Shown: positions 1-44,255 of the stretch, in pieces
How positions within the stretch are numbered: the stretch's first letter is position 1
How the letters are laid out: every line of letters begins with the position of its first letter
From: a virus
Taxonomy: Duplodnaviria; Heunggongvirae; Uroviricota; Caudoviricetes
Length of the DNA: 44,255 bases
IMG/VR virus record: IMGVR_UViG_2690316062_000005
Reading direction: 5' to 3' (one strand)
Notes under the pieces: generated by a model
What the model was told of the DNA's origin: nothing
The model's database searches: none
Seen by the model: the letters and a program-made list of their open reading frames with translations, nothing else
Translations under genes and position numbers: made by a program

Positions 1-1194
1 ATGATCACCGACACAAAGCTCAGGAAGGCGCTCGGCAAGAAAAGAGATGATATCGAGATTATTTCTGATTCGCACGGGCTCAACGCCAGAATCAGCCAGG
101 CCGGAAAAATATCATTTTTCTATCGGTATCGCTGGGCCGGTAAAGCGGTAAAACTCAATGTTGGTGATTATCCTGCAATGAGTATCACCCAGGCAAGAGA
201 GCGTCGCCAACAATTCAGAAACTGGTTAACTGAGGGACTGGATCCGCGAGAGCAGGTGAAGCTGGATAAGCAGACCCGACAGGAAGCGATATCCGTTGCC
301 GAAGCGTTCAATTACTGGATTGAAAGGCACTGTATCGCTAACGGGCTAGTTAAAGTCGATTACTATCGCCAGGTGTTTGAGAAACATATCGCCGAACCGA
401 TGAAGAATGTCAAAGTCGATAACACAGCGAAAATGCACTGGATCAACGTCTTCGATTCTATAGAAAGCAGGGTGATGGCTCATTACATGCTTTCGCTGTG
501 CAAACGGGCGTTTAGGTTCTGCGTTAACAGAAGTGTGATCGCCTCAAACCCACTCGAGGGATTACTGCCATCTGATGTCGGGCAAAAGCCTAAAAAGAGA
601 ACTCGCAGGATGGACGATGACGATCTGCGCAAAATCTATCAGTGGTTGAAAAGCCATATGTCGATAGAGTCCGTTTTCCTGGTGAAATTTATTATGCTTA
701 CCGGATGCCGTACGGCTGAGATTCGACTTAGTGAGAGATCATGGTTTCGATTGGATGATAATGAGTGGGTCGTGCCTGCGGGCAGTTATAAAACTCGGGT
801 ACATATTAGAAGGGGACTCTCAGACGCCGCCGTTAACCTGGTCAGAAATCACCTCAAGAAAATAAACACCAATCACCTGGTGACTTCACAACGTAAAATT
901 GATGGCGGGATCAAAGATTCGCCCGTTCATTCACCTGTGGCATCCAATTACGCCCGTTCTATTTGGAATGGAACAGGTATGGCAGAGTGGTCGCTTCATG
1001 ATATGAGGCGGACGATAGCCACAAATCTCTCTGAGTTAGGTTGCCCGCCGCACGTAATTGAAAAGCTGCTCGGGCATCAGATGGTGGGGGTTATGGCGCA
1101 TTACAACCTTCATGACTATATCGATGATCAGAAACACTGGCTCCGCGTTTGGCAGAGCCATCTTGAAGAGATCATCGGAGAGCCCTTCAGTTAA
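1..1194 (+). CDS. int: Tyrosine recombinase / phage integrase, P4-like family
   Basis: 397 aa; N-terminus [10 protein letters not shown]...YRYRW typical of the P4-type arm-binding domain; C-terminal catalytic region with HDMRRT and HYNLHDY (candidate catalytic Tyr). Confidence 0.85.
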
Positions 1195-1433
1195 TTTATC
1201 TTCTTTTTATCCTCCCACTCTTTGATTGACTCAGAGCGCCAGCGGTTAGGGTTGCCGGGCCAGTCAGGGGGTGGGAACGGGCATACGAAGCCCCGAGGCA
1301 TTGTGTCTGCACTTTGCCATGACCAAAGGGTTTTGCGTGAAATTTTGTAGCGACTGGTCAGGTCTGACGTTACCAAAATATCATCCATAGCTCTCTCCAG
1401 TTGCCCGTTCGGGCCATTCAAAATCTTTTTCAA
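1191..1433 (-). CDS. AlpA-like excisionase / DNA-binding regulator
   Basis: 80 aa; overlaps int stop; HTH-like segment SRKTLWSW followed by FPPP...W...IKEW resembles AlpA/Xis-family small DNA-binding proteins. Confidence 0.5.
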
Positions 1434-1672
1434 CCAATCTGCCCGGGCAGGGAGCGGAGACGGCGCATGCCGGTCATCGCTGTGGCCACGTAGCTCGCCT
1501 TTCGGTTCACCACCTCCACCCAGACTTTCACGCCTTCAACCTTCACCGTATAAGTCTCTTTCATCTTGCTTCGCCCATAGTCGCCATATGTTTGCAAGTG
1601 AGCTGCCAGCGCGATGTCGCATGCTTGGCGAGCTAAAGGTGATTGCTTACTTCCTCGATTGATCAGTCGCAT
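1430..1672 (-). CDS. Hypothetical small protein
   Basis: 80-aa ORF with AAGGAG-like RBS about 6 nt upstream of the ATG; 4-nt overlap with the downstream excisionase-like gene. Confidence 0.4.
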   Translation of the reverse strand: MRLINRGSKQSPLARQACDIALAAHLQTYGDYGRSKMKETYTVKVEGVKVWVEVVNRKASYVATAMTGMRRLRSLPGQIG

Positions 1673-1710
1673 ATAATCTCCTTGAGGGAGGGTTACCCCT
1701 CCCGGTCTCG

Positions 1711-2829
1711 TCAGGCCACGTATTCCGGTTTCATATCCGCCAGGGTGATGCTGAATTGATCGTGCAGTTCATCGCCTAAGTGACGCTTTGAAGATGCAAG
1801 CATGCGCTCGGCTTCAGCGAACCGTTCGGCTGCATGCGGCTCGTCGGGCTGGGGCAGGGATTTAATAGCCTCCTCAACCTTGTTGCGTGCATCCACTAGG
1901 TAATAACGCTTTACGGCTTTGTTTTTCAGCTCGGTGAATAGTGCGGATCCCAGCGTAGCTTTCGCCGTTTCAATGTCGGCACGCAGCGATTTGGCGCTAT
2001 CCACGTCCTGAGCAGATTCGATGCGTTCGCGGAAATCATCGGCAAGAGAGTCGACATTTACCGACGATTCCTGTGCGCTTTGCGTGGTTGTGACGGTGTC
2101 ACCTGAGATATCAGCCAGGCTAACGCGTTGCGGCGTTGGGTTGATCTCTTTTTCTGTGCGCTGTTCAATCTCATCAGGGGTGTACACACCAAGAACAACT
2201 GCAGGGCAATATAGGCGCGCCCAGTATTTGAGTGCCAGATAAGCGATCTGCTGTTTCGGGTTTGATACCCAAAGTGGAGAATTACGTGTGATTACGCTGG
2301 AGAGGAAAACAGGCTCTCCCCAGGTGATATCACTTTCACCGCGAATAACGGCACCTACCCGTACCGACAGTCCTTGTTCATCAGCACTTTCCCAACCGCG
2401 TACCATTTCTTTCTTGTCGTACGTCCCGCCACCTTTCGCAGGCTTTTTAACGGTTATCTCGCGGCTGCTGGCACATTTCGACCAGTCGCCCTCGTACTCA
2501 TAGTGAAAGCGGCCAACGATGGCGTTTGAGCTGGAGATCACCGCATTAACCAGTTGCGCTTCGTATCCCAGGACACCGTTAACCAGGTGCGTCTTTTGCG
2601 CCACGGCGTAAGGGTTCATACCCCACTGCATCGCCTGCATGATGATGGCCATGCAGTCTGCCGGATTGCCGCGGAGGTGCTCAGGCACCGTTACGGCTGC
2701 CTGTGCCATCAACCCGGCGACAGACTGAAGCTGGGTTAAAGCCTGCACGTTGAAAATGGCATTGCTGGCTGAGATCGTGTTTGGAGTCTGCTGTTCAGCG
2801 GTTACGATATTCGTGTTTTCCATCATCAT
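1711..2829 (-). CDS. recT: RecT-family single-strand annealing recombinase
   Basis: 372 aa; central region (MQAMQWGMNPY...LGYEAQL...KYWARLY) characteristic of RecT/Bet-type annealing proteins; immediately downstream of a RecE-like exonuclease. Confidence 0.75.
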   Translation of the reverse strand: MMMENTNIVTAEQQTPNTISASNAIFNVQALTQLQSVAGLMAQAAVTVPEHLRGNPADCMAIIMQAMQWGMNPYAVAQKTHLVNGVLGYEAQLVNAVISSSNAIVGRFHYEYEGDWSKCASSREITVKKPAKGGGTYDKKEMVRGWESADEQGLSVRVGAVIRGESDITWGEPVFLSSVITRNSPLWVSNPKQQIAYLALKYWARLYCPAVVLGVYTPDEIEQRTEKEINPTPQRVSLADISGDTVTTTQSAQESSVNVDSLADDFRERIESAQDVDSAKSLRADIETAKATLGSALFTELKNKAVKRYYLVDARNKVEEAIKSLPQPDEPHAAERFAEAERMLASSKRHLGDELHDQFSITLADMKPEYVA

Positions 2830-2834
2830 TCCCC

Positions 2835-5800
2835 TTATGCCTGAGTACGCAGCGCTTCAAGGCGGCGCAGGTCGAAGTCGTTCAGTTCGTCGGTGTAGTC
2901 AGCAGTGATTGGCGCTGGCCATTCACCTGTGTCGAATCCGGTTGCGATATTGCGCATCGCTTTGCGGTACTCGAGCATACCCAGCTCCAGTAGTTCAGCG
3001 GATGCCTCGATGATGGCGATCCAGTGGTAGTTCTCGTCTTTGTTGACGAAAATCCAGAAGAACTGATCCAGCGCTGCGGTTTCGCAGTACATAGCCGCGC
3101 TCAGGTGATAATCACGTTCAATAATTTCCCGGTGTAGCCTGGCGCGCAGGCTTTCCTGCTTAACATTCCACATGCTGATGGTTTTCAGGTCTGCACCTAT
3201 ACGCACGCCATCCAGGTCGATCTCAAGGTCAGGGCGCACACGAACTTCCAAGCCCGTCTCCTCGTCAAAACCAAAGTAGCTCACCTCAACGGCTCGGCTA
3301 GGGTGGGTCAGCAGCATGCCGGCGGTCGGGTGTGCCAGAAGCGCTTTTTGAATATTCAGCGCGGTGCTCAGCTGCTGGCGGGTGACCAGCACTTTTCCTT
3401 CCGGGTTATCGCGCCAGGCATCCAGCAGTTCGTCGGCAAATACGGCATCTGGTTTGACTGCCTTCACGGCCTGGATCATGTCTGCTTTGGTACCGGACAC
3501 TTTCAGTGGTGCCGGTTTCTGTGCTTCCTGAGCCACAAGGTCAGGGTTGATGATTGCCAACTGCTCCAGCAGCGCGTCACGGCTGCCGCTGGTTTTAACC
3601 GGCGGCGGCAGGGTGGCGTTGTACTCTTTAATGCATGCCTTCATTGCCGTCGCCGTCTGCTTCTGGTCACCATCAATACGCTGGAAGTCAGCTGGCAGCG
3701 CCATATAGTTCTGTGCCGTTTCTTCCAGGTTAGCGCCAAGCGGAACCTGCGGCGGCAGGGTGGCGTTGTACTCTTCCAGTAACACCTTGATGTCGTCGGC
3801 AGACAGCAGCGCCGGCAGGCTGGCATTGTGCTCATCGATAAAGGCGCGCAGGGTCGCGGCCGTTGTGAATGCGCCTTCAGGGATCACCGGTTCAACGCTG
3901 AATTCTGCGTCCAGTAGTTCAGGCTGCAACGCCAGCGCATGCACCAAGTTGCCCATGTCCAGCACCGCTGAGCGCTCTTTGACGATGGTTTTCTCTACGT
4001 GGCGCGCATTGAAGTACATCAGCGAAACGCGCGCATCTTTCACCTGGGTTGAGCTGATGCCGTTGGCGGCGTGGTAAACCTCGTTTGGCAGCCCTTCATA
4101 GCGGCCTGGCTCGAAATAAGCGGGATAAACAACAGCTGGTTCGTCAGATTGCGCTTCTGGCTCGGTTTGTGCTGCAACTGGTTCGGTTTGGCTTACAGAA
4201 TCGCTATTTTTGGCGACAGAATCCGTATTCTGGTCTACATCGTCCTTCTGGCTGGTATCTGACTCTTCACCAGACTCCAGACTGCTTTCGCCTGGCTGTA
4301 CTTCATCACCAGCTTGTTTTTCATCACTGACAGTTTCTTGAACCTGCACATTGCTGGTGGTCTCCGTAGCCTTTTTCGTGCCATGAGTTGCTGAGTTCTG
4401 CAGCAAAGCCGTAACGTCGAATATTCCGTTGCCGACATTTTTAACCAGTTCTTGTTCGACTTTCTGCGGTTGTGCTGCCGCTTCCTCTGCGCGGCGGCGT
4501 GCTCCTTCTTCACGCACGCGTTGCAGGTTCTCTTCGTGAGTGCAGAAGGATTTGCGCGGAGACTCCTTACCTTCAGGTTGGGGAATTTCCTGTGCTGCGG
4601 GTTCAGCCTCATGCAACGGCAATAACTCGACCGCGGAATTGAACGCGGCTGTCATGGTCTGGTTAACAAATTCCAGGTGAGCGACAGGAGTTAAATGAAT
4701 ATTTTCCGGTGCGATACGTACCAGGTTAAAAATAGCCGTGCGGTTAACACCCAGAACGCCTGGCTGATTGCGCAGGATGTTGCTCCATGATTTCCATGGT
4801 TCTTCTTTTTTGGTCACGATTTCTTTAGCGCGACGAAGAATGCTGCCCGGGATCTCGAAGTGGTTGAAGTCCATAGGCAGAAGGGCACACGCAATCTCTA
4901 AATCGAGAGTGTCCAGTGTGTGGTGTGCGTCAGGTCCACGGTCAGTGACGTAACCGCCGTCGGCATTAGTGCCGGAATCAGTACGCTGCACACTACTGAT
5001 GCGATTACCGGCGGCCCATTCGCGAACGAGGATACCGCGGTCGATGTGATCTGTAGCGAACCACAATTTCAAAAACTGGATTAAGGTTGCGAGTTCAGGG
5101 ATTTTTCCATCGACAGGGAAGACTTTCTTAACGGCATTCACGACTTTATGAATATCGTGCTCAATGGCTTTTTTGAATGCTTCCACATTCTCAGCTGCCA
5201 GCAGCAGGTTCTGGACGTACGCGTCATCGGTGTCCATCTCAAGGCGGACAATCTCATTTTTCTGCCCTGCGTCGATGTGATAGAGATATTCACCATCACC
5301 GATGAACTGAGCCAGTACGCGCTGGCGGAATGGCAGGGTGGCAACAACGATCAGGTTCGGTTGCTGTGTCTGCTGGGATTGCTCTTCGGTATCGACTTCA
5401 CCATCAACGACGCCACCTTCTGCCCGGCCGTTCTCGTCGGTCTGGATACCGTCCTCAACAGTGAGATCTTGACCCGTTGTAACGTCAGCAGCGTTGCTGG
5501 TTTCAGTTTTGAGCAACTGCAACTTACCACTGCGCCAGTCTTCTACCAGTTGATTGCGGTCACCGGCATCGGTGTTCACCCAGTCAGACATGAATGCAGC
5601 GATCAATCTTGGTTCGTGCTCTTCGTCTGGTGTGAAAATGTCCTTAACCGCCCGAATCATTTTCCACTCAGCATTCAGGCTGAGTTTGGCGGTCGCGGGC
5701 ACATCGTTCCTTGCCACAAGCAGGCTATGGAGATATGTATTGCCTTCATCCAGTGACATTTCGCTGGCAGCCAACTGCTGCTCTTTAGTGACGTGGGTTT

Positions 5801-6224
5801 GGTATTTATCGTTCATCAGATGGACGGCAAAGCGGACCGCTGGAGTACGGTTTTCAACCGGGACAATTTCGGACGCAGTCGCATCTTCAACGATTACGGT
5901 CGGAGTAGGTGTGTAGGGGGCGTCAACGGAACCAGTAGACACACCAGCGGCTTTTGGCAGCCAGGTGCGCCCATCGTCCTGAAGCTCGTAGCGATCACAC
6001 CAGGTAAAATCAACTTCACCTTCTTTCGGCAGGCCGTCGACAACTGGGAAATCAGTGCGAATCGGTTTGGCGTAGTCCTTACCCCGACCTGTTTCGATAC
6101 CTGCATCTTCCAGCGCAACATCCAGCATCAGATTGGCGCGAGCCTCGGTTTTAGCAGTGAACCAGACCACTGCATCTTGCTTTCCGGATTTCTGAGTGGC
6201 TTTAACCACATTAAAGAATTCCAT
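2835..6224 (-). CDS. recE: Exodeoxyribonuclease VIII (RecE-like) with C-terminal PD-(D/E)XK nuclease domain
   Basis: 1129-aa ORF; GAGGA RBS upstream; long acidic/low-complexity N-terminal region and conserved C-terminal nuclease region; paired with recT as in Rac-type prophages. Confidence 0.7.
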   Translation of the reverse strand: MEFFNVVKATQKSGKQDAVVWFTAKTEARANLMLDVALEDAGIETGRGKDYAKPIRTDFPVVDGLPKEGEVDFTWCDRYELQDDGRTWLPKAAGVSTGSVDAPYTPTPTVIVEDATASEIVPVENRTPAVRFAVHLMNDKYQTHVTKEQQLAASEMSLDEGNTYLHSLLVARNDVPATAKLSLNAEWKMIRAVKDIFTPDEEHEPRLIAAFMSDWVNTDAGDRNQLVEDWRSGKLQLLKTETSNAADVTTGQDLTVEDGIQTDENGRAEGGVVDGEVDTEEQSQQTQQPNLIVVATLPFRQRVLAQFIGDGEYLYHIDAGQKNEIVRLEMDTDDAYVQNLLLAAENVEAFKKAIEHDIHKVVNAVKKVFPVDGKIPELATLIQFLKLWFATDHIDRGILVREWAAGNRISSVQRTDSGTNADGGYVTDRGPDAHHTLDTLDLEIACALLPMDFNHFEIPGSILRRAKEIVTKKEEPWKSWSNILRNQPGVLGVNRTAIFNLVRIAPENIHLTPVAHLEFVNQTMTAAFNSAVELLPLHEAEPAAQEIPQPEGKESPRKSFCTHEENLQRVREEGARRRAEEAAAQPQKVEQELVKNVGNGIFDVTALLQNSATHGTKKATETTSNVQVQETVSDEKQAGDEVQPGESSLESGEESDTSQKDDVDQNTDSVAKNSDSVSQTEPVAAQTEPEAQSDEPAVVYPAYFEPGRYEGLPNEVYHAANGISSTQVKDARVSLMYFNARHVEKTIVKERSAVLDMGNLVHALALQPELLDAEFSVEPVIPEGAFTTAATLRAFIDEHNASLPALLSADDIKVLLEEYNATLPPQVPLGANLEETAQNYMALPADFQRIDGDQKQTATAMKACIKEYNATLPPPVKTSGSRDALLEQLAIINPDLVAQEAQKPAPLKVSGTKADMIQAVKAVKPDAVFADELLDAWRDNPEGKVLVTRQQLSTALNIQKALLAHPTAGMLLTHPSRAVEVSYFGFDEETGLEVRVRPDLEIDLDGVRIGADLKTISMWNVKQESLRARLHREIIERDYHLSAAMYCETAALDQFFWIFVNKDENYHWIAIIEASAELLELGMLEYRKAMRNIATGFDTGEWPAPITADYTDELNDFDLRRLEALRTQA

Positions 6225-6363
6225 GTGAGATCCTCATTTTTGGGTGTTAGAATCCCCGGACCATTGATAGCGCCCATTGGGTTAACTTTGGTTTTAATGT
6301 TGTTTCCGGTGTAACTTTGGTCGGTACCACCGGACGTAGATCCCGCCTTGCGCGGGTTTTACG

Positions 6364-6525
6364 TTAGCCTTCGTGAGCCATCTGGTCGTGCGAAGCGCAA
6401 CGTTTGGAGCAATACTCTTTTTCTTTGCGCGCCAGCTGTGAGCCGTTGCGATAGAGAAGGGTGCTCTTGATTACTTCCTCCGTTTTAACCGGCTTGCCGC
6501 AATATCCGCATTTCTTGTCTAACAT
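6364..6525 (-). CDS. Small zinc-ribbon protein (53 aa), not in the supplied ORF track
   Basis: Hand translation MLDKKCGYCGKPVKTEEVIKSTLLYRNGSQLARKEKEYCSKRCASHDQMAHEG; CxxC ... CxxRC; strong GGAGGA RBS 6 nt upstream of ATG, directly after the stop of the upstream ORF. Confidence 0.45.
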   Translation of the reverse strand: MLDKKCGYCGKPVKTEEVIKSTLLYRNGSQLARKEKEYCSKRCASHDQMAHEG

Positions 6526-6536
6526 GACATCCTCCG

Positions 6537-6902
6537 CTAGTGGCTGAGTCCATGCCCCAGACCGTTCAGATAAACTTCAACCAGCAAATCCCTGGTGTAA
6601 GTCATCTCAACGCCGCGATGCAGATACAAACGACCACGAGCATTAGCTGATGCCGTCCAGGTTGAATCCTTGTGTTTGACGAGCATTCCAGGCTGAACTG
6701 CGCCGCGGTTTACCGTCTGTGTACCGTAGTGCTGATGAACCATGATGTTCTCCACTATTGCTGAGTGAACTTCGCTGGTGGTGCCGTGACGCTGATCTTC
6801 ACAGTTGAGCGTTTTAACTCTGCAGTTCACCACCGCGAAACCCACTCTTATGTGCCTGTCTTTTATCCACTTCAGGCTCGGTGGTATGCTGGTAGTTCTC
6901 AC
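6537..6902 (-). CDS. Hypothetical protein (GTG start)
   Basis: 121-aa ORF; start codon is GTG with no clear RBS; its stop abuts the RBS of the zinc-ribbon ORF. Composition unremarkable; weak support. Confidence 0.3.
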   Translation of the reverse strand: MRTTSIPPSLKWIKDRHIRVGFAVVNCRVKTLNCEDQRHGTTSEVHSAIVENIMVHQHYGTQTVNRGAVQPGMLVKHKDSTWTASANARGRLYLHRGVEMTYTRDLLVEVYLNGLGHGLSH

Positions 6903-6922
6903 ACAGCCAGCAAGGAATAACT

Positions 6923-7216
6923 ATGAAATCAGTAACTAAGCCATGTCCTATTTGTGGTGAAGATTCTTTGTCTTTTAACCAGACAAATCAGTTGGTTAAC
7001 ATCAAAGTAAAACCACCAACTATTCGTGAAGTTCCATCAGTGGTTTACGTTTGCGATACTCACGGATGGTTTTCACTTTCAGAACAGATAAACAGACTCG
7101 TCACATCTAATGACGACCCTGCGGCTAAGCAAAAACTGGCTGTTATTGTCAAAGAGCGATATGTGCCGGAACAGGATCAGCCGTTAGCCCTGAAACCTAT
7201 TGAGTCGCTCGCATAA
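6923..7216 (+). CDS. Small zinc-finger protein (YgiT/MqsA-type zinc-ribbon-like)
   Basis: 97 aa; AAGGA RBS 8 nt upstream; CPICG...(about 30 aa)...CDTHG arrangement; on opposite strand to the surrounding leftward early operon. Confidence 0.45.
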   Translation: MKSVTKPCPICGEDSLSFNQTNQLVNIKVKPPTIREVPSVVYVCDTHGWFSLSEQINRLVTSNDDPAAKQKLAVIVKERYVPEQDQPLALKPIESLA

Positions 7217-7466
7217 GGTCTTTTCGGCTCTCGCTGCGATATCCCAGGCGGTACATTTTCACGTAGGCTTTGCCGCGAGGAATGCCGCCTGTTTTGTTGA
7301 ATCTCTGCTGGGCGCGGCGATGGTGTTTTGCTTCAGGGCTGTTTGAACCTTTCCCGCCATTCGATCGAGAACTTGGGAGTTGCATTGGCTTTTGGCGTGA
7401 ATAGAATTTACGTGCCCAGCATGCTCCAAAGCCGATCATGCCTGTTTTCTTCGTATTACCTTTCAT
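7197..7466 (-). CDS. Small basic protein; candidate N-like antiterminator (first gene downstream of putative pL)
   Basis: 89 aa, rich in Arg/Lys; first ORF transcribed leftward from the putative pL; assignment is by position and composition only. Confidence 0.3.
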   Translation of the reverse strand: MKGNTKKTGMIGFGACWARKFYSRQKPMQLPSSRSNGGKGSNSPEAKHHRRAQQRFNKTGGIPRGKAYVKMYRLGYRSESRKDLMRATQ

Positions 7467-7537
7467 CTCAATCCCCTCGTTTGCCCTTGTCGCCAGGCCA
7501 GCGGAACGTTTGAACTTGATGCGCTTAGTGTTTCTCG

Positions 7538-7590
7538 ATGGGGTGATGATAGCTAAGGCGATTTATTTTATCAATCGCTTAAACGATAAT
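7538..7590 (-). promoter_or_regulatory. Putative pL: -35 TTGATA / -10 TATCAT (minus strand, 17-bp spacer) with overlapping operator-like site
   Basis: Minus-strand hexamers at 7569-7574 and 7546-7551; ATCGCTTAAACGAT (7574-7587) resembles the ATCGC-N4-GCGAT operators at the cI/cro switch. Confidence 0.3.
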
Positions 7591-7911
7591 ATTGTGATTT
7601 TGCCGATTATTATTTGATTTATAAAGTGATTTATTTTTGTATGAGATGCGTGATATGCTCAAAAAAACACCAGGCGGGGATATTGATATGGGTTTAGGAA
7701 TGGATATGTCACGTGATGAGCTGCTGGAAGATCGCGCTGCTTTCATGGCTGGCGAGATTGGCGGTGCAGTTGTCGAGTAGATAATCAACGGTGTGGTGAT
7801 AAGTCGAGATGCGATAGTAGATAGCTTGGAGACTAAGCGTCGCGCGGTTGGAAATGTGATTCACAAAGGAGTGTTGTGGGATGTCACTGCTATGGTGAGA
7901 AAAGGAATATG

Positions 7912-7930
7912 AAAACCGGCATAATGCCGG
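7912..7930 (-). terminator. Intrinsic terminator ending the cI immunity operon
   Basis: CCGGC-ATAAT-GCCGG hairpin (7916-7930) directly after the stop of the 210-aa gene, followed on the minus strand by a U-run (AAAA at 7912-7915 on plus). Confidence 0.5.
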
Positions 7931-7931
7931 T

Positions 7932-8564
7932 TTACTTTGATTTTTCCTGTTGGTGAAGTACTCGTGGAGTAGTTGGTTCTTGAGGTAATTGGATGATAAC
8001 AGGTTGCTGCGCTACTGGTTGAACTACGGGCGGATCACTCTTCAAGGCAGAAACAAGACTAGGTAATGCAACGACAACCGCAATGATAACGCCAAAAATA
8101 GCAAGCCTAGTGGAAATACCTGATTGAATACCGCCAATCGCAGTGTTTATTCCTGTAATTTGCCCTTGTATACCTTCGAATTTGCCATTGATGGCTTTTA
8201 CATCCCCATCAACGCTATCCATTTTCCCTTCAATTTTAGAAGAAATAGAGCTAATAGATGAATTGAGCGATGCCAGCTGAACGTTCATATTCTCGCGTGA
8301 CAAAGCCATTTCAGCTCTAATCGAAGATGCAATGGACTCCATCTCCGCCTTATTGGCAGCTAGAAGTGCTTGCATTTCTTCACGGCTAACTGATGACATT
8401 TCATTTCCCCCATCAGTTTCATTAGCTTCATCTGTTGATTTGATAAAGTTAGTATACATTTCTTCTTTATCGACGCGTAGTCTGTTTTGAACATTGGGGT
8501 ACAGGTCATCTTTATCAATGCCAGAACCGCAGTCTGGGACAGCTTTGAGAGATGGGCCCATCAC
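7932..8564 (-). CDS. Coiled-coil protein with C-terminal transmembrane anchor (unknown function)
   Basis: 210 aa; strong AAGGAG RBS; helical repeat-rich middle; hydrophobic segment LAIFGVIIAVVVALPSLVSAL near C-terminus then Pro/Gln-rich tail; start overlaps stop of upstream gene. Confidence 0.6.
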   Translation of the reverse strand: MMGPSLKAVPDCGSGIDKDDLYPNVQNRLRVDKEEMYTNFIKSTDEANETDGGNEMSSVSREEMQALLAANKAEMESIASSIRAEMALSRENMNVQLASLNSSISSISSKIEGKMDSVDGDVKAINGKFEGIQGQITGINTAIGGIQSGISTRLAIFGVIIAVVVALPSLVSALKSDPPVVQPVAQQPVIIQLPQEPTTPRVLHQQEKSK

Positions 8565-8923
8565 TTCCCATCCTCTCCTTGATCTTCTTTTCTTTTATTA
8601 ATCAGTGTCCTGGCTTTTTTATAAGAAAAAAGCAGTACATGTGCGCAGTGATCACACGTGATTCGAAATAGTGGCATACCGCCAGGATATGTCACAGCAC
8701 TATCAGTATCAGGTTTGTATTGTGCATAACTAAGTGTTTCGATCACATGATGTTTTGGCTGATTTTCTTCTACATCAAGATCAAAGGCACCAACTACAGA
8801 CCATGACTGGTTCCCGCAGATTTGGCAAGTTATTGGTTTTTTGAATGAATTTATGAAATCAATGAACTCATCCGCTGTGATAATCTCGGAGTTTGCTTCA
8901 CTATGAAATAATTCCGATTTCAT
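8561..8923 (-). CDS. Zinc-ribbon protein (unknown function)
   Basis: Start moved to internal ATG (MKSELFH...) with AAGGA RBS; CQIC ... CDHC pair; 120 aa; 44 bp downstream of cI on the same strand. Confidence 0.55.
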   Translation of the reverse strand: MKSELFHSEANSEIITADEFIDFINSFKKPITCQICGNQSWSVVGAFDLDVEENQPKHHVIETLSYAQYKPDTDSAVTYPGGMPLFRITCDHCAHVLLFSYKKARTLINKRKEDQGEDGK

Positions 8924-8967
8924 AATTATGATCCTTTTCTGGGCCAAAGTAGATAAAAAGTACAGTT

Positions 8968-9651
8968 TTACAATCGGTTATACTTTATTGATTCATGAAT
9001 CAATGCCTTACCCATTACGTAGAGTTGATCCTGATTACCTTCGTTAATGTACCACTTCTCATAAGCTGAGTTATCAGACAAAACTGCCAACCTATCGCCC
9101 TGCATCTGCAAGCGCTTCACATGGAAATGTTGTCCGAAAACGAACGCATAAACACCGTCGACCTTGAAGTTTCTTACAGAAATATCGAAAAACAATCTGT
9201 CACCAGACTGTATAGTTGGACACATGCTGTCGCCATCGACCGTCATTACTTTTACGTCTTCCTGAGAACGATTTCCGAAGAGTGAACGAGCGTGTTCGGT
9301 TGTGAACTCAATGGCGTGTAGAACCTCAACAAACTCAGAAATCATGAAAGAACCTGGCCCCGCGCTAAATGTCAGGTCAAGTACGTCAACTCTGAATATG
9401 TTTGAGTCTTTTTTTGTCGCGGTAATGGGAGGCGGTAGCTGGCCATCGTTACGCATCGGTCCGGATCCCGTGGAAAGCCATTCAGGGCGAACATTGAGAA
9501 CAGAAGCTATCTCGACCGTTTTTCTTGAGCTTGATGCACCATTTAGCAGCTTGTTAACACTTGACTGTGCCATGCCAACTGCCTTAGCTAGCTTGCCCTG
9601 TGTATAACCCGCCTCATTCATTGCGCGATCTAATCGCTCAGAAAAACTCAT
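8968..9651 (-). CDS. cI: CI-like prophage repressor (HTH + S24/LexA-type autopeptidase domain)
   Basis: Start set at MSFSERLDRAMNEAGYTQGKLAKAVG (HTH); C-terminal GDSM (Ser) and HVKRL (Lys) dyad of S24 peptidases; divergent from cro with operators between. Confidence 0.85.
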   Translation of the reverse strand: MSFSERLDRAMNEAGYTQGKLAKAVGMAQSSVNKLLNGASSSRKTVEIASVLNVRPEWLSTGSGPMRNDGQLPPPITATKKDSNIFRVDVLDLTFSAGPGSFMISEFVEVLHAIEFTTEHARSLFGNRSQEDVKVMTVDGDSMCPTIQSGDRLFFDISVRNFKVDGVYAFVFGQHFHVKRLQMQGDRLAVLSDNSAYEKWYINEGNQDQLYVMGKALIHESIKYNRL

Positions 9652-9679
9652 TAAAGATACCCCCCTAATAACCTTCATA

Positions 9680-9760
9680 AATATTATCGCCACAGCGATT
9701 AATAAGCAAAAAATCGCATAGGCGATTGACATTCGTTAAAGCGATAAACATAATCAACCT
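9680..9760. promoter_or_regulatory. Immunity switch: two 14-bp palindromic operators with divergent pRM / pR promoters
   Basis: ATCGCCACAGCGAT (9686-9699) and ATCGCATAGGCGAT (9713-9726); pR -35 TTGACA (9726-9731) and -10 CATAAT (9749-9754), 17-bp spacer; pRM on minus strand -35 TTGCTT (9704-9709) and -10 TAATAT (9681-9686), 17-bp spacer. Confidence 0.55.
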
Positions 9761-9781
9761 AAATTGATAGAAGGAGCGATT

Positions 9782-10012
9782 ATGAAAAACCCTGCTGTAG
9801 AAAAAGCGATTGCAATCGCCGGTAGTCAGAAAGAGCTAGCGAAGCGATGTGGTAAGGCCCAATCCACGGTCTGTGACTGGTTAAATGGGAAAAAACAAAT
9901 CTCCCCGATCCATGTTCCTGTTTTGGTAAAGGCAAGCGAAGGACAGATTCAAGCTCATGAATTCCGTCCCGACCTTCCTGAATTGTTTCCGCATCCACAT
10001 TCAGCCGCCTGA
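9782..10012 (+). CDS. cro: Cro-like HTH regulator
   Basis: 76 aa from ATG with AGGAG RBS; HTH-like segment GSQKELAKRCGKAQSTVCDWLNG; divergent from cI. Confidence 0.6.
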   Translation: MKNPAVEKAIAIAGSQKELAKRCGKAQSTVCDWLNGKKQISPIHVPVLVKASEGQIQAHEFRPDLPELFPHPHSAA

Positions 10013-10043
10013 CCGGCGGCGCTAACCATCAAGGGAAAGCACT

Positions 10044-10583
10044 ATGCAATCACTTACGTTTTACCAGGATACAGGAGTACCGCAACAAGCGGTGATAAAT
10101 CGCGCTCAAACCTATAAGGGGCCGTGTCACGAAGATATTCGAAATGCCGTTCGTTCATGGGCGGGTGTAGATGGTCAGGATGTCGTTTCTGCTCTGATCG
10201 TCGAAGAGTACCGGGCGCAGGGTGGTTATGACATCACTTTCCCTGACGATCTCTGCCGAAAGCGGCAGAAGCTTTTCCGCTTCCTGGATAACCATTTCAA
10301 CAGCGAACGGTACCGTGAGAACGTTCGCCAGCTGACTCCGGCAATCCTGGCGGTCCTGCCGATTGAATACCGCAACCGTCTGCTACCAGAAGACAACGTT
10401 ATGGCCCGCCTGGCTCGGCTGGAGAAAGAAACCAGCGAAGCGAAGATTGCCGTCGCAATGGATGCGCCACGCCATCAAAAGCTGAAAGAGTTGAGCGAGG
10501 GGATCGTGGAGATGTATCGCGTTGACCCTGGGTTAACCGGTCCACTGATGGAGATGGTGCAGATGATGCTGGGGGCTATATGA
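10044..10583 (+). CDS. CII-like / YdaT-like early regulatory protein
   Basis: 179 aa immediately after cro and before O; family assignment by position and vague recall only. Confidence 0.4.
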   Translation: MQSLTFYQDTGVPQQAVINRAQTYKGPCHEDIRNAVRSWAGVDGQDVVSALIVEEYRAQGGYDITFPDDLCRKRQKLFRFLDNHFNSERYRENVRQLTPAILAVLPIEYRNRLLPEDNVMARLARLEKETSEAKIAVAMDAPRHQKLKELSEGIVEMYRVDPGLTGPLMEMVQMMLGAI

Positions 10584-10667
10584 CCGGTTCAAAAATGGCG
10601 AAAGCCGCGGTGCGCGAACACCAACGGCTTTCAGGTGCAAAAACAGTGCGTAATTGCGGAGAACAGT

Positions 10668-11576
10668 ATGTCAAACACCGCTGAAATAATCAATTTCCCA
10701 AATAAAACCGAACAACCGGGAGGTCGTATGGCCGACCTGTCGAACGGGTATACCAAGGTCGCTAACGAGATCCAACAGCTTAAGCCTCGCCTGAGACTGT
10801 CAGGCCGGGAATGGCAATGTTTTGAGGCGGTGATCTGGCTTACCTACGGCTGGAACAAGAAACAGGACCGCGTGACAAATACGGTTATTGCCGAGCTTAC
10901 GGGCCTGAGCGATACGCATGTATCGGACGCGCTTAAGTCTCTCGCAGAACGCAAAATCATCTTTTCACAGAAGCAGGGCATGATGAAAATCGTCGGTGTA
11001 AACACTGACCTTTCAGCATGGATTTTAGACAAACCGGAAACGGGAAGAAAATTCCCGAAAACGGGAAAATCCTTCCCGAAATCAGGAATAACCTTCCCGA
11101 AAACGGTAGACACCCAATACAAGAACAAGAACAGTATTAAAAGATCTTCGTCCGAGAATTCTGACGAATCCTCTGACGCACGTCTGAAGAAATTTTTATC
11201 AACTCATCCTGAAGCTGCGGTCTACACACCATCCGGTGCGAAGTGGGGCTCTGCTGAAGACCTCGAGACAGCTAAGTGGATTTCCTCCAGGGTGAAGCTG
11301 ATTAACCCAACCTGCAAAGCCCCGGACATGACCTCCTGGTCTAACACTGTTCGCCTGATGCGCCAGATAGACAACCGGTCGCACCAGGACATCTGCGCGC
11401 TGTATGACTGGGCTAGCAAACACCACTTCTGGCAGACCAACATCCTGAGTCCCGAAAGCCTGCGTAAGCAGTGGGACAAGCTGACAATGCAGCGTAACGC
11501 CGGAGGTGAGCAGCGCGCTGTCAAGCCAGATCTGGACTTCAACAACACTGACTGGGCCTATGGGGTGATCCGATGA
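10668..11576 (+). CDS. O: Replication initiation protein O (lambda O family)
   Basis: N-terminal O-like domain; internal FPKTGKSFPKSGITFPKT repeats encoded by ori iterons; GGAG RBS before ATG at 10668. Confidence 0.8.
   Translation: MSNTAEIINFPNKTEQPGGRMADLSNGYTKVANEIQQLKPRLRLSGREWQCFEAVIWLTYGWNKKQDRVTNTVIAELTGLSDTHVSDALKSLAERKIIFSQKQGMMKIVGVNTDLSAWILDKPETGRKFPKTGKSFPKSGITFPKTVDTQYKNKNSIKRSSSENSDESSDARLKKFLSTHPEAAVYTPSGAKWGSAEDLETAKWISSRVKLINPTCKAPDMTSWSNTVRLMRQIDNRSHQDICALYDWASKHHFWQTNILSPESLRKQWDKLTMQRNAGGEQRAVKPDLDFNNTDWAYGVIR
11031..11110 (+). repeat. ori-like iterons inside O gene
   Basis: TTCCCGAAA recurring at 11052, 11073 and 11094 (21-bp period) within partially palindromic units, followed by an AT-rich stretch (11101-11150), as in lambda ori. 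Confidence 0.6.
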
Positions 11577-12262
11577 AATCTCTTGCAGAGCAGGTGCGTA
11601 ACCACGACCGCGAGCAGATGAGCCGCATGGCCCATAACCTGCCAGAGCAGTACCAGGAGTGCGCGCCGGTCGAGCAGGTGGCGCAGGTATTCAACAAGCT
11701 GTTCAACGAGCTGCGCGCCGCGTTCCCGGCCAGCATGGCGAACTTCCGCACCCAGGAAGACCTGAACGAATTCCGCCGTCAGTGGCTGCTGGCGTTTCAG
11801 GAGAACGGGATCCACACCATGGCTCAGGTCGATGCCGGCATGCGCATTGCCCGCCGCCAGGAGCGCCCATTCCTGCCGTCGCCGGGCCAGTTTGTCGCCT
11901 GGTGCAAGCAGAGCGGCGGCGCGCTGGGCGTCAACGTTGACCAGGTGATCGCCGAATACTGGGACTGGCGTAACCGCTCGTTCGAATTCATCTCCAGCGA
12001 GCAATTTCCATGGTCGCAGCCGGTCATGTACCACATTTGCGTAGAATTGCGCCACCGCAGCACCGAGCGCCAGTTAACGCATGGTGAACTGGCACGCGAG
12101 GCAGGCGATCTGCTGGACATGTGGGAAAGGCGCGTCACCGAGGGTAAGCCAGTGCCGCCGGTACGCCGGGCTATTGCCGCACCAGCTGCCGAGCAAGGGC
12201 CGACGCCGATCCAGCTGCTGCTGGCCAAGTACAACCGCAACAAGTCGAACGGGATGGTGTGA
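11573..12262 (+). CDS. P: Replication protein P (helicase loader, lambda P family)
   Basis: 229 aa; ATGA overlap with O; sequence character and position of lambda P. Confidence 0.75.
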   Translation: MKSLAEQVRNHDREQMSRMAHNLPEQYQECAPVEQVAQVFNKLFNELRAAFPASMANFRTQEDLNEFRRQWLLAFQENGIHTMAQVDAGMRIARRQERPFLPSPGQFVAWCKQSGGALGVNVDQVIAEYWDWRNRSFEFISSEQFPWSQPVMYHICVELRHRSTERQLTHGELAREAGDLLDMWERRVTEGKPVPPVRRAIAAPAAEQGPTPIQLLLAKYNRNKSNGMV

Positions 12263-12263
12263 C

Positions 12264-12608
12264 ATGAACATAACAATCCGTGAGCAGGTGCTGGCAGCCC
12301 TGCGCAACAACCCAGGGTTGAACAACGCCAAACTGGCAGGGCTTATCGGCATGGACACCAAAAAGATATCCGGAACGGTGAGCACGCTGCTGGCAGACGG
12401 CCTGATCCGCTGCGAAGGAAAATACGGCCAGCGCCTTTACAGCCTGACCAGCTACGGAATGCGCTTCGCCCCTGACACGATACCTGGCATGAAGCAGGGT
12501 AAGTCGAAGTTAATTCAGCGGACGGACACAAACGTGATCTGCCAGGAGTTCCGCAACAGCGCGGCGATGAAGCGAGTATTGATGGTTTGGGGGAGGGCAG
12601 GGGTATGA
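12264..12608 (+). CDS. Hypothetical protein, probable winged-helix DNA-binding
   Basis: 114 aa from ATG at 12264, 1 nt after P stop; the longer ORF-track frame (12081) overlaps P and is unlikely. Confidence 0.5.
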   Translation: MNITIREQVLAALRNNPGLNNAKLAGLIGMDTKKISGTVSTLLADGLIRCEGKYGQRLYSLTSYGMRFAPDTIPGMKQGKSKLIQRTDTNVICQEFRNSAAMKRVLMVWGRAGV

Positions 12609-13111
12609 GCAATAAATACGAAGATCTGATTAAAAGCGCCAGGATGAATGCCGATTGTGGTGAGCACATGTCACCGGCAGAAGTTACGACTCTCCTTAAC
12701 GTGGTTGAAGCCAAGTGCGCGGCGCTGGCTGCGGAGTTGAGTGCAATTGAAGCAATTCACAATGACGCGGTGTTCATCACCGATGCTCATTACGATCAAT
12801 GCCATCCAGAAGTACAGAAGATTATCGGAGCTCTGGCTGTGCTGCAGATTCCTGCGTACCAGGCTTTCCTGGCTGAAGTGCGGGCGCAAGCCCACAAGGA
12901 AGGCGCTCACTTTGTTGCCAACCGAATGCTGGCTGCATGGGAGGCTGGGTTTATCGAAGACACAGCGAAGAACGCTGCGGACATCGCACGAATGATACTG
13001 ACCTCCACAGAGTTTATGGATGATGCGCCGGAAGGCGATTTCGATCGCTCGTTCGCTGATGGTGTACTCGAAGACATCGCCGCCCAGATTCGCAAGGGGG
13101 ACGCGCAATGA
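12605..13111 (+). CDS. Hypothetical phage early protein (Ea22-like by position)
   Basis: 168 aa; ATGA-type overlap with flanking genes. Confidence 0.45.
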   Translation: MSNKYEDLIKSARMNADCGEHMSPAEVTTLLNVVEAKCAALAAELSAIEAIHNDAVFITDAHYDQCHPEVQKIIGALAVLQIPAYQAFLAEVRAQAHKEGAHFVANRMLAAWEAGFIEDTAKNAADIARMILTSTEFMDDAPEGDFDRSFADGVLEDIAAQIRKGDAQ

Positions 13112-13557
13112 GCAACATCGACAAACAGGCGCTGCGCCTAACAGCAGAAAAGGCAAAAGATAACTTCATGCCGAACTTCATGGTACCAACTCGCGATTTA
13201 CTGGCGCTGCTGGATGAGCTGGAAGCCGCAGAGAAGCGCATAGCAGAACTTGAGGGGGGCGCATTCAATCCCGCAATTCTTGATGTGGTAGCCGAACGTC
13301 AGCGGCAACAGTCGGTTGAAGGATGGACTCCTGAACATGACAACGCATATCAAAATAGCGAATTAGCAGATGCAGCGGCTTGTTACGCAATTCATGCGCA
13401 CAACCAAGGTTTCTCCACTCCAGCACATTGGCCGTGGTCGCCTGATTGGTGGAAGCAATCAGGAGCACGCTGCGACTTGGTAAAAGCTGGCGCTCTTATT
13501 CTGGCAGAAATTGAACGCATTGACCGCGCCGCTGGCATTGGCGTGAAGGGGGAATGA
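13108..13557 (+). CDS. Hypothetical phage early protein
   Basis: 149 aa; N-terminal coiled-coil-like region; conserved-looking WPWSPDWWK segment; translationally coupled. Confidence 0.5.
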   Translation: MSNIDKQALRLTAEKAKDNFMPNFMVPTRDLLALLDELEAAEKRIAELEGGAFNPAILDVVAERQRQQSVEGWTPEHDNAYQNSELADAAACYAIHAHNQGFSTPAHWPWSPDWWKQSGARCDLVKAGALILAEIERIDRAAGIGVKGE

Positions 13558-13558
13558 G

Positions 13559-13762
13559 ATGTCAAAGTCACCAATGAAACTCATGCTACGGGCATGGAAC
13601 AAAGAGCTTAAAAATCCAGAATGGGGCATGGGCAATCGTAAACACCGCAAAGCTTGTGCTCGTGATTTTGCCGGAGCCAGCATAGAAACCGATGCTGATA
13701 TCCCTAACCAAGCCGAAGCAGATGACCGCCTGGCGGAAGAACTTACTTACTGGACGGACTAA
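13559..13762 (+). CDS. Hypothetical small protein
   Basis: 67 aa; GGGGGA RBS; in a tightly packed early gene string. Confidence 0.4.
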   Translation: MSKSPMKLMLRAWNKELKNPEWGMGNRKHRKACARDFAGASIETDADIPNQAEADDRLAEELTYWTD

Positions 13763-13765
13763 CCC

Positions 13766-14215
13766 ATGACAACTAACCACCCGGCGCACGGTCATGTATC
13801 ACTCGATCGCCTGCACCAGATACGCGAAATACTCAGCAACGCAGCAGCACAAAGCGACGGCGGTAATCTCGGCTACGCAATGGCTGATGCTGTGAAGGTG
13901 ATTGATGGAGTTCTGGAGTCGATGGCCCGTGAGCAAGTACGCCGTGAGCATGCTACATGGTCACAGGCTACTTTCGGCGATGTCGGTCCAGTTGGTCCGC
14001 TGAAGCACCTTTCCAAAGAAGCGCTCGAGGCGGCAGCTGAACCAAGTGACCTTACCGAATGGGCTGACATGCAATTCCTGTTATGGGATGCGCAACGTCG
14101 TGCCGGTATCAGTGATGAGCAGATTACCCTGGCGATGGTAGAAAAGTTGGCGGTTAACAAACAGCGCGAATGGCCTGAGCCGAAAGATGGTGAGCCGCGT
14201 CTGCACATCAAGTAG
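13766..14215 (+). CDS. Hypothetical phage protein (possibly MazG-like nucleotide pyrophosphohydrolase fold)
   Basis: 149 aa; EHATWSQATFG ... LKHLSKEALE ... EWADMQFLLWD resembles small all-alpha NTP pyrophosphohydrolase proteins of lambdoid phages; unverified. Confidence 0.4.
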   Translation: MTTNHPAHGHVSLDRLHQIREILSNAAAQSDGGNLGYAMADAVKVIDGVLESMAREQVRREHATWSQATFGDVGPVGPLKHLSKEALEAAAEPSDLTEWADMQFLLWDAQRRAGISDEQITLAMVEKLAVNKQREWPEPKDGEPRLHIK

Positions 14216-14268
14216 ACTCTTATGGATAATTGAACCCTAATTCATTATGAACATAATAAGGAGTCCTT

Positions 14269-14589
14269 ATGTCTTACATAATGCCTGAAAAAGGCCAAAT
14301 GAATGAATATGGAATTGAGGCTTTCGGGATCCCGCTTACCAGTAGGCATGGAGTTGCGATGGAACTGTCTCAAATGCTACGTTTTTCTTACTATGTAGCT
14401 TCAGTTGGGCTTGTAAAATGTATTGAAAGTGTCTTCTATGATTCAGGCTCTTGCTGCTGTAATTTTGAATTTATTCCCGGGTTTAATGAGTATTCGGAGG
14501 AGGCAGAAAAAATTAGACAGTGCGCGCTACGTTCGATTGGGCAATTTGAATGGTTCGGTATGATTGAACACGGCGACATCAACGGCTAA
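14269..14589 (+). CDS. Hypothetical protein (standalone AT-rich moron)
   Basis: 106 aa; AAGGAG RBS; unusual CCC cysteine triplet (GSCCCNFEF); followed by a terminator. Confidence 0.5.
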   Translation: MSYIMPEKGQMNEYGIEAFGIPLTSRHGVAMELSQMLRFSYYVASVGLVKCIESVFYDSGSCCCNFEFIPGFNEYSEEAEKIRQCALRSIGQFEWFGMIEHGDING

Positions 14590-14620
14590 GTGTTTAACTC
14601 CAATAGCAAACGAATAAAAG

Positions 14621-14641
14621 CCTCTAAGTTAGAGGTTTTTT
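14621..14641 (+). terminator. Putative intrinsic terminator
   Basis: Short hairpin CCTCT-AAGTT-AGAGG followed by TTTTTT. Confidence 0.45.
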
Positions 14642-14844
14642 ATGTCTGAAAGGTAGCATTACCAAGTCTATGGTTGCCTAGCTCAGTCAGGCTTGTATTT
14701 GGTTGCTTAGCAATCAACTCATGCGACATGAGCGGGATCTTTCTAATCATCATTTTCGGTAAATGATTTTGGTTGCTTGGTTGACAAAATCGAGAAAATG
14801 CGAAAATATATGGTTTACGAATTCCAAAAAAAGCGAAACTTGAA

Positions 14845-15495
14845 ATGAGCGACAACCAGTTAGCACCTTGTTGGGAATTTCAGCCTTACCTTGCTGAAAG
14901 CAATGTTCGTCAGTTGTTAGCGGAAATTGCTAATGTACTCGAGCAATTGTACTACCACAAACACACACTGGACAGTAACTGGTCCGAAGGTGTAAGGGCT
15001 TATGATTGGGTCAGAAATCATTTGATTCAAAGTGAAGGGACACTGCCGGGTCTGGAAATGGTTTCGAAGGGACTGGATTATGTGGTTGCGTTAAATAAAG
15101 TGCCGCTGCAGTTCTCCAAAGATTGCATTAATAACCCGAAGAAGAAGCATCGCCTTCTTCGAAATAGGGTGGAGCATGAGCAACTTTCATTGTTCGGTGA
15201 AACTGAAGCCGAGCAAGATATTACATGGCGGATCATCGCCGAACCATTTTTATCCGATGAAGAAGATGGCGAGCTGGAATCAACATTGCCTCGCTGGGAA
15301 GTGGCTTTAGTTGGGTTTAACGCATATGGTGCCCAGATCAGTATGGTTTCACACCAATCTACTGCTTCAGCGCCGCTTATGTCTCTTGATACCAACACTC
15401 TTCCGGATGAAGCTGAGATTGGCAAAGCCTCTCTTCGCCGCCGTAAAAAAGATCAAGATTTGGATGTGAGCAGTAATGGAACATCAAGTGAATGA
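14845..15495 (+). CDS. Hypothetical protein, unknown fold; candidate toxin/effector partner of downstream HTH-peptidase
   Basis: 216 aa; no motif I recognise; overlaps the downstream gene by 20 nt (out of frame). Confidence 0.55.
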   Translation: MSDNQLAPCWEFQPYLAESNVRQLLAEIANVLEQLYYHKHTLDSNWSEGVRAYDWVRNHLIQSEGTLPGLEMVSKGLDYVVALNKVPLQFSKDCINNPKKKHRLLRNRVEHEQLSLFGETEAEQDITWRIIAEPFLSDEEDGELESTLPRWEVALVGFNAYGAQISMVSHQSTASAPLMSLDTNTLPDEAEIGKASLRRRKKDQDLDVSSNGTSSE

Positions 15496-16579
15496 CTTTG
15501 CTGAGTATCGTGGGGATAAGCTCAAATTAGCCAGAATGGCTGTTGGGCTCTCCTGCGAAGAGTTAGCGGAGAAAATTGGTAAAACAAAACAATTCGTTAG
15601 CAAATTGGAAAAAGGGTTTAAACCATCAGAACAGTTGTTAGAATTAATCTCATCTGCGCTGATGATTAAATCTGATTTCCTATTTACTGAACGAAAATAT
15701 GCTTTAGAAAGCGATGTTTGCCATTTTCGGAGTAAAAAATCGAGAACCCAAACATTAACCAATAGTGTTCTGGCAAGGGCGGAGATTCTTAACATTATAA
15801 TCTCTGCCGTTGAGGGAGAAATCGAGTTTCCTGATGTTTTCATACCTGAGCACCCCGGTGCTGAATTGCTGACTCCAAATGATATTGAACGTGTAGCGGA
15901 AGACTGCAGAAGAGCATGGAACTTAGGGCTGGGACCTATATCCTCAATGGTCAAACTGGCTGAGAGTTTGGGGGTTATTGTTGCTCATGTGACAGGAGTG
16001 GATGACCGCGTAGATGCTTTTACTGTTCATAACAACAGGCCAGTAATCATCCGAAATAACGTCAAAAAGAGTATATGCAGATTCCGATCAGATTTAGGTC
16101 ACGAATTGGGGCACTTGGTTATGCACGAAGGTATAACCACAGGAGATAAAGTGACTGAATCGCAAGCGGATCGTTTTTCAAGCGCGTTGCTAGTTCCTCG
16201 ATTGTCCTTTATTAAAGAGTTTCCCCGTATACGAGGAAGACAGTTCGATTGGAACGCCCTAGTTGAGTTTAAGCTTCGGTGGAAGATTAGTCTTAAAATG
16301 TGCATTTACCGAGCAACAACTCTAGGCCTGCTGACGCAGGAGCAGGCAAGAACAGGTTATATGCATTTGAACTCTAAAGGATATACGAAAGTTGAACCAG
16401 GAGATGAATTTATTCGCCCGGAAGAACCGAGTATGTTAGCTGAGGCGATTGAAATGCTGGATGATGCAACATGGATGAGCATTCTCATGAAAACTGGTTT
16501 AAGCCAGGAGTTGGTTAGGGAGTTATTCTCGGTAAACCGCCCACTGTCAAATCCAAGAAATCTACTTCAACTGGTTTGA
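15476..16579 (+). CDS. XRE-family HTH fused to ImmA/IrrE-type zinc metallopeptidase (COG2856-like)
   Basis: 367 aa; N-terminal HTH (LARMAVGLSCEELAEKIGKTKQFVSKLEKG); HEXXH zinc-binding motif in DLGHELGHLVMHEG. Confidence 0.8.
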   Translation: MEHQVNDFAEYRGDKLKLARMAVGLSCEELAEKIGKTKQFVSKLEKGFKPSEQLLELISSALMIKSDFLFTERKYALESDVCHFRSKKSRTQTLTNSVLARAEILNIIISAVEGEIEFPDVFIPEHPGAELLTPNDIERVAEDCRRAWNLGLGPISSMVKLAESLGVIVAHVTGVDDRVDAFTVHNNRPVIIRNNVKKSICRFRSDLGHELGHLVMHEGITTGDKVTESQADRFSSALLVPRLSFIKEFPRIRGRQFDWNALVEFKLRWKISLKMCIYRATTLGLLTQEQARTGYMHLNSKGYTKVEPGDEFIRPEEPSMLAEAIEMLDDATWMSILMKTGLSQELVRELFSVNRPLSNPRNLLQLV

Positions 16580-16597
16580 CTCAAAGCTTGTAATAAA

Positions 16598-16618
16598 CCC
16601 GCTATATGCGGGTTTTTT
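16598..16618 (+). terminator. Intrinsic terminator
   Basis: CCCGC-TATAT-GCGGG hairpin followed by TTTTTT, 19 nt after the stop of the 367-aa gene. Confidence 0.65.
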
Positions 16619-16743
16619 CTTTCTGGTAGCGCGCTGTGGTAACGCTGTGCCTCCAGCGCTCGCTGAGGCGCTGGTGCGTGCTAATTTGCCGGAGCTTTGT
16701 CAGCAGAAACAAATAGCGGCGTAATAAAACATTGCTAATTCAA

Positions 16744-16762
16744 CCCGCTACGGCGGGTTTTT
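16744..16762 (+). terminator. Intrinsic terminator
   Basis: CCCGC-TACG-GCGGG hairpin followed by TTTTT. Confidence 0.6.
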
Positions 16763-16829
16763 CACTCTCTATTGTATATGCTATTTTTTATGCAATAAGA
16801 GCGATTAGTCGGACGCAACTGGGGAATGC

Positions 16830-17030
16830 ATGGATTCAACGAACGACGAAGAAAAACGTATAGAATTTGAAAAATTCATCATTGAAAGGTTTGGTGATGC
16901 AGTTGATCTCCGCAGAGCGAAAAATGGCGGTAATGGATATATATCATGGGAGGCGGCTGTAGCATGGATTGTCTGGCTGGAGCGTCCATTGCATCATAAA
17001 ACCAATTCGACAGGGGCTGAACCAGCCTGA
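16830..17030 (+). CDS. Hypothetical small protein
   Basis: 66 aa; GGGGAA RBS 5 nt before ATG. Confidence 0.4.
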   Translation: MDSTNDEEKRIEFEKFIIERFGDAVDLRRAKNGGNGYISWEAAVAWIVWLERPLHHKTNSTGAEPA

Positions 17031-17130
17031 TACTGCGGTTTTTTCTTGCATTGATTTTCCATTATCAACTGTACATAATGTCAGTGTCAGCCTGAACAAC
17101 TGACAACTTGATGCGCCACGGAGAGAAACC

Positions 17131-17730
17131 ATGGCGCACGAATTACAACTCATCAAGCAGTCCTCAGGAATCCTGATCCCCGCGACGCCGGAGACCAGCG
17201 ATATTCTGCAATCAAAAATCAAACTCGGAGCCGTACTGGTAGCCGAATTTCGTCAGGTGAGGAATCCAGCATTCCATCGCCGTTTCTTTGCGCTCCTGAA
17301 TCTCGGGTTTGAATACTGGGAACCCACCGGTGGGGCGATTTCTTCCAATGAACGTAAATTGGTGACCGGGTACGCTAAATTCCTCGCGGCATTTGGTGGA
17401 AACGAAGGCGCACTGCTGGATGCTGCCGAGCAGTATCTGGACCGTATCGCCGATAAGCGCGCCGGTAGTATCAGCATCTGCAAATCCTATGACGCATATC
17501 GTGCATGGGTGATCATCGAGTCTGGCCACTACGACGCCATACAGCTTCCCGACGGCACCCTTCGCAAACACCCCCGCAGCATTGCCTTTGCCAACATGGA
17601 CGAAACCGAGTTCCAGCAGCTGTACAAAGCCGCGCTCGATGTTCTGTGGCGCTGGGTATTGTCCCGGGCATTCAAGGACCAGCGTGAAGCGGAAAACGCC
17701 GCATCGCAGCTCATGAGCTTTGCGGGATGA
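17131..17730 (+). CDS. nin-region protein, YbcN-like (DUF1367-type)
   Basis: 199 aa; N-terminus MAHELQLIKQSSGILIPATPETSDILQ matches my recollection of YbcN-type proteins upstream of ybcO/rusA in lambdoid prophages. Confidence 0.5.
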   Translation: MAHELQLIKQSSGILIPATPETSDILQSKIKLGAVLVAEFRQVRNPAFHRRFFALLNLGFEYWEPTGGAISSNERKLVTGYAKFLAAFGGNEGALLDAAEQYLDRIADKRAGSISICKSYDAYRAWVIIESGHYDAIQLPDGTLRKHPRSIAFANMDETEFQQLYKAALDVLWRWVLSRAFKDQREAENAASQLMSFAG

Positions 17731-17936
17731 TGGCGATGAAATATTCCTGGTTCCACCATCACGAATGCACAACCGATCAGGCCGACGAGCTGGTGGCCAG
17801 TTACCGTCGTCGTGGCGCCACGGTAGAACGTAGCCTGAATCGCGACAACATCACCTGGACCGTCAGCGCGCAATTGCCGGAAGGCGATAACGCGCCTCGC
17901 CCGAGCCGGGTATGGCAAAGCAAGGCGTGGGGGTGA
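17727..17936 (+). CDS. Hypothetical small protein
   Basis: 69 aa; ATGA overlap with upstream gene. Confidence 0.4.
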   Translation: MMAMKYSWFHHHECTTDQADELVASYRRRGATVERSLNRDNITWTVSAQLPEGDNAPRPSRVWQSKAWG

Positions 17937-17938
17937 GC

Positions 17939-18229
17939 ATGGCAAATTTACGCAAAGAGGCTCGTGGTCGTGATTGTCAGGTTCGAATTCCCGGCGTCTG
18001 CAACGGTAACCCGGAAACGTCTGTACTGGCGCACATTCGCCTGGCCGGGTTATGTGGCACCGGAATCAAACCGCCTGATCTGATTGCCACCATTGCATGC
18101 TCTGCCTGTCACGACGAGATCGACCGCCGTACACATTTTGTCGATGCTGAGTATGCTAAAGAATGCGCGCTGGAAGGTATGGCGAGAACGCAGGTTATCT
18201 GGCTGAAAGAGGGGGTAATCAAGGCGTGA
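17939..18229 (+). CDS. YbcO-like protein (DUF1364; putative nuclease)
   Basis: 96 aa from ATG at 17939; Cys-rich [22 protein letters not shown] ... [13 protein letters not shown]; position immediately upstream of rusA as in DLP12-like prophages. Confidence 0.6.
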
Positions 18230-18588
18230 ATACTTACAACATCACATTGCCCTGGCCGCCGAGCAATAACCGCTACTACCGCCATAATCGCGGGCGCACG
18301 CACATCAGCGCAGAAGGGCAGGCATACCGCGATAACGTCGCCCGAATCATTAAAAACGCAATGCTGGATATCGGTCTGGCTATGCCTGTGAAAATCCGCA
18401 TTGAGTGCCACATGCCGGATCGCCGTCGCCGTGACCTGGATAATCTGCAAAAGGCCGCTTTTGACGCACTCACCAAAGCAGGTTTCTGGCTGGACGATGC
18501 TCAGGTCGTTGATTATCGCGTTGTGAAGATGCCCGTTACCAAAGGTGGAAAGCTGGAACTGACAATCACCGGGCTGGAGGCCGTATGA
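18226..18588 (+). CDS. rusA: Holliday-junction resolvase RusA
   Basis: GTG start overlapping previous stop; [40 protein letters not shown]... closely matches RusA. Confidence 0.85.
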
Positions 18589-18718
18589 CATTTGAATCCT
18601 GTTTTTCCGATCACCTCCGCGTTCGCTGGCAGCGGCTTCGCTTATACCACTTTCCCGGCTCTGTGCTAACGGACTACCGGATACTGAAGAACTACATCAA
18701 AACCATAGGCGGTGCAGT

Positions 18719-19411
18719 ATGAATACTCAATTTCTCGAATACGTGCGCCAGCAGTTGATGGTGGCCACCGCCGATTTAAGTGGTGCGACAAAAGGACAGC
18801 TGCAGGCGTTCAGTGATCATCCACCAGCAGATAAGAACAAATACCCCCGGCACCATCCTGAAATCGTCATGGAAGGTGGGGAAGGTTGTGGATCGAAGGT
18901 TGTAAAAACTCTGGCCACTCCGCTTTATGTTCTTGAGACAAGGAGCCGTCGCCGACCTTTACCGCCTATTAAGGATACGGAGTTCGCTTGTTCAGCATGG
19001 CGTCGGTCGGTGAATGGTCTGGGGGAGCATTTGCAGGCATGGGTGCGGTATTGCTATGGGTATGACCTGACCTTCCGGTACCAGACGTTAATGTGCCAGT
19101 ACGTGTGGGAACAATTTCAGCGTCAGCATAGCGGCAAAAAAATACAGGGCCGTGTCACTAAAAAACTGATAGGGCTTGTCTGGCTGGCGGCGCAAGAAGT
19201 TGCTGCCTCGCGTAATAACGATACCTATCAGGAGTATGCTGGAGCAGCTCTGGCGCGCATGGTCAGCGTTGAGCGTTCCACCTGGCTCAGAGTGTATTCA
19301 GGCCACTGGGCGGCTTTCAAAGCGTCGTTTGCAGAAATGGACAGCCAGGCACTAAGCGAAATTTTGTCACGGTACGAAGAGTACCAAGAACTCAAAGTGG
19401 CGGAAATGTGA
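18719..19411 (+). CDS. Late-gene antiterminator Q-like protein
   Basis: 230 aa; located after rusA and directly upstream of late promoter/terminator and lysis genes; Cys-containing segment; assignment mainly positional. Confidence 0.55.
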   Translation: MNTQFLEYVRQQLMVATADLSGATKGQLQAFSDHPPADKNKYPRHHPEIVMEGGEGCGSKVVKTLATPLYVLETRSRRRPLPPIKDTEFACSAWRRSVNGLGEHLQAWVRYCYGYDLTFRYQTLMCQYVWEQFQRQHSGKKIQGRVTKKLIGLVWLAAQEVAASRNNDTYQEYAGAALARMVSVERSTWLRVYSGHWAAFKASFAEMDSQALSEILSRYEEYQELKVAEM

Positions 19412-19506
19412 GATAACTTTCACTAACTCCCTCAATTGGGCTTGCAAAATGCAACAAAATAAGCGATATTTGAAGCTAATTTGATATGTTGCCAACAGTA
19501 TATAAA

Positions 19507-19528
19507 CCCGCCAGTGAGCGGGTTTTTT
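19507..19528 (+). terminator. tR'-like intrinsic terminator downstream of the late promoter
   Basis: CCCGC-CAGTGA-GCGGG hairpin followed by TTTTTT about 100 nt after the Q stop; candidate -35 TTGCAA (19442-19447) upstream. Confidence 0.6.
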
Positions 19529-19880
19529 AATTTTGCGGAATACTTTTTTAATCGCAGAAAAGCATGTCGTTTCGTTTTGATAGGAAAAAACGATGGATAG
19601 GCAACACAAGGCTCTAATGTGCGTAAGTTTGATGGATATGATAATTACGCACAGCTTATCAACAATATTTTGCTATTAGTTAAGTTGTGAATAACTTTTT
19701 TTGTTGATAACTCTTTTTTCTGTGGATAAGTCTGTAGGTTTATTAAATTCTTATGCACAAGTAGAACGCTGATGGTCCTGTACAATCCCGTAAAAGCTTC
19801 AATACTGATGACAGCAATATAAAAACCTATCCAGTGAAGCTATTGAAAACATACAGAATTTGGTTTTCTTCGGGAAAATT

Positions 19881-20636
19881 ATGTCAGGACAGCCTGAGTC
19901 AAAAGAACAAGAACTGCTTGCAACAATCCTCGATTACTTCCAGAAGGGAGAAGTCCCGGATACAGACACTATTGCGGAAATTGAGCGCGACATTGCTAAA
20001 CTTCCAATAAGTGAGCGCGCACATGCGTATGCATGGCTTAATGGAACTCTCGGGCGTCACTCTGATGCAGTACGTTTATTCAAAGACGCGATGAGCTCTG
20101 GGAGTCCAACGATCGCACAAAACTACTTGGCGTATCTTTCTCGTTCGGCTCATAACTATGAGCATCGCGTTGAGTTGTTTAGAATAGTTGAGCTTTTCCC
20201 TTCACATGAACTGAGGCTTGTAGCAAGAAACGCTGCATTTTGTATCGGCAACGACAAGTTGGTTAAAAAGTTCTCCCTCAAAATGGCTGCTCTTTATGAT
20301 GGCCAAGAGCGAGAGGATATAATCAATCAGGGAAATTATATGGCTGAACAGATTGTTGATTTCAAAAACGCTACCCGTCTTTCTTCTCGAGAACTAGAAG
20401 CCCTTTGCGATCAAGCTGAAGAGATTGCGAACAAGCGCGGTATTAACTGTTCAAGTGTTAGCTATTATCTTGGTGGAGATGATGACAATGCATTCATCGT
20501 TAGAGCCCAAACTGCTGATCCGCAGGTTTTAGCTGAAATGAACATGGAACTGTTGGTTTTGCTCTCAGATGATAGTTATCGGAACAGCCCTTTTACATCC
20601 TGGTTTCAAAGCGATGAAAAAAGAGGGATTTACTGA
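19881..20636 (+). CDS. Hypothetical protein (moron, all-alpha)
   Basis: 251 aa from ATG at 19881 (ORF track begins at an upstream TTG); 1-nt TGATG coupling to the next gene. Confidence 0.55.
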   Translation: MSGQPESKEQELLATILDYFQKGEVPDTDTIAEIERDIAKLPISERAHAYAWLNGTLGRHSDAVRLFKDAMSSGSPTIAQNYLAYLSRSAHNYEHRVELFRIVELFPSHELRLVARNAAFCIGNDKLVKKFSLKMAALYDGQEREDIINQGNYMAEQIVDFKNATRLSSRELEALCDQAEEIANKRGINCSSVSYYLGGDDDNAFIVRAQTADPQVLAEMNMELLVLLSDDSYRNSPFTSWFQSDEKRGIY

Positions 20637-21040
20637 TGAGCGTATCGGGGAAAGATTTTATTGTTTTTGCTGGTAAATGCATTTCTCACAACGATGAAAT
20701 CGGTTACAGAAACGCCATTGGTCGAGCGTATTATGGAGTTTATCATGAAACGCTTGATAAGCTTGAGAAATGCCCAAACAAGTCGTCACACCAAGCTGTT
20801 CGCGACTATCTTACAAATGATGCATGGTTAAAAGGAAATGAGCCGTTTGAAAAAATGAAACTCATTTCTATGGGAACAATGCTGAGACATTTGCATACCC
20901 GACGTAAATGGGCAGATTACGAGCTTGATAGAACTTTAAGTAAGGCTGATGCGGAAGCTATATTGATAATGGCTAACAAAGCTATTGACACCCTTCAGCA
21001 GATGTATGAGCAGGTTTATCCATCCGAACCTGCTGCTTGA
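20636..21040 (+). CDS. Hypothetical protein with R-x6-H motif (possible HEPN-like domain)
   Basis: 134 aa; AGAGGGA RBS; motif RAYYGVYHE near N-terminus; followed by a terminator. Confidence 0.55.
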   Translation: MSVSGKDFIVFAGKCISHNDEIGYRNAIGRAYYGVYHETLDKLEKCPNKSSHQAVRDYLTNDAWLKGNEPFEKMKLISMGTMLRHLHTRRKWADYELDRTLSKADAEAILIMANKAIDTLQQMYEQVYPSEPAA

Positions 21041-21057
21041 TTATCTATTCGAAATAA

Positions 21058-21080
21058 CCTCGCTTAAGCGGGGTTTTTTT
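21058..21080 (+). terminator. Intrinsic terminator
   Basis: Hairpin around CGCTT/AAGCG followed by TTTTTTT. Confidence 0.55.
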
Positions 21081-21249
21081 ATGCCTTCGCACCTCCATTT
21101 CGGAGGTATTTTGCTGTGAAAATGGGCGGCTGGTGGATGTTGGAGCACCCACCAGCCATCAGCTCATGCTTTCAGGTCACAAGCTAACCAAGGCCCATTG
21201 CTTTAGCGCAAAAGCAAAGAGAGCCTATCAGAGTTACGCTTATTGATCT

Positions 21250-22302
21250 ATGAAAAATACTGTAAATATAAACAGTGTTGAGTTAGTCAACGCTGATAGC
21301 CTGCAATACATCGCCACTCTCCCTGATAACTCCATTGACCTGATAGTCACGGATCCGCCGTACTTCAAAGTGAAACCCAACGGCTGGGACAATCAGTGGA
21401 AAGGGGATGAGGATTATCTTCGCTGGCTTGATATGTGCCTCGCACAATTCTGGCGAGTGCTTAAACCTGCTGGCAGTCTTTATCTTTTCTCCGGTCACCG
21501 CCTGGCGGCAGACATTGAGATCATGATGCGTGAGCGGTTCAACGTCCTGAACCACATCATCTGGGCTAAACCGTCGGGCCGCTGGAATGGCTGTAATAAA
21601 GAGAGTCTGCGCTCTTACTTCCCTGCAACAGAGCGCATCCTCTTCGCTGAGCATTACCAGGGGCCGTATAAACCAAAGAGCGACGGTTACGCGGAGAAGG
21701 GAAGCGAGCTGAAGCAGCATGTAATGACTCCCCTAATTTCTTATTTCCGGGATGCACGTGAAGCGCTTGGCATAACCTCAAAACAAATAGCCGATGCGAC
21801 TGGAAAGAAGAACATGGTGTCTCACTGGTTCAGCGGTAGCCAGTGGCAATTACCGAATGAATCAGACTACCGGAATCTTCAGTCCCTTTTCACGCAGGTA
21901 GCCATCGAAAAGCACCAGAACGGCGAACTGGCAACACCACACCACCAGCTGGTGGCTATGTGGCATTCGTTAAATCGCAAGTATTCAGAGCTGCTCGAAG
22001 AGTACAAATCGCTTCGGCGGCATTTCTCTGTTTCCGTATCCGTTCCTTATACCGACGTCTGGACACATAAACCCGTTCAGTTTTACCCAGGTAAACACCC
22101 ATGCGAAAAACCCGCTGACATGTTGCGGCAGATCATCAACGCCAGCAGTAAGCCTAGTGATGTGGTGGCTGATTTCTTTATGGGGTCCGGTTCGACCGTG
22201 AAAATCGCGCTGGAACTTGGCCGCCAGGCTATCGGCGTTGAACTCGAGGAGGACAGGTTTAGCCAGACGGTGGAGGAAATAAGGGCGTTAACAGGGGAAT
22301 AA
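21250..22302 (+). CDS. DNA amino-methyltransferase (N6-adenine or N4-cytosine; beta-class motif order)
   Basis: 350 aa; DPPY motif (LIVTDPPYF) near N-terminus and FxGxG-like AdoMet motif (DFFMGSGST) near C-terminus; no adjacent restriction endonuclease. Confidence 0.8.
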   Translation: MKNTVNINSVELVNADSLQYIATLPDNSIDLIVTDPPYFKVKPNGWDNQWKGDEDYLRWLDMCLAQFWRVLKPAGSLYLFSGHRLAADIEIMMRERFNVLNHIIWAKPSGRWNGCNKESLRSYFPATERILFAEHYQGPYKPKSDGYAEKGSELKQHVMTPLISYFRDAREALGITSKQIADATGKKNMVSHWFSGSQWQLPNESDYRNLQSLFTQVAIEKHQNGELATPHHQLVAMWHSLNRKYSELLEEYKSLRRHFSVSVSVPYTDVWTHKPVQFYPGKHPCEKPADMLRQIINASSKPSDVVADFFMGSGSTVKIALELGRQAIGVELEEDRFSQTVEEIRALTGE

Positions 22303-22307
22303 ACGTG

Positions 22308-22330
22308 AGGTCGCTCAAGCGGCCTTTTTT
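22308..22330 (+). terminator. Putative intrinsic terminator
   Basis: Imperfect hairpin GGTCGCT-CA-AGCGGCC (one G-U pair) followed by TTTTTTATT. Confidence 0.4.
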
Positions 22331-22370
22331 ATTACCTCAATAACACCCGCACACAGCGAGGTGAGAGACC

Positions 22371-22673
22371 ATGAAAATGAATGATTCAGGGAACATTTTC
22401 ACGCAGTTCTTCGCGTGGGTAGCAGCTCTGGCGTCAGCCATTGGTTTTACCACTCAGGATATGGTGTTCATGTTCTTTGGCGCCGCTGGTCTGCTTATCT
22501 CGTTTGCCTCCTATGTCAATGGTCGCGTGGATGCCCACCGCAGGCGTAGAGAGGACGAGAAGCGAACAAAAATGGTTAATGACTACCTGAAAGGCGTTGG
22601 TGATAAACCCCTTCACGAACGTCCTGCGGCTGCAAGCGTGGTCGTTGAGGCATTACAAAAGGAAGGTGAGTGA
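22371..22673 (+). CDS. Holin
   Basis: 100 aa; MKMN dual-start-like N-terminus; two to three hydrophobic helices; charged C-terminal tail; immediately upstream of endolysin. Confidence 0.6.
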   Translation: MKMNDSGNIFTQFFAWVAALASAIGFTTQDMVFMFFGAAGLLISFASYVNGRVDAHRRRREDEKRTKMVNDYLKGVGDKPLHERPAAASVVVEALQKEGE

Positions 22674-23206
22674 TGGGATCCAGAGCAAAATTAAGTGCTG
22701 CTGTTCTGGGGTTGGTACTTGCTGGTGCGCCAGCATCCGTCATTCTCGATCAGTTTCTGAATGAGAAAGAGGGAAACAGCCTTACAGCGTACAAAGATGG
22801 CAGCGGTATCTGGACGATTTGCCGGGGAGCTACCACGGTTGACGGCAAGCCTGTTACCCCAGGTATGAGGCTATCGCCAGAGAAATGTAATCAGGTGAAC
22901 GCCAGCGAGCTGAACAAGGCGCTGGCTTGGGTCGACCGCAATATCCAGGTACCACTGACCGAACCGCAGAAAGCGGGGATTGCCTCATTCTGCCCGTACA
23001 ACATTGGTCCTGGTAAATGCTTCCCTTCTACCTTTTATAAACGCATCAACGCCGGTGATCGTAAAGGGGCATGTGAAGCAATCCGCTGGTGGATCAAAGA
23101 CGGTGGCCGCGATTGCCGACTAACCAAAGGCCAGAAGAATGGCTGCTATGGTCAGGTTGAGAGACGGGACCAGGAAAGCGCGCTGGCGTGTTGGGGGTTA
23201 GATTAG
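22673..23206 (+). CDS. SAR endolysin (T4-lysozyme-like muramidase with N-terminal signal-arrest-release domain)
   Basis: Hydrophobic Gly/Ala-rich N-terminus ([19 protein letters not shown]) followed by E-x8-D-x5-T catalytic spacing ([16 protein letters not shown]). Confidence 0.8.
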
Positions 23207-23667
23207 TGAGCCGATTAACAGCAATTATCTGTGCTGTCGTTATCTGCCTGATGGTTTCCATGGCTTGGGCTATTAACCACTACCGCGGCAACGCCATCAC
23301 CTACAAAGACCAGCGCGATAAAGCCATTAAGAATCTTAACCAGGCGAACGCCACCATCAAAGACATGCAGATCCGCCAGCGTGATGCAGCGGTGCTGGAT
23401 GCCAAATACACGAAGGACTTAGCTGATGCTAAAAAGCAGCTTGATGATTTGCAGCGTTGTGTTCGCACTGGCAAGTGTGGGCTGCACGTCAACGCCAGAT
23501 GTCCCGCGAACGGAGCGACCAGCACCGGCGGCCTGGGCGATGTTACCGGCCCCCGACTTACTGACTCCGCTGAACGGGATTATTTCACCCTCAGAGAGCG
23601 AATCGTCACAGTGACGAAACAGGTTGGATATTTGCAGGAATACATCAAAGAGCAGTGCTTAAATTGA
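23206..23667 (+). CDS. rz: Rz i-spanin
   Basis: N-terminal TM segment then coiled coil; close to lambda Rz (…[19 protein letters not shown]…[15 protein letters not shown]…). Confidence 0.75.
23426..23614 (+). CDS. rz1: Rz1 o-spanin lipoprotein, embedded out of frame within rz
   Basis: 62 aa; signal peptide with lipobox-like SVGC; Pro-rich; ...[10 protein letters not shown] matches lambda Rz1; GAAGGA RBS. Confidence 0.75.
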
Positions 23668-23699
23668 TGTTAAATTAACCTTTTACATACGGAGGGGTT

Positions 23700-24104
23700 A
23701 TGCAAATAGATCAAGAATACCTTAAAGGTTTGCTCGAGGCTTTCGAGGCATCGGATTCACCTGATACCGATATTATTCGATTAAATGATTTAGGGTTCAA
23801 TTGTGAAACTGACACATTTGTGTTTCATATGCGTTTGCTTGAGGATAGAAGGCTGATTATCAGGAGTGATGGGGAGCCCGGCTTTGGTGCTATTCAGTCT
23901 TTAGACGGAATGACTCACTGGGCTGTAATGCCCTTGCGATTGACCGCGATGGGGCATGACTTCTTGGATGCTCTCCGTAACAAAGAGGTTTGGGCAACAT
24001 TAAAAACCGGATTCAAAGATGCCAGTATGGGCACGCTGATGACAGTTTCGAAGGAGCTGTTTAACCGAGCTCTTGCTAAGCAACTTGATAAAATGTTCGA
24101 CTAA
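23700..24104 (+). CDS. Hypothetical protein (DUF2513-like by recollection)
   Basis: 134 aa; GGAGGGG RBS; standalone between lysis cassette and a strong terminator. Confidence 0.45.
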   Translation: MQIDQEYLKGLLEAFEASDSPDTDIIRLNDLGFNCETDTFVFHMRLLEDRRLIIRSDGEPGFGAIQSLDGMTHWAVMPLRLTAMGHDFLDALRNKEVWATLKTGFKDASMGTLMTVSKELFNRALAKQLDKMFD

Positions 24105-24124
24105 CCGCCTACGGGCGGTTTTTT
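24105..24124 (+). terminator. Intrinsic terminator
   Basis: CCGCC-TACG-GGCGG hairpin followed by TTTTTT. Confidence 0.65.
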
Positions 24125-24180
24125 ATTGTCAACTTTATGAGCAAACTGATCTTAATTACTGTAACTAGGAGGTCAATGAT

Positions 24181-24822
24181 ATGGCAACGCTTAAGGACCT
24201 TTCCAGTCAGTTAAGACAGCTGCAGAAGCAAATACCGTTTGCGACTGCCCAGGCTATGACTAAAGTGGTTCGCCAGATAGAAGCGGCCCAAAAAACAGCA
24301 TTTGAGCGGAATCTGGATAATCCAACACCTTTTACAGTTAAATCGGTAGGGTCAGTTGGTGCCAGGAAAAACAGCCTTCGTGCGAAGGTGTTTGTTCGTG
24401 ATACTGCTGCTGGCTACCTTGAACCCTTCGAGTTCGGCGGAGAGCACAAGCTTAATGGTAGTGCTTTGCTTAATCCGAAAGACATAAAGCTTAATAAATA
24501 CGGCAACCTGCCGCGTAATAAGCTCTCTCAGCTCAAAGCAAAGCCAAACGTATTTATTGGTGACGTTGGTGGCGTGAATGCCGTGTGGCAGAGAAAAAAG
24601 CCGAAAATCAAAAAAGGGAAGAAACGGGCAAAACGTTCTCCGAACGGCACGCGCAGAGACAAGATTAAGCAACCTGCACCAAAATTGCTCATTCGGTTTG
24701 GAGACGCGCTTCCAGTCAAACCAACGCTCGGCTATATGGACAGGGCAAACACCATGGTCAACGCATTGTTACCCTCAGCGCTGCACCAGGCGATTGCTGA
24801 GGCGATCAGCTCGGCCAGATAG
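24181..24822 (+). CDS. Hypothetical protein with Lys/Arg-rich segment
   Basis: 213 aa; AGGAGG RBS; basic stretch QRKKPKIKKGKKRAKRSPNGTRRDKIK; immediately upstream of the cos/terminase region. Confidence 0.5.
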   Translation: MATLKDLSSQLRQLQKQIPFATAQAMTKVVRQIEAAQKTAFERNLDNPTPFTVKSVGSVGARKNSLRAKVFVRDTAAGYLEPFEFGGEHKLNGSALLNPKDIKLNKYGNLPRNKLSQLKAKPNVFIGDVGGVNAVWQRKKPKIKKGKKRAKRSPNGTRRDKIKQPAPKLLIRFGDALPVKPTLGYMDRANTMVNALLPSALHQAIAEAISSAR

Positions 24823-24913
24823 CCCCCCAGGGGTTTTGGGTCCTTCCTGAGCCTTTTGTAAGGCACGGGCATTGCGCGCCGCGGTGTTTTCCTAGCTACA
24901 ACTTTCAGATTTG

Positions 24914-25061
24914 TGTCCCATGTCCCACCTCTGGCGATCATTACGGACACCTCGCCAGCTCTGGCTATTCCAGTTTATTCCAGTGGGACATTCTGGTGGG
25001 ACATGGCAAAAATGTCCCAGGCGAATGTCCCACCCCAGAAAATGTCCCAGGTGATGTCCCA
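24914..25061. repeat. Array of eight TGTCCCA 7-mers (6 direct, 2 inverted) upstream of terS
   Basis: TGTCCCA at 24914, 24921, 25013, 25026, 25043, 25055; TGGGACA at 24984 and 24997; the last copy overlaps the terS start codon. Confidence 0.6.
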
Positions 25062-25630
25062 TGACCACGATGAACCAGAGTCAGTACGCACAACATTCAG
25101 GTGTGGATCGCAAAACAATTGGTCGGTGGATTAAAGCCGGGCGCTTCATTGTGATGGACGGAGACCTGATTGACGTAGAGGCCAGCGATGCGGCATTGAA
25201 GAAAAACCGCGATGGCAAAGACCCGCGCGCCTCGAACGCGAAGAAAAAGAAAACTCCCGTCGTTAGCGATAACGATGATGACGGTGATGAAATCAATAAA
25301 ACTGTCCGCCAGATAATGCTCACTGAAGGGGCAGATCTTTCGAGAGAGGAAGCGGGACGTATCCGCGAGAATTACATGGCCCTGCAGGCAAAGCTGCAGT
25401 ATGAAAAAGACAGCGGCCAGCTTATTGAGCTGACAGCAGCCGAGGAGGTTTTATTCAACGCCTTTCGCCAACAGCGTGATGCCTGGCTTAACTGGCCGTC
25501 CAGGGTGGCGCCGCTAATGGCTGCTGATCTGGATGTACCGGCGGACAGGATGACAGAGGTGCTGATTGAACATGTCCACAAACACATCTCAGTCCTCGGA
25601 GAGCCAGAGTTTAACCCGGCAGAAGATTGA
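25061..25630 (+). CDS. Terminase small subunit (Nu1-like)
   Basis: 189 aa; N-terminal HTH-like region (QYAQHSGVDRKTIGRWIKAG); position directly upstream of large terminase. Confidence 0.65.
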   Translation: MTTMNQSQYAQHSGVDRKTIGRWIKAGRFIVMDGDLIDVEASDAALKKNRDGKDPRASNAKKKKTPVVSDNDDDGDEINKTVRQIMLTEGADLSREEAGRIRENYMALQAKLQYEKDSGQLIELTAAEEVLFNAFRQQRDAWLNWPSRVAPLMAADLDVPADRMTEVLIEHVHKHISVLGEPEFNPAED

Positions 25631-27695
25631 GCGTCTTGAATTAAGCGTCCGCAAAGGCTGGACACCCCCGCCGCGTATCAGTGTGCCGCAGTGGGCAGAT
25701 GACTATCGTAAGCTGGCAAAAGAGGCTGGGAGCACTTCGGGAAACTGGGAAACATCGACGGTAGAAATTGCCCGCGGACCGATGCTTGCCGCGACGGAGT
25801 CCGGGGTTCATATCATCACTGTAATGTGCTGTACCCAGTTGATGAAGACAGCACTGCTGGAAAACCTTTTTGGCTATTTTGCCCACCTCGATCCTTGTCC
25901 GATACTGCTGCTGCAGCCGAAAGAAGAAGCCGCTGAACAGTTTTCGAAAGAGCGTATTAGCCCGCTGGTAAGGGTGACGCCGGTACTGCGTAAAATCATC
26001 GGTGATTCGAAACAGAAAAGCTCGAAAGAAACCATTCTTTACAAGGCATTCACTGGCGGATTTCTGGCGCTGGCGGGTGCTGGTAGCCCTGATAACCTTG
26101 CGCGTCGTCCGATTCGTGTCCTGCTGGCGGATGAAGTGGACAAGTACCCGATAACCCGCGAAGGCGATCCAATTGCGCTGGCCGAAGAGCGTACAGCGAC
26201 ATTTGGCCTGACCTGGCTGTCTGTACGCGCCTGTTCGCCGACGGTGGAGGATGAGAGCCGCATTGCTGACAGCTACGCCGACTCCGATCAGCGCCGGGCA
26301 TCTGTGGTTTGCCCGCACTGTGGCCACCGCCAGTTCCCCGACTTTTTCAAACACGTTCAGTGGCCGAAAGAGGGAGATAAACACCTGACTAAATCGGCGA
26401 TGCTCTATTGCGAATGCTGTGGTAGTGGCTGGTCCGAAGGACAGCGCCTCAGAGCTCTGCACACTATTCGATGGCATCAGACGCGCCCATTTGAGTGCTG
26501 CGGGGAGCGGCACTCACCGCTGATGGATTATGACCTTGCCTGGCGGGCGGCAGACGAGGGCAGCGTTGAAAAGGTCTGGCAATGGTCAGAGTCGGAACGG
26601 CATGCGGTCTATCGCGCAATCTGCCCCTCCTGTGGAAAGGAGGCAGTCGATAACCACCACGCGGGGTACCAGGCATCCAAGCTTTTCAGCCCCTGGCAAA
26701 AAGATAAGCCGTCGGATATTGCGAAAAAATATATCGATGCGAAGGGCGATCCGGATAAGGAACAGGCGTGGTGGAATACCCAGATGGGGCTTCCGCACCG
26801 ACCTAATCATGGGAAACAGCTCCCTGTTGATGTTCTGCTGGCGCGCCGGGAAATATTTCCGGCCGTCGTTCCGGACGGGGTGGCATTGTTAACAGCTGGA
26901 GTTGATACCCAGGACGATCGCTTCGAAATTACGATCACCGGCTGGGGGAGAGATGAAGAATCGTGGTCGGTCGCGCATGACGTTATTTATGGTGACCTTG
27001 AGACGGAAGAACCCTGGAAGCGACTGGATGCATACCTGAAACAGATCTGGCGACGTGGTGACGGGCGCGGCCTGAATATCATGGCAACGTGCATGGACTC
27101 CGGTGGCCACCATACGCAGAAGGTATACGAATTCGCCAAAGAGCGTCTTGGCCGTCGTGTCTGGGCAATTAAGGGGGAGTCTGCACAGGGAGGTAAACGC
27201 AATCCTGTCTGGCCGACCAAACGACCATCATCGAAAAGCAAAGCCAGTTTCCGCCCTGTCATTCTGGGGGTTAACTCAGCGAAAGACGTGATACGCGGTC
27301 GCCTGCATCTTGAGCCACCCAAACCTGGCGCCGCCGCTGCGGGTTATATGCATTTTCCTGACGATCGCGATCTCGGGTACTTCAATCAGCTGCTGGCGGA
27401 GCGACTGGTTTACAAAGTCATTTCCGGGCAGCGGTACAGTATCTGGGAAGCAATACCAGGACGAGCTAACGAAGCGCTTGACTGCCTCGTTTACAGCTAT
27501 GCCGCGCTGTGCGGTCTCAAACATATGGGGTTAAAACTCAACGTCCGGGCCGCCAACCTCGAAGCCGATCCGGATAAGTTCCTGCCAGCGCCAGTTGGAC
27601 AGGAAGAAAAAATCAATTACGAGCTGCCGGGTGCGGTTATTGAAGAACCAGCGCCGGTCAAACGTAAGCGAATATCGCAACTCCTGCCGAAATAA
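25572..27695 (+). CDS. Terminase large subunit (lambda gpA family)
   Basis: About 707 aa; gpA-like ATPase/nuclease architecture; start uncertain (ATG 25572 chosen; ORF opens at a TTG at 25566); overlaps terS end by 59 nt. Confidence 0.85.
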   Translation: MSTNTSQSSESQSLTRQKIERLELSVRKGWTPPPRISVPQWADDYRKLAKEAGSTSGNWETSTVEIARGPMLAATESGVHIITVMCCTQLMKTALLENLFGYFAHLDPCPILLLQPKEEAAEQFSKERISPLVRVTPVLRKIIGDSKQKSSKETILYKAFTGGFLALAGAGSPDNLARRPIRVLLADEVDKYPITREGDPIALAEERTATFGLTWLSVRACSPTVEDESRIADSYADSDQRRASVVCPHCGHRQFPDFFKHVQWPKEGDKHLTKSAMLYCECCGSGWSEGQRLRALHTIRWHQTRPFECCGERHSPLMDYDLAWRAADEGSVEKVWQWSESERHAVYRAICPSCGKEAVDNHHAGYQASKLFSPWQKDKPSDIAKKYIDAKGDPDKEQAWWNTQMGLPHRPNHGKQLPVDVLLARREIFPAVVPDGVALLTAGVDTQDDRFEITITGWGRDEESWSVAHDVIYGDLETEEPWKRLDAYLKQIWRRGDGRGLNIMATCMDSGGHHTQKVYEFAKERLGRRVWAIKGESAQGGKRNPVWPTKRPSSKSKASFRPVILGVNSAKDVIRGRLHLEPPKPGAAAAGYMHFPDDRDLGYFNQLLAERLVYKVISGQRYSIWEAIPGRANEALDCLVYSYAALCGLKHMGLKLNVRAANLEADPDKFLPAPVGQEEKINYELPGAVIEEPAPVKRKRISQLLPK

Positions 27696-27703
27696 GGAAA
27701 ATC

Positions 27704-27967
27704 ATGTTCAACCGGAACACCAGCCTGCTTGCCGGCGCAATGACTGACGATCAGCTCAGGGATGCGCTTGCGAAAGCTCAGCAGGCGTACATTGATTTAG
27801 CAACCGGGAGCCACGGTGTTTCGTTTTCCTATACGCAGGGAGACGGGACGCGATCAGTGTCCTATCAGCAAAGCACCCTGGCTGATCTGCTGGCCCTGAT
27901 TCAACTTCTGCAGGCGCAACTGGGGATTATCTCTCGTCCCCGGAAACCAGCGAGGTTTAGATTCTGA
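27704..27967 (+). CDS. Head-tail joining protein gpW-like
   Basis: 87 aa between terminase and portal, as lambda W. Confidence 0.55.
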   Translation: MFNRNTSLLAGAMTDDQLRDALAKAQQAYIDLATGSHGVSFSYTQGDGTRSVSYQQSTLADLLALIQLLQAQLGIISRPRKPARFRF

Positions 27968-29604
27968 TGAATAAAGTACAGATACTGGGCTCTGATGGGC
28001 AGCCGTTGCGACAGCAGCGTCCCTCTATGCTGGTGGGGGGGAGCCGCGTACCTTATGACGCAGCTGACTCTTTCAGCGATCAACTGGCGAACTGGCAACC
28101 CGCGCTGTGGTCCCCGGACAATGAAATTAACATTTACCGGGATCGCATCGTGTCCCGCGCACGCGATCTGGTCCGTAATGACGGCTGGGCAAACGGTGCG
28201 GTCACACGTCTGCTGGATAATGCGGTTGGTGCCAACTTCCGCCCCATCATGAAACCCGATTACCGTGTTCTCAGAATGATCACCGGAAACAAGGCGTTTG
28301 ATGCGTCCTGGGCGGAAGAGTACGGAAAAGCACTGGACGGGCACTGGCGGACCTGGAGTAACGATCCTGGCCGGTATTGTGATGTTGAACGAAAACTCAC
28401 CGTGTCGCAGATGTTACGCCTGGGATTTCGTCACAAGCTTATTGACGGGGATGCTCTGGCCATTCTCCAGTACAGAACTGACAGGCTTGGTCCCGGAAGA
28501 GGGCGTTACGCCACCACGGTACAGATTGTCGATCCTGACCGCCTCAGTAATCCTCAGCAGAATTTCGATATGCCAAATGTCCGTGGTGGCGTTGAAATTG
28601 ATGCGGACGGTGCGCCGGTTGCTTACCACATCAGGGAGGCCCATATCGGTGACTGGTGGAGCGGGGCTAAAACCATGACGTGGCAGCGTATCCCGCGTGA
28701 AACTGACTGGGGCCGCCCGCATGTGGTTCACGATTTTGATCATGAGCGTGGCGCGCAGCACCGTGGTAACGGCATCCTGACTCCGGTTATTCAGCGTCTG
28801 AAAATGCTGGTGAAGTATGACCAGAGTGAGCTTGAGGCAGCAATTCTTAATGCCATATTTGCCGCTTACATTGAGTCACCCTATGACCCTGCGATGGTTC
28901 AGTCTGCCCTGGGCGAGACCTATGACGAGTCGGAGTTAGGCACTTATCAGGACGGGCGTGTTGAGTTCCATAACGATCGGCGTCTGACACTTCAGAATGG
29001 TGCCCGAATGCCCATTCTTTATCCTGGTGAGAAAATCACGACGGTTAACGCGGCGCGGCCCTACAGCAATTTTGAAGTCTTCGAATCTGCTGTTCTCCGT
29101 AATTTTTCTTCAGGAACAGGGTTGTCCCCACAGCAGGTCACCCAGGACTGGTCTGACGTTAACTACAGTTCTGCACGCTCCTCGTTGCTGGAGGCATGGA
29201 AAACACTGACTCGCCGCCGGGACGATTTTTCTACCGGCTTCGCTCAGCCCATTCTCACCGCCTTTGTTGAAGAAGTTCACGACAATGAGGATTTACCCCT
29301 GCCCGCAGGCGCACCTGATTTTGTTGACGCCAGAGCCGCGTATTCTCGCGCGCGCTGGATGGGGCCAGGGCGCGGCTGGGTGGATCCGGTTGCAGAGAAA
29401 AAAGGCGCCATTCTTGGTCTGGATGCCGGACTTTCCACCCTCGAGATTGAGGTGGGTGAAAACGTCGGTGAAGACTGGGAAGAAGTGCTTGATCAGCGCC
29501 AGAGAGAAATTGAGTCATGTCTTAAACGCGGATTACCGCTTCCGAGCTGGGCACAGGCTGACCAGTTTGCGAGCCAGACCATTACCGATCCGGAGGAAAA
29601 GTGA
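27967..29604 (+). CDS. Portal protein (lambda gpB family)
   Basis: 545 aa; ATGA coupling; position and size of lambda B. Confidence 0.8.
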   Translation: MNKVQILGSDGQPLRQQRPSMLVGGSRVPYDAADSFSDQLANWQPALWSPDNEINIYRDRIVSRARDLVRNDGWANGAVTRLLDNAVGANFRPIMKPDYRVLRMITGNKAFDASWAEEYGKALDGHWRTWSNDPGRYCDVERKLTVSQMLRLGFRHKLIDGDALAILQYRTDRLGPGRGRYATTVQIVDPDRLSNPQQNFDMPNVRGGVEIDADGAPVAYHIREAHIGDWWSGAKTMTWQRIPRETDWGRPHVVHDFDHERGAQHRGNGILTPVIQRLKMLVKYDQSELEAAILNAIFAAYIESPYDPAMVQSALGETYDESELGTYQDGRVEFHNDRRLTLQNGARMPILYPGEKITTVNAARPYSNFEVFESAVLRNFSSGTGLSPQQVTQDWSDVNYSSARSSLLEAWKTLTRRRDDFSTGFAQPILTAFVEEVHDNEDLPLPAGAPDFVDARAAYSRARWMGPGRGWVDPVAEKKGAILGLDAGLSTLEIEVGENVGEDWEEVLDQRQREIESCLKRGLPLPSWAQADQFASQTITDPEEK

Positions 29605-30467
29605 ATCTACCCCATCTGGCCCAGCGATTATTTAACACCCCGCTGGCGCTGCACCCGAGTAAAGCCGAAGTCATCATGGCATCCGTAATGGACCGATTTG
29701 GTATCAGTAAAATCGAATCTTCTCTTGCCATGGAGGATGACTGGTACGGATATGACGATAACCGGGGACGTGAATCCCGTAGTGATCCGGGTTATGACAA
29801 TGTGCTGGGTGTCGCCGTCATCCCGATATGCGGAACGCTGGTGCAAAAACTGGGCAGTCTGCGTCCGTACAGTGGAATGACAGGGTATGACGGCATTCGT
29901 CAGGCGTTTCTTACTGCGATGGAAGATCCCGACATTTCGGGCATTTGCCTGGATATCGACTCACCCGGCGGCGAGGTCGCTGGATGCTTCGATCTGGTTG
30001 ATGTCATTTACGGCTCCCGGGGGAAAAAGCCTATCCATGCCATTCTGACGGAAAGCGCTTATTCCGCTGCGTATGCCATTGCCAGTGCAGCGGACCGGAT
30101 TTCTGTTCCGCGCACCGGCGGAGTGGGTTCTGTGGGTGTGATCACCATGCACCTTGACTGGACGCAGCGGATTAAAGATGACGGTCTTAAAGTTACGATC
30201 ATCACCTATGGATCCCGCAAGGCTGAAGGTTCGCCGCTGAGAGAGTTGTCAGATGAAGCTCTGGCCGCCATCCAGCAGGACATTAACACCATGGGCGAAT
30301 TGTTTGTGAACACTGTTGCCAGAAACCGGGGGATTAGCGCAAAGGTTATAAAAAGTACCCAGGCCGCCTGTTTTATGGCTGCTGATGGCGTTGAAATTGG
30401 ACTGGCTGATGAGGTGTGTCCTCCTGACGCTGCGTTCAAAAACTTACTTGAAAAAACAGGAGCCTGA
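29601..30467 (+). CDS. Prohead protease / minor capsid protein C (S49, ClpP-like)
   Basis: 288 aa; GTG start after GGAGG RBS; S49 peptidase-like core (GGEVAG ... SAAYAIASAADRI). Confidence 0.75.
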   Translation: MNLPHLAQRLFNTPLALHPSKAEVIMASVMDRFGISKIESSLAMEDDWYGYDDNRGRESRSDPGYDNVLGVAVIPICGTLVQKLGSLRPYSGMTGYDGIRQAFLTAMEDPDISGICLDIDSPGGEVAGCFDLVDVIYGSRGKKPIHAILTESAYSAAYAIASAADRISVPRTGGVGSVGVITMHLDWTQRIKDDGLKVTIITYGSRKAEGSPLRELSDEALAAIQQDINTMGELFVNTVARNRGISAKVIKSTQAACFMAADGVEIGLADEVCPPDAAFKNLLEKTGA

Positions 30468-30468
30468 A

Positions 30469-31059
30469 ATGGCAAAGAAAAAGACGTTTAGTTTTGCTCA
30501 CCTCATTGGTCTTGGCCCTTCCGCTTCTGAGGAAGAAGAGGATAAAAAAGCCAAAAAAGCGAAAGCCCGTCGCGCGGAAGAGGACGAGCGCGAAGATGAT
30601 GCCGATGATGATGAGCGCGACGACGACGCGGAAGAAGACGAACGCGACGATGATGCTGAAGATGACGGCGATGATCCGGATGCGTCAGAAGATGATGATT
30701 CTGAAGACGACGGCGACGACGATCGCAAAGAGAGTAAGGCGGTAAAAAATGCACGCGCTGCTGAGCGTAAACGCTGCGCCCGTATTTTCGGCAGTAAGCA
30801 TGCAGCTGCGAATCCTTCACTGGCCGCGTCACTGGCTTTCAATACCGGGATGAGTTCTGCGGCAGCAATTAATGTCCTAGCCTCTTCGGCTCCGGCCGCA
30901 GCCGCATCTCAGCCATCCCGTAAACGCTCTCTCGATCAGCGTATGCAGGAAAGCCACCAGGTCCGGCTTAATCCGGATAGCGGACAGAAAGAGACCGGAA
31001 AGTCTGCGCTGGTAAGTAAAATGACCGGCCTCTACAACTCCACAAGAGGAGAGAAATAA
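30469..31059 (+). CDS. Acidic scaffolding-like protein
   Basis: 196 aa from ATG with AGGAG RBS; long Asp/Glu low-complexity repeat; position between protease and decoration/capsid genes. Confidence 0.55.
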   Translation: MAKKKTFSFAHLIGLGPSASEEEEDKKAKKAKARRAEEDEREDDADDDERDDDAEEDERDDDAEDDGDDPDASEDDDSEDDGDDDRKESKAVKNARAAERKRCARIFGSKHAAANPSLAASLAFNTGMSSAAAINVLASSAPAAAASQPSRKRSLDQRMQESHQVRLNPDSGQKETGKSALVSKMTGLYNSTRGEK

Positions 31060-31463
31060 TGGATCAGTTTGGTCAGAATGCGTTTGCGCCTGGCATGAAG
31101 AGCGCGCTGTTTGTTCCGGATCAGCTTGTCGCTGGCACGCTCCAGCTGGTGACTGACACCGGGATCATTACGGGCGGTGCCTTTAAGCGTGGTACTGTCC
31201 TGGGCCTGGTGGCTGCCAGCGGGAAATACACGCAATGTGTGAAAACGGCTGAAGATGGCAGTCAGTTACCCGTTGCTATTCTGGTTGATGATGTTGATGC
31301 ATCGTCTTCCGATCAGAACGGCGGCCTGTATCTGATGGGGGAATTCAACCAGCACCGAATTATTTTTGATAACTCCTGGACGACCGCTGACCTGAAAAAA
31401 GCGCTCCGACCGCTGGCTATCTTCCTGAAAGACAGTGACCAGGCACCTGTAACCACCTCCTGA
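31059..31463 (+). CDS. Head decoration protein (gpD-like)
   Basis: 134 aa directly upstream of major capsid gene. Confidence 0.55.
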   Translation: MDQFGQNAFAPGMKSALFVPDQLVAGTLQLVTDTGIITGGAFKRGTVLGLVAASGKYTQCVKTAEDGSQLPVAILVDDVDASSSDQNGGLYLMGEFNQHRIIFDNSWTTADLKKALRPLAIFLKDSDQAPVTTS

Positions 31464-31560
31464 TTTCCCCCACGGCTCTCCTGACGAATGCTTTAACCGG
31501 CAGGGGCTGGCTCGTTTAAATTTTTTGCCAGCTGCGGCTGGCACTATCAAGAGACTGAAT

Positions 31561-32610
31561 ATGGAAAATATTTTTGATACCAGCGTGCTGGTGCAGGTTG
31601 TTCCTAACCTGAAAACCAGTCAGAACTGGCTGCTCGATCGCTTCTTCCCGAATGTCGTGACTTACGAGACTGAAGAAGTGGCGATTGATGTTGATGTCGG
31701 CCTGCGTCGTATGGCGCCGTTCGTCTCCCCGCTGGTGGAAGGTAAGCTGGTCGAATCCCGTAAATACCAGACCAATACCTTCAAACCGGCATACATCAAA
31801 GATAAGCGCGCGCCGGACCTGCGCAAACCTATCCGCCGCCAGATTGGTGAGCGTATTGGCGGGGAATATACCGCTGCCGAGCGCGAAATGCTGAACCTTC
31901 AGTTTGAAATGACTGACCAGATTGACATGATCAACCGTCGTCTGGAATGGATGGCGGCGAGTGCGCTGGTGTCTGGGACCGTAACCGTCGCCGGGGAGGG
32001 CTATGAAACTAAGGTGGTGGATTTCGGGCGTGCTTCGGATCTGACCATCACTCTTAGCGGCTCGGATAAATGGCCACTGACCGTTGCAGCTGGCGCTACC
32101 AATACCCAGCCATCAGATGACATTGAAATCTGGCAGACTACTTTCCTGAAAGAGTCCGGCTCTGTCGCCACGGATCTGGTCTTTACGAATAAGTCATGGC
32201 GTGCATTCCGACTGGATACCACCATCAAGGATAACGCCATTACATTCCCGGCGCTGAGCCCGTTTGGTAACCAGATTAACGCCGGCCCACAGGTAATGAA
32301 GGGCGCAATTTATAAAGGGCGCTGGGGTAACTTTGACCTCTGGTTATATAACGACTGGTTTATTGACCCGCTGGACAACGTCGAGAAGCCTATGATCCCC
32401 GATGGCGCTGTCATTATGAGTGGTGCCGATCTGATGGGTACCCGCGCCTTTGGCGTTATCCTGGACCCGGCTTTCAACTACGGTCCGCTGGCTTATGCGC
32501 CAAAATCCTGGGTGAAAGAAGATCCAGCCCAGCGTCTTATCCTGATGCAATCCTCCCCGCTGGTTATTCCGAGCCGGGTAAATGCATCCCTCTGCGCAAC
32601 GGTGGTCTGA
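31561..32610 (+). CDS. Major capsid protein (lambda gpE family)
   Basis: About 349 aa from ATG 31561 (MENIFDTS...); upstream in-frame extension spans a hairpin and is unlikely coding. Confidence 0.8.
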   Translation: MENIFDTSVLVQVVPNLKTSQNWLLDRFFPNVVTYETEEVAIDVDVGLRRMAPFVSPLVEGKLVESRKYQTNTFKPAYIKDKRAPDLRKPIRRQIGERIGGEYTAAEREMLNLQFEMTDQIDMINRRLEWMAASALVSGTVTVAGEGYETKVVDFGRASDLTITLSGSDKWPLTVAAGATNTQPSDDIEIWQTTFLKESGSVATDLVFTNKSWRAFRLDTTIKDNAITFPALSPFGNQINAGPQVMKGAIYKGRWGNFDLWLYNDWFIDPLDNVEKPMIPDGAVIMSGADLMGTRAFGVILDPAFNYGPLAYAPKSWVKEDPAQRLILMQSSPLVIPSRVNASLCATVV

Positions 32611-32611
32611 T

Positions 32612-32992
32612 ATGGCAAAACAACCTAATACCGGGCTGGCTGATGATCTGAATGCAGAAGGATCTGCCAAAGACGGCCTGAGCGTTGACAACCTGAATGC
32701 TGGCGATAACACCCAGGAAAAACAGCCTTTGAGCAAAACAGATGATGCCGAATTGTCTGTTGATGACGATGGTGGTGACGAAAAATCCGGAGACACTGAA
32801 TCGCAGGAGTATGTGGTGTTGAAAGGGAATTGCATTCGTCATGACGGGGAGATGTACCGCGAAAATATGCGCATCCCTGTAACCGGCAAAGATGCTGAGC
32901 GTCTTCTGCAGTCCGGCGTTATTGCTGATGTTGATGTGCTTCGTAAGCGAGTTCTTGCTTCTCAGCCATCAGTTTCAGTTACGACAGGGTAA
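32612..32992 (+). CDS. Hypothetical head-associated protein
   Basis: 126 aa; acidic N-terminal half; position after the capsid gene. Confidence 0.45.
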   Translation: MAKQPNTGLADDLNAEGSAKDGLSVDNLNAGDNTQEKQPLSKTDDAELSVDDDGGDEKSGDTESQEYVVLKGNCIRHDGEMYRENMRIPVTGKDAERLLQSGVIADVDVLRKRVLASQPSVSVTTG

Positions 32993-32996
32993 TGAC

Positions 32997-33356
32997 ATGG
33001 GCGTGGACTGGGATTCTCATCTTCTGAGTCCGCTGCATGATGTCTTTGGCGATGAGCACGAGTACCGTCCACGTAACGGTACTCCTTTTACAATTAACGG
33101 GATTTTTGACCGTGGTTATGCGCAGGTTGCTGAAAACCTTGATGGCGATTCAGAAATTAACACCTCCAGCCCGATGTTGGGTGTGCGCGATGCTGAATTT
33201 CGCAAGCTGGGTAAATCGCAACCTGCTGTATCTGACCGGGTATTTATAAAGACGGTCGGTGGTCACATCATCAATCAGTTATTTGTTGTGTCAAACGTCG
33301 AACCCGACAGTCATGGCGGATCTCGTCTTGTCCTCAATGTGGTAAAACCGCGATGA
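32997..33356 (+). CDS. Head completion / head-tail adaptor-like protein
   Basis: 119 aa from ATG 32997; positional assignment. Confidence 0.45.
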   Translation: MGVDWDSHLLSPLHDVFGDEHEYRPRNGTPFTINGIFDRGYAQVAENLDGDSEINTSSPMLGVRDAEFRKLGKSQPAVSDRVFIKTVGGHIINQLFVVSNVEPDSHGGSRLVLNVVKPR

Positions 33357-33898
33357 ATTCAGCAGCGATACGGCAAATGGTTGTCACTGCACTAACCGGG
33401 ACAACCAGCGCGGGCGACCGCGTATTCTCTCCACGCGACTGGTCAACTTCACCAGATATGTATCCTGTGTTGTTGGTTCAGACGCCTTTTGAACAGAAAA
33501 AATCACAGGGGCGTAATACCCCTGCTTTTACCACCCTCACCACTGTCAGGATCACTGGGCGCGTTCAGGAGTATGACGGCGATACAGTGGATGATGGAGC
33601 CATGCGGGCAGAGCTGGCGCTTGAAAGCCTTCGCGAGCAGGTGGAGCGCGCGGTGATCAACAGCTACGAACTGACGCGGAATATTCAGAAATACGCGGAA
33701 GTTCGTTCAACCATCAATGTTGATTCAGAAGGAGAGGCCCATATGGGGCAGCTTCTTTTCGAGATCGACATAGAGCATTACCAGGGGCCGGAAGATTTTT
33801 ATCCTGTCCAGTCGGTTCCCCTTGAGGGCATGGATATTGCGGTCGATATGCCAGACGGCACAGTTAAACCGGGTATCAGCCTCAATCTTCAGGAGTAA
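33353..33898 (+). CDS. Putative tail completion / neck protein
   Basis: 181 aa; ATGA overlap; position before sheath. Confidence 0.45.
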   Translation: MNSAAIRQMVVTALTGTTSAGDRVFSPRDWSTSPDMYPVLLVQTPFEQKKSQGRNTPAFTTLTTVRITGRVQEYDGDTVDDGAMRAELALESLREQVERAVINSYELTRNIQKYAEVRSTINVDSEGEAHMGQLLFEIDIEHYQGPEDFYPVQSVPLEGMDIAVDMPDGTVKPGISLNLQE

Positions 33899-33901
33899 TC
33901 C

Positions 33902-34099
33902 ATGTTTGTTAAGCCGAACAACGGGCTCAGCGTTCGCTGCCCCGTCAAGGGCATCCCATTGCCTAAAGAGGGTGCTGAAGTACCTGACAATATTTTCTGG
34001 CGTCGCCGTCTGAGCGATGGGGACGTGATCCTCTCTAAAAAGGATGAGGGCGCGCCAGAGAAACAATCATTACCTAAAAAAGCGGGAGAAAATGAATGA
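33902..34099 (+). CDS. Small tail-region protein (DUF2635-like)
   Basis: 65 aa immediately upstream of sheath gene, as in Mu-like tail clusters. Confidence 0.45.
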   Translation: MFVKPNNGLSVRCPVKGIPLPKEGAEVPDNIFWRRRLSDGDVILSKKDEGAPEKQSLPKKAGENE

Positions 34100-35598
34100 C
34101 CGTACCTTTCGCTCGTGTTCCCGATAACCTGCGGGTAGGGCTTTTCTTCGTTGAGTTTGATAACTCAATGGCGAATAACGCCACTGCCACGCAGCGCACC
34201 CTGCTTATCGGTGGGATGCTCAGTACCGGCTCAACCCCCCCTGGTATTCCGCAGCGAGTTTCCTCTTCGGATACCGTCGGTGAGCTGACAGGAAAAGGGG
34301 GAATTCTGCAGGCCATGATGGCGGCGTATCAGAAAAATGATACCGCAGCCGAAGTCTGGATCCTGCCGCTGGAGGAAGACTCCGATTCCATGGTGGCTGC
34401 AACCGGCACCATTAAAGTGAGCAGCGCACCGACGGCAACCGGAGTGATCTCCCTTTATATTGCTGGTGAGCGCATTCAGTTGACCGTTGTAGCAACAGAT
34501 ACGGTGGCAGCGATCGCCACCTCTCTGGCCGCGGCGATTAACGCAAAAACCACGCTACCTGTAACCGCAAGTGCGACTACGGATACCGTAACCCTGACCG
34601 CGAAGAATCTTGGTGCTACGGGTAATGGGATCGACATTCGCCTGAACTTCCTCGGCTTACCTGGAGGCGAGTCCACACCTGCAGGCCTGGAACTGACGAT
34701 TACTGCTATGTCTAACGGAGTCGGGGCTCCGGATATTACCGGCGAGCTGGCAAACCTGCAGGATCGGACATTCGATTTCATCATCAACCCTTACGACGAT
34801 ACAACCTCGTTGAATGTGATGAAGGAGTTCCTGTCAGACACTGGCGGTCGCTGGGCATGGGACAAGCAGCTTTATGGCCATTCCTTTGGTACCACCACCG
34901 GGACTTACGCCCAGCTCGGTACCAAAGGTGAGCTGCGCAATAACCAGCATGAGACCCTGCTGGGCGTAAATAAATCGCCGTCCCCTTCCTGGGCATGGTC
35001 TGCAGCTTACACCGGCGCAGCTGCGGTGAGTCTGCGTAATGACCCCGGCCGCCCGCTACAGTCGCTCGCTGTTCAGGGGGTGCTTGCGCCAGAACTGCAG
35101 GATCGCTTTGAGCTGACCGAGCGTAACAATCTGCTGTACAGCGGCATTTCGACATTTACGGTCGATGACGATGGCACGGTGCGCATTGAAAACCTGATCA
35201 CCACCTACCAGAAAAACAGCTATGGCGATGCAGATGACAGTTATCTGGAAGTGGAGACGCTGTTCAGCCTGATGTTTGTGACCCGCTACCTGCGCACAGC
35301 GGTGACCAGCAAGTTTGGCCGTATGAAGCTTGCTGCGGATGGAACCCGATTTGCACCTGGCGCGGCGATCGTCACGCCAAACATTATCAAGGCCGATCAG
35401 ATTGCCGAGTACCAGACTCTGGTATGGAACGGTTATGCGCAGGATGCGGAGGCATTCGCAAAAAATATCATCGTCGAGCAGAACGCCAAAAATCCGAACC
35501 GCGTCGATGTGCTGTGGCCGGGAACCCTCATGAACCAGTTGCGCATTTTCGCGCTGCTCAATCAGTTCCGCACTCGGGCTGAATCAACAGGAGCTTAA
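34096..35598 (+). CDS. Contractile tail sheath protein (Mu gpL-like)
   Basis: 500 aa; followed by tube and chaperone genes in Mu-like order. Confidence 0.75.
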   Translation: MTVPFARVPDNLRVGLFFVEFDNSMANNATATQRTLLIGGMLSTGSTPPGIPQRVSSSDTVGELTGKGGILQAMMAAYQKNDTAAEVWILPLEEDSDSMVAATGTIKVSSAPTATGVISLYIAGERIQLTVVATDTVAAIATSLAAAINAKTTLPVTASATTDTVTLTAKNLGATGNGIDIRLNFLGLPGGESTPAGLELTITAMSNGVGAPDITGELANLQDRTFDFIINPYDDTTSLNVMKEFLSDTGGRWAWDKQLYGHSFGTTTGTYAQLGTKGELRNNQHETLLGVNKSPSPSWAWSAAYTGAAAVSLRNDPGRPLQSLAVQGVLAPELQDRFELTERNNLLYSGISTFTVDDDGTVRIENLITTYQKNSYGDADDSYLEVETLFSLMFVTRYLRTAVTSKFGRMKLAADGTRFAPGAAIVTPNIIKADQIAEYQTLVWNGYAQDAEAFAKNIIVEQNAKNPNRVDVLWPGTLMNQLRIFALLNQFRTRAESTGA

Positions 35599-35601
35599 AC
35601 G

Positions 35602-35973
35602 ATGGCAGGTGATACTACTAACCGCCTGGCGGGAACCGCCTATGTCACTGTTAACGGTGTGACGGTAATGGTGGAGGGCTCGTTTAAATACCAGGCTGCC
35701 ACCGTAAACCGTACCACCCTGACAGGGATGGATGGTGTGCACGGATATAAGGAAAAACCTGTGGCGCCATACATTTCTGCCCGACTGCGTGACAGTGGCG
35801 GAACGAATGTGCAGGGCTTTAACCAGCAGACGAACGTCAACGTGATCGCCGAGCTGGCTAACGGGAAAACTATCATTGGCCGTTCACTCTGGACGGTCAA
35901 CGTCCAGGAAGTGGAAAGCGAAGATGCAGTATTTGATGTTCGCTGGGAAGGCCGCGACGTAACGGAGAACTAA
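35602..35973 (+). CDS. Tail tube protein (Mu gpM-like)
   Basis: 123 aa; AGGAG RBS; directly after sheath. Confidence 0.7.
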   Translation: MAGDTTNRLAGTAYVTVNGVTVMVEGSFKYQAATVNRTTLTGMDGVHGYKEKPVAPYISARLRDSGGTNVQGFNQQTNVNVIAELANGKTIIGRSLWTVNVQEVESEDAVFDVRWEGRDVTEN

Positions 35974-35974
35974 G

Positions 35975-44255: not shown

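Follow-up and report, generated by a model that had tools for sequence, protein, structure and literature searches.

Why should an intrinsic terminator lie on the plus strand inside an operon that is read from the minus strand? The question is raised by a short hairpin contained in a 139-bp gap (6225-6363) between two minus-strand ORFs of the window, by which we mean the whole 44,255-nt stretch of DNA that was analysed. The gap belongs to an early-left operon in a lambdoid prophage, with int, recT, recE, ydaE and kil followed by the repressor, cro/cII-like genes, O and P; the prophage is of the phi80/mEp237/Gifsy-like, lambda-like type of E. coli, and phage mEp237 has the identical gene arrangement. 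The names of the neighbours were taken from the RefSeq annotation of E. coli loci that are 99.8% identical over a 451-bp query (window positions 6150-6600). A preliminary description had reported the hairpin CCCGC-CTTGC-GCGGG followed by TTTT at 6339-6358, between genes of the minus strand. Direct reading of the plus strand places the hairpin at 6342-6356 and the four T at 6357-6360; the site had been correctly located, with coordinates off by 2-3 bases and the T-run clipped, and both neighbours are indeed minus-strand ORFs. We conclude, with a probability of roughly 85%, that the hairpin and T-run at 6342-6360 constitute the Rho-independent terminator of a small RNA (sRNA) gene of the IsrB family. 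The parts of this gene and its two neighbours are as follows:

2835-6224, minus strand: gene for a RecE-family exonuclease of 1129 aa (ORF list; 'RecE family exodeoxyribonuclease' in the RefSeq annotation of E. coli loci)
6225-6253, plus strand: predicted sRNA promoter, with a weak -35-like GTGAGA at 6225-6230, a 17-bp spacer, TG at 6245-6246 and TAGAAT at 6248-6253 (promoter scan)
6259-6360, plus strand: predicted IsrB-like sRNA of about 102 nt (match to Rfam RF01386 and to our own model R1; start inferred from the mapped Salmonella 5' ends)
6259-6293, plus strand: 5' domain of the RNA with stem-loop 1 (SL1), core GCCC-AUU-GGGU at 6272-6282 (MFE fold, alignment)
6305-6334, plus strand: stem-loop 2 (SL2), arms UCCGGUG (6305-6311) and CACCGGA (6328-6334), loop CUUUGGUCGG at 6315-6324 (fold, alignments)
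6342-6360, plus strand: intrinsic terminator, stem CCCGC (6342-6346)/GCGGG (6352-6356), loop CUUGC, U-run 6357-6360
6364-6525, minus strand: gene for a ydaE-family small zinc-binding protein of 53 aa (ORF list; RefSeq annotation of E. coli loci)

The terminator consists of five G-C pairs closing a 5-nt loop, with UUUU directly 3' of the stem on the plus strand, and in the RNA fold its flanks ACGUAGAU and UUUUACGU are able to lengthen the stem. With the extended stem, the 31-nt terminator stretch folds on the plus strand to -15.4 kcal/mol (z = -4.06), and none of 200 shuffled sequences did equally well. It should be kept in mind that a scan for the consensus pattern returned 31 terminator-like sites in 20 kb, where shuffled DNA gave 21.3 +/- 4.5; since such patterns are not rare by themselves, the case for 6342-6360 rests on the comparative evidence given below, in which both the pairing and the T-run are seen to be kept in homologues. 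On this evidence the earlier call of a plus-strand intrinsic terminator holds, and the element almost certainly functions as such within the minus-strand early-left operon.

About 100 nt upstream of the terminator, an extended -10 element (TGtTAGAAT, 6245-6253) forms the core of the predicted promoter. On the opposite strand this promoter overlaps the recE Shine-Dalgarno region, and the complement of the recE start codon, CAT at 6222-6224, lies directly upstream of it. TGn together with TA(G/A)(A/G)AT was kept in 98 versions from Enterobacteriaceae and in Salmonella prophage Gifsy-2 (TGTAGAAT, L169 5974-5981), and the promoter is predicted to be active in this prophage as well. The -35 element is poor, and the -10 element may owe part of its conservation to the recE leader, which is encoded on the opposite strand. 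TAGAAT ends at 6253, so that the spacing of the Salmonella 5' ends predicts a start at G6259 or A6260. Promoter, RNA and terminator would then take up the entire recE-ydaE intergenic gap, the ydaE stop codon (6364-6366) being found 3 nt past the U-run. The order of the parts, namely an own promoter, a 5' hairpin, SL2 with its CUUUGGUCGG loop and a Rho-independent terminator, is the architecture of IsrB. In the preliminary description one possible role of the hairpin was to stop antisense transcription; it is indeed a plus-strand terminator, and what it appears to end is not diffuse antisense transcription but a discrete, conserved sRNA gene. We also considered, and rejected, its assignment to the plus-strand integrase gene (1-1194): 5 kb of antisense recT/recE intervenes, and the promoter-terminator unit is self-contained.

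IsrB was itself discovered through orphan terminators, in a screen that yielded isrB-1 and isrB-2 of Salmonella (Padalon-Brauch et al. 2008, PMC2330248). The former is located in Gifsy-2 between sbcA (recE) and STM1010, and the latter in Gifsy-1 between STM2631 and sbcA; both run against both neighbours, in a '<- -> <-' arrangement, and their transcripts, 88 and 94 nt in length, were seen on northern blots and in primer extension and increase strongly when cells starve in minimal medium (PMC2330248). For the 3' end that study took the last U, with the size on northern blots as the sole check. IsrB-1 has in addition been detected in lysogens by RNA-seq, and IsrB-1/2 were present at full length in preparations of outer-membrane vesicles. 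The name 'IsrB' in E. coli papers appears to mean a different K-12 RNA (AzuCR), and such papers were left aside.

Scanning the whole window at the Rfam gathering threshold gave no match, because the window allele scores under the 35-bit cutoff of the family. When the interval 5900-7000 was scanned by E-value instead, RF01386 (isrB) aligned with 6266-6362 on the plus strand over model positions 1-87 of 87, with 28.6 bits, below the gathering score, and E = 0.007; the terminator of the model aligns with the hairpin at 6342-6356. The shortfall results from the variant 3' third of the window copy, terminator included: the allele of phage HK225 and E. coli YPE10, which is identical to the window in its 5' two-thirds, reaches 38.2 bits, and homologues collinear with the window over the whole gene reach 38-50 bits, among them L019, L020, L031 and L037 from other genera with 40-50 bits, all above the cutoff; Gifsy-2 scores 99.3 bits. 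Detection also works in the reverse direction. Our covariance model R1, for which 30 window-type sequences were used and the Salmonella type was left out, gives 112.5 bits on the window at 6258-6362 and finds IsrB-1 in the Gifsy-2 record (L169 5974-6080, plus strand) with 27.7 bits and E = 2e-4 in 84 kb; it also matches Citrobacter L038 (27.7 bits) and L021 (57.9 bits). A second R1 match in the window, at 16666-16763 on the plus strand (15.3 bits, E = 0.13), was taken as chance.

The genomic slot is likewise that of IsrB, with recE on the minus strand (2835-6224), the sRNA on the plus strand (6259-6360) and ydaE on the minus strand (6364-6525); as in Gifsy, the sRNA lies just upstream of recE/sbcA and runs against the genes on either side. 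In the Gifsy-2 record, the recE start codon occupies 5953-5955 (minus strand), TGTAGAAT occupies 5974-5981 and the Rfam hit extends over 5993-6080. This hit fixes the published coordinates and therefore puts the 5' end of the 94-nt form at 5987, which is 6 nt past the -10 element of Gifsy-2; the last U is at 6080, and the STM1010 stop codon begins at 6082. The window shares this geometry, in that its -10 element predicts a start at 6259/6260 and its terminator, like that of Gifsy-2, abuts the next stop codon. The two loci also share the extended -10 type of promoter at equal distance, the succession of SL1, linker, SL2 and terminator, the CUUUGGUCGG loop, and a similar size (88/94 nt versus about 102 nt). 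They differ in the sequences of SL1 and of the linker, which are unrelated, in the 3' arm of SL2, in the terminator (CCCGC-CUUGC-GCGGG in the window and GCCCGC-UUCG-GUGGGC in Gifsy), and in the next gene, which is ydaE in the window and the racC-like STM1010 in Gifsy-2. The host of the window allele is E. coli, its Rfam score is 28.6 versus the 35-bit cutoff, and it is known here from sequence, whereas Salmonella IsrB is known from RNA.

Judged by conservation of sequence and structure, homology and synteny, the window element is a divergent allele of the known IsrB family of prophage sRNAs, in spite of its sub-threshold Rfam score. The kind of element is already known; what is new is this E. 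coli allele, unannotated until now. Of 5426 complete E. coli genomes, 79 carry it according to BLAST, in every case on the chromosome, and no RNA feature is annotated there; pipelines based on Rfam miss the gene because its allele scores below the family cutoff.

The distribution of the element was surveyed in two ways. The first set of homologues was retrieved with a pattern for the SL2 loop, so that invariance of the loop is circular in that set. In the genome collection the pattern yielded 45 stretches, about three quarters of them from Enterobacteriaceae (Leclercia, Kluyvera, Klebsiella, Enterobacter, Citrobacter, Raoultella, Phytobacter, Franconibacter, Silvania and others), the remainder being chance matches in unrelated phyla, and in the viral collection it yielded at least 120 contigs. 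Claims of conservation are based on a second set, comprising 80 viral loci retrieved through the RecE N-terminus alone at 71-100% amino-acid identity. The promoter, SL1 and SL2 are present upstream of recE in all 80; a stem of at least 5 bp, counting Watson-Crick pairs only, occupies the place of the terminator in 77, and at least three T occur among the next five bases after the stem in 76. The stem comes in three versions, CCCGC/GCGGG in 32 loci, GCCGC/GCGGC, with the first pair flipped, in 38, and GCCCAC/GTGGGC in six. The SL2 loop CUUUGGUCGG, which had played no part in the retrieval, is kept in 78 of the 80 loci and in Gifsy-2 IsrB-1.

The stems show compensatory changes. In a 99-sequence alignment (A1), the terminator shows replacements of C-G by G-C in eight sequences, of C-G by A-U in two and of G-C by A-U in one. 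In a 30-sequence alignment (A2), 98.0% of cells are paired in the stated structure, compared with 36-46% when the partners are slid, and double changes are found at five pairs; the observed values were reached in none of 500 shuffles. Helices 1 and 2 are 90-98% paired in A2, with two compensatory pairs, and the sequence of the 5' domain differs among lineages, Salmonella having another SL1 sequence in the same place. Moreover, in the 48 loci with a recE less than 85% identical to that of the window, the sRNA region averages 87% identity, compared with 78% over the initial 708 nt of recE.

The 3' part of the gene has been a site of recombination. Phage HK225 (L003 3109-3214) and E. coli YPE10 (L170 1519-1624) carry a chimera. 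From the promoter up to and including the SL2 loop it agrees with the window at 100% identity; beyond the loop, in the 3' arm of SL2 and in the terminator (GGGCCCAC-TTCG-GTGGGC), it is Gifsy-like, and a racC/STM1010-like gene comes next. The junction is inside the loop (CTTTGGTCGGT). In a further variant, represented by L178 and L198 (3 of the 80 loci), the divergence sets in immediately behind SL2 (CACCGGA, then GCCTTTCAGCATTGCGCTGGGTTATGAA) and no clear terminator is seen beyond; its sRNA may be truncated or re-terminated. With junctions in the loop or right after it, the loop may double as a module boundary.

What might such an RNA do in front of recE? The recE leader is its antisense partner: between a point 3 nt past the ydaE stop codon and one about 35 nt ahead of the recE AUG, every base of the early-left transcript has its complement in the predicted sRNA. 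This full complementarity makes a cis-antisense brake on recE-recT expression the likeliest role, which we put forward tentatively and at somewhat less than even odds. The RNA would be transcribed on the plus strand from the extended -10 sigma-70 promoter at 6245-6253, probably in the lysogen, where the early-left operon is repressed, as judged from the Salmonella homologue, and the terminator would halt it 3 nt before ydaE. Leaky or early pL transcripts could then be cleaved by RNase III in duplex with the sRNA and/or be limited by head-on transcriptional interference. The terminator hairpin has no U-run on the minus strand, and therefore does not block read-through from pL into recET. Masking or unmasking of the recE Shine-Dalgarno sequence by IsrB was considered as well and dropped: modelled binding left its predicted accessibility essentially unchanged (0.16 vs 0.10), which makes translational masking unlikely.

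A precedent for a brake of this kind is OOP of phage lambda, a 77-nt RNA with a constitutive promoter and an intrinsic terminator, which is antisense to an early operon and lowers cII expression by forming a duplex that RNase III cleaves. Like the window sRNA, OOP is a short phage RNA with its own promoter and terminator and is fully complementary to an early-operon mRNA. It differs in belonging to the early-right operon, where it lies over the 3' end of cII, whereas the window sRNA covers the intergenic recE leader; there is no homology of sequence or structure between the two, and the mechanism proposed here is inferred.

Like terminator hairpins in general, the one at 6342-6356 will in addition lend stability to the 3' end of its own sRNA. 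With a structured body and a 4-U tail able to pair with bases 5' of the stem, the RNA would seem to fit the ProQ type of sRNA better than the Hfq type. ProQ, through its FinO domain, recognises terminator hairpins that end in four or more U, and Hfq binding is disfavoured by 5' flanks rich in A (Stein et al. 2020, PMC7367173). Like ProQ-class sRNAs such as RaiZ, the window sRNA is predicted to be highly structured and to finish in a terminator hairpin whose tail is just four U long; its 5' flank ACGUAGAU has no more than a moderate share of A. IsrB is listed among the ProQ-associated prophage sRNAs (PMC5391140), and a literature search joining IsrB-1 and ProQ by name returned nothing. Co-immunoprecipitation of IsrB with Hfq amounted to 2 vs 4 reads, a marginal enrichment, so that the 'Hfq binding' label in Rfam is weakly founded.

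A purely cis-acting role leaves one observation unexplained. Cis-antisense action requires no conservation of sequence, and hence does not account for the invariance of the SL2 loop, which persists in the independently retrieved loci and in Salmonella while the remainder of the RNA diverges. The sRNA might instead act mainly in trans, with the SL2 loop or the U-rich linker pairing with an mRNA of the host or with a transcript from a related phage entering the cell. In that case the RNA would overlap the recE leader only incidentally, and the terminator would be mainly a dock for ProQ or Hfq. The expression of IsrB in lysogens under starvation (PMC2330248) agrees with this view, as does the listing of IsrB as ProQ-associated, given that ProQ-dependent sRNAs such as RaiZ work in trans (PMC5391140). 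Searches of the window provided no target: the complement of the loop (11-mer, at most one mismatch) occurs in the 44-kb window only at the locus itself, with 0.74 chance hits expected, and the sole complement of at least 12 nt to any part of the sRNA within the window is a single 12-mer, at chance level. Furthermore, conservation of the loop might reflect a recombination junction between mosaic modules, since chimeras break exactly there. On balance, we regard a mainly trans-acting RNA as unlikely. Somewhat more doubtful still is a specific version of this idea, in which the near-invariant 10-nt loop, kept from Salmonella Gifsy to E. coli, Klebsiella, Enterobacter, Citrobacter and Kluyvera amid recombining surroundings, marks a conserved trans interaction, for example one in which IsrB of a resident prophage silences the recET leader of incoming phages, or a host mRNA, by a kissing loop, perhaps with ProQ. 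If this version were true, IsrB would be a widespread lysogen-expressed RNA policing recombination functions.

Alternatively, the hairpin could act on the minus strand, within the early-left mRNA, either as a 3'-exonuclease barrier or processing site stabilising the upstream kil-ydaE segment, or as an attenuator or antitermination (nut/boxB-like) element before recE; the first of these options corresponds to the RNA stability element of the preliminary description. The inverted repeat does fold on the minus strand (-12.8 kcal/mol, z = -2.9), where it begins 7 nt past the ydaE stop codon, and compensatory changes of the Watson-Crick type keep the pairing on both strands alike. On that strand, however, the stem is followed by AUCUACGU, which contains no U-run, so that it is not a terminator there, and several conserved features make sense on the plus strand only. 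G.U pairs of the homologues, such as those in the Gifsy-2 terminator (GCCCGC/GUGGGC), in SL2 (a U.G pair in all sequences) and in SL1 (G.U in 26 of 30), become A.C mismatches on the minus strand; the cUUCGg tetraloop, found in many homologues, is special on the plus strand only; and the T-run is kept on the plus side in 76 of the 80 loci. In addition, it is a plus-strand RNA that has been documented for the Salmonella homologue (PMC2330248). These plus-strand features and the mapped Salmonella RNA disfavour a stability element of the operon mRNA, and we consider a minus-strand function improbable.

A nut site of the lambda type can be rejected on its own account. In lambda, nut combines a boxB with a 5-bp stem and a GNRA-like pentaloop (GAAAA/GAAGA type) with a boxA upstream, and is found just downstream of pL. 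On the minus strand of the window, the loop is GCAAG (CGAA in many homologues), which is not a boxB pentaloop of the GNRA type; no boxA was seen on reading the 139-bp gap; and the hairpin is about 1.2 kb from the possible pL (minus strand, 7574-7546), beyond kil and ydaE.

Finally, a chance G+C-rich palindrome, or the relic of a lost racC-like gene between ydaE and recE, which the frequency of terminator-like patterns (31 found vs 21 expected in 20 kb) and the extra gene at this place in HK225, Gifsy and Rac might suggest, is highly improbable and effectively refuted by the comparative data, as position, strand, stem and T-run are conserved over many genera, the stem has compensatory substitutions, the sRNA region is more conserved than the recE coding sequence beside it, covariance models match in both directions (Rfam isrB versus the window and R1 versus IsrB-1), and phages with a racC-like gene also carry the sRNA and its terminator at the equivalent place.

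The IsrB-family gene thus explains both the orphan terminator and the entire 139-bp recE-ydaE gap, as an unannotated sRNA gene. The practical importance of the finding is modest; nevertheless, the strict linkage to the start of recE, the placement of the promoter over the recE ribosome-binding region and the invariant loop lead to testable hypotheses on how recET is restrained in the lysogen. A comparable situation may exist in the Rac prophage of E. coli K-12. There, a hairpin (ATAGCCTGCG-CCATA-CGCAGGCTAT followed by TTCTTT) is found between the recE start and the racC stop (L171, NC_000913.3 1416300-1418300, at about 1160-1190 on the plus strand). Its RNA form, AUAGCCUGCG-CCAUA-CGCAGGCUAU plus UUCUUU, resembles the window element in slot and orientation, in abutting the racC stop codon and in being antisense to the operon. 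Neither Rfam nor model R1 detects an IsrB homologue in K-12 Rac, and a literature search on an sRNA at racC/recE returned nothing relevant. The Rac hairpin may belong to a non-homologous antisense RNA in this slot, and this non-homologous orphan terminator hints that an antisense RNA before recE could be a general design feature of recET modules.

Several other features of the region were recorded in the course of the analysis. Of the sigma-70 matches in the region, the two best are TTGACA-17-CATAAT (plus strand, 9726-9754), which is beside the divergent repressor/cro-like pair and is likely pR, and TTGATA-17-TATCAT (minus strand, 7574-7546), which is directed leftward and is possibly pL. Between kil and this candidate pL, amid the minus-strand early-left region, there is a plus-strand ORF of 97 aa (6923-7216) with zinc-ribbon-like motifs (CPICG ... 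CDTHG). In strain KL53, which has the version of this region closest to the window among E. coli, an IS3 element is inserted upstream of kil (L001 7248-8410); the window has none. Three strong, terminator-like plus-strand hairpins of the type AAACCnGC...GCnGGTTT, with A-runs before and T-runs after them, occur at 7913-7933, 16595-16615 and 19504-19525 and are possibly bidirectional; the first of them abuts the end of the minus-strand ORF 7932-8564, downstream of the repressor gene.

Follow-up and report, generated by a model that had tools for sequence, protein, structure and literature searches.

The window, i.e. the whole stretch of 44,255 nt from the Caudoviricetes virus record IMGVR_UViG_2690316062_000005 that was analyzed here, contains a reading frame of only 53 codons directly in front of an exonuclease gene. 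The locus raises two questions: whether this short frame is a gene, and what its product might do. The initial annotation had described it as an unlisted zinc-ribbon ORF in the early operon of a lambdoid prophage, a place where small proteins of this kind include host-takeover factors. The ORF is indeed present on the minus strand and is shorter than the length cut-off of the supplied ORF track (cut-off > 53 aa). The encoded protein has the sequence MLDKKCGYCGKPVKTEEVIKSTLLYRNGSQLARKEKEYCSKRCASHDQMAHEG. We estimate a probability of about 50% for our best overall explanation, according to which the frame would be the catalogued early gene ydaE and its product a single-zinc finger acting as a binding module in the service of RecE/RecT.

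Taken alone, the sequence features of the ORF (its length and the Shine-Dalgarno with ATG) are within chance. The six frames of the window hold 218 ORFs of at least 53 aa. The pattern GGAGGA-N4-ATG occurs once, compared to 0.27 expected occurrences, and at least once in 22% of the shuffles. A near-ideal ribosome binding site 6 nt from the ATG had been proposed; the GGAGGA motif (6535-6530) is present, but the spacer has a length of 4 nt (TGTC). Its predicted duplex with the 3' end of the 16S rRNA reaches -10.1 kcal/mol; the kil and recE sites reach -6.4 and -6.1, respectively. The 6-kDa protein is basic (pI 9.0) and ends with DQMAHEG. It contains 4 cysteines in total, arranged as C6-x2-C9 ... 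C39-S-K-R-C43, which agrees with the CxxC...CxxRC pattern noted before.

The ORF is judged to be a real gene because it is conserved. The NCBIfam model NF041288 "YdaE family" (YdaE_coli) matches over positions 1-50 of 50 with 94.0 bits (cut-off 35, E 4e-27), and PHROG 1520 matches with an E value of 1e-27. All 58 clusters of YdaE homologs carry PF27493, and many of them are named 'YdaE family protein'. The frame is under purifying selection (dN/dS = 0.21); the other frames give at least 1.0 in four of five cases, the exception being the wobble-aligned antisense frame with 0.34. The four cysteines and the DQMAHE motif are invariant in 76 unique variants derived from 127 loci. In a further alignment (A1), C6, C9 and C39 are invariant and C43 is kept in at least 90% of the sequences. 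The arrangement fits the family pattern C-x2/4-C ... Y-C-S-x2-C. YdaE is conserved in more than 50 species and more than 500 viral contigs, so that both the ORF and its cysteines, whose absence from homologous regions would have spoken against a gene, were found there. Based on these sequence comparisons, the ORF is almost certainly ydaE. An accidental reading frame that happens to be preceded by a Shine-Dalgarno, which the number of equally long ORFs and the non-significant start pattern would allow, has a negligible probability and was ruled out by the family model, the dN/dS value and the spread of the family with its cysteines. The gene is not new. It is a catalogued, conserved prophage gene, present with identical DNA in 32 complete E. 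coli genomes and annotated there as 'YdaE family protein', a name that PGAP had already given to it; the identical protein is WP_000884659.1. The coordinates of the gene and its surroundings are listed in Table 1.

Table 1. Features of the ydaE region in the window
Feature	Position	Strand	Basis and remarks
recT-like annealase, 372 aa	1711..2829	minus	distal operon gene; homologue annotation, phmmer matches in loci
recE, exodeoxyribonuclease VIII, 1129 aa	2835..6224	minus	PF06630, PF12684, NF007259, PHROG 607
Promoter-like site of IsrB-like RNA	6225-6253	plus	promoter/terminator scan
Putative IsrB-like sRNA gene, divergent	6266..6362	plus	antisense in ydaE-recE spacer; Rfam RF01386, promoter/terminator scan
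Terminator hairpin and T-run	hairpin 6342-6356	plus	ends 2 nt from ydaE stop codon
ydaE CDS, 53 aa, predicted YdaE-family single-zinc finger	6364..6525	minus	ORF list, NF041288, PHROG 1520, dN/dS; start ATG 6525-6523, stop TAA 6366-6364
Shine-Dalgarno GGAGGA of ydaE	6530..6535	minus	read from sequence; 4 nt before ydaE ATG, 1 nt past kil stop
kil, 68 aa, KilR-like cell-division (FtsZ) inhibitor	6537..6743	minus	PHROG 294, NF008465, KilR identity, annotations; stop TAG 6539-6537
cI/LexA-like S24 repressor	8968..9732	minus	Peptidase_S24 and HTH_3; PHROG 4 transcriptional repressor

Since recE and recT follow downstream, the locus is an early-left operon of a lambdoid prophage of the Rac/Gifsy/mEp237 type. 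The gene order kil-ydaE-recE-recT matches that of Rac (kilR-ydaE-racC-recE-recT), and the earlier assignment to a lambdoid early operon is thereby upheld. The gene directly after recE is annotated as 'RecT family recombinase' in E. coli and mEp237. The ORF was also said to be juxtaposed to an upstream 121-aa ORF. The close spacing is real, with 11 nt between the stop codon of the upstream gene and the ydaE ATG, but the upstream gene is the 68-aa Kil. The 121-aa ORF, which begins at 6902, is a maximal ORF and thus an over-extension of Kil; the match to PHROG 294 (E 2e-35) begins at aa 48. Kil also matches the FtsZ inhibitor model NF008465 (E 7e-16) and shares 34% identity with KilR of K-12. The annotations of E. 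coli and mEp237 give it as a CDS of 207 nt, and 'cell division inhibitor protein' is the name carried by homologs. By analogy, the S24 repressor probably controls the early operons. In K-12, ydaE is derepressed about 40-fold on loss of the RacR repressor (PMC6765115; bioRxiv 10.64898/2026.09.06.749655), and kilR, racC and recE are derepressed with it when the repressor is lost. In the window, ydaE would be transcribed on the minus strand within a repressor-controlled early-left operon kil-ydaE-recE-recT and would be translated from its own strong Shine-Dalgarno behind the kil stop.

Which kind of protein is encoded? YdaE of K-12 reportedly holds one Zn via four cysteines in a GATA-like finger, a result that is said to go back to Blindauer et al. 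in 2002. Its RefSeq product name (b4526) is 'zinc-binding protein'. In one publication it is called a 'zinc-binding chaperone', attributed to Blindauer et al. 2002, and carries the historical label 'SmtA-like zinc finger' with the same work cited (PMC6892955). For the protein of the window, zinc binding is probable by homology to the K-12 protein. The best AF2 model of the single domain (pLDDT 81.7; 48-60 for the other four models) consists of a knuckle, a hairpin at residues 19-38 and a helix at residues 41-46. The same architecture of the YdaE domain was obtained in the AF2 model of a Kil-YdaE fusion (helix 112-122). A zinc ribbon, as it had been called, has two knuckles, both located in beta-hairpin turns. 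The models of moderate confidence instead place the second cysteine pair (C39/C43) at the start of a helix, so this label does not fit, whereas the more general description as a small cysteine-finger protein with conserved cysteines holds. From these models we infer a treble clef of the eL24/TRASH/FCS type. Sequence searches against the PDB gave nothing significant, with best E values of 0.005 (PF0385) and 0.06 (eL24); eL24 was also the best match of the PDB profile search. YdaE would thus fold around a single Zn2+, bound by the Cys6/Cys9 knuckle and by Cys39/Cys43, and would combine a long beta-hairpin with an invariant C-terminal helix ending with ...DQMAHE-x-COOH. YdaE shows no catalytic signature.

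With regard to the role of the protein, the gene neighborhood was compared across species loci, viral loci and phage records. RecE was found within 1.5 kb downstream of ydaE in 46 of 47 species loci and in all 78 viral loci by phmmer, or by tblastn for five of the viral loci. Among 50,697 phage records, 33 contain the N-terminal domain of RecE; all 22 YdaE-positive records are among them, and in each of the 22 RecE is located downstream. The neighbor upstream, on the other hand, swaps among Kil, a B-peptide and a 65-aa protein. Thus recE, and not a host-directed gene, is the only gene which is invariably linked to ydaE. Because of this sole invariable linkage, a role in the service of RecE/RecT is proposed. 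YdaE may be a small non-enzymatic module that binds protein or nucleic acid and serves RecE/RecT recombination, and in some lineages it might be coupled physically or translationally to an upstream early protein (Kil or a 38-aa peptide). We put forward only tentatively that this non-catalytic binding module is tied to the RecE/RecT module, the partner and the role being deduced from the neighborhood. Against it stands that constant adjacency in mosaic phages can mean linkage and not function. In recombineering practice, plasmid-borne recE/recT work without ydaE. Moreover, 11 of the 33 RecE-positive phage records are without YdaE, as is the kil-hyp-exoVIII-gam-recT module of POCJ13, and YdaE is therefore regarded as dispensable. 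More specifically, the YdaE domain could serve RecE-type modules as a dedicated subunit with an accessory or regulatory function, docking for example on the large N-terminal half of full-length RecE or on a host factor limiting RecET, a doubtful and rather improbable extension. If it were true, the RecET systems of recombineering would have, in YdaE, a third component that has so far gone unnoticed.

The domain also occurs outside of this context. In unrelated low-GC phages, proteins of about 200 aa carry the YdaE domain at their C-terminus and share the invariant C-terminal tail. Their N-terminal domain matched no Pfam family. These distant long forms are not adjacent to RecE; their neighbors are generic DNA-metabolism genes, which are not diagnostic.

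The alternative that survives best assigns YdaE to Kil. As a co-factor or modulator it would target, stabilise or temper Kil, and the unit would act on cell division (FtsZ). The two genes are closely spaced: in the window the gap is 11 nt and the Shine-Dalgarno straddles the kil stop, and the genes overlap by 1 nt in K-12 Rac and by 4 nt in phiSTEC1589-Stx1c. In five Atlantibacter/Phytobacter species they are even fused in frame to proteins of 124-127 aa. The fusions form six clusters, down to 56% identity, all with PF27398 and PF27493, and at least two different linkers suggest independent fusion events. However, YdaE is also fused to another upstream peptide (P0066/P0069), so the fusions may result simply from reading frames that overlap. 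When the natural Kil-YdaE fusion was modeled with AF2, two well-folded domains joined by a low-confidence linker (pTM 0.49) were obtained, with no confident interface. Kil, as a separate or fused protein, lies upstream of ydaE in only 17 of 52 species loci, and an unrelated peptide or protein in 33. Likewise, Kil of the same type was found in 146 phage records, compared to about 22 with YdaE, and most Kil phages are without YdaE. An obligate Kil partner was consequently rejected as a general explanation by these counts, and a function as Kil co-factor is unlikely.

Host takeover, as suggested initially, is quite unlikely. By analogy to the DNA gyrase inhibitor YacG (PF03884), the finger might independently bind and inhibit a host enzyme, for instance a topoisomerase or another protein of DNA transactions. 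YdaE and YacG have a C4 finger with the motif CxxCGK...[FY]CSKRC...D in common (FCSKRC in the direct comparison), and hhalign aligned both with a probability of 54% (42 columns, 33% identity). In addition, ydaE is an early-operon gene adjoining the host-directed Kil. In K-12, mild phenotypes are known: deletion reduces T6SS susceptibility, overexpression leads to a 3-fold higher kanamycin MIC, and ydaE Tn mutants were enriched under chemical stress in a screen. These screen phenotypes are weak, however, may be polar within the kilR-recET operon and were set aside as evidence on the mechanism; overexpression was tolerated in an ASKA-type screen, and no toxicity or host target has been reported for any YdaE. 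The YacG models remain far below their cut-offs (PF03884 13.8 vs. 25.5 bits; NF002362 15.1 vs. 79 bits). YacG of E. coli extends 33 residues beyond the last cysteine and YdaE only 10. It is the C-terminal tail of YacG that contacts GyrB in the gyrase-YacG structure. Finally, ydaE is missing from otherwise equivalent modules such as that of POCJ13, and its sole invariant linkage is to recE.

A third alternative draws on the spacer between ydaE and recE. About 40 species share this conserved spacer, and 7 base pairs in it show compensatory changes. The Rfam model RF01386 matches the spacer of the window over its full length with 28.6 bits (E 0.002), which is below the GA threshold of 35; homologous spacers reach 37.8 bits (locus L101) and 36.8 bits (L114), and the Gifsy-2 copy 99.3 bits. 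Experiments have placed IsrB between sbcA (recE) and STM1010 (PMC2330248), and the element of the window matches it in position and orientation. The counts of G-U and A-C changes give a mixed picture of the strand: hairpin 3 favors the mRNA strand and hairpin 2, in one case, the antisense strand. The Rfam match, the promoter and the terminator favor an RNA on the antisense (+) strand. Judging from the window, a widely conserved antisense RNA resembling IsrB probably accompanies the recE leader of this recombination module throughout the Enterobacteriaceae; IsrB itself is already known, but only from Salmonella. By analogy to the rRNA-binding eL24 proteins, the nearest neighbors in fold and sequence, YdaE might be an RNA-binding regulator whose basic finger acts on the recE 5' leader or on IsrB and tunes recE/recT. 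Its basic character and its position next to this highly conserved, structured spacer are consistent with such a function, but loci of the K-12/racC type possess ydaE without the IsrB hairpins, and we consider it very unlikely.

A zinc chaperone or a metallothionein-like zinc buffer, to which the 'zinc-binding chaperone' label quoted above and a weak match to the prokaryotic metallothionein family (SmtA/BmtA, PF02069; 15 vs. 33 bits, residues 31-47 only) would point, is highly improbable, since four cysteines are just enough for one structural site, ydaE is silent in lysogens and sits in a phage recombination operon, and, among pig E. coli isolates of three zinc-MIC classes, it is not ubiquitous but present in 16-53% depending on the class (PMC6892955).

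As a re-discovery of an annotated family, the identification of ydaE in the window changes little. The gene is nevertheless located in E. coli K-12 beside recE and recT, the workhorses of recombineering, and hypotheses on its function are offered by the strict recE linkage, the recurrent fusion to Kil and the invariant tail in common with the long phage proteins. YdaE of K-12 (b4526, Rac) belongs to the same family (NF041288/PF27493) and shows 40% identity to the protein of the window (E 1e-10). Its gene likewise follows kil and precedes recE in the early-left operon, and the protein has the four conserved cysteines, the motif YCSxxC and the DQMAHE tail. Its first cysteine pair is CxxxxC (CAYHLC) instead of CxxC. 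In K-12, racC lies between ydaE and recE and spacer hairpins of the IsrB type are absent, unlike in the window. A 1-nt overlap joins the stop codon of kilR to the start of ydaE there, where the window has a gap of 11 nt after kil. The closest relative is gp32 of mEp237 (YP_007111405.1), a protein with 100% identity which is annotated only as hypothetical protein. Both its locus and that of E. coli WP_000884659.1 have the same neighbors as in the window, Kil upstream and RecE/RecT downstream. The homologs of the STM1010.1n type in Gifsy-1 and Gifsy-2 of Salmonella are 67% identical and also precede sbcA/recE, with IsrB in the recE leader region. Their upstream gene is not kil but encodes a 38-aa peptide and overlaps the start of the ydaE homolog, and an extra gene, STM1010, is inserted between the homolog and isrB/recE.

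More distant systems resemble YdaE in single aspects. Compared to YacG, YdaE has an insertion of a 14-residue beta-hairpin and no extended C-terminal tail. SmtA holds a multi-zinc cluster. YdaE differs from SmtA/BmtA in having no metal cluster, its four cysteines forming one site. The treble-clef fingers of eL24, TRASH and FCS (MYM) show no significant sequence homology to YdaE (E 0.06), which is distinguished from them by its own invariant DQMAHE-x C-terminus and its phage-operon context. The gene order in phage lambda is kil-gam-bet-exo. YdaE thus occupies the same slot as Gam, from kil to the exonuclease and annealase genes, but both proteins have no similarity in sequence or fold. The idea that YdaE is a substitute for Gam is weakened by the operon kil-ydaE-hyp-exoVIII-gam-bet of phiSTEC1589-Stx1c, in which YdaE and a Gam-family protein coexist.

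The ydaE reading frame is present where the initial annotation had placed a 53-aa ORF; the strand, which had been omitted, is minus. In its product (MLDKKCGYCGKPVKTEEVIKSTLLYRNGSQLARKEKEYCSKRCASHDQMAHEG) the claimed CxxC...CxxRC pattern is found as C6-x2-C9 and C39-SKR-C43. The proposed GGAGGA motif also exists, but it lies 4 nt and not 6 nt before the ATG. Among the starts compared, that of ydaE is predicted to pair most strongly with the 3' end of the 16S rRNA (-10.1 kcal/mol; kil -6.4, recE -6.1). Taken alone, ORF length, Shine-Dalgarno sequence and cysteine pattern are not significant, because the six frames of the window contain 218 ORFs of at least 53 aa and GGAGGA-N4-ATG occurs once versus 0.27 times expected. 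The case for ydaE as a gene is its conservation. The product matches the NCBIfam model NF041288 'YdaE family protein' end to end (94 bits versus a curated cut-off of 35, E 4e-27) and PHROG 1520 (E 1e-27). A search of 5.8 billion proteins revealed 58 homologue clusters, all of them with Pfam PF27493, a family which postdates the Pfam release used for the window scan. The name 'YdaE family protein' is carried by many of these clusters (from Citrobacter, Enterobacter, Klebsiella, Kosakonia, Erwinia, Salmonella and E. coli) and is also the label in 32 complete E. coli genomes carrying the identical 162-nt sequence (e.g., WP_000884659.1). An alignment of 27 diverse homologues shows no change at C6, C9 or C39 and at least 90% conservation at C43, where the exception is a frameshifted copy. 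ORF and cysteines are conserved in homologous regions: all 76 unique variants (127 loci) keep the four cysteines and the C-terminal DQMAHE, and the pooled dN/dS in the ydaE frame is 0.21 (81 unique coding sequences). For the other frames it is 1.0-1.5 in four of five and 0.34 in the antisense frame sharing the wobble positions. Based on the family matches, the invariant cysteines and this dN/dS, ydaE is a genuine protein-coding gene which is already catalogued. The family was known and annotated before, and apart from the minor errors in spacing and strand the initial observation was right. Added here are its clean linkage to recE, its fusions with Kil and a C-terminal tail that is invariant.

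Features of the ydaE region in the window and related ORFs in homologous loci (L, collected genome and viral loci)
Feature	Position	Strand	Remarks
ydaE CDS	6364-6525	-	ATG 6525-6523, TAA 6366-6364
Shine-Dalgarno GGAGGA	6535-6530	-	spacer TGTC to ydaE ATG
kil	6537-6743	-	start ATG 6743, stop TAG 6539-6537
recE (exonuclease VIII)	2835-6224	-	downstream of ydaE
recT			downstream of ydaE, with recE
cI/LexA-like S24 repressor	8968-9732		
97-aa Cys-motif protein	6923-7216	+	CPICG...
128-aa Cys-motif protein	8561-8947	-	CQICG...CDHCAH
ydaE-recE spacer	6225-6363		139 nt, ydaE stop to recE start
Promoter-like site GTGAGA-17-TAGAAT with TG	6225-6253	+	antisense to operon
isrB match (Rfam RF01386), full-length	6266-6362	+	28.6 bits, below gathering score 35; E 0.002 (E-value mode)
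Terminator-like GC hairpin with T-run	6342-6362	+	
Short-peptide ORF, L091-L100, L106, L112, L116, L118, L126 etc.	~3870-3996		MIDFARKP...LAQKGNPDV
Short-peptide ORF, Gifsy-2 (L218)	2386-2502		
Short-peptide ORF, PHB10 (L216)	3338-3493		
Kil-YdaE fusion, L105, L114, L115, L122, L124	~3776-4159		
Insertion, L005, L006	~4160-4800		
YdaE-like ORF, L135	3959-4165		

The tight juxtaposition to an upstream ORF was confirmed with a gap of 11 nt, but the conserved gene there is the 68-aa Kil and not a 121-aa frame. The latter (6537-6902, minus strand) is an over-extension, whose conserved part begins at 6743 behind its own SD-like GTGGAGAA. Two family models recognise Kil, PHROG 294 'Kil protein for bacterial septation inhibition' (E 2e-35) and the FtsZ-inhibitor model of NCBIfam, and the annotations of E. 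coli and mEp237 have kil as a CDS of 207 nt. Outside this region, the ORF layout of the window is that of a complete prophage, including genes for replication, lysis, terminase, head and tail. Two further Cys-motif proteins are located in the same early region, one of 97 aa (PHROG 31519, weak Lar-like match) and one of 128 aa (PHROG 4293).

In the AlphaFold2 prediction from the family alignment, C6/C9 form a knuckle, residues 19-27/30-38 a long beta-hairpin, and a helix (41-46) starts from the second cysteine pair. Confidence in this fold is moderate, because four of the five models of YdaE alone have a pLDDT of 48-60 (best model 81.7). In a naturally occurring Kil-YdaE fusion, YdaE was modelled with the same architecture, and its helix extends through the DQMAHE tail (pLDDT 74-81 in all five models). 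As the second cysteine pair starts a helix in these predictions, the label 'zinc ribbon' is not supported as stated. K-12 YdaE is reported to hold one zinc ion by four cysteines in a GATA-like finger. Zinc binding by the window protein may be assumed by analogy with the annotation of K-12 YdaE, whose zinc binding is credited to Blindauer et al. (2002) in a passage of PMC6892955.

A RecE start was identified within 1.5 kb downstream of ydaE in 46 of 47 species-level loci with enough flank (52 loci in total), with the distant CCHC variant of a Bryobacteraceae MAG as the sole exception, and RecE lies downstream in 78/78 viral loci from the 80 closest viral contigs. YdaE of the window or K-12 type occurs in 22 of 50,697 records of a phage collection, and all 22 fall within the 33 records carrying the RecE N-terminal domain. 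Because 11 of these 33 are without YdaE and no record has YdaE without RecE, YdaE is a dispensable accessory, not seen apart from recE in this collection. Shigella phage POCJ13 has a kil-hyp-exoVIII-gam-recT module like that of phiSTEC1589-Stx1c, but without ydaE. That YdaE is a plain Gam equivalent of RecET phages became less likely, since phiSTEC1589-Stx1c contains both ydaE and a Gam-family gene.

The distant ORF of the Bryobacteraceae MAG (L135) is the sole non-enterobacterial genome match; its third ligand is apparently His (…NYHRSKGCAAYDQMAHEG), and no RecE was found near it. In L005 and L006, close relatives of the window prophage (RecE 99.8% identical), an insertion of ~640 nt separates ydaE from recE and displaces the IsrB-type spacer. 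Its frame, beginning MREKLSLARLKELLSYSPETGAFTW..., is suspected to be a homing-endonuclease-like gene. Near-identical enterobacterial kil-ydaE on two short contigs assigned to Actinobacteria (L086, 'Atopobium' MAG, 1491 nt; L094, 'Geodermatophilus sabuli', 517 nt) is most likely assembly or binning contamination.

We propose, with a probability of roughly one in three, that the RecE/RecT recombination module is served by YdaE as a small binding module without enzymatic activity. No catalytic signature was found in its sequence. A structural Zn(Cys)4 finger would present the basic hairpin (pI 9.0) and the invariant C-terminal helix, with the domain always at the C-terminus of its protein and presumably expressed early. 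Candidate partners would be RecE with its large N-terminal region, DNA ends or a RecET-limiting factor. The literature search gave no mechanism assigned to E. coli YdaE, and the phenotypes of K-12 ydaE in screens are weak and possibly polar. In window RecE, families are matched only by the first ~100 aa (PF06630) and by the nuclease at the C-terminus (PF12684); the central region is long, acidic and of low complexity.

In addition, 1.84 billion representatives were searched exhaustively by profile, which revealed 111 relatives. About half of them (within proteins P0075-P0169) are 180-230 aa long with the YdaE domain at the extreme C-terminus, and no family matched their divergent N-terminal region. 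They almost always end in ...YCSxxCxxxDQMAHEG-stop. At a mean identity of 28%, the residues C, Y, C, YC, C, Q, H, E and G do not vary. These long forms are located in early/DNA-metabolism regions of phage contigs that are unrelated and mostly low in GC (L136-L141, L164), next to DnaB-like helicases, replication initiators, an Erf-like annealase with exonuclease and methyltransferases. This neighbourhood is compatible with a DNA-transaction role without being diagnostic.

Natural Kil-YdaE fusions and translational coupling would also suit a Kil co-factor, but this is unlikely in view of the co-occurrence statistics. Kil of the window type was found in 146 phage records, mostly without YdaE. The neighbour upstream of ydaE is swapped by mosaicism: in the 52 species loci it is a separate Kil (12), an in-frame Kil-YdaE fusion (5), a short peptide of 38-42 aa (20) or a 65-aa protein (MNTLFALVLT..., 13), and none was detected in two. 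The conserved short-peptide ORF (MIDFARKPxRQQAVKLN..LCYLLAQKGNPDV, 38-51 aa) takes the place of Kil in numerous prophages of Enterobacter, Leclercia and Salmonella; its stop and the ydaE start overlap by 8 nt, and in proteins P0066 and P0069 the peptide is joined in frame to YdaE. The Kil-YdaE fusions (124-127 aa; P0062, P0170-P0173) come from Atlantibacter and Phytobacter, and PF27398 and PF27493 are present on all their clusters. Judged by their sequences, they are maintained and probably have more than one origin, because they form six 90%-identity clusters (~300 member sequences, identity down to 56%) with at least two kinds of linker, one formed by read-through where the kil stop and SD normally lie. 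In the fusion model the Kil domain is all-beta and predicted with confidence (pLDDT about 90), and a linker of low confidence joins it to the YdaE finger. With a pTM of 0.49, the model gives no evidence of a fixed Kil-YdaE interface and suggests two independent domains.

Somewhat less likely still is a YacG-like inhibitor of a host enzyme, which corresponds to the 'host-takeover' role suggested initially. E. coli YacG and YdaE have the motif CxxCGK...[FY]CSKRC...D in common, and their profile comparison gave 54% probability over 42 columns. Unlike YacG, YdaE has 14 extra residues inserted as a hairpin, and 10 instead of 33 residues follow its last cysteine. In the Pfam and NCBIfam scans of YdaE the YacG, metallothionein, Rtr1 and DUF7576 models all scored under their cut-offs, and host takeover, not supported as stated, is kept only as a rival.

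It seems improbable that YdaE is an RNA-binding regulator of the recE leader or of IsrB, and very unlikely that it is a zinc chaperone.

The ydaE-recE spacer resembles the gene of the IsrB RNA. Across about 40 enterobacterial species this spacer is more conserved than ydaE; it forms four hairpins, in which 7 base pairs have compensatory changes and G-U/A-C counts give no clean choice of strand. Homologous spacers exceed the RF01386 threshold in Dryocola (37.8 bits) and Atlantibacter (36.8 bits), and the Gifsy-2 isrB copy (99 bits) lies directly upstream of sbcA/recE. For Salmonella IsrB-1 and IsrB-2, experimental mapping gave RNAs of 88/94 nt that lie antisense between sbcA and STM1010/STM2631 (PMC2330248). 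The match, the homologues above threshold and this shared position indicate that the window carries a predicted divergent IsrB sRNA, whose terminator would end 2 nt from the ydaE stop codon.

Among known systems, gp32 of the lambdoid phage mEp237 is identical to window YdaE. YdaE of the K-12 Rac prophage (b4526, 'zinc-binding protein'), the founding member, has 40% identity (E 1e-10) and K-12 KilR has 34% identity to window Kil. RecE comprises 1129 aa in the window and 866 aa in K-12. The gene order corresponds to that of Rac, kilR-ydaE-(racC)-recE-recT. These Rac genes are silent in the lysogen, and loss of the repressor RacR leads to their joint derepression by roughly 40-fold or more (PMC6765115, PMC11014345, bioRxiv 10.64898/2026.09.06.749655).

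Follow-up and report, generated by a model that had tools for sequence, protein, structure and literature searches.

The 97-codon ORF on the plus strand of this prophage, here called A97, is a genuine gene for a zinc-ribbon protein of narrow distribution. Its arrangement is the known sieB/sas architecture of lambdoid phages, fitted with a new, uncharacterised cargo gene and with a dedicated partner gene, B89, which converges on it from the opposite strand. A97 is probably an accessory gene that is expressed in the lysogen and silenced by the phage on turning lytic. We put the probability of the whole explanation, in which an accessory gene in the sieB slot is on in the lysogen and is turned off by pL through a sas-like RNA and B89, at roughly 0.55; the promoter, the antisense RNA and the antagonism between B89 and A97 are the parts of it that we infer.

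A zinc-ribbon gene in the sieB slot

The window, by which we mean the whole stretch of 44,255 nt that was analysed, is an intact-looking Rac-like lambdoid prophage. Around the locus it shares 98.9-99.1% identity with prophages in two complete Escherichia coli genomes, in both of which PGAP annotates the ORF at 6923-7216 as a hypothetical protein. After the integrase, a block of minus-strand genes comprises recT, a recE-like gene, ydaE and kilR, and is followed by A97 on the plus strand. Beyond A97 lie a LexA-family repressor gene (minus strand), a cro/YdaS-like gene (plus strand), YdaT, the replication genes and the morphogenesis genes. The candidate pL promoter, found in a promoter scan, reads TTGATA-17-TATCAT (7574-7546, minus strand; 10/12 matches) and is overlapped at 7574-7587 by an operator-like sequence, ATCGCTTAAACGAT. 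This sequence matches ATCGCCACAGCGAT and ATCGCATAGGCGAT of the cI-cro intergenic region, and it resembles both of the ATCGC-N4-GCGAT sites that lie between the repressor and cro genes. As the repressor gene, the candidate pL, kilR, ydaE, recE and recT all read leftward, A97 is antisense to the leftward early transcript, in agreement with what the sequence-only reading had proposed for the pL operon.

This configuration is not unusual for lambdoid phages. Located between kil and the first gene of pL, A97 is in the one place of the leftward operon where a gene reads rightward; in lambda, P22 and Rac, this place and orientation canonically belong to sieB. In lambda, sieB on the plus strand abuts N on the minus strand; in P22, sieB lies 20 nt from the oppositely oriented gene 24; and in the Rac prophage of E. 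coli K-12, sieB overlaps the minus-strand gene ydaF. The features of the locus are collected in Table 1.

Table 1. Features of the A97 locus and of the adjoining pL region, with positions in the window
Feature	Position	Strand	Basis or remark
Control region, A97, B89 and B89 Shine-Dalgarno (631-bp cassette)	6849..7479
Predicted sas-like cis-antisense RNA (ends approximate)	6849..6927	-	analogy with P22 sas
Conserved core GCCTGTCTTTTATCCACTTCAGGCTCGGTGG	6854..6884		common to the region upstream of lambda and P22 sieB
Candidate extended -10 (TGgTATGCT) of the A97 promoter	6882..6890	+	consensus reading
Stem-loop 2 (TGCTGG, 14-nt loop, CCAGCA)	6887..6912		compensatory changes
Shine-Dalgarno AAGGA of A97	6912-6916	+	6 nt before ATG, immediately follows the 3' arm of stem 2
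A97, 97-aa zinc-ribbon protein gene (PHROG 31519, no assigned function), cargo of the sieB slot	6923..7216	+	ORF, homologues, dN/dS, AF2
Convergent 3' overlap of A97 and B89 (20 nt, both stop codons inside)	7197..7216
B89, 89-aa very basic partner gene (PHROG 29236, no assigned function)	7197..7466	-	first ORF of the pL transcript
Shine-Dalgarno GAGGGG of B89	7473..7478	-	sequence
Conserved pL-leader block AACGTTCCGCTGGCCTGGCGACAAGGGCAAA	7480..7510	-	directly upstream of B89
Candidate pL promoter with overlapping operator-like sequence	7546..7587	-	promoter scan, consensus level
Repressor gene	8968-9732	-

Several lines of evidence show that A97 is more than a chance ORF, namely its homologue clusters, its invariant residues, its dN/dS and its codon-position bias. 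Searching 5.8 billion proteins returned 22 clusters of homologues at 57-97% identity, nearly all of them exactly 97 aa long, from Escherichia, Klebsiella, Raoultella, Pseudescherichia, Atlantibacter, Kosakonia and Phytobacter. The ORF thus proved to be conserved in relatives, a point on which the sequence-only reading had let its proposal stand or fall. Its good ribosome-binding site was also borne out, as the ATG start codon is preceded by an AAGGA Shine-Dalgarno sequence that is kept in all loci. The CxxC...CxxH arrangement noted earlier corresponds to the candidate metal ligands C8-P-I-C11 and C44-D-T-H47. In 23 A97 sequences, C8, C11, C44 and H47 are invariant, as is the G48-W49-F50 that follows; in a divergent branch of 91-95 aa, Asp replaces H47. 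Across 16 distinct nucleotide versions, dN/dS was 0.09-0.29 (Nei-Gojobori), and the variable columns, at 46/37/82 for the three codon positions, are dominated by third-position changes. Beneath A97, the minus strand holds no ORF of more than 30 aa except for the last 20 nt of the neighbouring B89.

The family is narrow. A profile search of 1.84 billion representatives retrieved just 4 A97-family clusters, along with one spurious repeat protein, and the only new members that it contributed were three divergent clusters of 95-97 aa. A97 matches phrog_31519 (E=1.7e-60), and it had no match above cut-off in Pfam or NCBIfam, none at E<=0.1 in PADLOC-DB v2, none by sequence in the PDB and none among INPHARED phages by tblastn. 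A literature search with the RefSeq accessions and PHROG identifiers also found nothing.

Modelled with its homologue alignment, A97 is predicted by AF2 with a pLDDT of 91.2 and a pTM of 0.81 to fold into a ribbon of four strands, in which both knuckles cap hairpins, plus two helices and a conserved, extended tail. One knuckle joins strands 4-7 and 14-26, the other strands 33-44 and 48-53. With two knuckles at the ends of beta-hairpins and conserved ligands, the model fits the zinc-ribbon fold class, and metal binding is predicted. The protein has no internal Met and no hydrophobic segment, and Foldseek returned no structural neighbour at E<=0.001 from the PDB and BFVD. A resemblance to CarD/Mfd-RID, which would suggest RNAP beta as a partner, is weak. 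A second zinc-ribbon protein of the window, the 128-aa product encoded beside cI (8561-8947), has only the knuckle in common with A97.

The resemblance to YgiT/MqsA-type zinc ribbons that had been suggested from the sequence did not survive closer comparison. In both A97 and MqsA (YgiT), a CxxC at the N-terminus is followed by a long beta-hairpin, a second metal knuckle and then a helix. However, hhalign of the A97 family profile against E. coli MqsA gave a probability of 1.6% over 26 columns that cover the CxxC knuckle only, and A97 matched neither the MqsA_antitoxin nor the YgiT zinc-finger models (Pfam at E<=1, NCBIfam at E<=0.1). Foldseek likewise found no structural match to the MqsA N-domain, and neither the AF2 model nor the Pfam and NCBIfam family searches revealed an HTH domain. 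A97 further differs from MqsA in having no MqsR partner and in its gene arrangement. Membership of the Lar family (PF14354/TIGR03655) was rejected as well: like the Lar-type zinc ribbons, A97 is a small phage protein with a KPCPxCG knuckle at its N-terminus, but the match scored 15.0 bits against cut-offs of 28.6 and 39.6 and spans only residues 5-25, the first knuckle.

A conserved sieB/sas element upstream of many cargo genes

The approximately 70 nt that precede A97 are much better conserved than the genes. In this region, 45 of 74 aligned columns are invariant and loci share 80-96% nucleotide identity, well above the 46-83% seen between loci within the A97 coding sequence. The sequence-only reading had taken the opposite-strand position of A97 to suggest an independently regulated accessory gene or an antisense regulatory arrangement. 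Both ideas gained ground: A97 interrupts the pL operon with its own, very strongly conserved upstream control region, and sequence comparison shows this region to be a homologue of the sieB promoter/sas antisense-RNA region in P22 and lambda. The 31-nt core, which we aligned with lambda, P22, e14 and CX15, occurs as a single copy in the window against 0 expected by chance and is the reverse complement of the 3' part of the P22 sas RNA. In lambda and P22 the common core, TGTGCCTGTCTTTTAACCACnTCAGGCTCGGTGG, lies 75-110 nt upstream of sieB, and blastn matches of the element to these two phages reach 94% over 35 nt. Using blastn, we found the element in 911 of 5,426 complete E. coli genomes (~17%) and in 138 phage records, including lambda, P22, SfV, SfII, HK140 and Rac-SA53.

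The element also contains a covarying stem-loop, stem 2. At least 12 differing arm sequences occur at this one position, all of which pair, among them TACTGG/CCAGTA, TTCTTGG/CCAAGAA, TCCTTTTA/TAAAAGGA and ATCCT/AGGAT, with TTCTCG/CGAGAA in lambda and P22. RNAfold predicted the stem in every variant tested. The arms were tabulated by script, and MAFFT sets the lambda/P22 stem 3 nt out of register. The covariation of stem 2 is classic compensatory variation. Of the variants, one points to the minus strand and another to the plus strand, so the covariation cannot tell the strand of the functional RNA.

In non-lambda lineages, a TGgTAT..T motif lies just before or overlaps the 5' arm of stem 2 and behaves like an extended -10 element, making it a candidate for the A97 promoter on its sequence pattern. 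TAT..T is kept, and positions 4-5 vary together with stem 2 (TATGCT, TATACT, TATTCT, TATCCT, TATCTT). TGgTATGCT is absent from lambda and P22, whose -10 must be situated elsewhere, and promoter anatomy may therefore differ between lineages. Three other readings of the sequence, made by eye, were discarded: the spacing of the conserved GG...GC misses a sigma-54 match by one base, a LexA box would have the wrong spacing (CTG-N14-CAG), and a CRP site would have a poor left half.

On the minus strand, a sas-like RNA is predicted that would be complementary to the leader, the Shine-Dalgarno sequence and the start codon of A97. In P22, the sas RNA is an antisense regulator of sieB translation (PMC12197685, PMC13397905), and P22A-sas was recorded as a 127-nt cluster of minus-strand reads that is abundant only in infected cells (PMC13397905, Table 2). 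The published P22A-sas is the reverse complement of the element region, extending from the sieB start codon into the core. No Rfam family reached its gathering threshold anywhere in the window, and around the locus a limit relaxed to E<=5 brought up no meaningful match either.

The element is not confined to sieB and A97. Among 165 copies of the core that were examined, the genes downstream on the same strand encode at least 25 unrelated proteins, including SieB, A97, YmfI, rac10, proteins of 63, 78 and 81 aa, two other CxxC...CxxC ribbons and proteins of 142-163 aa. The cargo proteins of loci L090 and L150, which carry CPxC...Y-x-CPxHG-x-F, look from this motif like distant relatives of A97, and a match to PDC-M14A, a candidate defence entry of PADLOC, came from the ribbon cargo of Klebsiella phage 5 LV-2017 (E=7e-6). 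The partner that converges on SieB is an N-type antiterminator; in the other cases each cargo family has a partner of its own, with an overlap that is likewise particular to the family and measures 63 nt for YmfI/YmfJ, 39 nt for rac10/rac11, 83 nt for the 81-aa protein and its 91-105-aa partner, and 20 nt for A97/B89. In the literature searched, we found no description of the sieB/sas element as a widespread, covarying module with many cargo genes.

B89 and alternative readings of the cassette

A search for a toxin-like partner of A97 had been suggested from the sequence alone. A linked gene does exist, the convergent and overlapping pL gene B89, but it is neither MqsR-like nor any recognisable toxin. 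Homologues of B89 fall into 32 clusters (62-94% identity), with dN/dS of 0.07-0.24 and variable columns of 30/40/75 by codon position. The protein has a pI of 11.5 and carries 22 K+R versus 3 D+E; AF2 models it as poorly ordered (pLDDT 56) except for a basic helix at residues 44-58. It had no match in Pfam, NCBIfam or PADLOC (PADLOC-DB v2 at E<=0.1).

A97 and B89 are welded into one cassette and form an obligate pair that is gained or lost together. In a survey of over 30 loci, drawn from genomes, IMG/VR and metagenomes and supplemented with look-ups that started from B89, A97 was always accompanied by a convergent minus-strand ORF of 85-89 aa. The geometry is constant, with a 544-bp pair and a 20-nt overlap, and it holds for the divergent pairs of L034 and L037 too. 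Only locus L030 departs from it, with a broken B89 beside an intact A97, and this argues against strong toxicity of A97 without B89. The overlap is the most conserved coding stretch (column identity 0.90-0.94), and pairwise identity among A97 proteins correlates with that among B89 proteins (r=0.79). The junction between the two genes lacks a strong intrinsic terminator. In addition, the complete 631-bp cassette is missing as a single indel from an E. coli prophage that is otherwise ~94-99.8% identical. Upstream of the B89 ATG the cassette extends for 13 nt only and holds no promoter for B89; with only a Shine-Dalgarno sequence of its own, B89 depends on upstream transcription, that is, on pL.

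Since B89 sits exactly at the position of N, the main rival to our explanation is that B89 is an N-like antiterminator, that A97 is an unrelated moron next to it, and that the hairpins in the pL leader are an analogue of nutL. Like N and gene 24, B89 is the first ORF after pL and converges on the gene in the sieB slot; it is small, strongly basic and predicted to be poorly ordered around one basic helix, and the conserved leader block just upstream of it contains small GC-rich hairpins with U.G to C-G changes. Against this, a B89 HMM compared with lambda N and P22 gp24 gave E values of 0.36 or worse, and the basic helix is not N-terminal as is the arginine-rich motif of lambda N-type proteins. 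The leader block occurs once in the window, even with up to 3 mismatches allowed, leaving no nutR-like second copy. It also belongs to the backbone rather than to the cassette: it is kept in every locus, including the cassette-less L002, it persists in a B89-less E. coli prophage that is 99.75% identical across pL and leader, a near-identical backbone for which B89 is dispensable, and in Klebsiella phage 5 LV-2017 it precedes a different ORF. B89 itself travels strictly with A97 and not with the backbone, and in other Rac- and e14-type phages non-basic proteins (YmfJ, rac11) take its position. The lack of similarity to N, the single leader copy, the presence of the block in a B89-less backbone and the segregation of B89 with A97 together make an N-like B89 unlikely.

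Three further readings are each less likely than an N-like B89. One is that A97 acts as a small regulator or host-takeover factor in the prophage or in early infection, for example by binding RNA polymerase or as a Lar/Ral-like anti-restriction protein, which we consider rather improbable. Another would make the cassette a cis-acting polarity or interference module, in which convergent transcription and approximately 350 nt of untranslated pL RNA ahead of kilR throttle kil and the proteins are of minor importance. The pL transcript does cross A97 in the antisense direction without a minus-strand ORF, and the K-12 analogues ymfI-ymfJ and sieB-ydaF are listed as convergent excludons from K-12 RNA-seq (PMC12288877). 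However, both A97 and B89 are under clear purifying selection at the protein level and the metal ligands of A97 are invariant, which a purely cis-acting role fails to explain, and we give this reading little credence. We give even less to an MqsA-like toxin-antitoxin reading, in which A97 would be the zinc-ribbon antitoxin and B89 the toxin: the layout of CxxC, long beta-hairpin, CxxH and helix and the tight linkage to a small gene would suit it, but no co-transcribed MqsR-like toxin of the RelE fold was found, the sole linked gene being the convergent, basic and poorly ordered B89.

Comparison with known systems and a proposed switch

The closest counterpart of the locus is the sieB-esc-sas system of P22 and lambda. 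The slot and orientation are the same, with a rightward gene converging on the first pL gene, and the upstream elements are homologous, with an almost identical core, stem 2 kept and a minus strand that corresponds to sas. The differences lie in what the element controls. A97 is an unrelated 97-aa soluble zinc ribbon, whereas SieB is a membrane protein of 160-190 aa, and an A97 HMM did not match SieB (E>1). Moreover, A97 has no internal in-frame start from which an Esc could be made, its partner is B89 rather than N, overlapping by 20 nt and inherited with A97, and its -10 region is unlike those of lambda and P22. Ranade and Poteete reportedly found in 1993 that a superinfecting phage makes sas, such that SieB is off and its inhibitor Esc is still made, and sas is said by them to derive from pL transcription. 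Expressed by the prophage, SieB aborts superinfection by related phages (PMC10883804).

A second parallel is the noncontiguous operon Tha/Ith of Staphylococcus aureus phage 80-alpha, where experiments have shown that a defence gene expressed in the lysogen is inhibited by a small, overlapping antisense gene; the inhibitor product turns Tha off on induction, and antisense transcription makes expression of the two mutually exclusive (PMC11087260). Here too, an accessory gene that is probably expressed from the prophage is joined to a small overlapping gene on the opposite strand. The sequences of Tha and Ith are unrelated to A97 and B89, for which both function and inhibition are hypothesised, and the polarity differs: Tha lies in the cI operon and Ith has its own promoter, whereas the candidate effector A97 would have its own promoter and the partner B89 is in pL.

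E. coli K-12 provides two further pairs of convergent, overlapping genes in the same slot, ymfI/ymfJ of e14 and sieB/ydaF of Rac. Their proteins are unrelated to A97 and B89, and their overlaps are 63 nt and 4 nt, respectively, compared with 20 nt. In e14 the element precedes ymfI (94% identity over 69 nt), which converges on and overlaps ymfJ, and late in the SOS response ymfJ is induced ~4-4.8 log2 and ymfI far less (PMC11002266). Rac sieB has no such upstream element, and the K-12 Rac sieB/ydaF region has no nucleotide similarity to the window; this analogy is therefore positional only.

Based on these parallels, we propose the following switch. In the lysogen, the repressor would close pL, and A97 would be transcribed unopposed from its own sieB-type promoter and act as an accessory protein expressed by the prophage. 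When pL fires, either on induction or from an incoming relative, leftward transcription would collide with that of A97. The pL transcript would also provide a sas-like RNA complementary to the Shine-Dalgarno sequence and AUG of A97, so that new A97 synthesis stops, and would express B89 as the first pL product. B89 might then neutralise the A97 already present, in the role that Esc has for SieB and Ith for Tha. As a result, the phage would escape its own accessory function.

The lack of PADLOC, Pfam, NCBIfam or structural matches leaves A97 with no direct tie to defence. Nevertheless, by analogy, its position and regulatory logic make superinfection exclusion or abortive defence the most probable class of function for A97. 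A more far-reaching version, which we entertain only tentatively and at clearly less than even odds, is that A97 and B89 are a two-protein exclusion or abortive-defence module with self-immunity, in which A97 is the effector and the sas-like RNA and B89 form an antidote shut-off, and that the sieB/sas element is a portable lysogen-on/lytic-off control unit that serves at least 25 unrelated cargo genes, most of them uncharacterised and K-12 ymfI included.

If the functional model is wrong, A97 would still be an ordinary moron in a known hotspot. If it is true, the orphan family PHROG 31519 and its partner PHROG 29236 would acquire a role that can be tested, that of an accessory function expressed in the lysogen and equipped with self-immunity. 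The most interesting by-product of this work is the sieB/sas element itself, widespread, covarying and placed ahead of many different cargo genes. If the model holds, the switch described in 1993 would be no P22 curiosity but a conserved, covarying RNA/promoter module, absent from Rfam and reused before dozens of cargo genes, including the K-12 pair ymfI/ymfJ. In that case, the 31-nt core would offer a sequence handle for candidate exclusion or defence genes and their cognate inhibitors in lambdoid prophages, and, if the element is indeed portable, would open up a large and unexplored stock of accessory and defence genes in prophages, many of them accompanied by cognate partners on the pL side.

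Cargo genes behind the sieB/sas-type element

Zinc-ribbon cargo is also found behind this control region at loci other than those of A97, the 97-aa zinc-ribbon protein encoded in the sieB slot. In Klebsiella phage 5 LV-2017, the element is followed by a 76-aa zinc-ribbon ORF, which is overlapped almost completely by a 102-aa minus-strand ORF preceded by the leader block and Shine-Dalgarno sequence that also precede B89, the 89-aa basic convergent partner of A97. Both ORFs carry expression signals, and both are unannotated in the record. In addition, two IMG/VR contigs (L090 and L150) encode 91-92-aa cargo proteins with CPxC...Y-x-CP-x-HG-x-FAV in common with A97 (HMM E=1.4e-4 and 0.14, respectively, in a 74-sequence set), with partner genes that differ or are absent. 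The two proteins and A97 may belong to a wider ribbon superfamily.

Other loci carry different cargo. E. coli CX15 contains two tandem copies of the element, approximately 650 bp apart. The cargo ORFs, one per copy, encode 81 aa and 63 aa, and the copies also differ in stem 2, which reads TCCTTTTA/TAAAAGGA in one and TCTTGG/CCAAGA in the other. In two lambda-like phages with a lambda-type N (IMG/VR contigs L096 and L125), the place of sieB behind the element is taken by a protein of 142 aa whose C-terminus is rich in Cys and His, showing that cargo has been swapped beside an unchanged N.

Features of the window and of comparison loci (coordinates refer to the window unless a locus is named)
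Feature	Coordinates	Strand	Remarks
'kilR' ORF, 121 aa	6537-6902	-	GTG start; 5' part extends into sas-like element
Weak terminator-like hairpin	7098-7116	-	~90 nt past B89 stop codon, within A97 coding sequence
Weak terminator-like hairpin	7306-7319	+	~90 nt past A97 stop codon, within B89 coding sequence
Conserved pL-leader block	7480-7510	-	consensus AACGTTCCGC(Y)(R)GCC(K)GGCGA(Y)AAGG(G)CA
Split ORF between pL and repressor operon end	7637-7912	+	stop codon leaves 47-aa and 39-aa pieces
Hairpin	7913-7933
Two genes downstream of repressor gene	7932-8947	-	repressor gene at 8968-9732
Cassette copy, L030	5278-5544		metagenome contig OLGB01001171.1
Tandem elements, L040 (E. coli CX15)	2351-3266
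Region of 76-aa zinc-ribbon ORF (+) and overlapping 102-aa ORF (-), L044 (Klebsiella phage 5 LV-2017)	1572-1883		76-aa ORF behind element, with PADLOC PDC-M14A match, E=7e-6

The pL leader and the start of kilR

The pL-leader block, present in a single copy within the window, can form two alternative small hairpins with wobble or compensatory changes between loci (CGCU.../...GGCG versus CGCC.../...GGCG, and GCCU/GGGC versus GCCG/CGGC). It could mark a site of processing or act in the manner of nut or put elements. At all A97 loci, as in the window, the cassette-less prophage L002 and the Klebsiella phage, it lies directly ahead of the first pL ORF, irrespective of the identity of that ORF.

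Further downstream, the first 17 codons of the 121-aa 'kilR' ORF are conserved only because they overlap the sas-like element. The true gene is likely the 68-aa KilR of PGAP, starting at 6743, which would leave approximately 180 nt of untranslated pL RNA upstream of KilR.

Genes beside the repressor gene

The two genes downstream of the repressor gene occupy the same position relative to it as rexA and rexB in lambda. The first encodes a 128-aa protein with a CxxC...CxxC arrangement (PHROG 4293), whereas the 210-aa product of the second (PHROG 5820) combines a coiled coil with a transmembrane segment at its C-terminus and has weak matches to MakE and PbeC. Together, they may constitute a second lysogen-expressed module. 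The hairpin at the end of this region resembles a bidirectional terminator, and the adjacent split ORF is labelled by PGAP in matching E. coli genomes as a pseudogene with an internal stop.

Partner and transcript ends of A97

A natural copy of the cassette in a metagenome contig (L030) retains an intact A97, while B89 is disrupted by a deletion or frameshift, indicating that A97 is able to persist without its partner. If the two weak terminator-like hairpins function, the 3' UTRs of A97 and B89 would overlap, with their ends set by these hairpins.

Follow-up and report, generated by a model that had tools for sequence, protein, structure and literature searches.

The window, i.e., the whole stretch of 44,255 nucleotides analysed here, is a Rac-like lambdoid prophage of E. 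coli, and its segment 7470-7960 is 100% identical to NZ_LT883142. Within this segment, an open reading frame (ORF) of 41 codons on the plus strand (7655-7780) had been flagged in a preliminary description as a possible small gene. This ORF exists as described, its translation being exactly MLKKTPGGDIDMGLGMDMSRDELLEDRAAFMAGEIGGAVVE followed by a stop codon, and its placement between pL and the terminator of the immunity operon is correct, as a pL-like promoter, OL operators, and a hairpin at 7913-7933 were all located. The features of the interval are the following:

7546..7587, minus strand: pL-like promoter, predicted to be the early leftward promoter (-35 TTGATA 7574-7569, -10 TATCAT 7551-7546; 10 of 12 matches in a scan for sigma-70-type promoters)
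7549-7562 and 7574-7587: OL operators ATAGCTAAGGCGAT and ATCGCTTAAACGAT, respectively, overlapping the pL-like promoter, each with one mismatch to the 14-bp palindrome ATCGCnnnnGCGAT
7628..7659, plus strand: predicted promoter of the small gene, with GATTTATTTTT (7628-7638) as AT-rich -35 region and TGATATGCT (7651-7659; hexamer TATGCT 7654-7659) as extended -10 element
7655..7780, plus strand: flagged 41-codon ORF, which extends from within this promoter through the 5' leader up to codon 30 of the broken gene (codon 24 when counted from the RefSeq start)
7660..7687, plus strand: conserved 5' leader, in which CAAAAAAACACCAG precedes GGCGGGGA (7673-7680) as Shine-Dalgarno sequence (alignment of 21 loci)
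7688..7912, plus strand: YmgB/AriR-like pseudogene (phrog_3975), 74 codons from ATG 7688 or 68 from ATG 7706, with TGA at 7910-7912
7778..7780, plus strand: in-frame amber codon TAG replacing TTG (Leu25 in the 68-residue numbering), a hydrophobic position of helix 1
7913..7945, both strands: bidirectional intrinsic terminator, composed of the hairpin AAACCGGCATAATGCCGGTTT (7913-7933) and a U-rich tract on either strand (terminator scan)

Borders and neighbors of the interval

The segment 7546-7587 is considered to be the OL/pL region because it shares its ATCGCnnnnGCGAT operators with the intergenic region between repressor and cro genes. There, the only two perfect copies of the palindrome in the window are encountered (9686-9699 and 9713-9726), with the gene for a LexA-family repressor (8968-9651, minus strand) on one side and a cro-like gene on the far side. 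The OL/pL region is the left border of the interval and lies outside the small-gene cassette. At 7540-7660 the G+C content drops to 31%, compared to 51% for the whole window. No third OL operator with up to two mismatches to ATCGCnnnnGCGAT is present near the small-gene promoter (7588-7650), and inspection by eye gave no convincing weaker site there.

On the right side, the small gene and the immunity operon, which converge, both end at the terminator (7913-7945). Its hairpin folds on both strands, with z scores of -3.7 (plus) and -3.8 (minus), and the stop codon (7932-7934) of the last immunity-operon gene, which codes for a protein of 209 amino acids (7932-8561, minus strand), is located inside the terminator stem. 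A GC-rich hairpin also follows directly 3' of the small-gene stop codon in a prophage of E. coli O157:H16 (L003), while in locus L002 and in phage phi80 shorter CCGG(G)C...GCCGG(G) stems occur after the gene, with fold energies not above those of shuffled controls.

Some neighboring genes deserve mention in their own right. The gene for the 209-amino acid protein and the adjacent one for a 120-amino acid protein (8561-8923, minus strand) follow the repressor gene downstream, in the position of rexB/rexA, and their linkage to this repressor is constant in the loci compared. The larger protein has a coiled coil and a hydrophobic segment at its C-terminus, the smaller one carries CxxC motifs, and neither gave a Pfam match above threshold or a PADLOC match. 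This pair could be a candidate for an undescribed exclusion or defence pair. To the left of pL, two genes (6923-7216, plus strand, and 7197-7466, minus strand) code for a 97-amino acid CxxC protein and an Arg-rich 89-amino acid protein, the latter in the N position, first after pL, and the former convergent on it. Neither protein has a Pfam match, and both genes are absent from several prophages with the same immunity module, in which pL leads directly to kilR. Further left, between the start of recE and ydaE and antisense to the pL operon, 6266-6362 (plus strand) matches the Salmonella Hfq-binding sRNA isrB of Rfam below threshold (28.6 bits versus a gathering threshold of 35; E = 0.032) but over the full model length.

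The reading frame beyond the amber codon

Past the TAG at 7778-7780 the frame is open up to the TGA at 7910-7912, which adjoins the terminator hairpin, and in the four identical E. coli records that were examined, RefSeq lists 7706-7912 as a CDS with the remark "hypothetical protein, internal stop". If the stop is read as Leu, the encoded protein matches phrog_3975, a PHROGs family of unknown function, with an E value of 2.1e-34 over positions 1-67 of 68; full-length matches to phrog_3975 have E values from 2e-34 to 7e-38. It is solely through homology that the stretch can be read as coding, and the homologous frame is longer than the flagged ORF, extending to 7912, and starts later, at 7688 or 7706. 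Conservation in related prophages, which had been named beforehand as a test, is indeed observed, since the protein-coding stretch is kept in them.

The long frame is a real protein-coding gene under strong purifying selection, because dN/dS values for intact homologues range from 0.01 to 0.2, with dS saturated. Between the two loci L003 and L004, 29 synonymous changes stand against 4 non-synonymous ones. Of 20 variable ORF sites, 15 are third codon positions, and homologues can be followed at the protein level to 35-40% identity.

The stop at 7778-7780 is a lineage-specific nonsense mutation, TTG to TAG, inside this gene of 68 or 74 codons, and at the amber column 177 of 185 family members have Leu. 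Five complete E. coli genomes possess the same immunity module, and each of them shows at least 99.4% identity to the window in this region. Two E. coli prophages with other immunity modules possess an intact 68-codon gene at the same place, with TTG for TAG. An intact sister allele (L046, GCA_900448005.1) has the same immunity module and differs from the window in only 3 of 360 nucleotides, i.e., at 7624, at 7747 (Ile14 to Met), and at 7779, where T in L046 (TTG) is A in the window (TAG). The exact truncated product of 41 amino acids is encoded on 813 contigs, whereas the intact sister allele is found on about 10-17 contigs, depending on which of three alternative gene calls is counted. Such a prevalence of the amber allele is compatible with neutral hitch-hiking and is not proof of functionlessness. 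A variant protein of 85 amino acids (P0193, 7 contigs) has CAG (Gln) at the amber position in the Met14 background; either TAG arose directly from this codon, or the variant is a revertant with a restored frame.

In helix 3, the allele lineage displays the rare residues R58W, A60V, A61T, and Q68I. That they represent decay after the nonsense mutation was considered and rejected; the intact L046 has the same residues, and they therefore predate the stop. Among the truncated copies, signs of relaxed constraint are a G19D exchange at the most conserved glycine of the family (P0209, 26 contigs) and a further frameshift in a variant 3' half (P0149).

A single T to A change at 7779 would stop translation after helix 1, and the residual peptide of 24-30 residues would be unable to form the three-helix bundle expected for the intact protein (see below), so that the copy in the window is most likely dead. 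We therefore interpret the flagged ORF, with a probability of roughly 88%, as the 5' fragment of an inactivated small cassette gene for a YmgB/AriR-like protein. Rather than a new small gene, the feature is the pseudogene of a phage family that is known, though uncharacterised, and RefSeq already flags it as such.

It seems unlikely that the interrupted gene is still functional, be it by read-through or suppression of the amber codon, by the helix-1 peptide alone, or by re-initiation at GTG 7793, which would provide the C-terminal 39 residues. The dominance of the amber allele in the prophage lineage speaks for residual function, as does the lack of accumulated frameshifts downstream of the stop in the copies read, and the CAG codon of P0193 might reflect restoration of the frame. 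However, natural E. coli isolates are generally devoid of amber suppressors, no Shine-Dalgarno sequence precedes GTG 7793, and helix 1 by itself would not build the bundle. Truncated alleles altered at the most conserved residue, such as P0209, and the additional frameshift of P0149 also argue against function, and disrupted copies are common in other species, being present in 4 of 15 species-level loci (L014, L023, L024, and L025).

Promoter, leader, and start codon

In order to compare upstream regions, the 130 nucleotides before the gene were aligned for 21 loci. As the operators differ between phages, sequences are unrelated upstream of a conserved block, which consists, in this order, of the AT-rich ATTTATTTTT, a spacer of about 15 nucleotides, TGnTATGCT, CAAAAAAACAyCAG, a purine-rich Shine-Dalgarno sequence, and the ATG. 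Although the flanking operators are unrelated between loci, ATTTATTTTT and TGnTATGCT are situated at a fixed distance from the start codon. In 14 of 24 loci, an exact TGnTAnnnT precedes the start by 32-39 nucleotides, and near variants occur in most of the others. We infer that the TGnTATGCT block is an extended -10 promoter followed by a leader; a generic sigma-70 scan did not call the small-gene promoter because its -35 region is weak. In phi80, the annotated operator OL3 (locus L009, 2923-2942) directly adjoins the -35 region predicted for the small gene (TATGCT at 2965-2970), and CI bound at OL3 of phi80 could influence this putative promoter. As such an abutment is not general, repressor control of the small gene is not claimed.

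The ATG codon at 7688-7690, to which the preliminary description had drawn attention as an internal start with GGCGGGGA at 7673-7680 as ribosome-binding site, is present with a spacing of 7 nucleotides and aligns with the family start codon in other clades. In the clade of the window, an 18-nucleotide insertion (six codons, MGLGMD) separates it from the RefSeq start at 7706 (MSRDE...). Among the closest six loci, all three variable sites in the 18 nucleotides following ATG 7688 are synonymous third positions, which modestly favors ATG 7688 (74 codons) over ATG 7706, and ATG 7688 is probably the real start.

That the 41-codon ORF is a genuine and independent gene for a small protein, as had initially been considered possible, is very improbable. 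Its presence, intact and identical, in many assemblies, where gene callers report a hypothetical protein (the exact product on those 813 contigs), might be quoted in its favor, together with the fact that ATG 7655 is in frame in Kluyvera georgiana (L013) as well. Yet the copies are identical over 7610-7960, which reflects recent spread and not selection, and 68 ORFs of at least 25 codons exist in 5500-10500, so that a length of 41 codons alone is not above chance. The ATG at 7655-7657 is the one inside the conserved TATGCT of TGATATGCT, and of 21 loci only two have it in frame, i.e., the window and K. georgiana; in four of the six closest loci the frame from this ATG is broken by a 1-nucleotide indel, and in another clade by a 20-nucleotide deletion. 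More generally, leader lengths differ by 1 nucleotide among members of the closest clade and by a larger indel from one clade to another, irrespective of reading frame. No homologue has the stop at 7778; with regard to every one of them and to the sister allele L046 it is a single-base nonsense change, and after this stop the conserved remainder of the family continues in frame. The limits of the 41-codon ORF are an artefact of the nonsense mutation and of an ATG that is in frame by chance within a promoter motif. Thereby an annotation is corrected: what gene callers report on hundreds of E. coli contigs as a 41-codon "hypothetical protein" is a fragment truncated by a nonsense mutation, and its apparent start codon probably belongs to a promoter.

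Likewise very improbable is that the conserved element acts as RNA or DNA, for example through an sRNA or antisense RNA that is terminated by the bidirectional hairpin, or as an upstream activating region of pL, for although the 5' block (AT-rich tract, TGnTATGCT, and CAAAAAAACA) is conserved at the DNA level irrespective of frame, and the amber allele would still yield an RNA of about 270 nucleotides ending at the terminator, ORF variation falls overwhelmingly on third codon positions (the 15 of 20 sites given above), dN/dS values are low and protein homologues can be traced far, and a search of 6000-11000 against Rfam with E values up to 1 gave no RNA family within 7470-7960.

Distribution of phrog_3975 and likeness to YmgB/AriR

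At 90% identity the family falls into 609 clusters, for which Salmonella, Citrobacter, and E. coli are the main sources; at 50% identity it has 71 representatives, and all members are named "hypothetical" or "Bacteriophage protein". Members are also encoded by the phages SW-37, HK225 (gp41), HK639 (HK639_46), and phi80, the last of which has an intact unannotated copy (ORF 33351-33539; positions 2998-3207 of locus L009 correspond to 33348-33557 of NC_021190.1). At the nucleotide level, megablast against phage genomes gave no match to the region and a distant blastn search detected Salmonella phage SW-37 only. Pfam and NCBIfam gave no significant family for the homologues, PADLOC only single-member matches at chance level, and BFVD viral structures nothing informative. 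Searches of the literature found no paper on this ORF or on phage-borne AriR homologues.

In every context examined, the gene is located immediately beyond OL/pL, is transcribed away from pL, and is convergent on the last gene of the cI operon, while repressors and passenger genes of the cI operon vary by locus (HK225, phi80, HK639, and prophages of E. coli and Salmonella). The gene in the window has the same position as the members of HK225, phi80, and HK639 but differs from them by its internal amber codon and by the N-terminal extension MGLGMD of its clade, which is absent from the phage members.

Morons of lambdoid phages are autonomous transcription units, each equipped with a promoter and a terminator and lodged between phage genes, a concept that reportedly goes back to Juhala et al. 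in 2000. The cassette resembles them in that a single small ORF is found between a conserved promoter-like block and a hairpin terminator, the latter (7913-7933, z = -3.7) following directly after the ORF. Like a moron, the cassette can be present or missing between modules that are syntenic apart from it, and homology starts and stops at its borders. It differs in that its promoter is a predicted one and in that the insertion site, from OL to the immunity terminator, is unusually constant across immunity types.

A profile built from 40 diverse family members and run with hmmsearch against PDB sequences retrieved one solved structure, E. coli YmgB/AriR (2oxl_A), with an E value of 1e-4 over 48 ungapped columns. 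Alignment of the family with YmgB by hhalign gave a probability of 79% and an E value of 1.6e-5, and aligned the LRDAA motif of the family in such a way that R58 falls on R74 of YmgB. The AlphaFold2 model of an intact family member (P0001), calculated with the 40-member alignment, has a pLDDT of 93.2 and helices at 3-27, 34-47, and 51-66. When this model was compared to the PDB with Foldseek, 2oxl_A ranked first by two orders of magnitude (probability 1.00, TM 0.79/0.86), and the family model superposes on 2OXL as a three-helix bundle. The gathering threshold of PF10798 was not reached by any of three homologues scanned singly, and only 3 of 40 members gave weak matches, the best one with an E value of 0.016. 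Identity to YmgB is only about 20%, and as the Pfam threshold is not reached either, the function of the family may have diverged from that of YmgB. The phage protein (68-74 amino acids) lacks the 24 N-terminal residues of YmgB (88 amino acids; PDB 2OXL, PF10798). YmgB is a small connector protein of the BluR-controlled four-gene host operon ycgZ-ymgABC, whereas the phage family is phage-borne, has a fixed place beside OL/pL, and is apparently a single-gene unit.

[quoted passage not shown] SpoT binding, activation of the Rcs phosphorelay, and homodimerisation are all known for YmgB (PMC10704370; PMC3509220), the connection to Rcs having been described in PMC3509220. In the column equivalent to R74, Arg is present in 160 of 176 family members; Trp occupies it in the allele of the window and in the intact sister L046. 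The copy in the window thus departs from YmgB in two ways, being cut after helix 1 and belonging to an allele lineage with Trp at this place. Judging from these residues (W at the R74 equivalent, V60, T61, and I68), even an intact form of this allele lineage may not bind SpoT.

A mechanism can be proposed from these similarities. In many lambdoid phages and prophages of Enterobacteriaceae, the cassette has its place between the OL/pL control region on one side and the 3' end of the cI operon on the other; its ORF of 68-74 codons is preceded by a predicted promoter of the extended -10 type and by a short leader containing a Shine-Dalgarno sequence, and is followed by a hairpin terminator. Its intact product is a three-helix protein of the YmgB/AriR fold, which would act, like E. 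coli YmgB, by contact with host signalling proteins, with the regulatory domains of SpoT, leading to increased ppGpp, and the Rcs phosphorelay as candidate targets, and altered stress or biofilm physiology of the host as a possible consequence. On the basis of the fold and of one conserved residue we tentatively suggest that the phage family is a small protein-binding modulator of host signalling, and it would then amount to a self-contained moron modulating SpoT or Rcs. Somewhat more speculative is the idea that phrog_3975 proteins mimic YmgB/AriR from their cassette beside OL in order to re-tune SpoT/(p)ppGpp or Rcs in lysogens or during early infection, and that in the E. coli lineage, where the amber knock-out far outnumbers the intact allele (about 813 versus 10-17 contigs), loss of the gene was perhaps favored in this host.

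The assignment of the family to the YmgB/AriR fold with conservation of the SpoT-binding arginine is the only new element here. A widespread but unnamed family of small proteins from lambdoid phages is a distant homologue of YmgB/AriR and retains the arginine that YmgB requires for binding SpoT. For the conserved gene next to pL in phi80, HK225, HK639, and many prophages of Salmonella and Citrobacter, this offers the hypothesis that phages might manipulate the stringent response or Rcs.

As a separate observation, the pL operon of the E. coli O157:H16 prophage L003 (NZ_CP062876.1) encodes a RelA/SpoT-domain protein of 371 amino acids (1069-2184 of the locus, minus strand) about 0.8 kb from the intact YmgB-like gene. 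This protein has the size of a fused toxic small alarmone synthetase, and its vicinity is curious as YmgB acts on SpoT, but may be a coincidence.

Follow-up and report, generated by a model that had tools for sequence, protein, structure and literature searches.

Predicted zinc-ribbon and coiled-coil membrane proteins encoded behind a cI-like prophage repressor form a modular cassette with a possible role in phage exclusion

Two small adjacent genes, here termed ORF A and ORF B, are located behind the cI-like repressor gene of an Escherichia coli prophage in a window of 44,255 nucleotides (the whole stretch of DNA analyzed, IMG/VR record IMGVR_UViG_2690316062_000005, Caudoviricetes). They are real genes that co-evolve, and they belong to a recurring modular family that is also found in tail modules. 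Judging from position, architecture and precedent, by which a function in exclusion or abortive infection is suggested, the pair may be a self-contained accessory (moron) cassette of temperate phages of Enterobacterales that would be expressed in the lysogen and consist of a sensor/adaptor and a membrane effector; this is the reading we prefer, albeit tentatively and at slightly less than even chances. The features on which the following considerations are based are compiled in Table 1.

Table 1. Genes and regulatory signals in and around the immunity region of the window.
Feature	Position	Strand	Source
cI-like prophage repressor (HTH_3 + Peptidase_S24, 227 aa)	8968-9651	-	Pfam, PHROGs, RefSeq
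ORF A, 120 aa, predicted zinc ribbon, phrog_4293	8561-8923	-	ORF list, PHROGs
ORF B, 209 aa, predicted coiled coil + C-terminal TM, phrog_5820	7932-8561	-	ORF list, PHROGs
GC-rich hairpin AAACCGGCA-TAA-TGCCGGTTT, T-runs on both sides, overlaps ORF B stop codon	7913-7933	.	Terminator scan
OR-like operator region between cI and cro-like gene	9680-9760	.	Hairpin scan, inverted repeats
Rightward pR-like promoter, TTGACA-17-CATAAT	9726-9754	+	Promoter scan
Candidate pRM-like promoter, TTGCTT (9709-9704), 17 nt, TAATAT (9686-9681)	9681-9709	-	By-eye reading
OL-like operators and leftward pL-like promoter, TTGATA-17-TATCAT (7574..7546)	7546-7600	-	10/12 promoter match, repeats

With regard to the layout of the locus, the repressor matched PF00717 (E=5e-17) and PF01381 (E=8e-8) in a Pfam scan, corresponds to the transcriptional repressor family phrog_4 and is named LexA family transcriptional regulator in RefSeq. 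A gap of 44 nt separates it from ORF A on the same strand, the ATG start codon of which is preceded by the Shine-Dalgarno sequence AAGGA 8 nt upstream. The stop codon of ORF A and the start codon of ORF B overlap (TGATG) and GGAGAGGA precedes this overlap, which makes translational coupling of the two genes plausible, as had been proposed in the initial annotation. The gene sizes given there hold for the 120-aa protein, while the 210 residues assigned to the second protein had been counted from a GTG one codon upstream; the ATG form, which is used by RefSeq and by database cluster P0001, comprises 209 residues.

The hairpin at the end of ORF B, for which the scan score is given on the plus strand, reads by eye on the minus strand as a CCGGCA/TGCCGG stem followed by TTTTCATATT. 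It is likely a bidirectional intrinsic terminator that closes the cI operon, analogous to Timm, and the annotation of phage HK244 carries an equivalent Timm. Between cI and this hairpin, the consensus scan of the minus strand returned no promoter- or terminator-like site except one weak terminator-like match within cI. A common transcript of cI, ORF A and ORF B would be read from the candidate pRM-like promoter, which does not reach the cut-off of the consensus scan; a weak -35 element is typical of activator-dependent maintenance promoters. The cro-like gene that diverges from cI belongs to the YdaS family (YdaS_toxin/HTH_3). In the OR-like region, ATCGC..GCGAT palindromes at 9686-9699 and 9712-9727 were reported by the scan as hairpins, and repeats of this type are common to positions 9680-9757 and 7546-7593 (inverted repeats I3, I5, I11 and I12). 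On its left the immunity region is bounded by the stretch from 7546 to 7600 and, since operator-like repeats flank the gene pair on both sides, the pair lies inside this region. The initial description of two genes directly behind cI on the same strand, ending at a terminator and occupying the position of rexA-rexB, is therefore borne out: cI, the pair and the terminator are arranged between OR- and OL-like repeats as cI, rexA and rexB are between OR and OL in lambda.

Several observations establish that the pair is more than a chance arrangement, namely dN/dS values (ORF A, 0.085; ORF B, 0.141) calculated against copies of 86% and 80% identity, respectively, in another prophage, cysteines that are invariant in 17 homologues of ORF A, and the existence of about 85 homologous clusters for ORF B. 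Both genes are under purifying selection. They diverged in parallel, with identities for ORF A and ORF B of 86/80% and 50/52%. A second Escherichia coli prophage (locus L025), the repressor of which has a different N-terminal domain, shares 78.6% DNA identity with the window from the terminator to a point inside cI; similarity begins exactly at position 7912, and the shared unit takes in the C-terminal S24 half of cI. Taken together, the sequences indicate that the cassette moves as a unit. The notion that these are chance open reading frames or decaying remnants devoid of function draws on nothing but absent annotation and certain HK542-type copies in E. coli that are broken into two parts (P0033, P0096); it is refuted by the conservation data, i.e., by the dN/dS values, the invariant cysteine ligands, the conserved synteny across 85 homologous clusters and the well-scoring structural model of ORF A described below, and we regard it as negligibly probable.

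ORF A lacks a hydrophobic segment according to Kyte-Doolittle analysis and, as the initial annotation had it, contains a CxxC...CxxC arrangement, with C33xxC36 and C90xxC93 as its elements. In an alignment, all 17 homologues possess C33, C36, C90 and C93, and W41 is nearly invariant. The protein matches the HMM of phrog_4293 over its full length (residues 3-118, E=2.5e-33), and its family is rare, with only 14 representatives in 1.84 billion. An AF2 model built with 16 sequences reached a pLDDT of 85.7 as opposed to 60.6 for a model from five sequences that was too poor for use. The modeled fold consists of a helix, seven strands and a C-terminal helix; strand 41-44 comes after the first CxxC, and strands 83-90 and 96-100 flank the second. 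By structural class the model thus assigns ORF A to the zinc ribbons, with two CxxC knuckles at beta-hairpin turns and conserved ligands. Similarity of ORF A to a known zinc-ribbon family or solved fold was not found, a PDB sequence search with the family profiles of ORF A and ORF B returned nothing below E=0.02, and tblastn searches with ORF A in phage and plasmid collections remained without a match. Two candidate identities were rejected: a Lar-type zinc ribbon for restriction alleviation, as there was no Pfam match and a BFVD match with E=0.58 is not significant, and a zinc-finger transmembrane anti-sigma protein, as zinc ribbon and transmembrane segment reside on separate proteins here and matches were absent.

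For ORF B, hydropathy and heptad analysis agree with the coiled coil and the single C-terminal transmembrane helix originally ascribed to it. The protein is composed of a variable N-terminus of about 55 residues, a coil (about 58-150), one strongly hydrophobic segment (about 153-173) with a Kyte-Doolittle mean of 2.66 and a tail of some 35 residues rich in Pro and Gln. Residues 58-150 follow a single heptad register in which 19 of 27 a/d positions are hydrophobic, compared with 5-15 in the other registers. Between residues 121 and 149 the 3,4 spacing continues without a break directly into the transmembrane segment; the core of this stretch contains Ile, and eight of its positions are Gly. The last four heptads of the coil are those rich in glycine, and in the family alignment certain Gly, Gln and Ser residues of the juxtamembrane heptads are invariant. 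ORF B is accordingly predicted to be an N-in, tail-anchored protein of the inner membrane, the long coil of which leads straight into a single transmembrane helix. It matches the HMM of phrog_5820 over its full length (residues 8-208, E=1.4e-70). Coil and transmembrane segment together gave sub-threshold matches to MakE (NCBIfam; 20.6 bits and E=1.8e-4 against a family cut-off of 360 bits) and to an SmhB chain (E=0.099); these may reflect composition only and represent a mechanistic lead, not established homology. Identification of ORF B as an i-spanin or holin was rejected, topology and genomic module both being wrong.

The tail of ORF B, predicted to be periplasmic, contains a conserved QPxIIQVPQ-like motif in which P188 is invariant. 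Such a motif would suit superinfection exclusion at the stage of DNA entry, where ORF B with its periplasmic tail would obstruct the channel or the host factors needed by incoming DNA or tape-measure proteins, the partner would stabilize or regulate ORF B, and infected cells would survive. The slot behind the repressor is typical for exclusion genes expressed in lysogens. Furthermore, two members of the ORF B family are encoded directly behind tape-measure genes in tail modules, among morons for lipoproteins or secreted proteins, and a tail-module position next to the tape-measure gene is the kind of place in which the entry-blocking moron gp15 of HK97 is found. On the other hand, about 150 of the 209 residues of ORF B and the entire partner are predicted to be cytoplasmic, the periplasmic part amounts to only some 35 residues, and an exchangeable cytoplasmic partner together with a co-varying docking region would not be expected for a simple block. 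An entry block is an unlikely explanation overall, albeit one with a distinct point in its favor: a pore former that senses in the cytoplasm has no obvious need for the conserved tail motif, and in this respect the entry block fits at least as well.

The family of ORF B comprises about 85 homologous clusters, all from Enterobacterales. Among 5426 complete E. coli genomes, ORF B is present in 63 (about 1%), each with one chromosomal copy. The only matches in phage records were those in HK542 and HK244, plasmids yielded just two distant ones, and a profile scan of species-representative genomes returned two loci. By these matches the family is confined to temperate elements. A near-identical phage genome was not found by megablast. 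Cassette contexts were collected through exact-protein look-ups and 16 distinct ones were examined. In 14 of these, the gene immediately ahead of the cassette on the same strand encodes an HTH or S24 repressor, and at one locus (L026) a DUF3024 gene intervenes between repressor and cassette. The repressors ahead of the cassette are of different types, ranging from S24 cI-like and short HTH-only proteins to the lambda-like repressors of HK542 and HK244. A small soluble partner always precedes the gene of the ORF B family, and in all loci the two genes either overlap by 1-8 nt or lie no more than 36 nt apart. A separate SieB gene occurs near the cassette at a locus in Proteus (L023).

Occurrence of the cassette behind unrelated types of repressor as well as in tail modules argues against an interaction with one specific switch, and it thereby weakens the idea of a role internal to the prophage, be it in the lysis-lysogeny switch, in induction, in lysis timing or as a toxin-antitoxin-like stabilizer in which a membrane toxin is kept in check by the upstream protein. 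Gene order is consistent with the latter, a small soluble protein being encoded in overlap (TGATG) with a downstream membrane protein as in type II toxin-antitoxin operons; Pfam, PADLOC and NCBIfam, however, revealed no homology of ORF A or ORF B to toxin-antitoxin families. A role of this kind would also agree with the inclusion of the S24 half of cI in the unit shared with locus L025, with the role in the transition from lysogeny to lytic growth that is assigned to RexA/RexB in a preprint (bioRxiv 10.1101/2021.04.19.439022), and with a weak match to the lysis-associated XhlA in one distant, partner-associated membrane protein. On balance we consider a prophage-internal role improbable.

The same degree of doubt applies to a moron that would serve host fitness independently of phages, e.g., in stress tolerance, envelope physiology or virulence, in the manner of lambda bor and lom or of tail-anchored coiled-coil proteins of the host. 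Genes without a function in defense do occur among morons expressed in lysogens (PMC7067206), and a cytoplasmic coil followed by a C-terminal transmembrane helix is common to proteins of many functions including DUF1640/CCDC90-like ones. However, rapid swaps of partner, a patchy distribution that covers about 1% of E. coli genomes and confinement to prophage hotspots fit conflict systems better, and neither a secretion signal nor a link to virulence loci is evident.

The exchange of partners is documented on both sides. Soluble proteins encoded ahead of ORF B homologues comprise the zinc ribbons of phrog_4293, proteins of phrog_5893 (about 144-172 aa) and a family of 84-98 aa; judged by sequence, the soluble partner is exchangeable among at least three unrelated families. 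In BLASTP comparisons the N-terminal segments of ORF B (about 55 aa) group by type of partner, and docking of the partner at this N-terminus is suggested on the basis of about a dozen contexts. Conversely, zinc-ribbon homologues are also paired with two unrelated single-pass coiled-coil membrane proteins of 96 aa behind repressors.

When these features are combined under the preferred reading, the pair would most likely be transcribed together with the repressor gene in lysogens and act against other phages. At the tip of an oligomeric stalk, the variable N-terminus of ORF B would dock the partner, which would serve as the specificity or sensor subunit that recognizes a component of the infecting phage. 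Upon recognition, the membrane subunit ORF B would perturb the inner membrane; by one conceivable route, the Gly-rich, Ile-cored juxtamembrane heptads insert beside the transmembrane helix and create a leak or pore. Infection would then abort, as proposed for RexA/RexB. We count the unbroken heptads abutting the transmembrane helix, the invariant Gly, Gln and Ser residues and the sub-threshold matches to MakE and SmhB as features of an architecture compatible with action at the membrane. The two family members in tail modules beside tape-measure genes are counted against the preferred reading. An extended version, for which our expectations are low, would see in the pair the founding example of a combinatorial prophage immune system in which the phrog_5820 stalk is the common pore or leak effector, interchangeable soluble sensors sit on its variable N-terminus and the zinc-ribbon sensor is also wired to other single-pass membrane proteins. 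The sensors would be the zinc ribbon with its new fold, phrog_5893 and the family of 84-98 aa.

Neither protein matches any characterized protein and both are listed as hypothetical proteins in RefSeq. The absence of resemblance to RexA/RexB or SieB, remarked upon already in the initial annotation, was confirmed: BLASTP comparison of ORF A and ORF B with lambda RexA gave a best E value of 0.81, values for RexB were at least 13 and that for SieB (PF14163) was 0.94, while Pfam revealed no DUF4747/RexA match at E<=1 and no SieB match. Against PADLOC-DB v2.0.0, ORF A remained without any match, ORF B matched only PbeC (E=0.019, over a coiled-coil stretch), and the alternative partners and small transmembrane proteins gave nothing meaningful. 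Homology to Rex, SieB or known defense proteins was rejected on the basis of Pfam, PHROGs, PADLOC, NCBIfam and direct BLASTP. The protein accessions of the pair and its homologues are mentioned in no paper of the searched literature, in which searches also found neither a matching zinc-ribbon and transmembrane prophage defense pair nor a matching tail-anchored defense protein.

In lambdoid phages, rexAB and BstA are classically found between cI and pL, and the mechanism of Rex is still debated after 60 years. A second, unrelated pair of a soluble and a membrane protein in the rexAB slot would imply that such a design has more than one evolutionary origin. Consisting of just 120 and 209 residues and with a specificity subunit that appears to be swapped in nature, the pair would offer a simpler model for a cytoplasmic sensor that switches a membrane effector. 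Three uncharacterized PHROG families and the unexplained open reading frames of HK244 and HK542 would gain a function. If the combinatorial version were true, Rex-like abortive-infection logic would have been assembled from much smaller proteins of wholly different descent, the specificity of which is plug-and-play. Even if there were no anti-phage phenotype, a membrane role linked to lysogeny would still be indicated by how strictly the cassette is associated with prophage repressors.

Among known systems, the ClyA-type tripartite alpha-pore-forming toxins, of which MakE and SmhB are subunits, share with ORF B a weak local match over the toxin region that contains the hydrophobic head, and in both long helices flank the membrane-inserting segment; MakE and SmhB are, however, secreted toxins of about 350 aa, and the scores for ORF B are far below cut-offs. 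DUF1640/CCDC90-like proteins (PF07798) share with ORF B the succession of coiled-coil stalk and C-terminal transmembrane helix. Distant family members from Proteus and Providencia (P0092-P0095) match PF07798 weakly and carry the name DUF1640 at NCBI, whereas ORF B itself has no match at E<=1 and only one of 31 family members has one at E<=0.01.

As a known hotspot of mosaicism, the interval between cI and N accommodates rexAB and bstA, the latter being transcribed from the cI promoter (PMC8585504; PMC7067206). The abortive-infection protein BstA from Salmonella prophage BTP1 resembles the pair in its location directly behind the prophage repressor, its co-transcription and its conserved position (PMC8585504; PMC7067206). 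In contrast to the two proteins found here, one of which would be anchored in the membrane, BstA works as one protein where phage DNA is being replicated and has a DNA-based self-immunity element; a relationship to ORF A or ORF B was not detected with PADLOC and Pfam. Among Rex-like prophage systems, gp30 and gp31 of mycobacteriophage Sbash are likewise a soluble protein expressed from the prophage and a small membrane protein encoded downstream, and they have been proposed to abort infection via membrane depolarization (PMC6426596). DUF4747, which gp30 has in common with RexA, and the four transmembrane helices of gp31 are both absent from the pair described here.

Lambda RexA and RexB agree with the pair in location behind cI, in orientation, in placement between OR and OL with a terminator at the end before pL, and in the order of a gene for a soluble protein followed by one for a membrane protein. 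They differ in size and topology: RexA has 279 aa compared with 120 aa for ORF A, and RexB is a protein of 144 aa with four predicted transmembrane domains (PMC6426596), in contrast to the 209 aa of ORF B with its long cytoplasmic coil and one C-terminal transmembrane helix. On the preferred reading the pair would be a functional analogue of RexAB made of unrelated proteins, not a homologue, a proposition to which we give cautious credence somewhat short of an even chance. The immunity regions of HK244 and HK542, wild phages of lambda immunity, are reported to have been first sequenced by Degnan et al. (2007). In both phages a homologue of ORF B and its partner are encoded behind the repressor and before Timm and pL, i.e., in the slot of lambda rexAB. 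HK24404 and its HK542 counterpart are 70% identical to ORF B over 146 aa that comprise coil, transmembrane helix and tail, although the N-terminal approximately 55 aa differ, and their partner, a 144-aa protein of phrog_5893, bears no relationship to the zinc-ribbon protein ORF A. As in the pair studied here, the membrane-protein gene overlaps with that of the upstream partner, both in the HK542 gp35 pair and in HK24405-HK24404. HK542 is cultured as well as sequenced, and genetic analysis is therefore directly feasible.

The window is an E. coli prophage of the Rac-like lambdoid type. Among 5426 complete E. coli genomes, five contain its region 7850-9800 at 99.9% identity. The prophage of strain 2018-10-1CC adjoins kch and carries an integrase, RecE/RecT and YdaS-like as well as YdaT-like genes. 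The genes for a cI-like repressor, a 120-aa zinc-ribbon protein (ORF A) and a coiled-coil membrane protein (ORF B) form an operon and, as proposed in the initial annotation, the pair lies directly behind cI on the same strand and ends at a terminator (see table). The stop codon of ORF A and the start codon of ORF B overlap in TGATG, preceded by a GGAGAGGA motif; as judged from the sequence, translational coupling of ORF B to ORF A is plausible. Repeats of the ATCGC..GCGAT type flank the unit on both sides and thus place it inside the OR...OL immunity region, where cI-rexA-rexB is likewise located in lambda.

Features of the cI-ORF A-ORF B locus and its surroundings (window positions)
Feature	Position	Strand	Remarks
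RecE-family exonuclease gene, 1129 aa	2835-6224	-	with RecT and YdaE
Arg/Lys-rich ORF, 89 aa	7197-7466	-	first ORF downstream of pL-like promoter (7574..7546)
ATCGC..GCGAT-type repeats, left set	7546-7593		adjoin leftward TTGATA-17-TATCAT promoter
Small gene convergent with ORF B	7706-7912	+	between pL/OL region and terminator; in-frame TAG at 7778-7780
GC-rich hairpin	7913-7933		overlaps ORF B stop codon
ORF B, 209 aa counted from ATG	7932-8561	-	
ORF A, 120 aa	8561-8923	-	44 nt downstream of cI
cI-like repressor	8968-9651	-	HTH_3 and Peptidase_S24 domain matches
ATCGC..GCGAT-type repeats, right set	9680-9757		adjoin strong rightward TTGACA-17-CATAAT promoter and YdaS-type cro-like gene
Weak pRM-like promoter candidate, TTGCTT-17-TAATAT	9709-9681		read by eye; under promoter-scan threshold
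tRNA-Ile, early-right region	roughly 13476-13567		annotated at 17627-17718 in the identical RefSeq prophage (L001)

Several neighboring features deserve mention. The very long RecE-family gene together with RecT and YdaE characterizes a Rac-like early-left region, and the position of the 89-aa ORF, which has no Pfam match, suits an N-type antiterminator. RefSeq lists the small convergent gene next to ORF B as a pseudogene, noting the internal stop codon. At the equivalent place, the compared locus L021 has an intact homologue of 67 aa (3605-3808, minus strand), equally without a Pfam match, and the two loci are similar at the DNA level over window positions 7712-8384, a stretch that includes the small gene as well as the 3' portion of ORF B. 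The prophage copy of E. coli PT62 does not share the gene, which therefore probably lies outside the cassette. In the early-right region of L001, a frameshifted methyltransferase is found alongside the tRNA-Ile.

Comparison with the PT62 prophage (L025), a second E. coli copy, yielded a dN/dS of 0.085 (ORF A) and 0.141 (ORF B). On the basis of these low values the genes are real and the earlier observation is confirmed in every detail; spurious ORFs are ruled out by the conservation data. The CxxC...CxxC protein and the coiled-coil protein with a single C-terminal TM segment are both present as described; the length of 210 aa given for the latter includes a GTG one codon upstream of the ATG.

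For the small zinc-ribbon protein ORF A, no relative of known structure or function could be recognized. It carries the motifs C33xxC36 and C90xxC93, no hydrophobic segment was found, and its family match is phrog_4293 (E=2.5e-33), of unknown function; Pfam, NCBIfam and PADLOC gave none. When 1.84 billion representatives were searched exhaustively by HMM, only 14 relatives were returned. The four Cys, which are predicted zinc ligands, are invariant in a 17-sequence family alignment, and W41 is nearly so. A confident AlphaFold2 model (pLDDT 85.7, 16-sequence input) features a short helix at the N-terminus, a beta structure of seven strands, in which the two CxxC knuckles occupy hairpin positions, and a basic helix (101-117) at the C-terminus; Foldseek searches with this model gave no significant match (best E 0.89 in PDB and 0.16 in BFVD).

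ORF B, a member of phrog_5820 (unknown function, E=1.4e-70), has a tail-anchored coiled-coil architecture. One strong TM segment (~153-173) follows a single heptad register that runs throughout residues 58-150 with hydrophobic residues at 19 of 27 a/d positions; within residues 121-149, which abut the TM segment, the 3,4 hydrophobic spacing is unbroken, Ile lies in the core and Gly occupies eight other positions. The family alignment reveals four zones: an N-terminus of ~55-100 aa that varies across the family, a conserved coil (SREELDAKLAANKAE...), a nearly invariant G-INTAI-G-QSGIS-L-F stretch running into the TM segment, and a Pro/Gln-rich tail that conserves a QPxIIQVPQ-like motif with P188 invariant. 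A signal peptide is absent and ~150 residues therefore precede the sole TM segment, from which we infer an N-in topology with a periplasmic tail of ~35 aa. Matches to the coiled-coil families Baculo_PEP_C, NPV_P10 and DUF1664 were all sub-threshold. Residues 53-170 gave two independent sub-threshold matches, to MakE (NCBIfam; E=1.8e-4, 20.6 bits, cut-off 360) and SmhB (PDB; E=0.099), in both cases over coil and hydrophobic segment. These faint matches to alpha-pore-forming toxin subunits are leads and not evidence of homology.

Among 5.8 billion proteins the ORF B family comprises ~85 clusters at 90% identity, exclusively from Enterobacterales, labeled as hypothetical, misnamed via a Baculo_PEP_C match or, in distant Proteus/Providencia members, assigned to DUF1640. 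Of the 5426 complete E. coli genomes, 63 have ORF B-like DNA, always as one chromosomal copy; such DNA is essentially absent from plasmids and, within the phage collection, occurs in HK542 and HK244 only. There, a homologue (70% identity across 146 aa) and an overlapping upstream gene sit directly behind the repressor gene, ahead of Timm, OL and pL, i.e., where lambda has rexAB. The HK542-type ORF B is found in many E. coli contigs as two fragments, P0033 (128 aa) and P0096 (111 aa), that overlap near MDSAAGDLKAINGR; P0033 by itself represents 49 sequences on 53 contigs. The fragments suggest a widespread frameshifted or interrupted allele.

The cassette of membrane gene and small upstream partner gene was examined in 16 distinct genomic contexts. 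In 14 it follows a same-strand HTH or HTH+S24 repressor (the window, HK542/HK244, Klebsiella, Kosakonia, Yersinia, Salmonella, Cedecea, Arsenophonus, Proteus, two metagenomic contigs, L021, E. coli PT62 and E. coli 2013C-3342), and in the remaining two, L013 and Xenorhabdus locus L009, it directly follows the tape-measure gene in the tail module. Both the post-repressor slot and the tail module are typical homes of accessory morons. In L013 (2006-4097) and L009 (2930-4435), partner and ORF B lie amid small lipoprotein, secreted and TM genes, forming a multi-moron island. In E. coli 2013C-3342 (L026, 4027-4368), a DUF3024 gene (E=2.4e-31) separates repressor and pair, so that more cargo can stack in the post-repressor slot. 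The two copies adjoining tape-measure genes, together with the conserved periplasmic tail, speak for exclusion at the DNA-entry step. We regard this main rival to the abortive-infection function proposed below as unlikely.

The small soluble gene is always located upstream of the membrane gene, with an overlap of 1-8 nt or a gap of at most 36 nt, and its identity is not conserved. ORF A-family zinc ribbons are the partners in the window, PT62, L021, L022 and L013. The beta-rich phrog_5893 proteins (~144-172 aa) take this place in HK542/HK244, Klebsiella, Cedecea and Xenorhabdus, and the 149-162-aa partners in Salmonella, Proteus and E. coli 2013C-3342 probably belong to the same family. A third family of 84-98 aa occurs in Kosakonia, L016, Arsenophonus and perhaps Yersinia, where the locus has one extra TM gene. 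Partner exchange is accompanied by co-variation of the membrane protein, whose variable N-terminus sorts by partner type: [RS]LKV[VI]GGSDFxAEFDN with phrog_5893 partners, EVIPIxxKL with 84-98-aa partners and PSLKAVPDxGSGIDKDDLYP or related sequences with zinc ribbons. Between the terminator (7912) and mid-cI (9368), roughly the HTH/S24 domain junction, the window and PT62 prophages are 78.6% identical in DNA sequence; they differ in the repressor N-terminal domains and the remaining prophage. The exchanged block therefore comprises the terminator, both ORFs and the C-terminal domain of cI. In three comparisons the two ORFs diverge in parallel. These features mark the cassette as a self-contained two-component module with shuffled parts, and such shuffling is a hallmark of conflict systems.

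Distant zinc-ribbon homologues also occur behind other prophage repressors (L017/L018, 3001-3832; L019, 442-1045; L020, 1617-2220); here the downstream genes encode unrelated single-pass membrane proteins of 96 aa with a coiled coil, one with a C-terminal TM segment and a weak XhlA match, the other with an N-terminal TM segment and hence opposite topology. In L017 a 32-aa YoaK-family gene separates repressor and zinc-ribbon gene.

The cI-N interval is a mosaic hotspot with rexAB and bstA, and the cI promoter drives bstA transcription (PMC8585504, PMC7067206). Our tentative proposal is that the cassette encodes an anti-phage sensor and a membrane effector acting by Rex-like abortive infection. 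If rexAB and bstA are a guide, the repressor promoter would drive the pair in lysogens; the partner may dock at the ORF B N-terminus, the tip of an oligomeric stalk of ~95 heptad residues (roughly 14 nm if fully extended), and sense a component of the infecting phage, whereupon the membrane subunit would compromise the inner membrane. The Ile-cored, Gly-rich last four heptads by the TM segment, their invariant Gly, Gln and Ser residues and the faint MakE/SmhB matches are compatible with a helix switching from coiled-coil packing to membrane insertion. A prophage-internal role in the switch, in lysis or as a TA-like element appears even less probable than exclusion at DNA entry, and the same low likelihood is given to a host-fitness role unrelated to phages.

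The ORFs as such are already in databases: HK244 was deposited in 2007 and HK542 in 2012, the proteins have PHROG families, and they appear in RefSeq as hypothetical. No functional description was found in the searched literature. What this analysis adds is that the two genes form a recurrent, modular cassette whose partners are exchangeable and which occupies classic prophage moron slots. Its sole family memberships are PHROGs of unknown function, PADLOC models gave no match, and the link of ORF B to DUF1640/CCDC90-like proteins is architectural and at best distant. In agreement with the initial annotation, likeness to RexA, RexB or SieB is lacking: all sequence-based tests for membership in the RexAB/Sbash group failed, with no DUF4747 or RexA similarity, no RexB-like four-TM protein and BLASTP E values of at least 0.81, and identity with SieB was rejected by sequence comparison. 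We rate the cassette as a putative member of the lysogen-expressed two-component prophage exclusion modules, and it shares both genomic place and soluble-plus-membrane logic with lambda RexAB and with gp30/gp31 of mycobacteriophage Sbash (PMC6426596).

What the first reader, a model, noticed from the sequence alone, without database searches (positions are those of the whole stretch)
9680..9760. Well-defined immunity switch with two ATCGC-N4-GCGAT operators
Two perfect 14-bp inverted repeats spaced 27 bp centre to centre overlap near-consensus divergent promoters (pR -35 TTGACA; pRM -35 TTGCTT). A related half-site-bearing sequence sits at the putative pL (7574-7587). This defines the immunity specificity of this prophage and allows prediction of hetero-immune relatives.
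Basis: seen in the sequence. Interest (0 to 1): 0.4.

Follow-up and report, generated by a model that had tools for sequence, protein, structure and literature searches.

The report
Prophage repressor operators, 434-like switch
The two palindromes are real and are almost certainly binding sites for this prophage's repressor and Cro proteins, so this is an ordinary lambda/434-style lysis-lysogeny switch whose particular DNA specificity has not been described.

Summary
ATCGCCACAGCGAT (9686-9699) and ATCGCATAGGCGAT (9713-9726) are the only exact ATCGC-N4-GCGAT matches in the window (0.09 expected). They lie between a leftward S24/HTH repressor gene (cI, 8968-9651) and a rightward YdaS-type cro (9782-10012).

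- Of 80 loci chosen only by similarity to the repressor's N-terminal domain, 77 have two or more perfect sites at fixed positions upstream of cI.
- The half-site bases are invariant, while the central four bases vary.
- Loci with an 87-90% identical C-terminal domain but a different recognition helix carry different half-sites (ATAAC, ACAAC, ATAGC) in the same layout, at OR and mostly at OL too.
- The Cro recognition helices change in parallel with the CI helices.

Three amendments:
- OR has a third, always imperfect, conserved site (9732-9745) inside the pR spacer.
- OL has two sites (7549-7562 and 7574-7587) around a leftward promoter.
- pRM is weak (7 of 12 matches), not near-consensus, although it is conserved.

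The N-terminal domain's closest solved relative is the phage 434 repressor. Klebsiella phages such as ST11-VIM1phi8.1 carry the same sites. I found no paper describing this operator. Verdict: a new member of a known kind, of modest interest.

The parts
9686..9699 (.). OR3: perfect operator ATCGCCACAGCGAT. It lies in the pRM spacer and shares one base with the pRM -10.
   Evidence: Exact match. Perfect in 52 of 54 distinct relatives chosen by protein; the central 4 bp vary freely.
9713..9726 (.). OR2: perfect operator ATCGCATAGGCGAT. Its last T is the first base of the pR -35, and it lies 3 bp from the pRM -35.
   Evidence: Exact match. Perfect in 53 of 54 distinct relatives.
9732..9745 (.). 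OR1: imperfect operator TTCGTTAAAGCGAT (2 mismatches). It fills the pR spacer directly after the -35, 19 bp from OR2.
   Evidence: Conserved as (A/T)TCGCTAAAG(T/C)GAT in relatives even though no search selected for it. Never perfect (1 to 3 mismatches in 52 of 54). The 19-bp spacing is kept in 54 of 54.
9726..9754 (+). pR: TTGACA, 17-bp spacer, CATAAT. Drives cro, ydaT, O and P.
   Evidence: 11 of 12 matches. TTGACA in 48 of 54, CATAAT in 51 of 54 and a 17-bp spacer in 53 of 54 relatives.
9681..9709 (-). pRM (inferred): TTGCTT, 17-bp spacer, TAATAT. A weak promoter for cI.
   Evidence: 7 of 12 matches, read from the sequence. TTGCnn in 47 of 54, TAnnnT in 54 of 54 and a 17-bp spacer in 54 of 54 relatives. 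No start site has been mapped.
8968..9651 (-). cI: 227-aa repressor with a 434-like HTH N-terminal domain (recognition helix Q29-S-S-V-N-K34) and an S24 self-cleaving C-terminal domain (A97-G98, S142, K179).
   Evidence: Pfam HTH_3 and Peptidase_S24. Closest solved structure is the 434 repressor, E = 4e-5. RefSeq annotates the same 227-aa product. The 254-aa ORF that runs to 9732 is a mechanical over-extension.
9782..10012 (+). cro: 76-aa YdaS-family HTH protein (helix A-Q-S-T-V-C-D).
   Evidence: Pfam YdaS_toxin, E = 1.6e-14. Travels with the operators and the CI N-terminal domain. Its helix parallels the CI helix in every class.
7549..7562 (.). OL1: ATAGCTAAGGCGAT (on the minus strand, ATCGCCTTAGCTAT), 1 mismatch. 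Overlaps the pL -10.
   Evidence: Conserved in relatives as ATCGCyTTAGCTAT, always with GCTAT, whose TAT starts the -10.
7574..7587 (.). OL2: ATCGCTTAAACGAT (on the minus strand, ATCGTTTAAGCGAT), 1 mismatch. Abuts the pL -35, 25 bp from OL1.
   Evidence: Conserved as ATCGTTTwrGCGAT.
7546..7574 (-). pL: TTGATA, 17-bp spacer, TATCAT. Reads leftward into the 89-aa ORF at 7197-7466.
   Evidence: 10 of 12 matches. The same layout is conserved downstream of cI in relatives.
9767..9780 (.). Possible fourth, weak site ATAGAAGGAGCGAT with the cro Shine-Dalgarno sequence in its centre. Status uncertain.
   Evidence: 2 mismatches; 2 mismatches in 49 of 54 relatives. A site matching the locus's own class lies at the same place in the ACAAC class and in one of two distinct ATAGC-class sequences, but not in the ATAAC or ATACG classes.
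10044..10583 (+). ydaT: functional counterpart of CII. Not part of the specificity cassette.
   Evidence: Pfam YdaT_toxin. PHROG 'CII-like transcriptional activator'. Diverged or absent in loci that have the same operators.
7913..8947 (-). Two genes of unknown function downstream of cI (8561-8947 and 7932-8564), followed by a hairpin terminator at 7913-7933. This is the position of rexAB in lambda.
   Evidence: Most relatives lack these genes; their OL follows cI within about 150 bp.

Best explanation
The palindromes are the operators of a lambda/434-type lysis-lysogeny switch.

**Repressor binding.** The CI repressor has a 434-like helix-turn-helix head and a RecA-sensitive S24 tail. It binds as a dimer to 14-bp sites of the form ATCGC-N4-GCGAT and reads the outer five bases of each half with its recognition helix (Q29 S30 S31 V32 N33 K34).

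**OR.** There are three sites.
- OR1 (9732-9745) and OR2 (9713-9726) bracket the pR -35 hexamer. Occupying them shuts off cro, ydaT, O and P.
- OR2 sits just upstream of the weak pRM -35, centred near -45, so repressor bound there probably stimulates cI transcription.
- OR3 (9686-9699) sits in the pRM spacer, centred near -18, so occupying it turns cI down.

**OL.** OL1 and OL2 (7549-7562 and 7574-7587) bracket and overlap pL in the same way and silence the leftward early operon.

**Cro.** Cro is of the YdaS type and its recognition helix parallels CI's. It binds the same sites and shuts off pRM during lytic growth.

**Induction.** DNA damage leads to self-cleavage of CI at A97-G98, which releases the operators.

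**What is shown.** The sites, their positions relative to conserved promoter hexamers, their conservation, and their covariation with the CI and Cro helices.

**What is inferred.** Binding itself, the order in which sites are filled, cooperativity, activation of pRM, and OL-OR looping.
For: 1. Chance is excluded. There are 2 exact sites against 0.09 expected, and one-mismatch copies pair up at a second promoter.

2. Gene context is lambdoid. An S24/HTH repressor and a YdaS-type Cro are divergently transcribed, followed by YdaT, O and P. The near-identical E. coli prophage is a complete lambda-like phage.

3. Selecting on the operators recovers the proteins. A DNA-only scan for the site pair in viral contigs returned at least 120 stretches. 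Almost all of those with a 41-bp span have a CI N-terminal-domain homologue (57-100% identity) on one side and a Cro homologue (59-100%) on the other. The CI C-terminal domain and YdaT are diverged or replaced.

4. Selecting on the protein recovers the operators. Of 80 loci chosen by N-terminal-domain protein only, 77 have at least 2 perfect sites within 200 bp upstream of cI at fixed offsets. Elsewhere in those loci there are only 0.36 sites per kb at one mismatch or fewer, and most of these cluster just downstream of cI, at OL.

5. The conservation pattern is a binding footprint. Arm bases are identical in 52 to 54 of 54 distinct sequences, while the central four bases and the flanks vary.

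6. Specificity control. Loci with an 87-90% identical C-terminal domain but other recognition helices carry other half-sites, found de novo, in the same layout: ISQPAIQKMTSGT with ATAAC (35/35), VSQAAIQK.. with ACAAC (20/20), MAQSSVNKLLNGA with ATCGC (5/5), M(A/S)QPSVWKLASG with ATAGC (3/3). In four of the five classes, OL on the far side of the shared C-terminal domain also matches the head's class.

7. Cro helices change in parallel with CI helices in every class.

8. The N-terminal domain aligns over its whole length with the 434 repressor DNA-binding domain, which uses 14-bp operators.

9. Both promoters are conserved with fixed 17-bp spacers.

10. All but one of the 7- and 8-mers shared by the OR and OL regions run through the half-sites.
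Against: There is no biochemical or genetic evidence for binding by either protein. Comparison cannot separate CI from Cro as the binder, because the two always travel together.

Many of the compared loci are close relatives, so the counts overstate the number of independent events.

The site hierarchy is unlike lambda's. The sites nearest consensus are OR2 and OR3, and OR1 is never perfect, so the order of occupancy may differ from the lambda textbook.

The centre-to-centre spacings (27, 19, 25 bp) put neighbouring dimers on different helical faces, which makes pairwise cooperativity uncertain.

pRM has no mapped start and matches consensus at only 7 of 12 positions.

The ATACG-type class gave no clear OL signal.
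Confidence: 0.9

Rival explanations
1. The palindromes act as RNA or DNA hairpins, for example as intrinsic terminators or as a leader structure in a leftward pRE-type transcript, and not as protein-binding sites.
For: The terminator scan flagged both palindromes on the minus strand; OR2 is followed by TTTTTGC. As RNA, the two OR palindromes pair with each other at -14.7 to -16.9 kcal/mol, z = -3.5 to -4.4.
Against: Each stem alone is only 5-6 bp, and the good fold is the automatic result of repeating one palindrome.

The OL pair does not fold better than shuffled sequence (z = -1.6 and -0.5).

OR1, OL1 and OL2 carry conserved mismatches that break the pairing but keep most of the half-site.

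Within the class the arms never show compensatory changes; they are simply invariant.

The sites lie upstream of both predicted start sites.

The arms change in step with the CI and Cro recognition helices.
Confidence: 0.03
2. Only one of the two regulators uses these sites (Cro alone or CI alone). The other acts through a different, unrecognised element, as in switches where the repressor and the lytic regulator have separate sites.
For: Comparison cannot separate the two proteins, because CI N-terminal domain, operators and Cro always move together. The near-perfect OR3 over pRM is what a Cro-favoured site would look like.
Against: The CI and Cro recognition helices begin with the same residues in each class: AQSSV and AQSTV, AQPSVW and KQPSVW, AQPTIWR and AQPTVWR.

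Apart from the half-sites and the promoter hexamers, OR and OL share no other element.

pL must be silenced by CI in a lysogen, and it carries only these sites.

In the closest characterised YdaS-type switch, the footprints of PaaR2 and YdaS overlap (PMC8630535).
Confidence: 0.06
3. The sites are bound by another factor, such as YdaT (the CII counterpart) or a host protein, and sit next to the switch by coincidence.
For: YdaT of CP-933P is a DNA-binding protein that recognises an inverted repeat near ydaS (PMC9986795).
Against: YdaT is only 46-60% identical, or absent, in many loci that have identical operators. The Klebsiella phage with identical OR2 and OR3 has a lambda-type CII instead of YdaT. 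The CP-933P YdaT site is TTGATT-N6-AATCAA and lies at the end of ydaS, not between the promoters (PMC9986795). A host factor would not explain half-sites that change with the phage's own recognition helix.
Confidence: 0.01

Closest known systems
Phage 434 immunity region (cI, cro, OR1-3, OL1-3)
   Same: The N-terminal domain aligns over its whole length with the 434 repressor DNA-binding domain, and more weakly with 434 Cro. Operators are 14 bp, with conserved outer bases and a variable centre. There are three sites at OR between divergent promoters and a second cluster at pL. The repressor has an S24 self-cleaving tail. The first helix residue, Gln, and the first operator base, A, are constant in all classes, as with Gln28 and A1 in 434 (my own knowledge of PDB 2OR1 and 1PER).
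   Different: The half-site is ATCGC, not ACAA, and the helix is QSSVNK, not QQSIEQ. Cro belongs to the YdaS family and is not a paralogue of the 434-Cro type. OR1 is the least consensus-like site and the spacings are uneven at 27 and 19 bp. Nothing has been measured here.
Phage lambda CI/Cro/OR/OL switch
   Same: The gene order is the same: pL, then a cI operon with passenger genes, then OR, cro, a CII counterpart, O and P. OR3 lies in the pRM spacer and OR2 just upstream of the pRM -35. OL lies about 2.1 kb from OR, and the Ala-Gly, Ser and Lys autocleavage motifs are present.
   Different: Sites are 14 bp, not 17 bp. cI has a Shine-Dalgarno leader and is not leaderless. Cro and the CII counterpart belong to other protein families, YdaS and YdaT. 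In this window OL has two sites, not three.
CP-933P cryptic prophage switch of E. coli O157:H7 (PaaR2 / YdaS / YdaT), PMC8630535 and PMC9986795
   Same: Both have a YdaS-type Cro and a YdaT-type CII counterpart to the right of a repressor gene, with palindromic operators overlapping divergent pR and pRM and a second set at pL. CP-933P has a fourth repeat toward ydaS; this window has a possible fourth site at 9767-9780.
   Different: PaaR2 lacks the autocleavage motif, is leaderless, and is followed by the paaA2-parE2 toxin-antitoxin pair (PMC8630535). Here the repressor has an S24 domain and a leader, and it is followed by two unrelated genes of unknown function. The CP-933P operators are 18-bp palindromes with half-site GTTTAGTAA, not ATCGC.
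Klebsiella phages ST11-VIM1phi8.1, ST512-KPC3phi13.1, ST13-OXA48phi12.5 and Mulock (sequenced; switch not studied)
   Same: The CI N-terminal domain is 81% identical in all four. In ST11-VIM1phi8.1, the only one examined in detail, the recognition helix is identical, OR3 and OR2 are identical, the Cro helix is near-identical, and OL1 to OL3 are present. It is predicted to be homo-immune with this prophage.
   Different: In ST11-VIM1phi8.1 the CI C-terminal domain is different, and there is a lambda-type CII and a DnaB-helicase replication module instead of YdaT, O and P. The papers on these phages are genome descriptions (PMC7371120, PMC6856289), and I did not search them for operator analysis.

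Membership tests
Lambdoid CI/Cro immunity switch | Divergently transcribed repressor and cro genes separated by a short regulatory region | tested here: met
   cI at 8968-9651 (minus strand) and cro at 9782-10012 (plus strand), 130 bp apart.
Lambdoid CI/Cro immunity switch | Repressor with an N-terminal HTH domain and a C-terminal S24 self-cleavage domain (Ala-Gly site, Ser/Lys dyad) | tested here: met
   Pfam HTH_3 and Peptidase_S24. A97-G98, S142 in GDSM and K179 in HVKRL were read from the translation. Cleavage itself was not tested.
Lambdoid CI/Cro immunity switch | Repeated palindromic operators overlapping pR and pRM (a tripartite OR) | tested here: met
   Three sites at 9686, 9713 and 9732, positioned against conserved -35 and -10 hexamers.
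Lambdoid CI/Cro immunity switch | A second operator cluster (OL) at a leftward early promoter beyond the cI operon | tested here: met
   Sites at 7549-7562 and 7574-7587 around TTGATA-17-TATCAT. Conserved in relatives and class-specific in four of five classes.
Lambdoid CI/Cro immunity switch | CI and Cro both bind these operators, with different site preferences, giving two stable states | not testable with these tools
   Supported only indirectly, by the parallel recognition helices and the covariation with half-sites.
434-repressor-type DNA-binding domain and operator design | Sequence similarity of the N-terminal domain to the 434 repressor | tested here: met
   phmmer E = 4.3e-5 to 2.4e-4 against 2r63, 1per and 1r63, aligned over residues 2-62. 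434 Cro scored E = 0.008.
434-repressor-type DNA-binding domain and operator design | 14-bp operator in which the outer 4-5 bp of each half are conserved and the centre is not | tested here: met
   Per-column conservation across 54 distinct sequences.
434-repressor-type DNA-binding domain and operator design | 434 immunity specificity (ACAA-N6-TTGT sites; helix QQSIEQ) | tested here: not met
   The sites are ATCGC-N4-GCGAT and the helix is QSSVNK. It works like 434 but has a different immunity.
CP-933P-type PaaR2/YdaS/YdaT module | YdaS-family Cro and YdaT-family CII counterpart | tested here: met
   Pfam PF15943, E = 1.6e-14, and PF06254, E = 4.1e-25.
CP-933P-type PaaR2/YdaS/YdaT module | PaaR2-type repressor: no peptidase motif, leaderless, followed by paaA2-parE2 | tested here: not met
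   An S24 domain is present. An SD-containing leader is present. The downstream genes belong to PHROGs of unknown function, with no toxin-antitoxin match. The PaaR2 features are taken from PMC8630535.
CP-933P-type PaaR2/YdaS/YdaT module | Operators with half-site GTTTAGTAA (18-bp palindromes) | tested here: not met
   The operator sequence and length differ (compared with PMC8630535).
Intrinsic terminator | Stable GC-rich hairpin followed by a U-run, inside a transcript, with pairing maintained in relatives | tested here: not met
   Stems are 5-6 bp. The sites lie upstream of both predicted start sites. Conserved mismatches break the pairing at OR1, OL1 and OL2. The OL pair does not fold significantly.

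The most novel reading that the evidence does not exclude
This locus may be one allele of a natural series of 434-like CI/Cro pairs. The members share a nearly identical C-terminal domain and one operator frame (A-N-N-N-C, four bases, G-N-N-N-T). Changes at helix positions 2, 3 and 5 (S-S-N, P-S-W, P-A-Q, A-A-Q, P-T-W) would re-specify half-site bases 2 to 4 (TCG, TAG, TAA, CAA, TAC) in both proteins at once, giving a readable recognition code.

In addition, the ATCGC class may run a switch with an inverted site hierarchy: consensus OR2 and OR3, an OR1 that is always imperfect, 27- and 19-bp spacing, and perhaps a fourth site over the cro ribosome-binding site. Its order of site occupancy would then differ from that of lambda and 434.
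Probability: 0.3. Interest if true: 0.5.

Novelty: new member of a known kind. Interest (0 to 1): 0.3.

Why it matters
The locus gives a concrete, testable operator map for an immunity type that has not been characterised: three OR sites, two OL sites and three promoters. The immunity type is rare in E. coli (5 of 5,426 complete genomes at 99% identity or more) but common in enterobacterial prophages, with 303 relatives among the viral contigs, including prophages of carbapenemase-producing Klebsiella.

The map predicts which prophages are homo-immune (same helix and same ATCGC sites) and which are hetero-immune (the ATAGC, ATAAC, ACAAC and ATACG classes). That is useful for predicting superinfection exclusion, prophage induction and the compatibility of temperate phages.

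The allelic series of heads on a shared tail is a ready-made natural version of the classic 434/P22 helix-swap experiment. It does not change what is known about how such switches work.

Tried and rejected
1. Megablast of the immunity region against 50,697 phage records found nothing. Relatives had to be found by pattern and by protein.

2. The genome-contig scan with the full repressor returned only 7 loci. These were too few for statistics but useful as hetero-immune controls.

3. My first regular-expression classification of recognition helices picked up helix 2 in some proteins. I replaced it with alignment to the window protein.

4. Half-sites inside genes as extra operators (GCGATCTAATCGC at 9625-9637 in cI; GCGATTGCAATCGC at 9806-9819 in cro). 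Rejected, because Ala-Ile codons (GCN-ATY) produce GCGAT or GCTAT in every class whatever its operator, and the cI copy is not conserved.

5. ATCAA-N6-TTGAT (9753-9768) as a YdaT-type site like TTGATT-N6-AATCAA in CP-933P. Rejected, because it is not conserved in relatives and lies in a different position from the CP-933P site (PMC9986795).

6. Hairpin or terminator reading. Rejected; see the rival explanations.

7. The 254-aa ORF running to 9732 across the operators. Rejected in favour of the 227-aa product, which has a conserved SD and start.

8. Fourth site over the cro ribosome-binding site. Left unresolved, because a class-specific match is found in some classes but not in all.

9. Literature searches for the half-site strings, for helix/half-site surveys and for the Klebsiella phages found no description of this operator. 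The library covers open-access papers only, so an older description in a subscription journal cannot be excluded.
Full report
**1. The observation**

The window holds exactly two perfect matches to ATCGC-N4-GCGAT: 9686-9699 (ATCGCCACAGCGAT) and 9713-9726 (ATCGCATAGGCGAT), 27 bp centre to centre. Dinucleotide-preserving shuffles give 0.09 matches on average and never two.

Relaxing the pattern to one mismatch adds four sites. Two of them, 7549-7562 (ATAGCTAAGGCGAT) and 7574-7587 (ATCGCTTAAACGAT), lie 25 bp apart around a leftward promoter-like site, TTGATA-17-TATCAT at 7574..7546. A two-mismatch copy, 9732-9745 (TTCGTTAAAGCGAT), fills the spacer of the rightward promoter TTGACA-17-CATAAT at 9726-9754, which matches consensus at 11 of 12 positions.

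It matches consensus at only 7 of 12 positions and was not reported by the scan.

**2. Context**

- To the left, on the minus strand, is a 227-aa protein with HTH_3 and Peptidase_S24 domains (8968-9651).
- To the right, on the plus strand, are a 76-aa YdaS-family HTH protein (9782-10012), a YdaT-family protein, replication protein O and replication protein P.
- The repressor carries an Ala-Gly pair (A97-G98), a GDSM serine (S142) and an HVKRL lysine (K179), read from the translation. These match the known S24 self-cleavage motifs.
- Five of 5,426 complete E. coli genomes carry this region at 99% identity or more.
- In one of them it sits in a complete lambda-like prophage with integrase, RecET, Q, lysis genes and lambda-type head and tail genes.
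- The 254-aa ORF that runs across the operators is a mechanical over-extension. RefSeq annotates the 227-aa product, and its Shine-Dalgarno sequence and start codon are conserved.

**3. Selecting on the DNA recovers the proteins**

Most have exactly the window's 41-bp span.

Almost all of those have a homologue of this repressor's N-terminal domain on one side (57-100% identity) and a Cro homologue on the other (59-100%). The repressor's C-terminal domain is only 46-60% identical in most of them, and YdaT is 46-93% identical or missing. Matches with other spans mostly lack both proteins.

The unit that travels together is therefore the repressor head, the operators and Cro.

In an alignment of 63 distinct intergenic regions, the pR spacer site appeared as a conserved (A/T)TCGCTAAAGTGAT, although nothing had selected for it.

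**4. Selecting on the protein recovers the DNA**

This is the unbiased test. Eighty loci were fetched using only the 75-residue N-terminal domain (303 relatives exist; identities 72-100%).

- 77 have two or more perfect sites within 200 bp upstream of cI, at fixed offsets 27 bp apart. The other three have one perfect site, and two of them also have a near-perfect one.
- Outside OR there are 0.36 sites per kb at one mismatch or fewer, and most of these pile up just downstream of cI, at OL.
- Over 54 distinct sequences the ten arm bases of OR3 and OR2 are identical in 52 to 54. The four central bases and the flanks vary.
- OR3 is perfect in 52 of 54 and OR2 in 53 of 54. OR1 is never perfect: one mismatch in 17, two in 30, three in 5.
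- The spacings are kept: 27 bp in 50 of 54 and 19 bp in 54 of 54.
- pR is TTGACA in 48 and CATAAT in 51, with a 17-bp spacer in 53.
- pRM keeps TTGCnn in 47 of 54, TAnnnT in all, and a 17-bp spacer in all. A -10 that holds positions 1, 2 and 6 while the middle drifts is what a real but weak promoter looks like.

**5. Specificity controls**

Loci fetched with the full repressor or with its C-terminal domain share an 87-90% identical tail but have different heads. The dominant 5-N4-5 palindrome half-site in the 160 bp upstream of each cI was found de novo and tracks the recognition helix without exception:

| Recognition helix | Half-site | Loci |
|---|---|---|
| ISQPAIQKMTSGT | ATAAC | 35 of 35 |
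| VSQAAIQK(I/L)(E/T)TGA | ACAAC | 20 of 20 |
| MAQSSVNKLLNGA | ATCGC | 5 of 5 |
| M(A/S)QPSVWKLASG | ATAGC | 3 of 3 |
| VAQPTIWRL(T/V)SGA | ATACG-type | less clean |

Adjacent DNA could track the head through linkage alone, so I also scanned the DNA beyond the shared tail. There too the head's own half-site dominates, at 0.67 to 1.72 sites per locus on the diagonal against 0 to 0.33 off it. The exception is the ATACG-type class, which gave no signal. The 1.5-kb flank cuts off some OLs, so the diagonal values are underestimates.

Cro helices change in parallel with CI helices:

| Class | CI helix | Cro helix |
|---|---|---|
| ATCGC | AQSSVNK | AQSTVCD |
| ATAGC | AQPSVWK | KQPSVWA |
| ATAAC | SQPAIQK | SQPAVHK |
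| ACAAC | SQAAIQK | SQQAVYK |
| ATACG | AQPTIWR | AQPTVWR |

This is the pattern expected if both proteins read the same half-sites.

**6. OL**

In the immunity group, OL has a fixed design:
- OL2, ATCGTTTwrGCGAT, abuts the -35 (TTGAYn).
- OL1, ATCGCyTTAGCTAT, lies 25 bp away and overlaps the -10. Its constant deviation, GCTAT, supplies the TAT of the -10 hexamer.
- Most relatives add an OL3 21 bp upstream. The window's own subgroup has only OL1 and OL2.

In the window, OL lies about 2.1 kb from OR because two genes of unknown function (PHROGs 4293 and 5820) and a hairpin terminator follow cI, in the position of lambda rexAB. In most relatives OL follows cI within about 150 bp. All but one of the 7- and 8-mers shared by the window's OR and OL regions run through the half-sites and their flanks.

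**7. Mechanism**

The closest solved relative of the N-terminal domain is the 434 repressor DNA-binding domain (E = 4e-5, residues 2-62). Window residues Q29 S30 S31 V32 N33 K34 align with 434 residues Q28 Q29 S30 I31 E32 Q33.

From my own knowledge of the 434 complexes (PDB 2OR1, 1PER): 434 also uses 14-bp operators, contacts only the outer bases, and lets the central bases tune affinity.

Here the first helix residue (Gln) and the first operator base (A) are constant across all classes. Lys or Arg at helix position 6 goes with C5/G5' in four of the five classes. Those contacts are inference.

Taking start sites 7 bp downstream of each -10 gives the following geometry:
- OR3 is centred near -18 of pRM, which would repress it.
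- OR2 is centred near -45 of pRM, which could activate it, and near -41 of pR.
- OR1 is centred near -22 of pR.
- The pR -35 hexamer is exactly bracketed by OR2 and OR1.

I therefore propose the lambda/434 logic. CI at OR1 and OR2 and at OL1 and OL2 silences pR and pL. CI at OR2 helps the weak pRM. CI at OR3 limits pRM. Cro uses the same sites to shut off pRM. RecA-stimulated self-cleavage of CI induces the prophage. Binding, occupancy order, cooperativity, activation and looping have not been shown.

**8. What does not fit the textbook**

The two sites nearest consensus are OR2 and OR3, not OR1. The spacings are uneven (27, 19, 25 and 21 bp), whereas sister classes use an even 24-25 bp at OR. 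The imperfect sites have conserved A/T-rich centres (TAAA, yTTA, TTwr), while the OR3 centre drifts. By analogy with 434 this may set the affinity order, but sequence alone cannot say.

A fourth operator-like sequence with the cro Shine-Dalgarno in its centre (9767-9780, two mismatches) is conserved. It has own-class counterparts in the ACAAC class and in one of two distinct ATAGC-class sequences, but none in the ATAAC or ATACG classes, so it remains open. CP-933P also has a fourth repeat (PMC8630535).

**9. Rivals**

*Hairpin or terminator.* The scan flags the palindromes, and the two OR copies pair with each other as RNA with z near -4. That is automatic for a repeated palindrome. The OL pair does not fold significantly, conserved mismatches break the pairing at OR1, OL1 and OL2, and the arms change with protein helices.

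*YdaT or a host factor.* YdaT is swapped or absent where the operators are identical.

*Only one of CI and Cro binds.* This cannot be excluded by comparison, but it is unlikely given the parallel helices and the absence of any other shared element.

**10. Comparison with what is known**

The kind is well known. The closest mechanistic models are 434 and lambda.

The closest characterised switch with the same Cro and CII-counterpart families is CP-933P. Its repressor, however, lacks the peptidase motif, is leaderless, and sits in a toxin-antitoxin operon, and its operators are 18-bp palindromes with half-site GTTTAGTAA (PMC8630535, PMC9986795).

The same immunity type occurs in sequenced Klebsiella phages. 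ST11-VIM1phi8.1 has identical OR3 and OR2, OL1 to OL3 and an identical CI helix, but a lambda-type CII and a DnaB-type replication module. Searches of the open-access library found no description of this operator.

**11. Verdict**

It needs three amendments: a third OR site, a second OL site, and a weak rather than near-consensus pRM.

It is a new member of a known kind, and the interest is modest. The most useful extra is the natural series of hetero-immune heads on a common tail, which gives directly testable predictions about specificity.

Noticed in passing
window 9767-9780: ATAGAAGGAGCGAT is an operator-like sequence (2 mismatches) whose central bases are the cro Shine-Dalgarno sequence. 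It has 2 mismatches in 49 of 54 relatives. A counterpart matching the locus's own class sits at the same place in the ACAAC class and in one of two distinct ATAGC-class sequences, but not in the ATAAC or ATACG classes. It may be a fourth weak operator downstream of the pR start.
   Followed up: partly
window 10003-10019: A GC-rich hairpin, GCCGCC-TGACC-GGCGGC, spans the cro stop codon and is conserved in relatives that carry YdaT. It has no U-run. It could be a nutR/boxB-like or tR1-like element, or be related to YdaT. The pL leader also has a GC-rich hairpin, around 7490-7503, but its sequence is different.
   Followed up: partly
window 7913-8947 (minus strand): Two genes of unknown function follow cI on the same strand: 128 aa (PHROG 4293) and 210 aa (PHROG 5820). 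The second has weak sub-threshold Pfam matches at about residues 48-150 and a hydrophobic stretch near its C-terminus. They are followed by a hairpin terminator at 7913-7933. This is the rexAB position, so they may be lysogen-expressed exclusion or defence genes. Most relatives lack them.
   Followed up: partly
window 7197-7466 (minus strand): The first gene downstream of pL encodes a basic 89-aa protein (PHROG 29236, unknown function) in the position of lambda N. No family match supports or excludes an antiterminator role.
   Followed up: no
window 9625-9637 and 9806-9819: Two palindromes have the half-sites facing outward: GCGATCTAATCGC inside cI and GCGATTGCAATCGC inside cro. They raise the local half-site density but are explained by coding (ERLDR and AIAIA). 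Ala-Ile codons give GCGAT or GCTAT in every operator class.
   Followed up: yes
window 9753-9768: The palindrome ATCAA-N6-TTGAT lies between the pR -10 and the cro ribosome-binding site. It resembles the halves of the CP-933P YdaT site in swapped order, but it is not conserved in relatives.
   Followed up: yes
loci L206-L285 (viral contigs) and L122-L128: The repressor's C-terminal domain is 87-90% identical across at least five classes of N-terminal head, each with its own operator half-site and Cro. Eight loci carry the helix LTPKAVSKWFNGA, which from memory resembles the phage HK022 repressor. This implies a recombination joint between head and tail.
   Followed up: partly
locus L287 (Klebsiella phage ST11-VIM1phi8.1, MK448233): OR2 and OR3 are identical to the window's and the CI helix is identical, but the phage has a lambda-type CII and a DnaB-helicase replication module instead of YdaT, O and P. 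The immunity cassette therefore moves between different phage backbones and host genera.
   Followed up: yes
window 7637-7780 (plus strand): A 47-aa ORF lies between OL and the cI-operon terminator. The corresponding feature in the E. coli relative is annotated as a pseudogene with an internal stop.
   Followed up: no

Follow-up and report, generated by a model that had tools for sequence, protein, structure and literature searches.

ORF106, a gene of the 44,255-nucleotide stretch of viral DNA analysed here (the window), encodes a member of a widespread and uncharacterized protein family. Together, phrog_29216 and about 200 distant clusters form a group of single-domain, acidic cytoplasmic proteins of approximately 100 residues. 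The gene lies in the nin-like early region of a prophage of lambdoid/Rac type, and a RosmerTA pair with its own promoter follows directly downstream. Judged by its conservation, ORF106 is a genuine protein-coding gene under strong purifying selection, and its distribution identifies it as a separate cassette rather than an obligate component of RosmerTA. The explanation that we prefer as a whole is held tentatively, just short of being called probable: ORF106 would be a constrained small cassette gene whose product serves as a partner- or ligand-binding module in phage–host conflict at the level of DNA and nucleases, apart from RosmerTA. As it stands, ORF106 can be described as a conserved hypothetical accessory gene, and a well-behaved one. 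The main gain of the analysis lies in corrections to an earlier, sequence-only reading, namely the identity of the RosmerTA genes, the separateness of ORF106 and the standing of its CCC triplet.

The ORF106 cassette and its mobile relatives

Several claims of the sequence-only reading are borne out: a 106-residue product carrying the motif GSCCCNFEF, an own ribosome-binding site and terminator, and a discrete, AT-rich cassette (table 1). The translated protein reads MSYIMPEKGQ...GSCCCNFEF...HGDING. A hairpin starting 26 bases past the stop codon is composed of an A-tract, a GCCTCTA/TAGAGGT stem and a run of T residues, and has a fold energy of -11.2 kcal/mol (z = -3.4 against dinucleotide shuffles). 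The terminator scan lists this hairpin on the minus strand. It is kept at the locus of a relative with 82% protein identity (L067), where the DNA is only 78% identical; there the stem is longer and the energy reaches -16 kcal/mol. The GC content of ORF106 is 41.7% and that of the island which it opens is 43.0%, against 55.3% in the left and 50.6% in the right flank. DNA homology between the window and L067 covers exactly the ribosome-binding site, the reading frame and the terminator, beginning 24 nt 5' of the ATG. This restriction argues for an independent cassette beside a swappable cargo slot. Two 9/12 matches to a sigma-70-like promoter lie upstream of ORF106, and the sequence scan of the region found no promoter above chance level (seven promoter-like matches, 5.9 expected). 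An Rfam scan of positions 13500–17500 gave no credible match.

Table 1. Features of the ORF106 region and of its neighbours, in window coordinates.
Feature	Position	Strand	Basis and remarks
DUF550 / dATP-dGTP pyrophosphohydrolase-family gene	13766..14215	+	PF04447, 8.8e-42; upstream neighbour of ORF106
Block shared by near-identical loci	13769..16702		DUF550 gene, ORF106, rmrT and rmrA
Low-GC island	14216..17130		ORF106 is its first gene
DNA homology with L067	14245..14645		ribosome-binding site, ORF and terminator
Shine-Dalgarno AAGGAG of ORF106	14259..14264	+	direct sequence reading; 4 nt 5' of ATG
ORF106	14269..14589	+	106-aa acidic protein, ATG start, member of phrog_29216
GSCCCNFEF, aa 60-68	14446..14472	+	turn and beta-strand 4, after family motif FYDS
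Cys codons TGC TGC TGT	14452..14460	+	C64 codon at 14458-14460
Intrinsic-terminator-like hairpin	14616..14640	+	closes the ORF106 cassette; fold energy, L067 conservation
T-run of this hairpin	14636..14641	+	
Intergenic control region of rmrTA	14671..14818	+	not part of ORF106; repeats, palindrome, -35
Imperfect palindrome TTGGTTGCTTAGCAATCAA	14699..14717		
Perfect -35, TTGACA	14781..14786		
Variant TGGTTGMY copy ATGGTTTAC	14810..14818		
rmrT, RosmerTA toxin, 216 aa	14845..15495	+	PADLOC RmrT PDLC03929, 2.4e-26; phrog_5786
rmrA, RosmerTA antitoxin, 367 aa	15476..16579	+	PADLOC RmrA PDLC03943, 1.6e-106; HTH_3, 3.2e-9; Peptidase_M78, 1.3e-10
Terminator after rmrA	16595..16615	+	-12.8 kcal/mol, z -5.1

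Across the loci compared, the pattern of the ORF106 family is that of cargo which moves horizontally with temperate phages and genomic islands. Three relatives with 55–57% identity (L013–L015) are carried by P2-like prophages. L013 begins 25 nt after the replication gene A (gpA), the upstream DNA of L014 and L015 is truncated, and both L013 and L014 precede the portal gene. The gpA–portal site is the classical P2 cargo site; established cargo sites of P2 include tin/old and orf30. At 61% identity, L017 follows a DNA-polymerase-III-theta-like gene by 10 nt, beside xis/int of a lambdoid prophage. More distant relatives occupy a range of settings. L021 and L045 lie in P2-like prophages, with the tail gene S (gpS) on one side and the baseplate genes on the other. 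L059 is oriented divergently from a DprA-like/SLOG gene and has serine recombinases next to it, and L062 lies on the strand opposite to the early genes of a temperate element. L065 is the final member of an islet of four genes between bipA and ilvD, and L020 lies amid transposases and a reverse transcriptase. In 35 of 38 loci the family gene has a lower GC content than the 8 kb flanking it, with a median difference of -9.5 GC points. Relatives begin 10–28 nt after gpA, a theta-like gene or an HTH gene. When 122 proteins from further Pseudomonas, Xenorhabdus and Methylomagnum loci were scanned with Pfam, the recurrent neighbour families were YqaJ exonuclease, ERF/RecT, SSB, AAA_24, DNA methylases, NA37, putAbiC and portal. 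All-against-all clustering of the neighbour reading frames defined no single conserved partner gene, the alternative-frame ORFs being too noisy.

The domain is also found fused to others. It lies C-terminal to CoiA_N and CoiA_nuc (P0019), to T5orf172/MUG113 domains of GIY-YIG type (P0020, P0057 and P0116), to an HNH-like region (P0129, a weak match; P0071 and P0085 by eye only), to DUF5710 (P0034) and to a helix-turn-helix domain, HTH_31 (P0107). In P0119 it is N-terminal to a methyltransferase-like region, again a weak match, and in P0006 it is tandemly duplicated. Those T5orf172 fusions that were retrieved from metagenomes are stand-alone low-GC genes in bacterial contigs with ordinary chromosomal genes on both sides. 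A role of the domain as sensor for an immune signalling nucleotide was considered and found no support: at six T5orf172 loci, with the neighbours read as ORFs, no multi-gene signalling operon is apparent. No loci of the HNH and CoiA fusions were found in viral contigs. A few stand-alone members end in DDEPF, EDDPF, EETPF or EEVPF, tails that we take to resemble the acidic C-terminal tip of SSB; ORF106 has no such tail.

These contexts bear on the proposal that ORF106 is a moron, a concept reportedly due to Hendrix and Juhala. A composition distinct from the flanks, an own terminator, and presence or absence between otherwise related phages all agree with it. For an own promoter there are the two sigma-70-like matches, set against a chance-level count for the region and a start of L067 homology at 14245. 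In its full form the proposal would make ORF106 a lysogenic-conversion gene, expressed from the repressed prophage and protecting the lysogen, either by superinfection exclusion or as a defence or sensor made of one protein. Besides the AT-rich cargo signature and the terminator, it draws on the relatives at P2 cargo sites and beside toxin–antitoxin or defence-type genes. It also draws on L059 and L062, which must have promoters of their own because they are divergent from or antisense to their neighbours. The arrangement of a nuclease followed by the C-terminal family domain resembles effector–sensor defence proteins, and the T5orf172 fusions form single-gene low-GC islets. Yet PADLOC gives no match above noise for any of 109 members, and the stand-alone domain of 100 residues carries no evident effector. 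Moreover, in the window and in several relatives 10–55 nt separate the start of the gene from an early lytic gene upstream, and no promoter rises above chance. We regard expression as a lysogenic-conversion gene as rather improbable.

Relation to the RosmerTA pair

The sequence-only reading placed ORF106 immediately upstream of an 'HTH-peptidase cassette' and proposed one accessory island for both. By its profile matches and gene order, that cassette (14845–16579) is RosmerTA, a known anti-phage toxin–antitoxin pair: an RmrT-family toxin gene is followed by a gene for an antitoxin with HTH and M78-peptidase domains, and the two overlap by 20 nt. The rmrA product also matches the NCBIfam spr1629-family repressor/antitoxin (6.8e-46), below that model's cut-off. 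In published descriptions (Millman et al. 2022, bioRxiv 10.1101/2022.05.11.491447; Ernits et al. 2023, PMC10440598), RosmerTA consists of two genes, one for a variable toxin and one for an antitoxin that is a Zn-peptidase.

Between ORF106 and rmrT lies a spacer of 255 nt that holds the conserved terminator hairpin, a perfect -35 and operator-like repeats, an organization that argues against operonic coupling. Four of the window's seven TGGTTGMY sites fall within 115 bp of this spacer, all on one strand, and a 13-mer of the control region, TGGTTGACAAAAT, recurs upstream of the divergent rmrT in L067. The repeats, the palindrome and the -35 are probably RmrA operators and an RmrA-controlled promoter, and are put forward as candidates for these.

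Adjacency, a shared low-GC island and a shared DNA block all hold for ORF106 and RosmerTA. Near-identical ORF106 loci are found in E. coli, Citrobacter, gut metagenomes and IMG/VR prophages. In E. coli KL53 (NZ_CP030919), ORF106 occupies positions 1079293–1079613. Their common block is 2.6–3.0 kb long at 94–97% DNA identity; rmrT–rmrA always lies downstream, and the DUF550 gene is present wherever the DNA extends that far upstream. The backbones of these loci differ in replication, antitermination, NinG/RusA and Q genes. Since one block at 94–97% is shared, a single recent spread is indicated and the loci count as one event. Membership of one system does not follow from this. Among 5426 complete E. 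coli genomes, 237 carry RmrTA-like DNA (approximately 80% identity) and 5 carry ORF106. In two loci examined, hokD replaces ORF106 at the same nin-region position upstream of a related RmrTA. Conversely, an 85% relative (L002) has an SOS-box-like palindrome and a UmuD-like gene downstream, not RosmerTA, and no RmrA homologue lies within the fetched flanks of relatives at or below 61% identity. ORF106 and RosmerTA are thus found apart in both directions, which identifies ORF106 as the separate cassette described above. ORF106 itself matches neither the RmrT nor the RmrA model of PADLOC, and it has no hit in Pfam or NCBIfam.

A role as RosmerTA accessory has nevertheless to be weighed. ORF106 might be a self-immunity factor that counters triggering of RmrT at induction of its own prophage, or a modulator or decoy of RmrA. 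The constant order of the genes on different prophage backbones and their common island would fit such a role. So would L067, where another RosmerTA pair lies downstream of an ORF106 relative and the same terminator. The RmrA of this pair shows 34% identity over 210 residues, and its 203-residue partner is barely similar, almost unrelated. Counted by independent enterobacterial lambdoid contexts, RosmerTA lies right downstream in two of three, and the link is perhaps underrated. Against this stand the single origin of the near-identical loci, the disparity of 237 genomes to 5 with hokD upstream in the two loci examined, and the RmrA-free flanks of L002 and of the relatives at or below 61% identity. 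The conserved terminator and the separate promoter region, and the two-gene description of RosmerTA in the work cited above, point the same way. An accessory role is accordingly judged decidedly improbable.

Family, fold and conserved residues

Absence of a recognizable family, as claimed from the sequence, is correct for Pfam, NCBIfam and PADLOC, none of which matches ORF106, and for the PDB, where a sequence-profile search gave no match at E <= 10. It is incorrect for PHROGs v4: residues 1–106 align with positions 1–106 of the 106 in phrog_29216 ('unknown function') at E 1.3e-75. The same profile is matched by all 109 relatives tested, and scans of these 109 individually against Pfam, NCBIfam and PADLOC gave only noise for the family domain. 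Four full-length close relatives, at 99, 85, 82 and 76% identity, were retrieved from a collection of 5.8 billion proteins. An exhaustive phmmer/HMMER search of 1.84 billion cluster representatives returned 202 related clusters at E <= 1e-3, of which 59 reach E <= 1e-10. By megablast and tblastn, ORF106 has no match in 50,697 deposited phage genomes, nor by tblastn in 72,556 plasmids. A search of the accessible literature library for the identifier phrog_29216 and for the RefSeq accessions found no paper. With some 200 clusters and no Pfam entry, the family could reasonably be defined as a new domain.

With 58 diverse homologues, AlphaFold2 reaches a pLDDT of 93.2 and a pTM of 0.84, all five models scoring at least 85; this run replaced one with five close sequences only (pLDDT 68). 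The fold is predicted with confidence to be a beta-beta-alpha-beta-beta-alpha-beta-beta sandwich, has no relative of solved structure and is composed of strands 15–18 and 21–25, helix 30–45, strands 52–58 and 63–68, helix 77–89, and strands 92–95 and 98–101. Foldseek searches of PDB and BFVD with this model returned nothing at E <= 0.001. The integron cassette protein HFX_CASS1 (PDB 3fuy), Mmp17, BON, OsmC and FliF ring-building motifs match it with scores generic for two-layer sandwiches, at 3–13% identity, and no function is carried over from them. The protein has a pI of 4.65 and a net charge of about -7. The family as a whole is acidic: among 149 members the median pI is 4.76, and 128 have a value below 5.5. 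Inspection by eye reveals no apparent signal peptide or membrane segment in ORF106.

Conservation is concentrated in R26, E32, Y57-D58-S59, C64, A86 and Q92-F93. R26 is invariant in alignments of both 109 and 58 members, and E32 and Y57 in the latter. At least 90% conservation in one or both alignments is reached by F19, G20, M36, F39, F56, D58, S59, C64, A86, Q92 and F93. Position 101 is His in 81 of 109 members, and position 27 is Tyr in 66 and His in 32 of the same 109. The family motif in the alignment columns is F-Y-D-S-x-x-x-x-C, in which only the last cysteine is conserved.

The CCC triplet, singled out by the sequence-only reading as an unusual feature, is present in ORF106 and invariant in the closest clade only; roughly a quarter of the family carries the triplet. 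Position 62 is Cys in 50 of 109 members (46%) and otherwise a small polar residue (S, N, G, Q or D). Position 63 is Cys in 27 (25%) and otherwise hydrophobic (L, I, T, V or M). Position 64 is Cys in 99 (91%), with Ala in 8. Elsewhere, Cys occurs at position 85 in 26 members (24%) and at position 51 in 4 (4%). The triplet is, on this alignment, a clade-specific variant of FYDS-x2-x-x-C, and in that sense a red herring. Because C64 is the only one of the three conserved family-wide, a metal site built from the three cysteines of ORF106 is unlikely, and that candidate was rejected. The broader view that a cysteine cluster is the functional centre, either as a Zn or Fe-S site formed by the triplet or as the Cys-Arg-Glu site of an OsmC/Ohr-like thiol peroxidase, is very improbable. 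The liganding cysteines are not conserved across the 109 homologues. For the peroxidase, neither sequence-profile nor strong fold similarity places a Cys-Arg-Glu site on an OsmC scaffold. The lone conserved C64, together with the invariant polar residues, could instead be part of a binding or active site.

Selection on the gene is strong. Between the window and the relatives in L002 and L067, dN/dS is 0.056–0.063, with dN of 0.08–0.10 and a saturated dS of 1.4–1.7. Inside the near-identical clade the ratio is 0.08–0.09; the overall range is 0.05–0.09, with dS of 1.4–1.9. The comparison is ungapped, and the P2-type relatives were left out, their sequences being out of register. Lack of conservation, which the sequence-only reading named as a result that would speak against the gene, is the opposite of what is found. 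The low ratio at saturated synonymous sites and the 202 related clusters are the grounds on which ORF106 is called a real gene. A chance or decaying reading frame without function in an AT-rich spacer might be read from how few E. coli genomes carry ORF106 (5 of the 5426 complete ones) and from one frameshifted allele (P0005, in the 5.8-billion-protein collection), but the conservation data, the confident fold prediction, and the conserved ribosome-binding site and terminator refute it, leaving it a vanishingly small probability.

Proposed function and comparison with known systems

Our best guess is that ORF106 is a small acidic module that binds a partner or ligand in phage–host conflict at the DNA level. 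Its action may be outlined as follows. (i) The protein would be made mostly with phage early transcripts. Such expression is probable, since many copies start 10–28 nt downstream of an early lytic gene and the window shows no prominent promoter. (ii) It would act as a dimer, as the tandem-duplicated relative P0006 suggests. (iii) A polar patch of R26, E32, Y57-D58-S59, C64, Q92 and, in most members, H101 would serve to bind a conserved partner or small ligand, in place of a cysteine–metal cluster. The acidic surface and the deeply conserved polar residues suggest binding of this kind. (iv) The target would most likely belong to a conflict at the DNA or nuclease level, where ORF106 would modulate or target a nuclease or a factor of DNA metabolism. 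Fusion of the domain behind three unrelated nuclease folds, and neighbours with roles in recombination, replication, methylation and defence, point to this arena. The net effect may be counter-defence, defence of the lysogen, or an adjustment of replication and recombination.

Several observations speak against this proposal of a binding module. Neither by sequence nor by fold does ORF106 match a known ligand-binding, nuclease-regulatory or anti-defence family. The invariant polar residues could equally mark the active site of an enzyme. Inhibitors engaged in an arms race tend to evolve quickly. The very low dN/dS and deep conservation of ORF106 are more in keeping with a phage function of housekeeping type than with a classical anti-defence protein, and so speak somewhat against an inhibitor. 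Absence from deposited phages and plasmids is not what one would expect of an early phage function that is useful in general.

A more far-reaching form of the proposal is unlikely, though worth stating. In it, the phrog_29216 domain would constitute an undescribed fold-level family that binds a partner or ligand and regulates or targets nucleases. Stand-alone copies would then be new early modulators, made by temperate phages, of nuclease or replisome functions of the host or of rivals, and would represent a new family of counter-defence proteins or defence sensors. The DDxPF-tailed subset could plug into the SSB interactome. Should the domain prove to be a nuclease-regulating or ligand-binding module, there is some upside beyond a conserved hypothetical accessory gene. 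The family is in any case a candidate for screens of phage counter-defence or defence accessory proteins.

Among known systems, phrog_29216 is the closest: ORF106 shares its full-length profile, and the entry is itself a catalogued cluster without function, structure or literature. RosmerTA adjoins ORF106 and moves with it in near-identical loci, and a second, divergent RosmerTA follows the 82% relative. The two are set apart by models that ORF106 leaves unmatched, by the terminator and promoter region between them, and by the wide occurrence of each without the other. With phage morons and cargo genes, ORF106 has in common divergent composition, an own terminator and presence/absence polymorphism. 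Its relatives occupy the gpA–portal and gpS–gpV sites of P2-like prophages and the nin and int–xis regions of lambdoid ones. It departs from morons in that the promoter-like matches of its region are at chance level and several family copies are apparently co-transcribed with early lytic genes. Ocr, ArdA and anti-CRISPR proteins are small, acidic, phage-encoded inhibitors that act in counter-defence. By analogy ORF106 would fit this type, being likewise about 100 residues long and acidic, free of enzymatic motifs, AT-rich and located in an early region. It resembles none of them in sequence or fold, and it differs further by its absence from deposited phage genomes, by very strong purifying selection and by deeply invariant polar residues.

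The RosmerTA pair and its mobile block

The genes adjoining ORF106 (the 106-aa phrog_29216-family gene) downstream, named an HTH-peptidase cassette in the sequence-only reading, are the RosmerTA defence pair: a toxin, RmrT, and an antitoxin, RmrA. Among 5426 complete E. coli genomes, 237 carry DNA related to this pair (about 80% identity). At the two related E. coli loci inspected (L068 and L069), hokD precedes the pair, whose place in the nin region is the same as in the window. Together with ORF106 and a DUF550/dATP-dGTP pyrophosphohydrolase-family gene (PF04447, 8.8e-42), rmrTA forms a mobile block that is 94–97% conserved. The GC content of the DUF550 gene itself is not low. Past rmrA, similarity to the E. 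coli KL53 prophage stops (window 16761-17092): what the prophage has at this place is a DinI gene and a methyltransferase fragment, and the window instead carries another ORF, of 66 aa, that matches phrog_660 weakly. The island's right edge is a variable slot in its own right.

Coordinates of features in the window and at related loci
Feature	Location	Details
DUF550-family gene	window 13766-14215
Mobile block	window 13769-16702
Imperfect palindrome TTGGTTGCTTAGCAATCAA	window 14699-14717	accompanies TGGTTGMY cluster
Perfect -35, TTGACA	window 14781-14786	accompanies TGGTTGMY cluster
Variant repeat copy ATGGTTTAC	3' of -10 region, within window 14671-14818	additional to the four TGGTTGMY sites
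RosmerTA pair	window 14845-16579	RmrT 216 aa, RmrA 367 aa; genes overlap by 20 nt
66-aa ORF	window 16830-17030
L065 islet	3521-6339	HTH_3 101 aa, 162 aa, 504 aa, family member last
L002 slot	8322-8863	3' of 85% ORF106 relative
L067 gene couple	340-983	upstream of 82% ORF106 relative

Repeats upstream of rmrT

The motif TGGTTGMY has seven sites in the window, four of which fall within 115 bp on one strand, inside 14671-14818. A 13-mer, TGGTTGACAAAAT, is found again in L067, upstream of a divergent rmrT (about positions 1443-1455). The repeats at 14671-14818 are likely candidates for RmrA operator sites.

Neighbours of ORF106 relatives

A strong terminator occupies the L002 slot together with an SOS-box-like palindrome (TACTGTATAAATATACAGT) and the gene for a protein of 107 aa, which starts MGFPSPASDY and appears UmuD/S24-like by eye. 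By the same visual identification, this arrangement looks like a LexA-regulated moron replacing RosmerTA. In the L067 couple, an ORF of 117 aa is overlapped by the gene for a 97-aa HTH_26/HTH_3 protein; the two resemble a small toxin–antitoxin or regulator pair, and the ORF106 start lies 28 nt past them. In L065, a low-GC islet of four genes sits between bipA and ilvD. Its 504-aa protein is apparently repeat-rich, with hydrophobic segments at the N-terminus (by eye), and the islet could be an undescribed multi-gene system.

Variants, paralogues and acidic tails

The NCBI protein P0005 (81 aa) is a frameshifted ORF106 allele. Up to residue 55 it is almost the same as ORF106, and the remainder follows an alternative frame equivalent to that of the ORF at 14423-14563 in the window. 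Either the gene is a pseudogene or the sequence contains an error. P0006 is a tandem duplication with both copies fused. In some Pseudomonas prophages the family is represented twice, the second copy lying a short way upstream of the other (L053, 5509-5970; L051, about 5020-5300); these are tandem or nearby paralogues. The acidic C-terminal tip of SSB is the docking site for SSB-interacting proteins. ORF106 has no such tail, whereas four distant relatives (P0018, P0185, P0186 and P0047) end in DDEPF, EDDPF, EETPF or EEVPF, similar to the SSB tip.
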